A stretch of 64,000 nucleotides of DNA from Raja brachyura (lineage: Eukaryota), in NCBI GenBank assembly GCA_963514005.1, contig OY740790.1, positions 38,316,001 through 38,380,000 of the forward strand, read 5' to 3'. The position numbers and the translations under genes are program-made. Below, piece by piece: positions 1 through 64,000 of the stretch (positions within the stretch are counted from its first letter, which is position 1; every line of letters begins with the position of its first letter). The notes below the pieces were generated by a model that saw only the letters and a program-made list of their open reading frames with translations, was not told where the DNA came from and searched no databases.

Positions 1-816
1 TGCAGTTCAATTTGGATAAATGTGAGGTTATCCACTTTGGTAGCAAAACCAGGAAGGCAGATTACTATCTAAATGATGTCAAGTTGGGAAAAGGAAGTAC
101 AACAGGATCTGGGAGTCCTTGTTCATAAGTCAATGAAGCTAAGCATGCAGGTACAGCAGGCAGTGAAGAAAGCGAATGGCATGTTGGCCTTTATAACAAG
201 AGGAGTTGAGTATAGGAGCAAATAGGTCCTCCTGCAGTTGTACAGGGCCCTAGTGAGACCACACCTGGAGTATTGTGTGCAGTTTTGGTCTCCAAATTTG
301 AGGGAGTGCTATTGAGAGAGTGCAGCAGAGGTTTACAAGGTTAAATCCCGGGATGGCAGGACTGTCATATGCTGAGAGAATGGAGCGGCTGGGCTTGTAT
401 ACTCTGGAGTTTAGAAGGATGAGAAGGGATCTTGTTGAAACATATAAGATGACTAAGGGTTTGTACATGCTAGAGGCAGAAAACATTTTCCAGATGTTGG
501 GGGAGTCCAGAACCAGGGGCCACGGTTTAAGAATAAGGTGTAAGCCATTTAGAATGGAGACAAGGAAACATTTTTTCTCACAGAGAGTTGTGAGTCTGTG
601 GAATTCTCTGCCTCAGAGGGCGGTGGAGGCCAGTTCTCTGGATACTTTCAAGAGAGAGCTAGATAGGGCTCTTAATGATAGCAGAGTCAGGGGATATTGG
701 GAGAAGGCAGGAACGGGGTACTGAATGGGGATGATCAGCCATGATCACATTGAATCGAGGTGCTGGCTTGAAGGACTGAATGGCCTACTCCTGCAGCTAT
801 TGTCTATTGTATATTG
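1..816 (+). mobile_element. CR1-clade LINE, 3' part (RT C-terminus, 3' UTR, (CTATTGT)n tail); truncated by window start
   Basis: Translates to QFNLDKCEVIHFG...LVRPHLEYCVQFWSP...QRRFTRL..G...ERRR.RGDLIE-type CR1 ORF2 end (ORF 320-724), with frameshifts; short tandem tail at 797-816. Confidence 0.93.
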
Positions 817-1355
817 ACCCCAAACATACTGTTAAAGCAACAAAGGAGTTTTTCAAAGCTAAAAAACTGTTAATTCTTGAGTGGTCAAGTCAATCACCCG
901 CTGAACACAATTGAGCATGCCTTTTATATGCAGAAAATAAAACTGAAGGGGACTAGGCCCCAAAACAAGCATAAGCTAAAGATGGCTGCAAGACAGGCCT
1001 GGCCAAGCATCACCAGCGAAGACACCCAGCAACTGGTGATGTCCATGAATCGCAGACTTCAAGCAGTCATTGCATGCAAAGGATATGCAACAAAATACTA
1101 AACATGACTACTTTCATTTACATGACATTGCTGTGTCCCAAACATTATGGTGCCCTGAAATGGGGGGACTATGTATAAGCACTGATGTAATTTCTACATG
1201 GTGAAACCAAAATGTATACATGGCCTTTATTAAAATCTGACAATGTGCACTTTAACCACATGTGATTTTTTTTCTATTACAAATCTCAAATTGTGGAGTA
1301 CAGAGGCAAATAAATAATTGATGGGTCTTTGTCCCAAACATTATGGAGGGCACTG
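816..1355 (+). mobile_element. Tc1/mariner transposon 3' remnant (DDE C-terminus plus right IR/DR terminal repeat)
   Basis: DPKH...W.SQSP.LN.IEH...AW.SI....Q.LV.SM.RRL.AVI..KG.ATKY* is typical of Tc1; direct repeat GTCCCAAACATTATGG at 1135 and 1331; ends in CACTG at 1355. Confidence 0.88.
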
Positions 1356-1554
1356 GAAGGTTACGCCCTCTTGCTCTCACATTCTCTCACCGGAGGAAAT
1401 GGTTTTTCCCTGACTACCTAATAAAATCCTGTAATCCTTTTAATCACCTCAATTATATCACCCATTAATCTTCTGTACTCAAATGCATACCGGATGAATC
1501 TCTTTAAACTGCTGTCATAACTTAACCTTTCAGCCAAGTTTTCATTTTGATGAA

Positions 1555-1698
1555 AAAAGGACACAAAGTGCTGAGTAACTCAGCTGGTTAGGCAGCATCT
1601 CTGGTGAACATAGATAGGCAATGTGTTGGATCAGGGCCCTTCTTAAGAGTTACTCCAGCACTTGGTGTCTTTTTTTGTAAACCAGCATCTGCAGTTCA
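1555..1698. mobile_element. Degenerate fold-back PLE-derived mini-element
   Basis: GACACAAAGTGCTG.AGTAACTC ... GAGTTACTCCAGCACTTGGTGTC inverted arms, same family as the 28187-28280 PLE end. Confidence 0.6.
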
Positions 1699-2439
1699 TA
1701 TCATTTTGATGAACTTAACAAAGTTCCATTTCCCTGGATTTGAAGAAAATTTGTGTGGGCAGTGTGTTCCCATCCCATCTATCTGACCTGTTCTGAAATC
1801 AGCACCACTGTTGCTCTGATTTCAACTGTCCAAAACAGGCTGTGGGTGGATCTATGTTAACCGTAAGATTATGTAGTGTACAACATGTAAATTTAGTGCT
1901 AACCTTTTGGAAAAAAAATAATTTAATGTAATGGCATTTGACATAGTTAAGCTGGAGTGTTGATTTTTTTAGAATGATGTGTGACCTTATGATAAAATTC
2001 AGGTGTGGCCTGACCTGATGAGTTCCTCCAGCAATTTTTGATTTCATTTGTGATTATTTCTCCACAACCTGTTGCATGTGCTAATATCATTCCATGGGAA
2101 CATAATTATGAATGGGCATTTCTGTCAGAGAATCCTGTAGCAAAACACAGAATAATGACATCTTGGACAAAATGATTTTATTATTTACATGACTAGCCCA
2201 GTAACTCTCAGAAATTCAAAGGGGCAATTTGTTCAATGCATCACAGCATGAATACAGAATTTACATTTGTAAAGTTCACATTTATATGAAACTGACAAAA
2301 AAAAACACTTTCCTATGGTAGACATCCCTCTCCTGGAGTTAATTTTCCCTACAGCTCAAATTGCTTAAAAATGTGAAAATTTAAACATTTGGCTGAAGTT
2401 TAATTACACAAGAAATAGTTCAATTCCACTTTTCCATCT

Positions 2440-2900
2440 ATTCCCCATTTCTTTGTTTCTTCTGTCATCCAGGCATATGTCTTTCTCAGGCTGCACAGTT
2501 GTCCAGGATAAGGTATTCGAAAGATTCCCAGCTCTCTAAGGAAATAAATTTCTCTTCATCTCCAAATATTCACAAATATTGACCCCAGCTCTAAATTCCC
2601 CACAAGAGGAAATTTCCTCTCAGTGAGTTCAGTCCCTCAGTTTAGTTTATGTTTCAATAAGATTGCGTACTTATACTCATCATGTTCAGCACTCCCAATG
2701 TTTAGCGTATGCGATCTTATTGAATCCAGTTGTCCAGTTTGCTCAATCTCTCAATCCATTCTTTAATCCCATGAATTCACCCAGTGAACCTTCTTTGAAC
2801 TGCCTCAGTGCATGTGTATCCCTTCTGAAATGAAAAGACTACAGCAACTATAACATAACTTTCCTACTTTAATATTCCGTCCCCCTTTCAATAAAGGCGT
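2440..2900 (-). mobile_element. Old CR1 fragment
   Basis: Degenerate reverse complement of CR1 ORF2 3' region. Confidence 0.45.
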
Positions 2901-3589
2901 ATAAAAAATGTTGAAATGTGGAAGGCGGGTATTTTGTTGCTGATACATATTCTGTTCAGTAGGTTTTCTGGCATTCATCAACTCGTCCCACTTTCTCCTT
3001 CCCCAAGTAATATGAAAACATCACTCCAACAGCTAATAACAACGGACTGAATGAAACATCTACTCTGTAACCTTTTGAGTTACAGACTTCAAGACACTGC
3101 AGTGACAGCCCCATAAATCATCCAAATGTTAAGTGAATTACTGTAGCCCCCACCTTCGAGCTTTTATGTTGTTTATCTAGTGTCATCTTACTGCTTTACA
3201 CATGAAAAAGAGGGGACGATGTGCTGCATCAGCAATTCTCTGTCCTCTCTTCCACTGCCATCTGGCACGACAGCTCACAGATACAGCGAATGTGGCTGCC
3301 ACAATGCATTTGGTACCATGAAAAGAAAGTGTAGCTTAAGTTATTTCTTTGGGACTTCAGCCCTGTCTTTTAACTCTTACCTGCTGTTTGAAAACAAATC
3401 TAAAATGTTGTTTCTCCTTTTGCTTGAACTCTGTAAATCATATTTAATTACAATTATGCGAAAAGTGTGTCCAAGGTAGAAAACCTTTAAAGGGAAATTA
3501 TTGTCTGAGTTACATGAGGAACAAGTTTTACTTATGTTGTAAACAGATAGATTGGTAGATACATTCTTCCCCAACATAAAATGTTGCGT

Positions 3590-4344
3590 ACATGGTAAAT
3601 GGTAGGGAATTGAGGAATGCTGTGGAACAGAGGGATCTAGGAATAACTGTGCATAGTTCCCTGAAGGTGGAATCGCATGTAGATAGGGTGGTAAAGAAAG
3701 CTTTTGATGTGCTGGCCTTTATAAATCAGAGCATTGAATATAGGAGTAGGGAAGTAATGTTAAAATAGTACAAGGCATTGGTGAGACAAATTCTGGAGTA
3801 TGGTGTACAATTTTGGTCGCCTAATTATAGGAAGGATGTCAACAAAATAGAGAGAGTACAGGAGTACAGAGGAGATTTACTAGAATGTTGCCTGGGTTCC
3901 AGCAACTAAGTTACAGAGAAAGGTTGAACAAGTTAGGTCTTTATTCTTTGGAGCGCAGAAGGTTAAGGGGGGACTTGATTGAGGTCTTTAAAATGATGAT
4001 AGGTATAGACAGAGTTGACGTGGATAAGCTTTTCCCTTTGAGGGTAGGGAAGATTCAAACAAGAGGGCATGACATAAGAATTAAGGGACAGAAGTTTAGG
4101 GGTAACATGAGGGGGAACTTCTTTACTCAGAGAGTGGTGGCTGTGTGGAATGAGCATCCAGCAGAAGTGGTGGAGGCAGGATCGATTTTAACATTTAAAA
4201 ATAAAGTGGATAGGTATATGGACGGGAAGGGAATGGAGGGGTATGGTCTGAGTGCAGGTAGATGGGACTAGGGGAAAATAAATGGTCGGCACGGACTGGA
4301 AGGGCCGAGAAGGCCTGTTTCCATGCTGTAATTGTTATATGGTT
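3590..4344 (+). mobile_element. CR1 LINE 3' fragment
   Basis: ORF 3885-4271 (YRERLNKLGLYSLERRRLRGDLIEVFK...TRGH...FFTQRVV..WN) plus upstream LEYGVQFWSP motif and 3' UTR. Confidence 0.92.
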
Positions 4345-5094
4345 AAAATGTCTGAACAATTGTTTCTAATCTAATTGAGACAATGTCTTTTACTGTTTAA
4401 CAAGTTGGACATATGTTTACATTCAGCCCAGAAATGAAGGGATTGAAGTTTCCTACATGAAATGCAGGTTTGACCACCTTAAATCCATTGCATAAGTCCC
4501 AGCAGTGCAAGTTGCCTGCTATTTGGCATTGATTCTCAATTTTAATGTGGGATGTCACAGGCACATTATTGTGAGGTTACAATTGGAGTGAGTTAAGACA
4601 GAGTCAAAGGAACTTTACCATACATCTAGGTATATTGCACTTCAACTTGACATGAAGGTATCTGCAATTTTCTTAGTCTGGAAAATTCTAGTTTGACAAA
4701 GGTCCCTAAAACTGGTGCCCATCCTTCCCAGCTCTGCCTTCAGTTGTAGGATTGGCTATCATTTCACTACAGTTGGTGGAATAGAAGCAATTGAAGGATC
4801 CTTGGGATTCTGGATGGCGGTCTTGAATTCACTGAGCACATTCCTAAGTGCTTACTGTACTGAGACTTGCTAGTTCCAGTGGAACATTTTCTGGCACCAT
4901 TGACGTTATTAGGAATGAACTTAGAATGAGTATATTATTGCCATGAAAAATAACGATAATGTGCACTGGAGTTAACTCGCTCTGTGCTCATCCACATAGG
5001 ACATCTTTCTTCCAAAGCGGATGGTCTGCAGATAGAGAGATTGTGGATCGAAGCAGACTCGCCAAGCTCGCTCTTCCTGCAGTTTCTCAATCAA

Positions 5095-5525
5095 TGTGTC
5101 TAGGAAGGAACTGCAGATGCTGGTTTACACCGAAGATAGATGCAAACTGCTGGAATAACTCAGTGGGTCAGGCCACATCTCTGGAGAAAAGGAATAGATG
5201 ACGTTTCGAGTTGAGACCCTTCTTCAGATCGAAAGTCAAGGGAGAGGAAAACTAGATGTATGAAAAGGTACAAAAAACAAGTGAATAAAAGGTTTGAAAA
5301 GAACGAATCAAAGCCAGCACCGATGATTTGGACTATTGAGGGCTCCACCTTTCCTTGATCATTGGCGCCAGCTTTGATTTGTTCTTTTCATACCTTTTAT
5401 TCATTTGTTCTTGGTACCTTTTCATACCTCTAGTTTCCCTCTCCCCTGACTCTCCTTCTGAATAAGGGTGTCGACGCAAAACATTACCTATTCCATTTCT
5501 CCAGAGATGCATTTCTCCAGAGAAA
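5095..5525. mobile_element. Long fold-back PLE 3'-end element (two inverted copies of the terminal repeat)
   Basis: About 5175-5327 is the reverse complement of about 5357-5510; hammerhead-like motif on - strand near 5200-5227 and degenerate on + strand near 5458-5485. Confidence 0.75.
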
Positions 5526-5756
5526 GGGACTCCAGAGTCCCTTTCTGACAAAAAAACATTTCACCAAACCAAATCCTGCATCATTAATTATGACTTCAAA
5601 GGTGAAGTGTAATGGAGCCGTCTACATGATCCCGGTTTTAGGGGAATTCCCCAACTATGGTATTCTATTCATGGCCAAAGCACATAAAAATCCAAAAATA
5701 TACACCTGTGGTGGGACTCCACGATGCTGAGACTGCTGTGATGCAACTCTACCCTA

Positions 5757-6293
5757 AAGGGCCTGTCCCACCAGCATGCGATTGCATTCGGCTAGCGCGA
5801 CATAACGTGGTCGCTTGAGCCGTACGGCTTCGCGGGGCTGGTCCCACTTCGATTGCCGGAGGAGTATGGAGTTGTGCGGGGCTGGTCCCGACATCGCGCG
5901 GGGCTCCGAAAAACTGACACTGTCCAAAAATCCCGCGCGGCAACGGCCTGTCGGTCCGCAGCCACATTGAGGACGTATGCAGCGTCTTGACGTCCTATGC
6001 AACGTCTTGACGGCGTACGCCTAGCGCGTGGCGATGCACGATGACGCCACCGCCCGGCATGCCGTTGCATGATGATGTCACTGCCCGGCGACATGCGACG
6101 TCCAAATTCAGTCGGCCTGCCTCCTGCCCAGCTGATTGGTGAGTATGATGTCGGGACCAGCACCGTACAACTCCATATGCCTCCGCGGTTCGAATTGGAC
6201 CAGCCCCGCAAGGCCATACACCTCAAGCGACCACGTTTGGTCGCGCTAGACGCAAACAAACGCGCTAGACGCATGCTGGTGGGACAGGCCCTT
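5757..6293. mobile_element. Non-autonomous DNA transposon (MITE), GC/CpG-rich
   Basis: Perfect terminal inverted repeat AAGGGCCTGTCCCACCAGCATGCG ... CGCATGCTGGTGGGACAGGCCCTT, TA on both flanks, imperfect inverted arms extending about 140 bp. Confidence 0.9.
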
Positions 6294-7326
6294 TAGATTG
6301 GACTCATGTTGCTAACCTTTCCATAACCTGCTCCTACTATCCCAATATTCTGTGTTGAGATGAGGCATCAGAGGGAAGGTAGACATCTGACCTGTCCAAA
6401 CTACTGATGAAATAGGACCACCAAAAAGGGGGAGGTGGGAGAAGGATTCAGGAGAGCTCTTTTTATACTGTCATCATCAGGTTTTCTGCTGGTGTTGCCA
6501 GAGTTAAATTATGAAATAATATGGAAAATAATTTAGAAAAATTTGGGATTGTTAAGTATTAATTTGAAGCCATACTTTCTACTATATATCATTCCTGCTT
6601 CTCCAAATTTTGGCTAAACTGAGTTACTTGATAATGGTTCACCATGTCGTTGAATCTTGCACAATTGCCTTTCAAACCAAACTGGCAATGTTTATTGGTG
6701 GTATGGCTTTTCCTTAATCCCCATGTAAAAGGGACAAACATAGGGATTATGAATGAAAGGAAGTGTAATTCTTAGTTGATGGTGTGTGTTTTATGGAGTT
6801 TTGAATGTAGTCATTCTATGCTAGGCAAGTTCGAAAGTGTCCCCACTACAGATGTAAAAAACCCTTGTCTCTGGTGGGTTGAAAAGGCACCTGTACCCTA
6901 AAGAGATGGAGAAGTGGCATCTCTGACCACATTTTTGTCCTTTCGCACCCAAACATTTGAAACACATTGAATGTTAAAAGTATAATAATTAAGTACTCCA
7001 AAATAAACTGGTAAAATAAAGTACAAATGTTGTCCCAATTTCGATGATAAAAACACTTTATTTGTTTTTTGTCATAGTCAGGTCCTGTTTGGAAACATTC
7101 CATTAGTTTATATTCTGGAAGAATTTTGTTGATTTGGAAATATGCACACATCTGACTACCATGTAGCCATTTGCTTCTTGGGCTAGGCCAGCGAGTCTCT
7201 GGAAAGAAGATGCACATCAGGTTCATTTCCCTTACAAATCTCAATCTGAATGTAAATTTCTAGTTTCCATGATTTCCATAAGATTTGGAACTGAGACACA
7301 TAATTGGATCAGCTTTGTTCAGGCAT

Positions 7327-7421
7327 GTCTGAAGAAGGGTCTCGACCCGAAACATCGCCTATCTCCTTCGCTCCTTAGATGCTGCTGCACCCGCTGAGTT
7401 TCTCCAGCTTTTTGTGTACCC
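7327..7421 (+). mobile_element. PLE-derived mini-element with hammerhead-like motif
   Basis: GTCTGAAGAAGGGTCTCGACCCGAAACATC...; near-direct repeat CAGCTTTGT(T/G)CAGG at 7310 and 7434. Confidence 0.75.
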
Positions 7422-7440
7422 TTAACCTTGATACAGCTTT

Positions 7441-7795
7441 GTGCAGGAAGAAAATTCAGATGCTGGTTTACATCAAATGTACACATAAAATGCTGGAGTA
7501 ACTCAGCGTGACAGTAGGAATGGGTTACGTTTCGGGTTGAGATCCTTCTTCAGACTGTCAAGGGGGAGGGAAACTGGAGATATGGATAGGTACAAAGATA
7601 ATGTACCCATCCAAATGACACATCAAAAGCAGATGATGATCAAGGAAATGTAGAATGGTTCATTGTTGGCTGAAAGGAAAAGTGACAACGAGGCATACAA
7701 ACAGTAAAATGATTCAGAAGGACAGATAAACTAATTGGAGAACTAGGGTGGGGGAGGGGGCGGGAAAGCAAGGATTAAAGTTAGAGAAATCAATT
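7441..7795 (-). mobile_element. PLE 3' end (ORF tail, 3' UTR, terminal module)
   Basis: Reverse complement of the IDFSNF-coding end and of the module seen at 27996-28280. Confidence 0.7.
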
Positions 7796-8439
7796 GGTTG
7801 TAATCTTATCTGTGGAATAGTTTAATTTAGAACGGAAGATATTTTGCTTGTCCATTAAAATTTTTTATTTTAAATTGGAAAATGTGTATTTGTCATGTTT
7901 GTATTTTTACTGGAGCTTCGTCGATGCCATTTGCACTGCCATACTTTGCAAACAGACCATTTATTATTCTGCCCACATAGAAGGTATTCACTTACCATAG
8001 ACCTAGTTTGTTTTCCCTTTAATCATATGGTTGGGGTGATTTAATTGTCCTCTTAAAATGGAAAGGTTTTTAAGAGATTAGAATTAGAGAATTATTTTGT
8101 ATAGTTCGGAATGCAGACCAAGGGGGCAAAATGAGATTACAATCAAGACAGCGCCATGAATTTCCAATGTACAAAACTGGATGTACAAATGTACAAAGCA
8201 AGATAAATACAGATAAAACCTTAGCTCCGTGCCAAATAGAATGGTGAGATTATAAATAGTGTGGTTCAAATTGAGACAATGGATAGAAAGATAAATTGTG
8301 ATGTCTTGGAATGTTTTACTACATTAAAAGCACTATTTATTTATGTGCAAATTGGTGTTGTCAAAGTGAGTGCAAAAACAATTGGTTTAATCTTCAGTGT
8401 GGCTGGATGTTGGAAAAGCAACAATAATAGTAAACCAAA

Positions 8440-8826
8440 AGACATGAATTGCTGGAGTAAGTCAGAAGATCTCAAGAAGGATCCCGACTCGAAATGTCAC
8501 CTATCTATATTCTCCAGAGGTGCTGCTTGACCTACTGAGTTACTCTAGTACTTTATATCTTTTTTGTAAAACAGCATCTGTCGTTGCTTTGCTTTATCTC
8601 CATTTGCTTTTCTGTTGCCTTTGCCCAGCTGACAATGATGTATTCTACATTTTCCTTGATCTCGATTCCTTTTGTCCTGATTCACACCGTACACTTCCTT
8701 ATCTATGTATCTCCCTCTTCCCTGACATCAGTCTGAAGAAGGGTCTCGACCAAAAACATCACCCGTTCCTTCTCTCCAGAGATGCTGCCTGTCCCACTGA
8801 GTTACTCCAGCATTTTGTGTCTATCT
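8440..8826 (+). mobile_element. Two adjacent PLE terminal-module copies
   Basis: Motif variants near 8470 and 8733, each followed by CTCCAGAG.TGCTGC.TG.CC..CTGAGTTACTC. Confidence 0.7.
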
Positions 8827-9404
8827 GTAGTTGCTTGTATCTTTAATTTTGAGCTGAGCTCAGTGGTGAGTGTGACTGTAGATTCCATTGTCTTTAGATG
8901 ACGTTACAAAGAGGCAGCATGGTGATTTGAGAAGAGAAGAACAAGAAAAGATACCTGGGAGACATTTTAAGCATCTAAAGTGGAAATACCAGCCTGTGTT
9001 AGAAATGTTATGGCTATGATTAGAATAAGAAGAGTGGAATGAAGAGAAGATGGTCCTATTTAGATGTAGAGTAGAAAGGAGTTTTGAGAAGGGAGATGAG
9101 GAGGCGTGCATCACAAAGCAAACCATTTGTGACTTTGGGGTATTTCAATACTGTGGGAGAAGTGAAACCAGATGGATGGATTTAAATTTGAAATTGTCAG
9201 AAAGATAGGAAATTAAACTCAAGGATCAATTGGTTCACAGCAGCCATTCTTAACTTAGGGGTCGTGACCCCCATGGGGGTCGTTTGCGGTTTTTCCAGGG
9301 GTCATGAAGGGGTCCTAAATAATATCAATTTGTTGAGCCCATGTTTAGGAACCTAACAAAGGTACATACCACACATTTTGTTCACATATGCGCGTACGTA
9401 TACA

Positions 9405-10923
9405 CAGGGCCTATGAGTGGGGGTGCAGGGGGTACATCGTACCCTGGCCCAGAGTCCAAAATGGGGCCCGGGAGCTGAAGGAGGGGACCCAGGAATTTCC
9501 TGAAATCTCAGAAAATGTTTGCATATATTTTGTGAAGACTAGCATTAACATTTTGTGTGAGCCTACACAGTTTTATATATCATAATGCATAGAAATTGTG
9601 ATCCGTAATAAAGCAGAGATTTTTAATTGGGGGTGTAACCTGATTAAAAGAGGGGGAAGGATGGGGGGGAGCCAGCAGAGTCATCACCTGTATGGGTAAT
9701 GGGTCTTCCCTGTAGTGGGGTGGGGGGGGCACTCGGACCCAGCAATCAGACCACGTGCTGTCTGCAGGGTGGAGGTTGTGGGCCTGGCGCTGCACCTGGC
9801 CGGTGGAGAGGTGAAAGTCGGCAGAGTCGCTGGTGGAGGCCCGTGGGGAGCTGGAGTAGTGATATGGGCAGCAGCATCGGTGGCTTTCTGAAGACAGTGA
9901 AGGTCAGCGACAGTGGCTGTGGTGGCACCGCCTGGGGAGGTGGGGAGAGCCGGCAACCACAGCTGTTACAGTGGTCCGGGCCTGGGCTTGGGTGTGGGTG
10001 GGTGTGAGTGGGTGTAGGTGTGTGTGGGTGACTGGGCGTGGGTGAGTGGGCGTGGGTGAGTGGGCGTGGGTGAGTGGGTGTGGATGAGTGGGTGGGTGTG
10101 GGTGGGTGTGGGTGGATGGGTGTGTGTGAGTGTGTGAGGGTGGGTGTGGGTGGGTGTATGTGAGTGGGTGAGTGAGTGTGGTCTGAGTGTGTGTGTTCGT
10201 GGGAGGGTGAATTTTGTAAATGCACAGTTAAAACCATTAGATCTGTTGAACTTATTAAAAGAGTACAGTCTTGGTGACCTGTTTCCAAATGTTTGTGTTA
10301 GCTTAAGAATACTATTAACAACTCCAGCAAGACTAGCTTCTGCGGAGAGGTCATTTAGCAAACTCAAGCTGATTAAGAATTATTTAAGGTCTACAATATC
10401 TCAGGAACTTGTGGATTTGGCCAGGCTAAGTATTGAATCAAACATTGCCAGAGAAATACATTTTCATGCTGTGATTTGAAATTTTTCACAAAAAAAAGGC
10501 CAGGAAAGCTCTTTATTTTAAGTAAATACTATCTACCTTCTTTCACTTTTTACTAATAACGATGTCTTCTGGTGATCAGATCTGCATTGAAATATAAAAG
10601 GATGTTTCAATGTGAATTATTTCTCCTTACCTGTGTTGTAGCAAAAACAAAGATGTTCAAAACAAATGTGCTTTCTTCTTTCTGATCCTTTTGTATTTAT
10701 ATTTATTTATATTTATCATGGAGGGAGTATAGGAGCATAAGGCCCCAAATGCAGAAAATCAACAGAGCGCTCCATTCCACCCCTCTCTCATCTTCCATAC
10801 CACTTTTTGCCTGACAGCTCATGGCATAAAACCGTAGTGGATAAAAACCGGATGACTAATGGAGAAGGGAAGGGGGCCTGAAAGAAACATTGTACCCACT
10901 GATAAAATTTGTCTGAGGCCCTG
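9405..10923 (+). mobile_element. Non-autonomous hAT element nested in the Charlie-type element; retains the hATC dimerisation domain
   Basis: TIR CAGGGCCT ... AGGCCCTG; perfect 8-bp TSD CGTATACA (9397-9404 and 10924-10931); FPNV..SLRILLTTP...ASAERSFSKLKLIKNYLRSTISQE at about 10280-10410. Confidence 0.9.
9987..10203 (+). repeat. GT-rich simple repeat (GGGT/GGGTGT/GTGA units)
   Basis: Direct reading; it explains the low-complexity H/T/P ORFs on the - strand. Confidence 0.95.
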
Positions 10924-12941
10924 CGTATACACACACACAAACTGTGTGTATTGTGAACCCTGTCTTCCAAGATGCGAACGTGTAGTGAAACATTACTCAA
11001 GTTCGGCTTCACAAGCATTGTTCAAAAATCAGTGGTCAAGCCGCAATGTGTTATCTGTGCCAAAGTTTTGAACCATTAGAGCATGAAGCCCAGCAAACTG
11101 AAGATCCATTCAGAGTCTTGTCACAGCAACCTGGCAGGGAAAGACGTGGACTATTTCAAACGAAATGAAGCCACACTCAATGGTTCCCGCATCGATTCGA
11201 CGGGTCACTGTGCTCATCAAAATGAAGCAGTGTTGGAGGCTTCGTACCTGATTTTTTATCGAATCGCACAGACTAAGAAACCTTACAGCGTCGATGAAGA
11301 GCTGATCAAGCCATGCCTTCTTGAAGCAGCAAAGTTGGTGCTGGGGGTACAGCAGTCAAACAAGTTCAGGCAGATTTCTCTTTCGAATGACATAGTCAAA
11401 AGTGGAATCTCGGATATGAGTATTGATATTCTGCTGCAAGTAGTGAACGCAGTGAGAGCAGTCCAGTGTATTCACTGCAACTGGATGAGACAACTGATGT
11501 TGCCTCATGTTCCCAACTGCTAGTCTAGGTTCGTTACCTCGATGGAGAAGCCATGAAGGAGGAGTACCTGTTCTCGGAGCCATTGGCCACGATCAATCAG
11601 GGAGAAGATGTGTTCAGAATGTTGGAAGCCTTCCTCATCAAACATGAGCTTGGCTGGGAATGCCTTGTCGGGCTGTGTACAGATGGGGCACCTTCCATGG
11701 TCGGTTGCAGATCCGGCTTCAAAGCCTTCGTGAAGGATGTCGCTCCCCATGTTTCCTTCACCCACTGCATGATACATCATCATGCTTTAACGATGAAGAC
11801 TCTCCCTCCTGGTCTTCGAGAAGTGCTTTCAGATGTGGTAAGGATCATCCGACCCTTTTCTGTTGAAGACGGTGCCATCAGCGATACTGACGAGATTGCG
11901 AAGGTTGAATTTTACCGAATTCGTGAAGATGCCCAGCTGAAGAGTGACTTCATGGACAAGAGCTCGTCACGTTTTGGCTCAAATTGAAGGACTATCCTGT
12001 TCGTTCGAAGAGGGCCCTGACCCTATTGTTCCAATCCCCCTCAACCTATCGCTGTGAGGCTGGATTCTCAGCCACGGTAACTCTGAAAACACCTGATGGC
12101 TGCGAAGCAATTTCAGCCATCTCATTGGCAGGCGTGTTTTAATAAATCAGGCTGTTTTTTTTCAATTTTTTATTGCAGTGGTCACGGTACTGACCAAGAT
12201 TGTCTGATGGGGTCATGGAGCCAAAAAGGTTCAGAACCACTGGTTTACAGGGATAGAGTTTGACATTATTACCACATTTCAGCAATTTGCATGTATAACA
12301 ACTAACACAGTACTAAAAGCTCCTTGAATTTTGAAGTCAATTGAATCCAATGTGTGTACATATTGTATTCTAATCTGTGTGGAATTTCTCTTGTGTAATA
12401 GAAATGAGATTTGTTTTTTGTTAAGTTTCTGCAAACACGGATATATTTATCACAAAATTATGAAGACAAACCAATGAGGAAGTTTATGTGCAAGTCGGAT
12501 TGAGCTGTCAAAGTTCTGAGGGCCAGAAAAAAAGAGTTCAGGAATCACAGGAAGCAACGGAGCATTCAGTCGGGGATATCTTTGATGACAAAGCTAAAGG
12601 AGTAGAAGGCTTCAGTTTTGCTATTTAACTATTCTGCTAGCCTTTGATTCTTCCATCAATCCCCTTTGCCTTTTGAAGATAATTTGGAGTAGTGTTAAAC
12701 AGCCAGTGGGCACTCTCTGATTTCACATCGAAAGACCATTTATCCAGTTGTGAGTATTAGTGGGCCACACAAGGTGGACATCAGAGTCGGAGCCAGAATT
12801 GTTTAATGTTCATTATATAAAGATTAGGCTGGAAATCCCGGTTGCTATTCACTCTCATTTCGAGGTCCTCACCCCAATTATAACTCCTACTGCCATCAGT
12901 GAACTTGGTACCGTCTCTAGAGTAAACTTGAGAGATGTGTG

Positions 12942-13230
12942 ATAGAACATAGAACAGTACAGCACAGGAACATACCCTTCAGCCCACATTGTTCATGCCC
13001 TATTTCCACTGACAGTGCATTCAAGGCACTCACCACTCTGTAAAAAAACCCTTGCCCCACAATCAAGGAGATTTTACATTTTGCCCCTTTCAACTTAAAG
13101 CTATGCACTCTAATCTTTGACATTTCCACCCTGGGGAAGAAAGTCCTGTCTACCCTATCTATGTCTCTCATAATTTTATATTATTTTGTCCTTGTTAACC
13201 CCTTCTGCATCCTCTCCAAAGCCTCCATGA
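12942..13230 (-). mobile_element. CR1 3' fragment
   Basis: ORF 12917-13171 (IDRVDR..FFPRVEMSK.R.H.FK) and ATAGAAC tail repeats. Confidence 0.7.
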
Positions 13231-14732
13231 GTGATGGAGCATGTCTCAACTTCCATGAGGGTCAGGCAAAGACCACCCACAATCAATGTGAATCGATGTT
13301 TTTGGCTGCGCTGCTTTATGTTTTAGAACACCACAGCAGCAGTGAGATATTTTTTAATAGAAACAACTAAAAATTGCTAATCACAATGTTTTGTTTTGAG
13401 GAACAGTGAGACTACAAATCATTGTTTTTAGAGGGAATTTATGCATTTGAATGCCGCATAGTTCAGGTGATTTGATCCAGTAATTTCAGTCATAATGCCT
13501 GGCACAACATAACATGCAAGAGTTTAGATTTGCAGAATATGTGCAGAGTGACATTAGAAGCCATACAGCATTCATTTTCAGCATCGTCTGGTGAAATTGG
13601 TCCACATTGCTTTGTTTCATAGCTGCTGGCTATTTGCAGGATAAAACAGATTTTCCAAGTGTTGAAAATGAACCAAAAAAGGCGTTAACCATTTGACTTT
13701 CTATGTCGCTAACTCTACATTGAAAGTAATTAAACCATTTTGTGATTCCTCTTGGGAAAGTCTTCAAGCTCACTGCTGCCTGTCTGCTGTCACGTTCATA
13801 AATCTTACCGCTTTCTATGTCACCTTTCGTGTATGTACAATGGATAGCTTTGGCACGATTATCTGGTGAATACAGGAGGTGTGTGATACAGATGTGTACA
13901 TTGCCCTTAATCTAATGGAGGACTATCCTGTCACCATGTCATGTTGTATATTGCAGTGAAGCTGCTCTGGGACTGGACCCTTATAATTGCCACAACCAGA
14001 TCATGCATATGTCAACAGATCCATTCCAATACAGACAATAAACTCCTGTAAGACAGTTCTTTGTTCTTGCTCTCAGTTCACTTTTTTGCAGAACTGCAGC
14101 CTGCCGCCAGACTACGAAGAGGAGGCACTTAGAGTCTGGGTACTCTTAGCCCAACAATCACAAATGTTGAACTTGCTCCATCACTCATTGTCCTGTGGAG
14201 TGTATGTACCACTTCCAGTCTGGAAAGTCCTGCAAGACTCTCCCATGCTTCTTGACATCTCCTACATTCATGCAAGCCAAACGATACAGCAAGAATTTCC
14301 ACATTATCTATATCAGCTTCCCCTTGCATGCTCCCACATCCTCTATCAGATTGTTTTCTAATGGCTTTCCTGCAGGTGACCTGACATGCTTCACTATCTC
14401 TCTAGTCCGGCTGCAAATCAGGACTGTCCAATATCTCTCCAGATGAAACATGAGGCTCTTATCCAGCTTACTCAATCCTTACGATTCCACTTTCGTGTGA
14501 CAGACATAAGCTATGTCTCCTCTCTTGAGCGGTTCTCTTGGGGTGGGGTTGTTTGGGATACGGGGGTGGGAAAAGTTGAGGGGTCCATAGGCTTAGGAAT
14601 GATAATAACAAAAAGCAGAGCATTGCAAGTGTGAGGACGTGTTGGTGTTAGGCAGAGTGGTCAGTACATTTTTGAGATAATTAATTGATTTGAGGGAAGG
14701 ATGTATTGTAAAGATACAGACATACCTACAGA

Positions 14733-14827
14733 TCTGAAGAAGGGTTTCGGCCCGAAAGGTTGCCTATTTCCTTCGCTCCATAGATGGTGCTGCACCCGCT
14801 GAGTTTCTCCAGCATTTTTGTGTACCT
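14733..14827 (+). mobile_element. PLE-derived mini-element with 13-bp TSD
   Basis: TACCTACAGATCT at 14723-14735 and 14823-14835; CTGAAGAAGGGTTTCGGCCCGAAAG motif variant. Confidence 0.8.
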
Positions 14828-16429
14828 ACAGATCTAAGTTGCTAATCAGATCATCAACTGCATCATGATCCATGACCTAAGTCATGCTGATGACAAACAT
14901 TTGTTGCGGACACCATAAATTGAACTTATTTTGAAATTGCGATGGTCCTATCCAGTTTGTGTGTATGTACCTGCATATGTGATTTTGTTTATTAATGCCA
15001 CATGTGCAGTGCAGTGCAGTGAAAAACCTATGTTGTGTGCCATCCCGTCAAAGAAAAGACTATGCAGAGAGAGAGGGAGAGAGGGAGAGAGAAAGGCAGT
15101 GAGGGGTATGAGCAACTGTGATAATGGCTGCCATTATCTGTGAGGGGATGTCTAGGATGGAGGAAGATGATGGTGGGCAGGGGTGGGGAAGTGTTGAAGC
15201 CAATTCAGAATGTAGGCAGAATAAAATGAGAGCATTTACTTTGACTTATCCTGAAGAAGCATGTGATTCCTTAAACCATTGTTCTAGTTTAGGAGTGGGA
15301 CATAGAGGATGAACTGAATCATCCCAAGCACTGCTGGTGCCTCGTATGTACCTCCAAACCGCACCTTTTTTTATCGAGTCTTAGTTCTTCTGGCACACCT
15401 GGAGTAGCGGACATGTTGTTCAATTTCTGCCAAAACCATGTCTGTAGATCAAACAGTATTGCACAATGTCCATGTGCATGTTGAAATCCTCTTGCCCTGC
15501 AGTGCTCCATCAGTTATTCCCACTAACACGGCAGTGCTGTGGCTCTGCAGAGAATGCTAGAACCCTGGCATCAATTAGCACAGGAATGTACTAACAGATG
15601 TGGCAAATTGTGGTGGTAATGATGGGGATCTTCACCACAACACACAACTCGAATGTGCCTGCACATTTGTAGGAGTATCATGATTGAATCTGCAAATAGG
15701 AGTGGGTTAATTGTGCTGCCAAGGTTTAATACACTTTAATCCAATTTCTAGACATCTATGTCTCATTGTTAAATACTTTATTATTGGATTAGTATGCAGG
15801 ATTTTTTGTAAATGCTAATTCCCAGAAGTTTTTATTCATAAATAGTGTTTCGTACTTAAACGTGTGACCTAACCGGCTCTATAATATACCGTACAGCCAT
15901 TATCAACAAATGGATGCAGCATTGATATAATTTTTTTTCATATCTAATAGCACTTTTAAAATGATTTATGCCTTGCTTGGTCAAGAAACAAGATGGGAAA
16001 TATTACTGCAGTATAAATAATTTACAGCAGTACATTTAAATTCAGTTTAGGATTGCAGTGTGAAGACATTATTTCCTTGATGCTACACATTTCCCATTTC
16101 CACATGTGCTGCTGGCTATTATAATTTCCCTTAGGGGAGAGAGCAACAGCAATTTGAAACCTGCTCAGCTCAAGCAGCAACTGACAGTCCAAAAGAGCGT
16201 TGGGATAAAGTCTAACTGCATCACCATTGAAGCTGGAGTCACTGCATGATATTGATAGGCATGAATAATTCCAAGTTCCCGATATAGGTCTCAAGAAGTG
16301 ACTCGAGGTGTTTATTTTCCAAGGACCTTATTGCTCCTCATGGCTTTGCTGTTCGGAAGTATGTGAACTATGATGCTGACCGCCGTTTGTAGTCCCTGCT
16401 TCTTTGATTGGAAAGAAAAAGCATAGACT

Positions 16430-17200
16430 AGCGACTCAATTCATTTGCTTCAGTGTACATCCCTATGGGCTGTAGGTAGCCTAACAATGTGCAGTATGAA
16501 GTCCAGTTTTTTTCCAGTTTGTATTGGGGTACATCCTGGCCAGGGAGTGGAGCAGGCCAAGAGCAGACGGGTCGAAGTGGGAATGGAAAGGAGAGCTTAG
16601 ATGATGCACAAACAGAAGCTCAGGATGGCCCATGTGGACAAAGCACAGGTGATCTGCAAAATGGTTGCCTCGTCCTTCAAGGCCACATCACAAGCGCTGA
16701 ATGTTGGATGAGGTGTGTGTGAATTACTGCCTCACTTGGAAGAGCTGTTTTGTTCCCTGGATGGTGGTGAGAGAGTAAATGTAGGGACAGGTTTTGCACC
16801 TCCTACGGTTGTTGGGGAAAATACCAGGAGAAGGAGAGGGGTGAGTATGGAGGAACCAGGGAATCACAGAGAGAGTGGTCCTTGCAGAAAGTAAAAAGGG
16901 TGGGAAAAGGGAAGATGGGACTGGTTGTGGTATCCTGTTGGAACAGGCAAAGAATAGTATGCTGGATGTGGAGATTAATGGGGTGGAAGTTGAGGACCAG
17001 TGGAACTCTATCTGTTCTGTCTGGGAGAGGGGTGTGAAAGCAGACGTAGGAAATATGTGTGAGGGCTCCATCAACTACAGCATTTCAGGTGTCCTCAAGT
17101 GGCAAGCCTCAACTGGGAAAGCAGATGTGGTGGAAGAGAAACTGAGAGAAGGAGATGATATCGTTACAGGAGACAAGGTGGGAGGTGAGAAGGTTTGGCA
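16430..17200 (-). mobile_element. Penelope-like element fragment (RT-to-GIY-YIG linker with Cys motif)
   Basis: PGIFP.NRRRCKTCPY....TIQG.KQ.FQVRQ in ORF 16724-17074, homologous to 26450-26550. Confidence 0.75.
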
Positions 17201-18220
17201 TGTTTTTGTTAGTGGAGTGGTAGTCCACAGAAAGGTATGAGATGGTGCCTTTGAGCTGCTGTCGGAGTATCTATAAGGAAGAGGTCAGTCTACCAGACCA
17301 CGACGACACCACAACTAATGTGCATTTGATAACAAATTTGAATTGAGGAGGAGTGAGTGGAGAGGTGCGTCCTCTTCGATTCACACCAATCTGAGATGTT
17401 TTTGTAGAGTAACTAAAGGATTTTATTTTGCCTTGTTTGGCTAACTTATTATGTAACCAAAGAAGGCATGAGTAAGGGGCAAGCACCTGTAAAATCCTGA
17501 CCAAGGCTACCGCAGTGCGTCTGGATAAAAGTTGCCAGTGGAGAACAGCAGCATAATACAAATGATGAGCATAAAATCAATTCTTGTCTCTTCAGTCGTG
17601 CAACTTCTTATTTTTGGTAGGAGAATGACCAAATAATTTCTTTCCAACTGAATCTTGTAGACTTGTTTGAACTATTTATAATGCTGAATAGCATGCTGTG
17701 CATCAAATTTAGACAACATCTTGTTAGGACATGATGGAAACCAAACCATGAGGGAAAAAAAAAGCATTAAAAGGAATATTTTACAATATGATTGGAAGAG
17801 TACTGATTGTAACATTCTGAAATCCCTTCAGGGTCCCTGTAGCACATTAACTAATCTCCAGTTTACTCCATGAAAATATTTAAGTGTAAACTAATATCAT
17901 AAATGTTGAATTGTAAAACTTCTAAAATATTTGGCAGTGTTCAAAATTTATTCCATTAGAAATAATTGTTTTCAGATGTTCAGAATTATTGATTGCTAAA
18001 TCATATTACTGCATTTTATCATAAGTATAACCGGTAAACTTTTTTTCATTTATATGATATGAGAAGTAATAACATTATTCTCAGTATATAGTATTTTGGG
18101 GCAGCAATATATACTTGAAGAATTCTAAAATACTGAAGAAAAGTTTTCCTTCTTATATAAATCCTCTTGCGCTACAAGTCTGATCTGGAATTCGGAGATC
18201 AGTTATACATCTCGATGGCA

Positions 18221-18319
18221 GAAGATAGACACAAAATACTGGAGCAGCTCAACGGGACAGGCAGCATCTTTGGATAGAAGGAATGGGTGACCTTTCAGAT
18301 CGAGACCCTTCTTCAGACT
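18221..18319 (-). mobile_element. PLE terminal-module mini-element
   Basis: ...GGGTGACCTTTCAGATCGAGACCCTTCTTCAGAC, reverse complement of the module. Confidence 0.75.
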
Positions 18320-18349
18320 CTGAAGGCATAAGTCAGTTCTGCTTTTACA

Positions 18350-19340
18350 AGACTAAACTCTCGGAAAGCAGCCAGCCCAGATGGAGTTCCCGGATGAATT
18401 CTGGAACCTGCATCAACTCACTGACCATAGACTTTACCGACACCTTCAACTTCACACTACAACAGTCTATTGTCCACATCTGCATCAAGGAAACCTCCAT
18501 CAGTCTAATCCCTAAGAAAAATAAAGTGACCTCGATCATAATGAAGTGGTTTGAAATAATGAATTGGTAACGGTCTTCATCTCCAACTGGCTGCTGGACT
18601 TCTTCACCGGCAGACCTCAATCGGTTAGAATTGGTCATAACATTTCCTCCACCCTGATGCATAGTGTACAGGGCATCGAGCAAGTAATCTTTACCTTGTT
18701 GGCCAGATAAGCAATGTTGAGACAAAGTACAGGAAAGAGATTAAGAACATTTGTGTGACAGTGTAAGGGCAAAAACCGAGCCCTCAATGTCAAGAGGATG
18801 AAAAACAATGGTTGTTGACTTAAGGAAACGAGGGGGTGAATACAATCCTCTCCTCATCAATGCAGCTTCTGCTGAGAAAACGCATCAGTGTATTCACTTT
18901 CTTATGCATTTGAGAAGATTTGGCATTTGACAAAGATTTTCTTAAGCTTCCATAAATGTGCTATAGAAAATATGCTTCTCAGCCTGATATGACATTTCTT
19001 TTTTTCTCTTCTACCTTTTGGGAGAAGATACAGGAGCTAGAAAGCCTGGATGTCCAGACTTAAGAACAGCTTCTTCCCCATTACTATCAGACTCCTGAAC
19101 CAATGACCTCCATTATAACCCCTTTCCCAGATTTGCTGCCACATACTGTTACCCATATCTCTACTTCATTTGATTATTCTGTTATTGTACTGTGATGTAT
19201 TTTGCACGGATTTGGATTACGCTTCAATCTTGCATCATTCTGCTGTTTTTCACTCGTCATTGTATTTATTCTGTTTATCACGACTGCATTATGCTGTTTA
19301 CTCTGTAAAATTCATTGCATTCTAGTATATATGACAAACT
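18350..19340 (+). mobile_element. Rex1/Babar-type LINE, decayed
   Basis: Remnants [48 protein letters not shown]. Confidence 0.75.
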
Positions 19341-19750
19341 AATCTTCATCTGTATTTTCTTTCTCTGCACCACATCTTGCACAGTTCAACAGGAGCTTCT
19401 CATTAGCTTTGGCAATCCTAAACAAATATTTTGTTCATTTTCTTTTAAAATTCAGAAATCGTTTTACTGAACCTTAGACCCTTGAATACATGCTCAACAA
19501 AATACATGTTGTTGAAAATCTGAAAAAAGCCCTGAAAATACTGGAAATATACTGGAAACTGGGCAGTATTTGTGGGGAGAGAACCAGAGTTTAATATTTT
19601 CTGTCCATGACTGATCATCATAACATGTGCTCTGCAGTTCCTTCAGTCAAACCGTACAACTGTATTTCAATATTCTTTCAGGATTTCTATATATTTAAGT
19701 TGCCACATATGTGTTGTTACGTTTCATTTTATATTGGTGGCATTATAAAA

Positions 19751-19798
19751 TGTGTTCTAGCTCACCCCCAACAGTGTGTTCTAGCTCACCCCCAACAG
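19751..19798. repeat. 24-bp perfect tandem duplication
   Basis: TGTGTTCTAGCTCACCCCCAACAG x2. Confidence 0.95.
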
Positions 19799-20661
19799 AT
19801 AAAGCAGATGCTATTTAGCCAATCAAATGTCATTTTTGAAATTGGGTGTGATTGGATTGAAAGTTCTTGTTATGAAATATTGTCTCCTATCTGTCATGTG
19901 GAATAATGTTCAATATCGCTAATTGAAGGTCATGTCACTTCGGAAGTGACATTTGCAGCCTCTTTATTCCCTGAACTCATTGGGCTTTAACTGTCTATTT
20001 GTTGAGCTTTTTTCATCTTCAGTTGTACAACAAGATGCAAAAACAAAGTGACTTATTACATGTCCAGAAAGACAAGGAATTATTCCTAATGACTTGAATT
20101 TTCTATTTTCTTCAAGAGGTGATTGTCAGAATAAGGATTCTATGAAAAAATATATAATTAGAAACAAACTTACGAGCAACGATGAGTATTATTACAGCAA
20201 AACCTCAACATATATTGTGGTTTTGGACACACATTGGGAATTATTGTATTCCCCAAGATGAAAATTAGATAAGTGACAGTTTCACATACAATATGGTTAG
20301 CTTGTAACGTACGTGTCAAATATATCCACAACACCCACATCATACTGAGGTTGAAGTATAATTACGTTCAAACTTAAAGTAAAATAATAAATAGTTGTGT
20401 GCGCACGTGTCTGTCCATTTGAAGAACAAGTATTCTATGTTAAAACATTCTGAGCTGTGTCTGTCCATATTCTCTCAATGTTAATGCAGGATAAAGAAAC
20501 TTCCAAAATTATAGATTTTTGCAAAACTTTAACCTATAATTATGTTTAAAATTCAGCAATTAAAATTGACATTTATCTGCATAGTTTATATGTTGAAAAC
20601 AATGTTTTAATACTATAACAATATAAACTGATTTTGTTTACCATTTCTCTTTTTTTTACAG

Positions 20662-20849
20662 CAAGTCCTCATGCAACAGCTTCAACTCTACATTTTCCAA
20701 CGTCTCCCATCATCCAGCAACCAGGTCCTTATTTCTCACACACGGCCATCCGTTATCATCCACACCCTAGTCAGGAAAGCCTGAAGGAGTTTGTCCAACT
20801 TGTCTGCCCTGACACCAGCCAGCAGTCAGGACAGGTGGGGTTCCTAAAT
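20662..20849 (+). CDS. NFIA: NFIA internal coding exon (equivalent to human exon 8), 188 nt, start phase 1, end phase 0
   Basis: Pyrimidine tract then TTACAG acceptor; AAT|GTAAGG donor; encodes [62 protein letters not shown], matching vertebrate NFIA as recalled. Confidence 0.96.
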
Positions 20850-23277
20850 GTAAGGCCACATTTTATTTTTCATGTTGCTAGACAGACAGTTTGTTACATC
20901 ATTCTAGCTTGATCCGCTTCTAGATATCACTGGAAACTGCACACTAATGTCATGTGTTCCCTTTAATCATGGTTATTGAAGCTGTAATTTATAAATCTGT
21001 AAACTATGAAACAACAGCAAATGTAAGTTTAAACCTTCCCCAAAGATTTAGTCTTCCCAAGATACTGAGGTTAATGATTTTGTTACTTTTGTGAATTTGT
21101 ATTTGTTTAACATGCTTGTAAGTGGTGGGTGTTTTTCCACTCAGCATCGCTGATAATGGCCTGTCTTAATGCATTTAAAATTTCAAAACAACATGGATTA
21201 TACAGATGCGGCAGTGGGAATGTCTCAAACTTTGTACTGTTACATAGTGATTCATCAATGCCAAGGAGAAACCATTCATTCTATCAGATCATGTAGGTGA
21301 AGAATGAGATCACAAATAGCCATGTACAGGCTATCCTAGGGTAATGAATGGGTTCCATTTTTATGGACATCCTTAAGTCGATTTTGTCCGTAAGTTGGAA
21401 ACTATACAAACAACACTCAATATGTTTTTTTCTTTCTCCACAATATTGCAATGAATGGCCTAAAAAGCAGATAAAGCTGTTAGGAAAGAACAATTATGAA
21501 AGGTGGAGAGAAACTGGAAACTAATTCTGCCATTTGTAGTAATGAACATATGTCAGACTTTTGAATGGAATAATATTGTGTGAGCTACATTTAATAATAT
21601 GGAGAGCAGTTCATCAGTCAGCTATTCATAACCCAGAGACAGGCTGTGGCTTTTTAAATTGAAGAGCATAATAGACACTTCTGACCCCAGTGAGAAATAC
21701 TGAAGTAGGTATATACTATATCTGATCTCTTAAAATCATATTTTTGAGCTGTGTAATTATTTTCTCACTGTCAAGTGTTGGCAAACCACGCGAGACCTCT
21801 GACCAAATGAGGGGCTGTATTTCAGGTATTTCAAGCTGTATTTCAGGTATTCTGAGGTATCTAACAGTGGAAAGCGAATGTCTCTGTAAACCTCCCTTCC
21901 AAGGCTGGCACCTTCTCACACCAGTGTAGCTGAGAACCGGAGATAAATACCTTCAGGCGTAGGTTTGAAGTGGCATTAGCCGAACATCAACCCTTGAGCC
22001 AGAAAACTCTCAAGAAACGTAACAATGTTAATATATCAGAACTGTGCAATGCTAACACTTCATTGAGCTCTGCTCTCAAAGGAATAAAATGCCACAAGTG
22101 TGTCATGGAGAAAAAGCATTTGCAATGTAACTGGTCGCTTGTCCTTCCACGCAGATATTCTGTTTGCCAGTTATTTTTTAAGTGCATCTCTTTCCCTTCT
22201 TCAGAAAGAGGTAAAAGCTAGATGTGGTTAATGCATTGTTCTACTATGCCACGCAGATCATTTATTGAGCCCAGACATGCAAAGCCAGCTGGAATATCAG
22301 ATGTCAGATTCAATAACATTTGCAGCAACTTAAAGCAATGGATTTCAGCTGGATTGTGTAAGCTTGAATATTCAGATAGCAGGAGGGACCCGTGACATGG
22401 GAGAATGTTTAGATTAAAAGCACTGTGTGACTGCATCACATTTCCAGTCAGTGGGGGGAGGGGGGGGATTATGGTTATATGGGTGATTTGGTCATTAAGA
22501 ACCATTGTAACAAAGAAAAAGAAGTGAGGCTTTGGCTCGCAGTGAGGAGGAAGTAGCTCCAATAGAGGTGCAATGGCGAGAGAGGGGCAAGAAGAGTGGA
22601 ACTGGCAACTCTTGGTGGGTTGAAACAAGAAATACAGCTGATAGGAAATGCAATTTGAGCTTATGGCAGTAATGATGAACAGGTGAGTGTTTTTTACTGA
22701 CTTGTCACTTTTAACTACCTAATATTGTAATTGTTCCAATTTGTGATTTGCTGTTTCCCATCCTTTATTTACCATCATTTCTTAATGGAACTACTGCCTC
22801 ATGTGTTACAATTGATGAGAGGGTGACTGGAATGGAAACTAGTACCTCATGCAAAGGAACAGTGAGACATATCAGTTGATCCGCTGAGCGTTTACAAACA
22901 CGAAGATAAAATTCACTACCAGTAGAGAGTAAAGATACTAGGAGTAACGGAGTCCAACTAAAACTTTCAGAGTATGGTAAATTCGGAAATTTGTTCCTTT
23001 GAGGGAATGGATTTTTTTTTTTGTCCATTCATAGGATGTCGATGTTGTTGGTGACCCTGGTATTTTTTGTCCATTCCTAATTTCCAACTGTCCTGCGAAG
23101 GTAGTCAAGAAAGGATATGGATTTACAAATTGGACTGATTATTGTGAGGATAGCATATGTCTTTCAATGAAGAAATCCTCAAGAACATTTATGTACCAGA
23201 TTTATTTTGTACGACAATGCTTCTTCATTCCCAATGCTGAGATGAGTTTTTTAAACAAACTATGTGTATTTAATCCA

Positions 23278-23490
23278 AGGTAGACAAAAATGCTGGAGAA
23301 ACTCAGCGGGTGAGGCAACATCTATGGAACAAAGGAATAGGTGATGTTTCGGGTCGAGACCTGAAGAAGGGTCTCGACCCAAAACATCACCTATTCCTTC
23401 GTTCCATAGATACTGCCTCACCCTCTGAGATTCTCTGGCATTTTTGTCTACCTTTGATTTTTTCCAGCATCTGCAATTCTTTCTTAAACA
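23278..23490. mobile_element. Fold-back PLE-derived mini-element
   Basis: About 80-bp arms (23277-23360 and 23370-23454) in inverted orientation around CTGAAGAAG. Confidence 0.85.
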
Positions 23491-25058
23491 CGTATTTAGA
23501 TAAGTTTGTATTTCCCAACTGATATTATGGGTATTAATCTTATGTCTTTGGATTAAGGGTCCAGATCTTTGGTTGCCCTCCATTGAACCCTAAAAGTGTG
23601 GTAAATGTATTAAGCAAATGCAGGTTGCCAAAAGTCCATTCTGTCAGATGGAAGGGAGGTGAATCAAGAACATATTACATCAAGCAATAGCTGGAATTTG
23701 AATCATCGTGTTCATGGAATCGAAACAAGCCACTCTTTCCATTTTATTTCTGTGGTTTAGGTTACTCCTGCATCACAGCTCTCAGTTTTTGGCCTTATAA
23801 AGCACTCATGAAACTATACGCATCTACATGGGGTGAAGTTGCATCCAATTCTTCACTTTAGCAGCAATACTTGTGAAACACACTGGCCCAAAGATATTGG
23901 AGGTCTCTGAATGCCATGGCTGTTATTTTTCAGTTTTGGTTACATGGTAGATCAGATTTGTGTACGAAACCTTACTCAAAAATAGTTTGATTGAAAATGC
24001 TAATGGATCCACGTTTACTTAGCTATCACTTTGATATTGATTATAAATTGGAGGAGAGTAATTTGATGTAAAAGTTGGGAAATGTATACATTGTCAATCC
24101 ATACATTTAGAATTAAAACTGCTGTTATGTCTTATGAGCTAGGTTAAGTTTCATACTGAAAGTATTGCTTACAGCCTTAATATCTGCATATACTTTAATA
24201 GATAATTATGGATTTTGGTAGTACTAGATAATGAAAAAATGGCCAAAAATTTGGAAGAGAAAACTGAGCAAATTCATACAGCTAATTTTGAGATTTTATT
24301 TTTCATGTTTGAGAAAAGATAGGTAATTGAAGCCAGACATTTTAACTGTTCTTGAAGGGGAAGTTTACAAGGGGAAGGGATTACACACTCACATGTGTTG
24401 GCTAACTACTCAGTAAGCAGTGGAGCAATGAGACCTGAAGTTAATCTACTGAGAGTTTACAAACATGGAATGAAGACATCATGATGGTGGAAGATATGAA
24501 GTTATAGTACATGTCATGAAATGATGGAAAATAGAATCCGCCCCCCCCCCCCCCCCCCGAAAATGTAGCCCAGCCAGAGCCGCAAATCGTTGACCGAGGC
24601 TACCTTTGCAGGTCGATATCTTGGCCCCTGAGCAAACTAGGCTGACATTTCTGGTACCAATGGAGTTCTCTCAGAAGCCATGAACTCTGTTGATCCAGCA
24701 GAACAGGTAATCCAGAACGGCTCTGGCACTAAGGGTACCGGGAAAATCTGTGGTGGGACTGTATCGCAAATGACAAATTAAACAACACAAAGAGGCTGTC
24801 CATGCCATCAACAGAAAGGCAGGGTTAAAGAGAGTGATGTGTATCTATTGATGGAGCTATGATAATTTGCTTTCATTTTTGATTAAGCTTTTTCAGCAAG
24901 ATGCAATAATCCATCACAATATCGTACAGAGGATTTTTGCTAATCTATCAGTACAACTAGTAGTTTTACCCTTGTGAACCAATCTGCCAAGAGAGTCTAC
25001 AAATAGGGACGCCACCTAGAGTTTGGACTAACCTGGATAAAAAGAGAACAGTTTCAGT

Positions 25059-25143
25059 AGACAATAGACAATAGGTGCAGGAGTAGGCCATTTGGCCCTT
25101 CGAGCCATTCACTGTGATTGTGATTTTGTGATTGTGATTGTGT
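25059..25143 (-). mobile_element. Very short CR1 3' tail plus (GATTGT)n
   Basis: AGACAATAGACAATAGGTGCAGGAGTAGGCCATT, reverse complement of the tail at 780-816. Confidence 0.75.
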
Positions 25144-26006
25144 TTCCTGGTGCCAATTGGTCTTGCACTGTAACTGAGTGACTGATAATTTACTTAATAT
25201 TCAAATAGGAAGAACCGAGCAGCTTTCTGCTCACTTTCCCATTTAAAAATTAAGTAGACATTGTGACTGTTGTGGGTAACCTTCCTAAATCTATTTAAAT
25301 TAATTTTCACTATTCCGTCTGCGTAATGTATATTTTTCTATGTAAGAGACCAAAAACAAGATGGCAATGCCCCTAGTCTTTGGTCACAGTTGTGTTTCTC
25401 ATTCAGTGCTCTCAGGACAAATCTCAATTTGGATATTTTACCTTGTGAGGTTTTTCAAGTCAGTGAATAAGATTTATTTTGACAACGATACTAGTTCCTG
25501 CAGTAAATCTGTAATCCATACTGCTGAAGCAACTTGTAGAGGGATGTACAAAATAATATATGTTCATACGTAAGTATAACATTCAAATGATCAATCAATT
25601 ATTTGCCATTAAAACACCTAACATAACAAAACATCTTATGTGGCGGCAGGATACTAACAGACAACTTGAGATCCAATTTATAATTGGCATACAAAAGACA
25701 TTATATATTGAGACATTATTTTATGTAATCGTGCTTTCAGACATTCCAGACACCACATAGTGGATATTGTCTACAGTGTTAGAAGATACCTACTTGTCCA
25801 GACATCAAATCAATATACCAGCATTCATATTTGAGGATTCATTTGCTTAGATCATCTGAAAACTTGTGAATTATTTAACAGTACAAGTGCAGATTCAATA
25901 TTGTAAGAATCAGTAGGTTAGTCTAAGCTCCCAAATAATGTGCAAAAAAATCCTCATTGCGGTGTTCGTGATGTAGATTTACAGACCAGTTGGGATTTAA
26001 TTAATA

Positions 26007-28280
26007 AGAGGTGTTCCATACAAGGACATCCGAGATGTCCTAATTCTTTAGCGAAAAGGGGTTCCCCTCTCCCAATGAGGTGTTACATCCCCGGACATCC
26101 GAGATGTCATCATTCTTTAAGGAATGGGGGTTCCCCTCTCCCATCATTGATGAGGCTCTCACTCGTGTCTCCTCAGTACCCTGCAGCTTCGCCCTTGCTC
26201 CCCCTCCCCCTCCCCCTCCTCATTCACCTCCCCCCCCCCCTAGTCACAACAGAGACAAAATACTTACCTTTCCACTCATCAGCCATCGCATACAACACAT
26301 TATCCTCCTAAAATTTTCGCCACCTCCAACAGGATCCCAACACTAGTCACATCATCCCATCTCCACCCCTTTCCGCCTTCCACAGAGACCAATCTCTCCG
26401 CAACTCCCTAGTTAATTCATCCCTTCTCACCCAAACCACCCCTTGCCCAGGTACCTTCCCCTGCAACCGCAGAAGATGCATCACCTGTCCCAATACCTCC
26501 TTCCTCAATTCTGTCCAGGGACCCTGACAGTCCTTTCAGGTTAGGCAAAGGTTCACTTACACCTCCTCCAACCTCATGCACTGTATCTGTTGTTCAAGAT
26601 GTTGACTCTTACACATCAGCACGACCAAACGTCGACTGGGCGTTCATTTCGCTGAACACCTTCGCTCAGTCCGCCTGAAACATAGAAACATAGAAACATA
26701 GAAAATAGGTGCAGGAGTAGGCCATTCGGCCCTTCGAGCCTGCACCGCCATTCAATGTGATCATGGCTGATCATCCAACTCAGTATCCCGTACCTGCCTT
26801 CTCTCCATTCCCCCTGATCCCTTTAGCCACAAGTGCCACATCTAACGCCCTCTTAAATATAGCCAATGAACTGGCCTCAACTACCTTCTGTGGCAGAGAA
26901 TTCCAGAGACTCACCACTCTCTGTGTAAAGAATGTTTTCCTCATTTCGGTCCTAAAGGAATTCCCCCTTATCCTTAGACTGTGACCCCTTGTTCTGGACT
27001 CCCCCAACATCGGGAACAATCTTCCAGCATCTAGCTTGTCCAACCCCTTAAGAATTTTGTAGGTTTCTATAAGATCCCCCCTCAATCTTCTAAATTCCAT
27101 CGAGTACAAACCGAGTCTATCCAATCTTTCCTCATATGAAAGTCCTGACATCCCAGGAATCAGTCTGGTGAATCTTCTCTGTACCCCCTCTATGGCAAGG
27201 ATGTCTTTCCTCAGATTTGGAGACCAAAACTGTACGCAGTACTCCAGGTGTGGCCTCACCAAAACCCTGTACAACTGCAGTAGAACCTCCCTGCTCCTAT
27301 ACTCAAATCCTTTCGCTATGAATGCTAACATACCATTTGCTTTCTTCACTGCCTGCTGCACCTGCATGCCTACTTTCAATGACTGGTGTACCATGACACC
27401 CAGGTCTCGTTGCATCTCCCCCTTACCTAATCTGCCACCATTCAGATAATAGTCTACCCTCATGTTTTTGCCACCAAAGTGGATAACCTCACATTTATCC
27501 ACATTGTACTGCATCTGCCATGCATCTGCCCATTCACTCAGCCTATCCAAATCACCCTGCAGCCTCCAAGCATCCTCCTCACACCTAACTATACCCCCCA
27601 GCTTGGTATCATCTGCAAATTTGGAGATGTTGCATTGAATTCCCTCGTCCAAATCATTAATATATATTGTAAATAGCTGGGGTCCCAGCACTGAGCCTTG
27701 CGGCACCCCACTAGTCACTGCCTGCCATTCTGAAAAGGACCCGTTTACTCCTACCCTTTGCCTCCTGTCTGCCAGCCAGTTCTCTATCCACATCAATACT
27801 GAACCCCCAATACCGTGTGCTTTAAGTTTGTATGAACCTACCTGATCTCCCGGTTGCTAAACACTTTAATTCTTCTTCCCATTCCCACACAGACCTTTCT
27901 GTCCTAGGTCTCCTCCATTGTCAGAGTGAGGCTAAATGCAAATTGGAGGAACAGCATCTCATATTTCGCTTGGGCAGCTTGCAGCCCAGTGAATATTGAT
28001 TTCTCTAACTTCAAGTATCCCTGGCATTCCCTCTCTCTCTATCCCTCCCCCACTTGTCACCCAACAAACAGCTAGCAATGGCCTGTTTCCTTTATCATCA
28101 TTACTTTTTTGCATATCTTTCATTCATTGTTCTTTATCTCTCTACATCATCATCTATTTCTCTAGTTTCCCTTATCCCTAACCAGTCTGAAGAAGGGTCT
28201 CAAACCGAAACGCCACCCATTCCTTCTCTGCAGAGATGCTGCCTGACCCGCTGAGTTACTCCAGCTTTTTGTGTCTATCC
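26007..28280 (+). mobile_element. Penelope-like element 3' half (GIY-YIG endonuclease plus terminal module), interrupted by a CR1
   Basis: PGTFPCNRRRCITCP...FQVRQRFT.TSSNL.HCI.CSRC..L..S.TKRRLG..FAEHLRSVRL | LPDLPVAKHFNS.SHSHTDLSVLGLLHCQSE....LEEQHLIFRLGSLQP; module CTGAAGAAGGG at 28187. Confidence 0.9.
26680..27832 (-). mobile_element. Young 5'-truncated CR1 LINE with an uninterrupted RT C-terminal frame
   Basis: ORF 26780-27796 (SGVPQGSVLGP, FADDTK, LVRPHLEYCVQFW), frame open back to 27832; (TCTATGTT)n tail; TGAA on both flanks (26676-26679, 27833-27836). Confidence 0.96.
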
Positions 28281-28531
28281 GTGAGTAAAGTCATATAAAT
28301 TAGGGTAGAACCCCTTCTATGGAGCATCCTGTTTATTCCAAGGTGACATGAAAAGGCCAATAGAAATACTGAGATTTATTTACTTATGCTATTAAACATT
28401 CAATTCCCAGGCACAATAAAGAGAAATTATGTTCACAGCACTACCCAGAATTTCTGGGGCTTTACCCACTTGGTATTCCTAGCCTCACGTTGCAGTTTGC
28501 AAAGAGGTTGAATCACGGGATTTTTCTTTGG

Positions 28532-28622
28532 AGTCTAACCAATGTGTGTAGGAAATAATGGCAGATGCTGATTTAAATTGAAGATAGACACAAAATACTG
28601 AATTACTGCAGCATTTTGTGTC
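28532..28622. repeat. 91-bp copy of 33959-34049 (one mismatch)
   Basis: Direct comparison. Confidence 0.92.
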
Positions 28623-30589
28623 AATTTGAAGATACATCAGTGGATAACTAAAGGAAATATGAGAATATGAGCATTTGTGTCCCCTCCAGTAATACGTATG
28701 GGTGCTCCCCCAACACGGAGTCCGCGCAGGATCTTGCAGGCATGCATTGCTGATCAAGTGTCCAGCGGAGGGCAGGAGAGGTCTTGACCAAGAAGATGCA
28801 GTCAGAGACGTGAATTTCTCTCTTTAGCCTTCTTTCATTCGCCATTTGTTCCATCACCCAACCCAAGCCATTGCTTTTAGCGCAATATGCCCAGCACATA
28901 TCCAGCCATAGTTTCCAGGTCATTGTAGTATTAGTAGCCATTCTGTGACAGCAATGCTCACCGTAATGAGGCCATCACTTCTTCCATTGCGAACTCTACC
29001 ACAGCCAAATAGAACAGTGTTGACCAAAGTAAAAAAAAACATACCTTCCTTTAATGTATTATGCAAAGCTGCCTGACAGTTGCTTTTATCTGATTCTAAT
29101 ACTGTCAAGCAAAGCAGCAGGGTGTCCATCCCACATCTGATGTTATTCCTGCTCCTGTATTTTTACGTTTATCCAGGGCATAAGATCCCTTCTATGCAAT
29201 GGGATTACTTGTTATCTGTGGCAACTGATGAGCATGTTCTCAATAGGTTAGATTATAAAAGTTGGATTTTATACAGCATCATTTTAATGATAATTATATA
29301 GTCAAATTGAGCTTTTAATGTGGATAAAAATAACAGCAATTGTACTCAATAATTGCAAGATAACTATTACGCTACTTTTTGAATCACAGTTATTGTAAGA
29401 AGCAGTTTAGGTAGCAAGCAACTTGTGTACTCAAATCAAAACAAATTACATGGCTAGTTATTTTATTTGTTTGTGCTGCCACGTGGCAGATAACAAGAAT
29501 CCAAGAAATTTTCACCAGGCTATCATTAGGAACAGTTACAGGCTCCTCCGAATGTGCTTGTTACGTTTTGAAGAAGTGTCCTTACCCGAAATGTTATTGT
29601 ACATTTCCCTCCATGGAGACTACTAACCTACTGACTTGCTCTAGAAGTTTGGCTTTTGCTTAAGAATGTCAGTGTTGTGCTTTATATCTATGGCCATGCC
29701 CTGTATCTCATATTCATGTTCAGTTTGTGTAATGGTAAATCCAAGCAGAGTCATAGGCACTGCTGCAGAAGATTGGTTTGAGCCTCAAGGATTTACACTA
29801 AATCTTGTTCTCAAGGTGAAAATGTCCAAAGACCATCAATTGATTACTTTAAGAACATTACGAATACTCCTGAGAAAATATGTGTCTTCTTTGCCATCGG
29901 TTACAGACGAATTGAGGTGTGAAGTGAATCCTTTGTGATTTGCATAAATGATGGCACACCGTAATAGAATATTTGCATCATGTGATTGTTCAACAATCAC
30001 ACTCACTTTCAGGAATCCTGCCACCCTGTACTTGCAGATCTCTGTTAGAGTGCTGTTGATGGTCCATAGAAAGAGAATGAAATTTGATGCTCAAGCAAAC
30101 CGTGCCATAGCTTCTCATACCTGTTACACTCTTGATTGGCTAATATTTTCAATGTTTCCAGTGGCTGTTTGAAGTTATCTTAATACATCTAAATCGATGC
30201 AGTTGTCACTGCGTTGGTGCCTGGCTGCAAGCTCCTTTCTGCTGTGTAATGTTGCTTTTCATAATTGCTACTCTGATGAATTGAACCTCATTCTTGTACG
30301 GGTATATAGTACATCTACCTGAACATTCTGATTTTGAAGTACAAGCAGATTTTGATTGTGCCAGTTATCTGAGCTATATCATGATCTACTCTGACTTGTT
30401 TCTTTTCCTTTTAAGAAAAACAAAGTTTCAATTGATTTCCCGGACAGCATCAGATCAAAGTTGCAAAGGCTCTTGAACGCCTCAGTTAAAAAAGCTAGGA
30501 TGAATTAAATGCTTAGAAGCCTGAGCAATGGGTTCTTCTTCACAATGTCGTTATTGTCTTGTTAAACATTTTATTTAAACCTGTAGATA

Positions 30590-31200
30590 AATGAGAAGGC
30601 CGTTCAGCCCCAATGAGTCTACTCCAACTTTTTGTTGAAAAGTAATTCAATTAGTGCCTTGCAAAAGTGAAATATTGTGAATGCTGCAATCAGGTAAAAG
30701 GTCATTGACCTGAAACTTTAATTGTTTCTCCTGCTCCATAGTCCGTTAAGTATTTCCAGCCTTTTCTGTTTCAATTATATTAGTCTATGCCTTTGTTCTT
30801 TTGTATTCCTGTAATTTTTTTCCTTCAAGCATTTATCCTGTGTTGTTTTGAAGTACGCTGTTGAATCTGCCTCTCCCAATCAGTCAGGCAGTGCATTCCA
30901 AATCCCAGCCACATGTTGCAGAGACAAGTTGAGCTCATCTTTCTGGTGGGACTTATTTTCCTAATCATCTTGAATCTTTGTCCTACGATCCTTTAGAAAC
31001 ACTTTTTCGTTACCTACTTGAACTGAATAATTTATGGGTTTTTTAAACATAATTAAAGTAAACCTACTCTTCTTTTACCCCGTGCTGTAAGAAAAATAAT
31101 CCTTACTTCTCCATTGTATCCACGTGACTATAATCTCTTGTTCGTGGAAACTTTCTTGTTCAAACTCCAGAGATCATCTTCAAGTGAGGTGCCCAGAATT
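30590..31200 (-). mobile_element. Old CR1 relic with an embedded degenerate PLE module
   Basis: GGCAGTGCATTCCA, TCAAGTGAGGTGCCCAGAATT and other CR1 antisense remnants. Confidence 0.45.
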
Positions 31201-32366
31201 TAATATTATGGAAAGCAAAAATCCATTAAAAGAGCATTTTTGTATAAATGAACAATGTCGACAGGCAATGGAAGTGACAGTCAATGGTCAGTCTGATAGT
31301 GCTTCTGCCTCACAGCTTGAGTGACCTGGGTCCTGTACTGACCTATAATACTGTTTGGGGAATTTGCATGTTCTCCTGACTGTACGATTAATACTGGGTG
31401 CACGTTTCCTTACATCTTTTACATAAATACTAAACCTGATGGATGAAAAGCAGGCTGGAATTTAGGCTGCAGTTTAACAATATCATAATGCCAAGTGGGG
31501 AACAACTGCAAAAACTATTGAAAATCTGAACTAAATTAAAAAAAGCTAGAAATATTCAGCAGATCAGGCAGCACATGTACAGGAAGAGCAATGGAGTTAA
31601 GATATATTTCAGGTGGATATTTTATTTCCCTCTTATTTCTGGGTAAAGGTGACATGGATTTAACAGTAGTCAAAAAACAAAAGAAGCAGTCCATATGAAA
31701 ATCTTCAACCCGAACCATTAGTTCTGCTTCCTTCCCCACGGTTGCTGCCTGAACTGACAAGTATTTCCTGTGTTTTATACTTTCTTTTCACATCATTATG
31801 TATTGCTTTATTCATCTGCTTTCTCAATGTGGAAGGTATTTCCTCAACTAATTGAAATCCAAAAGAGAAAAAGTAGCAATGTGCCGACTTGGATGCTCAC
31901 AACAGATTTATTTCCAAAGAAAGTAAAAGTTATATACTTTTGTTTAATATGGAATAACACAAGGATTGTGTTTAATGTGCATTTTATTACATTCATTGCA
32001 GATACATTGATGAATTGAAATGAAAGGCCAGAATTTCATTGGAATTCTGGTTGATAAACTGTGTTATGTAGCTATCACCCATAACAACGAGTTAGCCTTG
32101 ACAAATGTGGAGTAGGAGAACATAGTAGATTAAGAATGTAGGACCTGTATACAACCTGTTTACAAACAACAGCACAAGCTTTTCCTTCAGAAGATGTAAA
32201 TACTTGAAACCCACAAGGAACAGTATTCAATGATGTTGACATTCAAGAGAGAAGTTCTTATTTTTAGGGTACTTATTGTTTCATAGTTGCTACTACTATG
32301 AATGTTATACTTCAGATAGCATCACAGGATAGCACCCCTCTTTATTGCAGCAAAGAAGGTTTTACT

Positions 32367-32586
32367 GATGTGTAGAAAGGAACTGCAGATGTTGGTTTAC
32401 ATCAAAGAATGCTGGAGTAACTCGGTGGGTGAGGCAGCATCTCCGGAGAAAAGGAATAGATGACGTTTCGGGTCGAGAACCGTCTTTAAACTGAAAGTTT
32501 GAGACTGAGGGGAGAGGGAAAGCTGACTCACTTCTTCTCTCCAAAGATGCTGCCTGTCCCACTGAGTTACTCCAGCATTTTGTGTA
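32367..32586. mobile_element. Fold-back PLE-derived mini-element
   Basis: AATGCTGGAGTAACTCGGTGGG.GAGGCAGCATCT ... AGATGCTGCCTGTCCCACTGAGTTACTCCAGCATT. Confidence 0.8.
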
Positions 32587-33972
32587 TCCCTCTCCCCGAC
32601 TGGTTTAACAGATGCTCTGCTTAGTATAGATCTACCAACAGCATTATCAGCAGGAAATACCACTTAAAGCATGAGAGGGTGCAATTTTTCCAATGACTCA
32701 TTCTCCCAAGTTGCAGAGCATTAGTGATTGTATCTTTTCATGTTTGCCAACAATATTTGACATCCTTTGCAGAATTATTACCCCAGGAACATGTAAATGG
32801 AGGATTACCATTATCAGTACAATCCCAGTTACTCATAGAGAAAATATTTGAGAAGCATAAATTACTTGACGTTTCCCCCTTCTGACACACATTTGTCAAA
32901 CAATGACAGTCAACGGCGGATGGCTGCAACACCTTCTCCGATTACCATTTTGACACAATGTCATATAATGATGCCATTGTTAAGGACCTGAATAAAAAGC
33001 ATGTAGAAAAAGATCAATAAAATAAAAGCATTCATCGTTAGAAAGGGAGAGAGTTGCTTGAGTCTCACTGTTACATTCATTCCGAGATCTCTGCATTAAA
33101 CAGGCACTTTTATATATTCTTTTTGCCAGATTTATGACTGTTGAATTCTTGCTGTTTGTATTTCAATGTTATCACTGCATATGTTTAGTGCATTTTTCAT
33201 TTGGTTGATAGACACTGCTTTTGAACAGTGATTGGCTAATGACAGGAAGACCTATTTGCATGTAAACTAACCTAATAGAATTGGGTTATGATTCTTATGG
33301 CTTGCCATTGTGTGTTATTTCTATGTTTGTCTTTTTGTGTTATATTATTTTCCTTGATTTTGAAAGATATTGTAAATCACTTTGTCATAGAATCAGAGAG
33401 TTACACAGCATAGAATCAGTCCCTTCAGCTATCATGTCCATGCTGACCTTTTTGCTCATCTATACTAATGTCTTGTGTTCTGTACCCTTCTGGGCCTTGT
33501 CCATTTAAGTACTTCTTTAAATGTTTCTTGAATGGTGCAATTATATATGACCCTTCAGCCCACCAAGTCCGTGCTGACCAACCATCGCCTACACACTAGT
33601 TCTATGTTTTCCCAGTTTCGCGTTCTACACACCAGGGGCAAAGTACAAAAAACATTCCACTCAAATCTCCATTAAAATTGCTTCCCTTAAACATATTCCC
33701 TCTTGTTTTTGACAGCCTTACCATGGGAAAATTATTCTGACTATATCCTCTCTGCTCATCTCAAAACGCAATATACCTCTATCAGTTACCCCTCAGGCTT
33801 TTCCACTCCCAGGGAAATCAACTCCAGCATATCAAATTGCTCCCATAACTAAAGTCTTGTAATCCAGGCAACATCATATGGAATTTTCTTTACTCCCCAA
33901 CATAACCACATTATTCCCATAGTGCAGCAACTAGAACTGCGCACAGTCCTACAAATGCAGTCTAACCAATGT

Positions 33973-34053
33973 GTGTAGGAAATAATGGCAGATGCTGATA
34001 TAAATTGAAGATAGACACAAAATACTGAATTACTGCAGCATTTTGTGTCTATC
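33973..34053. mobile_element. Internally deleted fold-back PLE mini-element with 17-bp TSD
   Basis: TGCAGTCTAACCAATGT at 33956-33972 and 34054-34070. Confidence 0.8.
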
Positions 34054-34145
34054 TGCAGTCTAACCAATGTTTTGTAAAGTTGCAACACGACTTCCCAACT
34101 TTTATATTCTGTGTCCAAACTTATGAGGGCAAGCATGTCATATGC

Positions 34146-34450
34146 TTTAGTTTACTTTACAGATACAGCACGGAAACAAGCCCTTCCACCCACTGAGTCC
34201 ACGCAGACCAGTGAACATCCCATACACTAATACTATCCTACGCAGTAGGGCCAATTTACAATTTTACTGAAGCCAATTAACCTACAAACCTGTATGGCTT
34301 TGGAGCAAGGGAGGAAACCGGAGCACCCGGAGAAAACCCACATGGAAACAGAGAGAACCTACAAACTCGCAAATACATCACCCGTAGACACGATCAAACC
34401 TGGGTTTCTGGTGCTGTAAAGCAGCCAGCAATTCTGCTGCTGCGCTACCC
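34146..34450 (-). mobile_element. V-SINE (HE1-like, tRNA-derived)
   Basis: V-domain reverse complement GGGAGGAAACCGGAGCACCCGGAGAAAACCCAC; CR1-like 3' tail; box-B-like GATCAAACC. Confidence 0.82.
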
Positions 34451-35204
34451 TTCTGCACCTTCTTCACCATCCTATTTATTTGTGCTGCCCCATTCAGGGA
34501 ACTATCAACTTTGAACCATTAGATCTCTCATTTGAACCATTAGATCCTTAGCGCCTTATCCATTTGCTTCATATATCCAATCCCTTCCTGCATGTCTTTC
34601 CTGAATGATCAATTGCAGCAACCCCGTAGAGTTGCTGTTTGAGGACTGTTTGAGTCACTGTTATTGAGGATAAATAGTCCACACCTGTGATTGCCACAGG
34701 TGGAGGACTTGCTTTATTGATGTAGCCATGGATAAGAACACCATTGACAAGAATAGTTATTGAACATACTCCATTGTCCATGAGAAGATGGCATGAGGAG
34801 TGCCTTAAACAACTACGGTCCATGCAATGCCACAGGTTCCTGTGGAAAGATGGAACATTCGGGGATTTTGACTTGGTGATGAATAAAGAATAACAACCAC
34901 ATTTTCAGGTCCCTATTACATGTAGCATATGAGGGTGCTTGAAAGTGATGGAATATTTTATTCCATTCAAAAAACTAATTCCAAGATAGTGTCATGTTAG
35001 TGATGATTCCATGCTGTCACTACTCTTCTGGGTGGTTAATATTGCAGGTTTAGGAGATGCTACTGAAGAAATGTTAATGAGTTTGAGCTGCCCACCTTGT
35101 GGATAGTATATGCTGTACACTCAACACACCCATGATGAATGTTTCATGGTCATTTGTCAATCCAACAGTCTGCTTTTCTAGATGGTAGAACAGGACATAC
35201 TGGA

Positions 35205-35670
35205 AGGATACAAAGTGGTGGAGTAATTCAGCAGGTCAGGCAGCATCTCTGGAGAATATGGATAGGGAACATTTTGGTTGCGACCTTTATTCAGACTGAT
35301 TGTGGTGGTGGTGGGGGGGAAGCCAGAATAGGGGAGAGGAGATGCAAACAGTAGCAGCTGGACACAGGCAAGGGGGATGTTTGATAAGCAGATGATTGGA
35401 ACAAAGGCTAGAGATAAAAGCAGAAGGTATGAGGCAGGATTGAAGAGTTGTGAACTGTGAAGCTTGTGCGTGGAAAGTAGCAGGAGGGGAGAAATATGTG
35501 GGAGTCTAGCTGGGGCATGGTGGGGGAGGGGGGATGAAAAAGCATGGTGTGGGGGAGAAGGGGAAGTGGGTTAGTACATTACCTAATATTGAAGAATTCA
35601 ATGTTCATAAAATTGGGTTTTAAGCTACCAATATGAGTAAGCTAGCAATATGAGGTGCTGTTCCTCATGT
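35205..35670 (-). mobile_element. PLE 3' end, older subfamily
   Basis: Terminal module plus reverse complement of EEQHLI...GSL.P..MNIEF. Confidence 0.65.
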
Positions 35671-37077
35671 TCACAGAGACAGGGAGGATTGGGGGAAACT
35701 ATTGGAAAGACTGTAATAGGTTCCAACTAAAGTTGTCTAAGTAACAATCACTTTTTTTTAAAAAGGCCGTTAGATACAAAAAACAAACAAATTGAAAATG
35801 AAAAGTTCAACTACATCTGTGAAAGGAAATGAAAGCATGGTTCCTTGGAATTGTTTAATTTGATTGTAAGTATCGAGGCCTGCAATGTGCCCGGAAGGAA
35901 GACAAGATGCTGTATCTCATTCTTATGTTGGCATCCTTGGATTTATATTGGAGAATGATGACAGAGAGGGCAGAGTGGGAATAGTTCAGTGAACTAAACT
36001 GATATTGACTGGAAACTCAGTGTCATGCCTGTGGACTGAACGGAGGTATTTTTCAAGTGGTCATCTAATCTGGTTTTTGTCCTGAATAGTGTTGACTTTT
36101 AAGTGTTGAATCTGCACTCATTCAGTTGATTACACTTTTAACTACATGAAAATGTGTCATGATTCCCACTGATGAGTGGGAGAATGGACGCCTAGGCATC
36201 TGTAAAGACTTCTCAGAGTTGAAGTTGTGCAGGAATAAATGAGAGTTTGACCTTAAACAGCCTGAAGAGGTTTCACTGGTTCATGCAGGCTGGTGCCATC
36301 TTGCTTTGTGTGAAACACAGTTGTTTCCATTTGAGTATATATGGCACATTCCTTCAAATGTAACAGTAATAACGTGAGATTTTTGCTCACTATTTTGGAA
36401 TATGCTGAAGTAACAATTTATCATAATAAAAAATGATTTAATCAATGTGATATCCTTCAGTAAAAGGCATTTAATAGATTACTTTATACTGTTTTACAAG
36501 GTATGTAAAGGTAATTGTTTCAGTTGTTTGGAGATTTTTCCTGCCACTGAAGATACCAAATTTCACAATACAGCATTTTGGGATAAATTAATAAAATTGC
36601 AACTTTGTTTGCCTTAAGTGGTCAATAGATGCAATTTTCCTTTTCTTCGTATACAATTTTTTGCAGCTTAACTTAACTGTTGGGATTGGCTGTTGACTTA
36701 TTCATGTTCTTTGTGGCTTTTCCCATTGGCATTTGGTCCAGAATATGACATCATATATGTCTAGTGAAATTAGAGATATAACAATTGTAGTTCCTAAATC
36801 TATAAAGTTTGTTATTAATATTAATCTATCAAATCGTGTGTGTCCTCAGTTTATCCAGACAGAGATGCCACATTATTGTCAGTTCTGCTGTGTGGAAGAA
36901 ATTGATATTTTTTCAAAAGTCACTATTTAATTTTATGAATGCCATAAGATTGTGCCTGCTTTGGGAAATAAATGTTGTAGTTTAGCTTACTGCAATATCA
37001 CATTTCATTCACATCGATGCTGCCTCCATTAACTATAATCGTTGCTTACAAATCCTTTTCTTTAGCTGTGGTTTTGA

Positions 37078-37311
<234 letters not shown>

Positions 37312-37840
37312 TGAACATAGATAGTGCTGGCCTTCTAAGATGGTCCAAGCAATAGGTCACATATCTAAACGCACAGAGATGTTAATGCGGAAAACTAGAT
37401 AGTTCATCCTTTTTCTAAATAAAGTTACTTTGCATCATTTTCATGATTATGAATGTAAAACATCAAACTTTACTAATTTCATTTTCCACTGAGCATAAAG
37501 ATTTTCCTCCTGCAATTATCTGTTTGCTGGCTTCCAGACAAATGGTGCCTTTATTTAAGTTGTTAAGTGACTTCTTCAACAGTGTGTTCTCCCTTAAACA
37601 ATAAACATAAGCAATGTGAAAACTGTTCAGGGTTTTCTTTGCATCTTTTTTCCGAAATAGTCCTGTGGTAGAGAATTAATTAGCAATGTACCTTTGTCCA
37701 TGATTTGGAATGAGACATCTGCTTAAGGCTTGTTAAATGGGAGACCAGCACAGGAAAACATAGTGGCCAACCTTGGACTCCCATCTGTGCTCTTGATACG
37801 ATTTTCAGGCCTGTCTCTAAATAGTAATCGGCTATTAAGT

Positions 37841-38888
37841 ATTGGAATTAAGTATGATCATATATCTCATGATTGTTTACTGAAGAATTCTACCAATGCT
37901 GAAAATACACAATCTGATGTATGACCCCAGAGAATGCCCAATGATTATTTCCCAGGGATACTTGGTGACCTTTAAAAGAGAGATAAGTTTAAGAGCGATT
38001 TTAAGGACTAGCAAGCACATTCATGCTCCTTCCTGACCTGGAAAATAAAGTATGTCCATGTCCAGACTATCATTATTCATTTCTCCATCCCAAAGGCCAA
38101 CAAAGCATTTTGGTAGAGATGCAGTTCCATGCAGGACTCAGCAGTGGTTTGCCATCTGAAACCTGCAACTCTAATATTCAAATGAGGCTCAATTCCTGAG
38201 GTCGACAACAATGCTGGAGAAACTCAGCGGGTGAGGCAACACCCATGGAGCGAAGGAATAGGTGACGTTTTGGGTCGTGAACCTTATTCAGATTCTTCTC
38301 AATTCCTGAAAATGGCTTACCTGGTTGTCAAGTATAGTGATGCACTGCTAAGCTAACACACACATAGGGTCCAAGTTAACAATCACACCACGACCCATGC
38401 AGGTGTCAAGCTTATTTTACTCCTGCCCGTCATTCAGTCAACAATTTAGTGTACAAATTGATCAGATATTGATCTGTCCACTCCCCACAAACATTATCCC
38501 ACAGTGTGTCAGAAGCTTGTAGTCCCACGCATCGCTGACACTCAGTCACTTGTGTGTTTCTGACTGAGATGCATGCTTTTGGGCTCTTCAGCTAATACAA
38601 TCATCAGGATGATAGATTAGAAGGCATAAGCATAGATCAGATTTTTTTAGGCTTATTCGTGGGATGGTGCAAGACCATTTCACTATTCCAAGCTGCCATA
38701 TTAGTGATAGAAAATAAAAATAAGTAAATCTTGCATGCATGAAGTATTGACAGATTGGGAGTTGCTATTTGCTTGTGAATGACAGTACATTTACTATATA
38801 AGGTTGTACATACATGTTCTGAAGTAAATTGGAATTAAGTATGATCATATATCTCATGATTGTTTACTGAAGAATTCTACCAATGCTG
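37841..38888. repeat. 61-bp identical dispersed direct repeat (37841-37901 and 38828-38888)
   Basis: ATTGGAATTAAGTATGATCATATATCTCATGATTGTTTACTGAAGAATTCTACCAATGCTG occurs twice. Confidence 0.93.
38200..38297 (-). mobile_element. PLE-derived mini-element with 12-bp TSD
   Basis: CTCAATTCCTGA at 38188-38199 and 38298-38309. Confidence 0.8.
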
Positions 38889-52703: not shown

Positions 52704-53539
52704 TTACGCCCGACCGACAGCGGGTCCAGTGTCGCTAGCTCCATTGCTGGCGTCGGACTTGGTGACTTAGGCGGGCATCCGCTAACAATACTATCATGGT
52801 CCTCAAACCATTTCCCTGTGGATCGCCTCGCCGACACCTCCTTCACTTTCTGTAACATTTTGACGGTCTACACCCTACAGCTAAAACAGAAAGTGAATGC
52901 ACGAAAGTTTGAAATTTACCCTGTGTTTTAAACTTACCGCTTGGACCAATACGTCTGACGTAATGGCGCACCAACGGCTGGATGGGGTTCTTCACGTTGT
53001 CACTCACGTGACTCCGAAGTAAAATACAAGAGATTTCAGGGCGAATATTCAATGATTTTCAATATTATTAATTCTGTATAAAATCCACTGAAAAAAAATA
53101 ATCCCAGGTTTACTTTTTTCACCATTTTAAATTTCATCAAATTATAGGTGATTGGTTTATAAAGCTAAGCTTTATATCTTAAAATGGCCTGTTGTGGGTC
53201 ACACAATTTGGAAAATTAGAATCTACTGAAAATTGTTGCTCTCATTCCCAATATGTATTCAACAAAATCATTGCGGAATATTTGATCACTTCTGCAGGTT
53301 CTGGTAATGCCACCTGCCAAGCATTTTGAGTCATGTTAGCTTCCACGTAAAGAGAGAAGTGCAAAACTCTGAGAACTAGTTTCGTATTTACATTTTCATA
53401 TTCCTTTACAATATTGAAGAATGCCATTTAGCCACTATGGCAGCTCTCAGAGCTATCCCATCAATTCCATTCCAGATTTCTTTACACATAACCTATTCTT
53501 TTGAACGTGTCTAGTAGCTCCCACCTTAATCTCCCCTAC

Positions 53540-53730
53540 CACTGACGTACATGAGGGATAATTTCCATTAGCCAAGTAAACCAGTATATCTTCAGGATAA
53601 TGGAAGAAATTGGAGCACTGAGGTGAAACCCATGCAGTCACAGGGAGAATATATGTACTCCGCATATATAACACCGAGCTGAGAATTGAACTGGGCTAGT
53701 GGAGCTTGGAGGTAGCATTGGCACTGCAGC
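53540..53730 (-). mobile_element. Old V-SINE
   Basis: GAAATTGGAGCAC...GAAACCCATGCAGTCACAGGGAGAAT. Confidence 0.65.
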
Positions 53731-54759
53731 ACATCAATGCCACCCCCCATCTGCCCCCTTCATGGCATCATTTATCCTGACTGGAGGTTCTGCCACCTAC
53801 ACACTGATGCATACCTGTGTTCTCCCAGCCTTTCATGGCTTCTTCATGTTTAACAGAGAATACTGATTGTTTGTAATGCATTTTAATGCTCTCAATGGCT
53901 TTCTACATGAAGGTCATTCGAAAAGTCAATGCCCTTAATTGTTTGCAACCAGTTCAATTTCATTCGCTTGCAGTCTACTATTCCTGCTATCAGTTTATTC
54001 TTCACACACATCCAAATCTATCCCTGAAGTTTTGATATTGAGCTGACCATGGCAAATTGTGTTTTGATAATGAGCTGACCATGGCAAACAACTTCCTACA
54101 ATATGAACATAATTTCTTTATGTGCTATCTGATTATGACCAAATGATCATTTCTCAGTCTCTCCTTTCATGGATGAATTGTGCCACTAGTTCTCATCTTT
54201 TCACAAAGCTCAGTCCCTTCAAAGCACTGATTCATCTTTCAGTTTCTGCTTCGATGCCCTCAAATCTTTGCATTAGGCCAAATTATATCCCACAGTGTTG
54301 CTTCAGGCCTGCACCTGGTTGCCTCTACTGCTTCCTTTTTCTTCATGGGCATTCTGATGGGGTCAAAGACACATGGCTTGCACTAGAGTCTATGGGTTCT
54401 GAGGGGATTGAGGTCAATTGCGTAACCTATAGGCCCGTGCACAGCATGGAGCGGGTGGTCTTTTATGGGATGGGTGGAAGAATGGGGTTATAGATGTTGT
54501 CCAACATTTTGCTTATATTTTTGGGCTTCCACTTGCTTTTGTCATTGAAAAGTCAAGCTGCTTAGGGCTTTCCCAGATGCTTTTGGTGATTTTAAACACT
54601 CATGAGCTGAGGATTCGCATATGTCAGTATGGGCGTACACGTTTTGCAGGAGGGTTTGAGAATGTTCTTGAGCCAGTTTCTCTTACTTCCTGGACATTTC
54701 AGAACTCATATGCATGCTGTTCCAAGAGTGTGCATCAAGCATGCTGATGTTGTGGCCCA

Positions 54760-55340
54760 TTCTCTAGAACTAATTGAGCTTGATCCATGCAGCAGACATT
54801 TCTAACTCGCAAGAAGACTTGGATAATTGGCTGACATGTGGCGAGCAACATAAGTGGCAAGTAATAACTAACCACTTACACACAAGGACACGAGAGAATC
54901 TAACCATCTCCCCCTTGACATCGAAACTTCTCCTGGAAAGATCAAGAAATTCAACTGGACCTGCAACTTAGATGCTCTGGCTGCGAGAGCAGTCAGAAGC
55001 TGGGCATTGTGCAGTGAATGACTCCCCTCTTGGTAGCCTAAAGTATTTTCATGATCCACATGACACAAGTAATAGTTTCTTTATTGTCATTGTAACATGA
55101 ACCATGTACAACAAAATTTAAAAGTAAGGAACATGATCAAATGCTCATGACTTGCCTAATGAGTGTAACTCCAATAACATGCAACACAATCCAGGACAAA
55201 GCAGCCCACTTGATTGCTACCCTGTTCATCATCCATACCCTTCATTCCCTCTTCCTACTGACCCACAGCGTCTGCAGTGTGAACCATCGACAAAATAAAC
55301 TGCATCAACTTTCTTTGGCTAGTCCAACAACTCCTATAAA
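54760..55340 (+). mobile_element. Ancient CR1/L2-type LINE relic
   Basis: QEDLDN...W...WQV and IQDKAAHLI remnants. Confidence 0.45.
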
Positions 55341-55464
55341 GTGCTTCAAAACTCTAGCATAGAAATTCCAGAGCATCCAAGAAGATGTGCTTGACTGAAA
55401 TTGAAGATGGACCCCAGTGATGTTTTCTCCAATGTAAATGTGTTATCCAGAGGTCAGGACTAGT

Positions 55465-55598
55465 GTGTAGGAAGGAACTGCAGATGCTGGTTTAAACCGA
55501 AGATAGACACAAAAAGCGGTCCTAACTCAGCTGGACAGGCAGCATCTCTGGAGAGAAGGAATGGATGATGTTTTGAGTTGAGACCCTTCTTCAGACTC
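55465..55598 (-). mobile_element. PLE-derived mini-element with 11-bp TSD
   Basis: TCAGGACTAGT at 55454-55464 and 55599-55609. Confidence 0.82.
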
Positions 55599-58500
55599 TC
55601 AGGACTAGTTCTTGATGAGGGGACTAGTGAGATTTCAAGGTTAGGGATGACTGACAACTACCCACAAGGAACTTGTGATGGGTGGAAATGTGGTTCATGT
55701 CATATTTGCAATTGTTAATGAGATACCTGGCCAGAAAGGGACTAGATTCAAATTCCTCCATTTAATTAGTAAGATCCAGTTATTGTAGAAATTACTGACA
55801 ATGGTCACTCAGAGGACACCTTTGTCCAGGTTCCCTCTCAGCGCTCCAGAAGACGGCTGAATGAGAAATCATGCTAACATTTGAAATCATTTCTGAGGCC
55901 CGTGGGTGATTCAGTCCAGGAGATGCCCAGTCAGATTTCAGGAGAAACCCAGAAATTGCCATTATTGTGTTTCACTGCAGAAACAAAAATCGATTTTCAT
56001 TGCATAATGCTGAACGAGCAGCACTTTTATGATTGAATTTTCAGTTCACAATGTTTCGCATTGCAGTTCAAATCCAAAATTCCCAATATAAAATATCTAA
56101 TGTTATAAATAGTAACAAAATATTCTCTCACCTATGCCCCTAACATTTTAGTGATTCAGGCAACAGCATTATCTTTAGAGGTTTCCCAGTGGTGCTTTCA
56201 TAATCAATAATAGCTCTCACAGACTTTGTGCAGCGATGGAGGATTCTGCTTTCCTGCCAGGTTTAATTTTCCAGAAGGTCTTTCTGATCATCCAAAGTGG
56301 ACTGATTAGAAATAATAATTGAATAAGCCATCATTTAAATTTAGGAACCACAAATAGCATTGCTTTTTTTTACCCACTGGACTGAATCATGAATCACGTG
56401 TCTTTTTTTCAGGGATCAGGCACTTTTTAACCCTTTTGGTGTTTGATAAGTTTTTGAACAAGGTTTTGAAGAGTTCCATGCACAGTTTAACTTCTTGCTT
56501 TTTTCCTATGAATAATAGGTCGAATGTATAGCACTCTGAAAGCTAGGTTCTCTGCATTTTATTAGAACACCAACTTAAAAACATCAGAACATTTTAGAAA
56601 GGTAGAAATGTTTTACTTCTCCCTGTGAATCAAACGTCCATAAAATGGCTGCCTTGCTTTTAATATGAACATATCTCTTAAAGAGCTGAAGACCTTGCAA
56701 TTGTCCATCATGTCACTGAATTGGCAATCTCCTCATACCAGCCAAATATAGAAAAGTTTATCATGTATTAATATCAAGGGCAACTTTGAAAAATCCCAAA
56801 GGTCAGTCCAATGCATCCTCAGTGATCACTAAATTTCTCTGCACTCCATCCTTGTCAACTAAGATGACATAAAGTGCTACAGTTACATCCAAAAGGTGGG
56901 ATGTGTGCACAAATGTTAATACTGCTAGCTTTCAAATTATATTTAATTGTAGTAAGTAAATACTGTCACAGTACAAGTCCATTTAAATGTCTTGTGGGAA
57001 TTAAATATCTAAATGTTTTCCACAGTGGATAACTATGGCATATTTAAAGTAATAATTCCAGAACTAAGTGTTTTTAAATTCAGTACTAACAAAGGAAAAC
57101 ACAGACATACAACCTGTGGTAACTAGAATTATTATCTCGCTCCTGAGGCCATGGTGCTTAGTTTTGTGCTGGTAAATCTTTTTTTTAAACACAAGAAAAT
57201 TCCTTTCAACGGCCCTGGAAACAACTTTGCTGTGGCACAGCAGAGGTTCAGAGGGATCACATGCAAATTAGTTCTCTTGGCAAGCAGCTCAATAGTGTCT
57301 TCCTGCGGCATGAACTTGAACTTGTTGCAAAGTTGCATGCCTCAGCAAAAGAGGTTGTGGGATGCAGGAAGAAAGAAGCGACAGTGTTTAGCATAAGAAT
57401 GAATTTTGGACCAAAGTGCAATCAGGTTCTCTCAGACTAACTCCCAGAGACATGGCATCGCTGTGGGCCAATGTTAGAAATAGGACAAAAGAAGTAGTTG
57501 TACAGCAGACGTATTCAGAAGTTTCATACCTTGGGTTCAGACAGTACAAATATCTATTAGCAATTAAATAAATAAATTGGGGGCTAAACCTGGAACTAAA
57601 AATGCCAATGCTTTGGGTTTAACCAAGATAAAACATACTTTAATTTACGCTATGGCCAATATTTTTACTTGAACATGATGATAGAGTGATCCATCTGTGC
57701 TGGTGCTGATGTTGCTTATTATTTGTGACTAAGAAGTAAGCAATTACCAAGAGTTAGCTGCCCTTCCTGTATCTAATTGCTCACCTAATGCTGACCATAT
57801 TTTCTAAAAACTAAAACTCATGATTTGCTGCGCCTGTTAATCACAGTTACATGTTTCCTGCTCTTTGTGATTAACCGGAACCGGGCATTTTCCCTGTAAT
57901 CCTAATGCTGTGAATGCAGTTGTTGTAATCATTTTCCAACAAGACCGTAATCTTTTATTTAAAAAAAAGAGAGAAAGGCGGGGGAAAAGCAGGAAATGAG
58001 CTGTCTTTTGTCAAGAGATTTCCGAAATGTAATGACTGTTGAAATATTTGTGTTGAACTGGCCTGTCGGCAGGGGTCTGTCCTGTCTGCTGCTGACACTT
58101 GGGTTCTTTAGAATTCACACCACAATATCCTCAAAAACCCTTCTGGTAGATCAGGTAGGCCAGCGGTGCTCTTTGATGGTTTTTTCATGAGCAAAGGAAC
58201 AGCATAATGAGAGGAAGCTATTGCTCAAGCATAAAATACTCTTTGAGGTAGCGAAATGGCAGAGTTAACACTGTCTAAGAAGCTTTTTCTTTCCTTTATT
58301 TCTCATTAATTTTTTTGTCCCTGTGCATGTTCCATGATGGGAGATGTTTTGTCTGCAAAACAGTTCTGCAACGTCCCGCACCTGCCTCTGAAAGAAGAGG
58401 TTCATGTGACTGTGCTTGAATCAACAATAAAACAATAATAAGGGAATCGGTGAATGCACCCTGTGTGTTTGCTGCAGGGAAAACGATAAAACAGACTGGT

Positions 58501-59177
58501 TGATTTGCGTGTAATGTAGTCTTTAAACTTCATTATTCAACGGACAATTGGAATAATCAACGGTGTTTGTAAAAGAAGAAAAATGTCTAGTGCAAAATAG
58601 TAGGGATGTGAGTGCTGGCCACCATAAAGCAACTGTGAGCCAAGTTAAATTACCGAATGGATCCAGTTGTTAACATTGTAAACTTACCTGTTCTAAAACT
58701 CTAAATCACCCGGAATATGGGATTATCTGGGAAAGGATGTCCTTTGATATAAATCTAGAGGGACTCTGGGGTGAATTGTTTCTAGTGCAATTTTTCCAAC
58801 ACCCAAACGTTAGCTGCTGGGTATTTAGTCGCAAACAATTTTAGCTTTACTTTTTGTTGTGATTTTTATTGGGAGACATTAGTCATATTACCAATCTTTG
58901 CAATGCAATCACAGAGAAAATATGACAATGCTTACTGTTAGACCAAGAAGCAAAGCAACTTGATTGAGCAGCTAAACCCTTGAACATTACTTCATGTGTT
59001 TCATTTTCTGAAATTGTATTACCTAATTTTGAGATTGACTGGAGTACAATTGACATAAGTGTGAACAAATGGTGTCAATGGAATGCCAATGATAATAGTC
59101 TTGCAAGGCAGTAACATCGGCTCAAATTCTGGTAAGTCCTAAAATGCGAAACCAATAACGGACTGACATTAAAAATT

Positions 59178-59858
59178 ACCATACAGCTGTAGAAGTTCAG
59201 AAGAGTATTCGGTGACATGCTGAAGCTCCTGAATCTTTTAAGGAAGTACAGGTGTAGATGAGCATTTGCTGCGATTACTTCAATATGCTGGGTTGAGATC
59301 AGATCTTCAGAAATGTGCAGACCCAAGAGTTTGAAGCTGTTGGCTCTCTCCATCACCATCCCTTTGCTGTGCCCACAATTTGCTGCAATTTCTTGCGGTC
59401 TTTGATGGAGCTGTTCCCAAACCAAGCTGTGGTGCATCCCATTAAAATGCTTTATATGGCACAGCTGTAGAGTTGTTGGGGACATGCCAAACTTCCTAAG
59501 CATTCTAAGGTGTGCTTTCTTGGTCGTTACTTCAATATGGGTGGTGCAGGAGAAGTTGTTGGTGATATTGACTCTTAGTAATTTGAAGTTATCAACCATC
59601 TCTACTTCGACGCCGTCAATGCAAACTGGGGTATGTTCACTTCCTCAAGTCGGTCACTATCTCACTATCTCCTTTGTCTTGCTGACATTGAGAGAAAGGT
59701 TGTTGTTTCGACACCAGGACATGAGGTTCTCGATCTCCTTCCTGTGCTCCGTCTCACCATTATTTGATATCCAGCCCACAATGGTGGTGTCATCTGCGAT
59801 TTTGAAAATTGAATTAGATTCGTACATGGCTGCACAGTCATGGATGCACAAGGAGTAA
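59178..59858 (-). mobile_element. Rex1/Babar LINE RT fragments (two abutting pieces)
   Basis: HDC......NSIFKIADDTTIVG.ISNN.E..R.E...L..WC..NNLSLNVSKTKE; FK.LG..I...AH..L..L..F.MSP.TL appears twice. Confidence 0.82.
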
Positions 59859-60319
59859 AAAAGGGGAATGATTTAAACAAAGAATTTATGTATCGTAAAT
59901 AAGTTATGAAAATGTCATATTGGAATGTTTTCATTTTCTGAGACATACCCAGATGCTATCTTATCTGAAGCTTTATTTTTTCCAAAGCTAATTGCAGCTG
60001 TTTCTTTTCAGATAATGATGATGTTTCTTGGCATGAATTAATTACCTGGCTTTATTTCAACATTATTGTCCTTGTATTTCTATGAATTCCAGAATGGGTT
60101 TTTCAAAGACCCAAATAGTTTTCTATCTAGGTTTTAATTTTTGTGATATGTGATTTAACCCATTAGTTTCTGTTGATTGTAAAACAACTACAACAATTGA
60201 AAGACGCAATGTTTCGTCATTGACATTTAACTGAGCCACATACAAGGTATTTAAGTACACATATGTGAGCACTGTAAATGTTGAGAAAGGGGGAGGTGCA
60301 TTACTCGGTGAAAGTAAGG

Positions 60320-61030
60320 ATGGAGATGCAGCGGAAGATAAAAAAAGCTAATGGTGTATTTGCCTTCTTGATGAGAGGATTGAATCAAGGAGTGCAATTG
60401 TAATTACTGCAACTGTTATTATATAAAAAAAATAACATCCCGAGAAGACTGAACAGACTAATGCAGGAATGTTGTTCCCAATAGTGGGGAAGACCAGAAT
60501 CATGGCTCACAACTTAAGATATGAGACAGCCATTTAAGATTGAGATGAGAAGTGATTTCACCATCCAAAGAGTGAAGTACCTGTGAAATCCTCAACCTTG
60601 GTTGAAGAATTGGACTTGGTTAAGGCCAATTCAAAAATATTTTTGTGAAGGAGTTAGATATGGTTCTCATGACAGGTAGACAAAAATGCTGGAGAAACTC
60701 AGTGGGTGAGGCAGCATCTGTGGAGAGAAGGAGTTGGCAACATTTTGGGTCGAGACGTTTCGGGTCAATCTGAAGAAGGGTCTTGACCCGAAACGTCGCT
60801 AATTCCTTCTCTCCACAGATGCTGCGTCACCTGCTAAGTTTCTCCAGCATTTTTTGTCTACCTTCGATTTAACCAGCATCTGCAGTTCTTACTTAAACAA
60901 ATGATTCTAATGGCTATGAAGATAAAGGGATATAGGAAGATAGCAGTAACACAGCAATCTGGATGAATAGCCATGATCACATTACAGGGCAGGCTAAAAG
61001 GGCAGAATAGCCTACTCCTATTTTGTATAT
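60320..61030 (+). mobile_element. Old CR1 relic interrupted by a fold-back PLE mini-element (60673-60900)
   Basis: KKANG.FAF...G and TR..AHNL remnants; insert flanked by ATGGTTCTCATG / ATGATTCTAATG. Confidence 0.7.
60770..60797 (+). ncRNA. Candidate minimal hammerhead ribozyme motif (PLE type)
   Basis: CUGAAGA-A-GGGU(CUUG)ACCC-GAAA-CGUC; core boxes intact, stem I weak. Confidence 0.5.
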
Positions 61031-61681
61031 CACTGTAAATGTGTTCATTAGTAGGCTTTATTAAATTTCATTTAAAAATGAAGTCATAAAAATTGGATCC
61101 ACAGTTTGACTGACAGCTATTGCATTGAATTGTTCCTGTTTAGGGGCTTGCCTGTGTTCTCTAACAATGACAGCTTTTTGGTTACATTTTGCTTTTATTT
61201 ATGTCTAAACAGTCACCCTGTTACTGTGCATTGATTAGGGTGTCAGCCTTATTGATGTGGCAAAAATCCAAGCGAAAATGTGACAGAAAGATCAGTCACT
61301 CGAGGGAAATAGATTGTAAATAATAATAGAATAAAAAATACACCTAAGGATGGGTAAAAAATACTTGTTTTGCCAACAATGCCTACATTCCATTTATAAG
61401 TACAAAAAAGCTCCGGTGCGCAGGCAGTTATCACAAAGCACCAACTGCAAACACTAAGTTCAGTGGTAAGATAGTATTGTCAAAAGTCATAATTTTGTGT
61501 GTTTTAATGATTGCAGTGCACAGAGATTTTTATTCCTAGTGCAACAAGTTATACATTTTGACTGGATTTTGTAAAAACCGTTTACACTTTTAGTAAAAGC
61601 AGATAAATGCTTCATTCATTTGTAGTTGATCTGTCTCATTTGATCTGCCATTTCATCATTATTTTCTTGCCCTATGTCCAT

Positions 61682-62090
61682 CTCCACTCAGTTCGCAATA
61701 TCTAACCTAATCTCCCGGTGGCTCAGCACTTCAACTCCCCCTCCCATTCTGAATCTGACCTTTCTATCCTGGGCTTCCTTCATGCCCAGTGAGTCCCACC
61801 ACAAATTGGAGGAGTAGCACTTCATATTTTGCTTGGGTAGTTTACACCCCAACGGTATGAACATTGACTTCTCCAATTTCATGGAGTCCCTGCTTTCTTC
61901 CTCCTTCCCCTCCCCTTCCCAGCTCTCCCACAACCTACTGTCTCCGCCTCTATGTTTCGTTTTCCCGCCACCCCCCCCCCACATCAGTCTGAATAAGGGT
62001 CTCGACCCGAAACGTCACTTCGCTCCAGAGATGCTGCCTTACCCGCTGAGTTTCTCCAGCATTTTCCAGCATCTGCAGCTCTTTCTTAAG
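61682..62090 (+). mobile_element. PLE 3' end (GIY-YIG tail plus terminal module)
   Basis: PNLPVAQHFNSPSHSESDLSILG...LEE.HFIFCLGSLHPNGMNIDFSNF, then module at 61989. Confidence 0.85.
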
Positions 62091-62349
62091 CAATGTCATT
62101 GGAATGTTTAATTGACTCAATTGCAGATTATGAACAATTATATGTTATACTATAAAATACCAGGTGAGAGAGGCAGACTGTACTGCTATTCGAACATTAG
62201 TGTAGTGAAGAGGAATGAAAGATGAATTTATTGAAACATATCTTGGGAGATTTACAGGGTAGATACTGAGAGAATGGTTCCTTAGAATAGAGGACATCAA
62301 GAATAAAAGATGCCCACTTGATACATGGCAGAATTCCTTCTCTGACTGA

Positions 62350-62590
62350 TTAGTTTAGTTTTAGAGATACAGCGCGGAAACAGGCAAGTATCACTTTAGA
62401 GATACAGCACGGCCCTTTGGGACGAACAAATTACGCTGACCAGCGATTCCCACACGCTAACATTATCCTACACACCCTAGGAACAATTTACAATTATACC
62501 AAGCTAATTCACCTACAAACCTGTACGTCTTTGAAAGTGCGAGGAACCCAAAGCACCCGGAGAAAACCCATGCGAGTCATGGGGAGAATG
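62350..62590 (-). mobile_element. V-SINE (HE1-like), truncated
   Basis: Homologous to 34146-34450; AGCACCCGGAGAAAACCCATGCG.GTCATGGGGAGAA. Confidence 0.8.
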
Positions 62591-62961
62591 TATTTTGTGT
62601 CTTTGGAATTTCCTATTCCAGAGAGCTGCAAATGCTAAATTCTTTAATATTATATAAAATGAGATGTATGGATTTTTATTAAGTAAAGAAATCGAGAGTT
62701 ATGGGATGGGGTAGGAAGTGAGGAAAATTGGATAATTTATTGCACAATCTTGTGCTTCCATGGCCGATCTGCCATTTCATCATTATTTTCTTGCCCTATG
62801 TCCATATCTTTCATTTCTGTAATATTCAGAATTTTATCTACCTCAGATTTGAAACCAATCAATGACTGAAATTTCACAGGTTGCTTCAGTAGATTATTGT
62901 AAAGATTCATCATTCTGTTGATGATTTTTTTTTTTTCTCATATCAGTAGTTTGCTGCATTG

Positions 62962-63245
62962 GACAATAGCCAATAGGTGCAGGAGTGGGTCATTCAGCCC
63001 TTCGAGCCAGCACCACCATTCATTGTGATCATGGCTGATCATCCACAATCAGTAACCTGTTCCTGCCTTCTCCCCATATCCCTTGACTCCGCTATCTTTA
63101 AGAGCTCTATCTAACTCTCTTTTGAAAGCATCCAGAGAATTGGCCTCTACTGCCTTCTGAGGCAGATAATTCCACAGATTCATGACTTTTTGTGTGAAAA
63201 TGTTTTCCTCATCTCCATTCTGAATGGCCTACCCCTTATTCTTGT
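62962..63245 (-). mobile_element. CR1 3' end
   Basis: Reverse complement of the 530-816 subfamily. Confidence 0.88.
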
Positions 63246-63428
63246 CACTGTCACAAGTACAAACTCTTTGAAGGCATCACAATTAAGCAGAATACTTCAA
63301 GTGTGGTCTCACCTAGTCCTATATATTTGAAATAAGGTATCTGTGCTTTTGTATTCAAATGGTCTTGCAACAAAGGCCAAAATGTCATTTGCCTTCCCAA
63401 TTACTTCCTGTCAGCATCAACATTTCCT

Positions 63429-63531
63429 GGGTTACACAAAAAGCTGGAGAAACTAAGCGGGTGCAGCAGCATCTAAGGAGCGAAGGAGATAGGCGACGTT
63501 TCGGGTCGAGACCCTTCTTCAGACTGCCTCA
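63429..63531 (-). mobile_element. PLE-derived mini-element with 13-bp TSD, inserted in an old CR1 (about 63290-63720)
   Basis: ATCAACATTTCCT at 63416-63428 and 63532-63544. Confidence 0.82.
63495..63522 (-). ncRNA. Candidate minimal hammerhead ribozyme motif (consensus-like copy)
   Basis: Minus strand reads CUGAAGA-A-GGGU(CUCG)ACCC-GAAA-CGUC. Confidence 0.55.
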
Positions 63532-63831
63532 ATCAACATTTCCTAGTCTTTTACCATTTAAACAATGCTCGTGTTTCTGAAGTAATTTGTACTGAAGTAG
63601 ATCACCTCACAGTTTTCTACATTGTACTCCATCTGCCATGGTTATTACTCAACCAGCTTTCCTATATCCACTTGAGGCCTCGGCAACCTCATCACAGCTC
63701 ATATTCCTATTTAGTTTCATGTCATCAGCAAACTTAAAACATTACTGCCTGTGCTTCTTGAGTTCACCCTCGAGAAATTGTCTCCATTTTCACCTTCCCC
63801 TTCTTCCCTACCTGGTTCTATTCTTTCCCTT

Positions 63832-63970
63832 TCATAAGGTTATAAGTTCATAAGTGATAAGAGTAGAATTAGGCATTCGGGCCATCGTCTACTCCGCCAT
63901 TCAATCATGGTTGATCTATCTCTCCCTCCTGGTCCCCATTCTCCTGCCTTCTCCCCATAACCTCTGACCC
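63832..63970 (-). mobile_element. CR1 3' tail
   Basis: (TCATAAG)-like tail repeats, then GCCATTCAATCATGG...CTCCTGCCTTCTCCCCATAA. Confidence 0.75.
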
Positions 63971-64000
63971 AACTGCCTTTTTCTGCCAATTTCACCCCGT

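What the first reader, a model, noticed from the sequence alone, without database searches (positions are those of the whole stretch)
63495..63522. High-copy minimal hammerhead-ribozyme-like motif in the Penelope terminal module
Seen: the 28-nt motif CUGAAGA-A-GGGU-loop-ACCC-GAAA-CGUC recurs in about 20 intact or decayed copies (e.g. 7329, 8733, 14734, 23361, 28187, 60770, 61989 on +; ~5227, ~7554, ~18317, ~55594, 63522 on -). Stem II is kept while its loop varies (CUCG, CUUG, and UUCG with a U-G closing pair at 14734). At 28187 and 61989 the motif follows a GIY-YIG coding end. Known: hammerheads need CUGANGA, GAAA and NUH, and PLEs carry minimal hammerheads with tiny palindromic stem III that are thought to act as dimers. 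Inference: the loopless ACGU palindrome here could form stem III only between two copies. Caveats: there is an extra A before stem II, and stem I has only about 2 obvious pairs (GU/AC or GU/GC).
Basis: partly seen in the sequence, partly recalled or inferred. Interest (0 to 1): 0.8.

Follow-up and report, generated by a model that had tools for sequence, protein, structure and literature searches.

The report
Minimal hammerhead in Penelope-like transposon ends
This is the small self-cutting-RNA motif already known from the end repeats of Penelope-like jumping genes; here it sits in a tiny dead stub of a very abundant family, so the catch is right but the kind is ordinary.

Summary
The motif is real: exact at 63522-63495 (-), 14 window matches against 0 in shuffles, 62,423 exact matches genome-wide. 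It fits the published minimal hammerhead (min-HHR) consensus of Penelope-like elements (PLEs) letter for letter. The 'extra A' and the loopless palindromic stem III are standard features of that family. It lies in the pseudo-LTR of a Neptune-type PLE; full 3,965-nt units of the same subfamily exist. The 63522 copy is a 103-bp stub between 13-bp target-site duplications. Only 3 of 14 window copies keep core, stem II and palindrome; copies decay neutrally. New here: short copies start 0-9 nt before the core and end at two fixed points, and almost none start at the cleavage site (388 against a control of 354 and 49,147 that run through). So genomic copies come from uncleaved RNA, as the published in-vitro PLE work predicts. 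Stem I is only 2 bp, and cleavage is untested. The scan noted this motif before in other genomes. Verdict: new member of a known kind; low interest.

The parts
63495..63522 (-). min-HHR motif: C3 at 63522, G8 63517, extra A 63515, stem II 63514-63511 with 63506-63503, loop 63510-63507, G12 63502, ACGU palindrome 63499-63496, C17 63495; predicted cut between 63495 and 63494
   Evidence: numbering by fit to the consensus
63523..63526 (-). 4 nt before the core; two of them form the 2-bp stem I with 63494-63493; 5' edge of the element-derived part
63429..63494 (-). rest of the pLTR stub, ending at +93/94, the first of two recurrent 3' ends (inferred RT start sites); 1 mismatch to the full-length unit
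63532..63544 (-). 13-bp target-site duplication, 5' side; 63527-63531 is a 5-nt filler
   Evidence: read directly
63416..63428 (-). 13-bp target-site duplication, 3' side
   Evidence: read directly
60677..60857 (.). inverted (fold-back) copy pair; the + copy at 60770-60797 has an intact core
5143..5485 (.). inverted pair; the - copy at 5227-5200 has an intact core, the + copy at 5458 is decayed
26008..28274 (+). 5'-truncated PLE copy (linker and GIY-YIG coding pieces 26008-26674 and from 27850, 3' UTR, decayed motif 28187-28214), interrupted by a LINE at about 26680-27856
61679..62065 (+). 3' piece of a PLE: GIY-YIG end, UTR, motif 61989-62016 with G8 mutated
14733..14824 (+). stub of the UUCG/U-G subfamily; palindrome broken
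7321..7421 (+). stub of the same subfamily as 63522; palindrome broken by a G>A change at the CpG
23281..23450 (.). inverted pair; G12 mutated in the + copy at 23361
41171..41272 (.). inverted pair, decayed
46351..46899 (-). decayed RT thumb and linker coding piece of the same PLE family

Best explanation
The motif is the minimal type-I hammerhead of a Neptune-type Penelope-like retrotransposon, at the 5' edge of its pseudo-LTR (shown). The copy at 63522 is a dead 103-bp retro-insertion (shown). Likely working, all inferred: transcription starts 2-3 nt before the core; the element's protein starts reverse transcription inside the RNA at about +94 or +130; copying an uncleaved transcript to its 5' end gives the many 95-130-nt stubs; long copies arise when RT starts in the downstream pLTR of a read-through RNA. 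The ribozyme is kept by selection on active lineages and probably cuts only slowly, as a dimer or with protein help. It would then act as an off-switch or processing step rather than a requirement for insertion. Odds: membership about 0.9; stub mechanism about 0.6; measurable cleavage with a partner or protein about 0.5.
For: Letter-for-letter fit to the published consensus. Position after the GIY-YIG stop in long copies, and one motif per 3,965-nt full unit, 163 nt before the first long-frame ATG. 0 of 11 core positions vary between five subfamily consensuses against 16 of 55 downstream; motif changes fall only at two loop positions, H17 and two wobble-preserving sites. Of 94 young copies: 39 with unique flanks start 0-9 nt before C3 (33 within 0-5), 34 run on into the UTR, 21 are inverted; 3' ends cluster at +92-95 (47 of 94) and +127-131 (22 of 94). 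127 of 216 tail-anchored copies contain the whole core and 2 of 216 start at the cut site. Genome-wide 388 breaks at the cut site, 354 at the next position, 49,147 running through. PMC11167929 reports two internal RT start sites, protein-assisted cleavage, and insertion from unprocessed RNA.
Against: No cleavage or RNA-end data: the runs were contigs only, probably partly DNA. The subfamily test is borderline (Fisher p = 0.053) and its references came from motif-selected copies. No covariation beyond controls. Stem I is 2 bp, and the ACGU duplex is only -1.7 kcal/mol, while the predicted best dimer (-19.7) is not the hammerhead dimer. Stem II forms with mean probability 0.09 in 59 copies folded with their tail. 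In 20 copies whose pLTR runs on into the ORF the 5' ends are scattered: 7 near the core edge, 9 at +47 to +112, 4 in the UTR. An extra cap-derived G is not clearly seen (G 4,579 against A+T 5,107).
Confidence: 0.75

Rival explanations
1. Cut-and-circularise model: the motifs of two successive pLTRs cleave as a dimer, the unit-length RNA is ligated into a circle that restores the motif, and RT copies the circle, giving intact cores and tandem arrays.
For: Proposed in PMC4209133. A circle would also leave intact cores in long copies. An array with five motifs 3,965 nt apart and three identical units lies inside one 15-bp target-site duplication.
Against: In that array the last unit differs from the inner ones by 6 substitutions and 1 insertion in its last 700 nt, while the inner units match the 5' partial unit; this fits DNA-level expansion of an ordinary partial tandem, not rolling-circle copying (inference). 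A circle has no 5' end at -2/-3, so it cannot explain the stubs.
Confidence: 0.2
2. The motif is catalytically dead in this lineage and is kept for another job, such as an internal promoter element or a protein-binding or RT-positioning signal.
For: 2-bp stem I; hammerhead fold not favoured in context; no trace of cleavage in copy ends; parts of the downstream tail are as invariant as the core; PLE clades without canonical HHRs spread well (PMC8557442 passages); Penelope has an internal promoter (PMC2377424 passages).
Against: All catalytic positions equal those of min-HHRs across phyla whose stems differ completely, and subfamily changes keep pairing and NUH. A related PLE HHR cleaved with protein and lost activity with core mutants.
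Confidence: 0.25
3. The short copies are a separate non-autonomous family (SINE- or retrozyme-like) that spreads from its own short RNA.
For: Sharp shared ends and individual target-site duplications; pLTR-derived retrozymes are reported (bioRxiv 10.64898/2026.07.22.740005).
Against: The 63522 stub is near-identical to the pLTR of a full-length unit, stubs share both 3' ends with long copies, and they are mostly solo or inverted rather than tandem (1 tandem among 127).
Confidence: 0.12
4. Chance resemblance to a hammerhead in a repeat.
For: Rfam gave no hammerhead match up to E = 10; no covariation within the genome.
Against: A generic min-HHR descriptor found 52 hits in 871 kb, all of this family, against 0-1 in shuffles; the motif sits where PLE HHRs are published to sit.
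Confidence: 0.03

Closest known systems
min-HHR of metazoan PLEs (Cervera & De la Pena 2014, PMC4209133; read: main text parts 1-2 of 4, supplement file 2 part 2 of 3 and a term search; file 1 not searchable)
   Same: CUGAAGAA core with the extra nucleotide, G10.1-C11.1, loopless palindromic stem III, NUH, place in the pLTR, mostly solo copies from truncated elements.
   Different: Stem II 4 bp (published examples often 5-8), stem I 2 bp (usual 3-5; 2 bp in D. virilis, Culex and Oikopleura rows), and 62,423 exact copies of one motif against thousands reported for coelacanth and Xenopus. No shark or skate row in the part read.
PAc (Poseidon) of Anolis carolinensis (Frangieh et al. 2024, PMC11167929; read: parts 1-2 of 4, no supplements)
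   Same: HHR in the pLTR, two fixed internal 3' ends about 36 nt apart (the 'tail'), insertions made from uncleaved RNA.
   Different: In PAc the ORF starts at stem II; here the first long-frame ATG is at +163 with a 41-codon upstream frame at +50. This element has the Zn-finger-like linker of Neptune/Nematis.
Neptune-clade EN+ PLEs (Craig et al. 2021, PMC8557442; passages only)
   Same: RT plus C-terminal GIY-YIG, CX2-5CxxC linker, partial tandems, inverted 5'-truncated copies, 30-40-bp tail.
   Different: Clade not confirmed by a tree; the unit examined has two overlapping frames (325 and 1,033 codons stop to stop) rather than one ORF.
Short-stem-III PLE hammerheads that cleave as dimers (Lunse et al., PMC5785218; not held; seen only as a reference and a review sentence in PMC6765202)
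   Same: Dimer-dependent stem III.
   Different: Cannot say; the paper may already list sequences of this kind.
Non-LTR retrozymes (PMC7229834, passages; bioRxiv 10.64898/2026.07.22.740005, part 1 of 5 and passages, supplements closed)
   Same: Type-I HHR, non-coding short copies, link to PLE pLTRs; the preprint includes one chondrichthyan genome.
   Different: Retrozymes are tandem repeats, with canonical HHRs in the first paper; these stubs are solo or inverted.

Membership tests
PLE min-HHR | Core CUGANGA, GAAA and NUH | tested here: met
PLE min-HHR | Unpaired nucleotide between A9 and G10.1; G10.1-C11.1 pair | tested here: met
PLE min-HHR | Palindromic 15.2/16.2 with no loop 3 | tested here: met
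   C-G in all five subfamily consensuses
PLE min-HHR | Short helix I (2-5 bp) | tested here: met
   2 bp in 32 of 47 descriptor hits of the main form; third position unpaired in 84 of 126; lower end of the published range
PLE min-HHR | Located in the pLTR, sense to the ORF | tested here: met
PLE min-HHR | Covariation or core conserved above neighbours between subfamilies | tested here: inconclusive
   0 of 11 against 16 of 55, p = 0.053; no covariation above controls
PLE min-HHR | Self-cleavage after NUH as a dimer or with protein | not testable with these tools
   only contigs were available
Canonical hammerhead (Rfam models; stable stem III, tertiary loop contacts) | Monomeric three-way junction matching an Rfam family | tested here: not met
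   no hammerhead family among 13 matches up to E = 10; no stem III loop
EN+ Penelope-like element | RT followed by C-terminal GIY-YIG | tested here: met
   RVT_1 E = 5e-4 and GIY-YIG E = 1.4e-3 in one frame, both below Pfam's cut-offs; YIDD and YIGET motifs visible
EN+ Penelope-like element | pLTRs, partial tandems, inverted 5' copies, 30-40-bp tail | tested here: met
   features as listed
Neptune clade | CX2-5CxxC linker between RT and endonuclease | tested here: met
   motif read; shared with Nematis
Neptune clade | Placement in an RT phylogeny | not tested
   no reference RT set was fetched
Non-LTR retrozyme | Short tandem repeats, each with an HHR | tested here: not met
   1 tandem among 127 full-core copies; 0 among 94

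The most novel reading that the evidence does not exclude
In this family the transcript begins 2-3 nt before the hammerhead core, so the ribozyme is a conditional self-decapping and self-disarming switch. A cut in the 5' pLTR removes a capped leader of about 30 nt, and a cut in the 3' pLTR removes both RT start sites. Only uncleaved RNA is copied, and internal RT start on such RNA mass-produced stubs on the order of a million. Cleavage would rise with RNA concentration or tandem copy number through dimer formation, giving a built-in copy-number brake, and same-strand stubs in host introns could pair and cut host pre-mRNAs.
Probability: 0.15. Interest if true: 0.65.

Novelty: new member of a known kind. 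Interest (0 to 1): 0.25.

Why it matters
The role of hammerheads in Penelope-like elements is an open question. This genome is a very large natural record of insertion ends, and it shows at scale that copies were made from uncleaved RNA, in line with one in-vitro study. It also supplies young, identical full-length units, so the native sequence context for a cleavage test is known. The motif itself adds only one more host and a very high copy number to a described family.

Tried and rejected
Rfam scan: no hammerhead model matched; its miRNA hits are fold-back copies. RNA evidence: the 24 runs listed were all contigs; 4 were laid and cannot show ends or cleavage. Long-range helix between the core strand and the tail end, as an inhibitor: probability 0.99 in the young unit but mean 0.45 over 59 copies; 151 of 2,000 shuffles and 27 of 260 other windows of the unit pair as well, so it is not claimed. 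Rolling-circle origin of the tandem array: not favoured. Cap-derived extra G: weak. Splice acceptor just before the core, as in D. virilis: not supported, because short copies share no upstream exon and mostly keep the last 2-3 bases before the core. Longer stem I: the third position is unpaired. Other min-HHR families: none in 871 kb. Selection on inserted copies: none; non-CpG core 0.057 against 0.068 downstream, p = 0.40, and core intact in 52 of 126. Rows dropped before counts: duplicate and array loci were left out; one search used 126 of 216 copies (near-complete ones); one search aligned 33 of 59, chosen by hand to span subfamilies; one search covers 94 exact matches from the first 4 Mb of one contig; one search covers 20 of 649 junctions. 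Literature searches found no paper describing this motif in a shark or skate or the -2/-3 boundary, but the Lunse paper, one supplement file of PMC4209133 and the preprint's supplements could not be seen and may hold it.

Full report
Observation. The motif is exact at 63522-63495 on the minus strand. The window has 14 matches at up to 3 mismatches and none in 100 shuffles, and 20 at up to 6 substitutions. The 2.7-Gb genome has 62,423 exact matches, with 0 for the reversed control. A profile of the downstream tail alone found 216 copies in 664 kb (60 stretches of 10 kb plus the window; control 0). That extrapolates roughly to 0.9 million copies. Only 3 of the 14 window matches keep core, stem II and palindrome together.

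The copy itself. Read, the 63522 copy is a 103-bp insertion (63531-63429) between 13-bp direct repeats (63544-63532 and 63428-63416), inside a decayed LINE fragment (LINE label from recalled resemblance to the LINE pieces seen). It differs from the pLTR of a full-length unit at one position.

The parent element. The window copies at 28187 and 61989 follow GIY-YIG coding ends. In long genomic copies the motif lies about 100-230 nt after that stop codon, in sense. At G000:C18 five motifs lie 3,965-3,966 nt apart. Three units are identical, and each has a 1,033-codon frame with RT and GIY-YIG matches (below Pfam's cut-offs) and an overlapping upstream frame whose ATG is at +163 from C3. The CX4CxxC linker points to the Neptune or Nematis group; no tree was built. 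649 exact pLTR-to-ORF junctions of this subfamily exist. The host looks like a cartilaginous fish; this is recalled resemblance plus earlier scan notes, not a test.

Fit to the known motif. Cervera and De la Pena define the metazoan PLE min-HHR as a short helix I, CUGANGAH, a helix II opening with G10.1-C11.1, GAAA, a palindrome and NUH. This motif fits at every position, and several published rows share the identical core with unrelated stems. The 'extra A' is one of the traits they list as conserved. A generic descriptor found 52 hits in 871 kb, all of this family, against 0-1 in shuffles. Rfam has no matching model at E up to 10.

Conservation. Five subfamily consensuses differ at 0 of 11 core positions and 16 of 55 downstream ones (p = 0.053). 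Changes within the motif fall at two loop positions, at H17, and at two sites where A-U becomes G-U. This suits a maintained ribozyme but is borderline, and the references were motif-selected. There is no covariation above controls. After insertion the core decays like its neighbours, and it is intact in 52 of 126 copies.

Folding. Stem I is 2 bp, with a wobble in the youngest subfamily. The ACGU duplex is worth -1.7 kcal/mol, the best predicted dimer is not the hammerhead dimer, and stem II is mostly lost in longer context. Published min-HHRs were inactive as monomers and weak as dimers, and the Anolis PLE motif cut only with protein present. Weak, assisted cleavage is therefore the expectation.

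What the copy ends say. Of 216 tail-anchored copies, 127 include the whole core and 2 start at the cut site. Genome-wide, for one subfamily group, 388 copies have a purine in place of H17, 354 have the matching break one base further on, and 49,147 run through; 5 of 12 inspected cases of the first kind were plain substitutions. Among 94 young exact copies, 34 continue into the 3' UTR, 39 with unique flanks begin 0-9 nt before C3, and 21 are inverted, nearly all turning at about the same place. 3' ends pile up at +92-95 and +127-131. Both 3' ends lie beyond the cut site, so linear templates were uncleaved. The two ends match the two internal RT start sites and the tail described for PAc.

Mechanism. 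Shown: identity, position, copy ends, neutral decay. Inferred: a transcription start 2-3 nt before the core (the bases there resemble an initiator, recalled; Penelope has an internal promoter), internal RT start, and run-off at the RNA 5' end giving stubs. Against this: the extra-G test was weak, and 20 ORF-linked copies had scattered 5' ends, with 7 near the core edge and none at the cut site. The circle model is not excluded for long copies, but the one array examined fits DNA-level expansion better. Read data were contigs only and say nothing on cleavage.

Novelty. The kind was described in 2014. Searches found no description for sharks or skates, but the Lunse paper, one supplement file and the preprint's supplements were not visible. 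Five earlier scan notes reached the same filing in other genomes; I read them after forming and testing this view. Verdict: observation confirmed, interpretation supported, new member of a known kind, interest 0.25.

Noticed in passing
window 49163-52734 (-): Several long frames that look like a DIRS-type retroelement (label recalled). Pfam gave weak matches to a phage-integrase N-terminal domain and PCIF1_WW for two of four frames, both below cut-off.
   Followed up: partly
window 26680-27856 (-): LINE fragment with a 358-codon RT frame (RVT_1 E = 4e-14) inserted inside the PLE copy that ends at 28274.
   Followed up: partly
window 10138-11987 (+): Decayed hAT-type transposase pieces; Dimer_Tnp_hAT E = 5e-9 for 10138-10476, no match for 11529-11984.
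   Followed up: partly
L117-L119 (G000:C18:46360022-46377241): 17-kb PLE array inside one 15-bp target-site duplication: a 1.2-kb partial unit, four full units and a pLTR. Its two original 3' ends differ by about 1%, which may mean a template jump between two RNAs.
   Followed up: partly
L117:5379-6353 and 5884-8982: The full unit has two overlapping frames (325 and 1,033 codons) and a 41-codon upstream frame starting at +50; a frameshift, intron or true two-ORF layout is unresolved.
   Followed up: no
L117:5300-5365 and related copies: An 8-9-bp inverted repeat in the tail is nearly invariant across subfamilies and is the main RNAalifold helix; it lies near the two recurrent 3' ends and might position RT. 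No covariation.
   Followed up: partly
L008-L015 (G000:C10:0.91-0.94 Mb): A tandem repeat of about 2.3 kb that contains a PLE RT fragment and a pLTR piece.
   Followed up: no
G000:C1:162939585-162940233 and C2:59590117-59590471: pLTR-to-ORF junction motifs repeated at 311-328-nt spacing, possibly short tandem pLTR derivatives (retrozyme-like).
   Followed up: no
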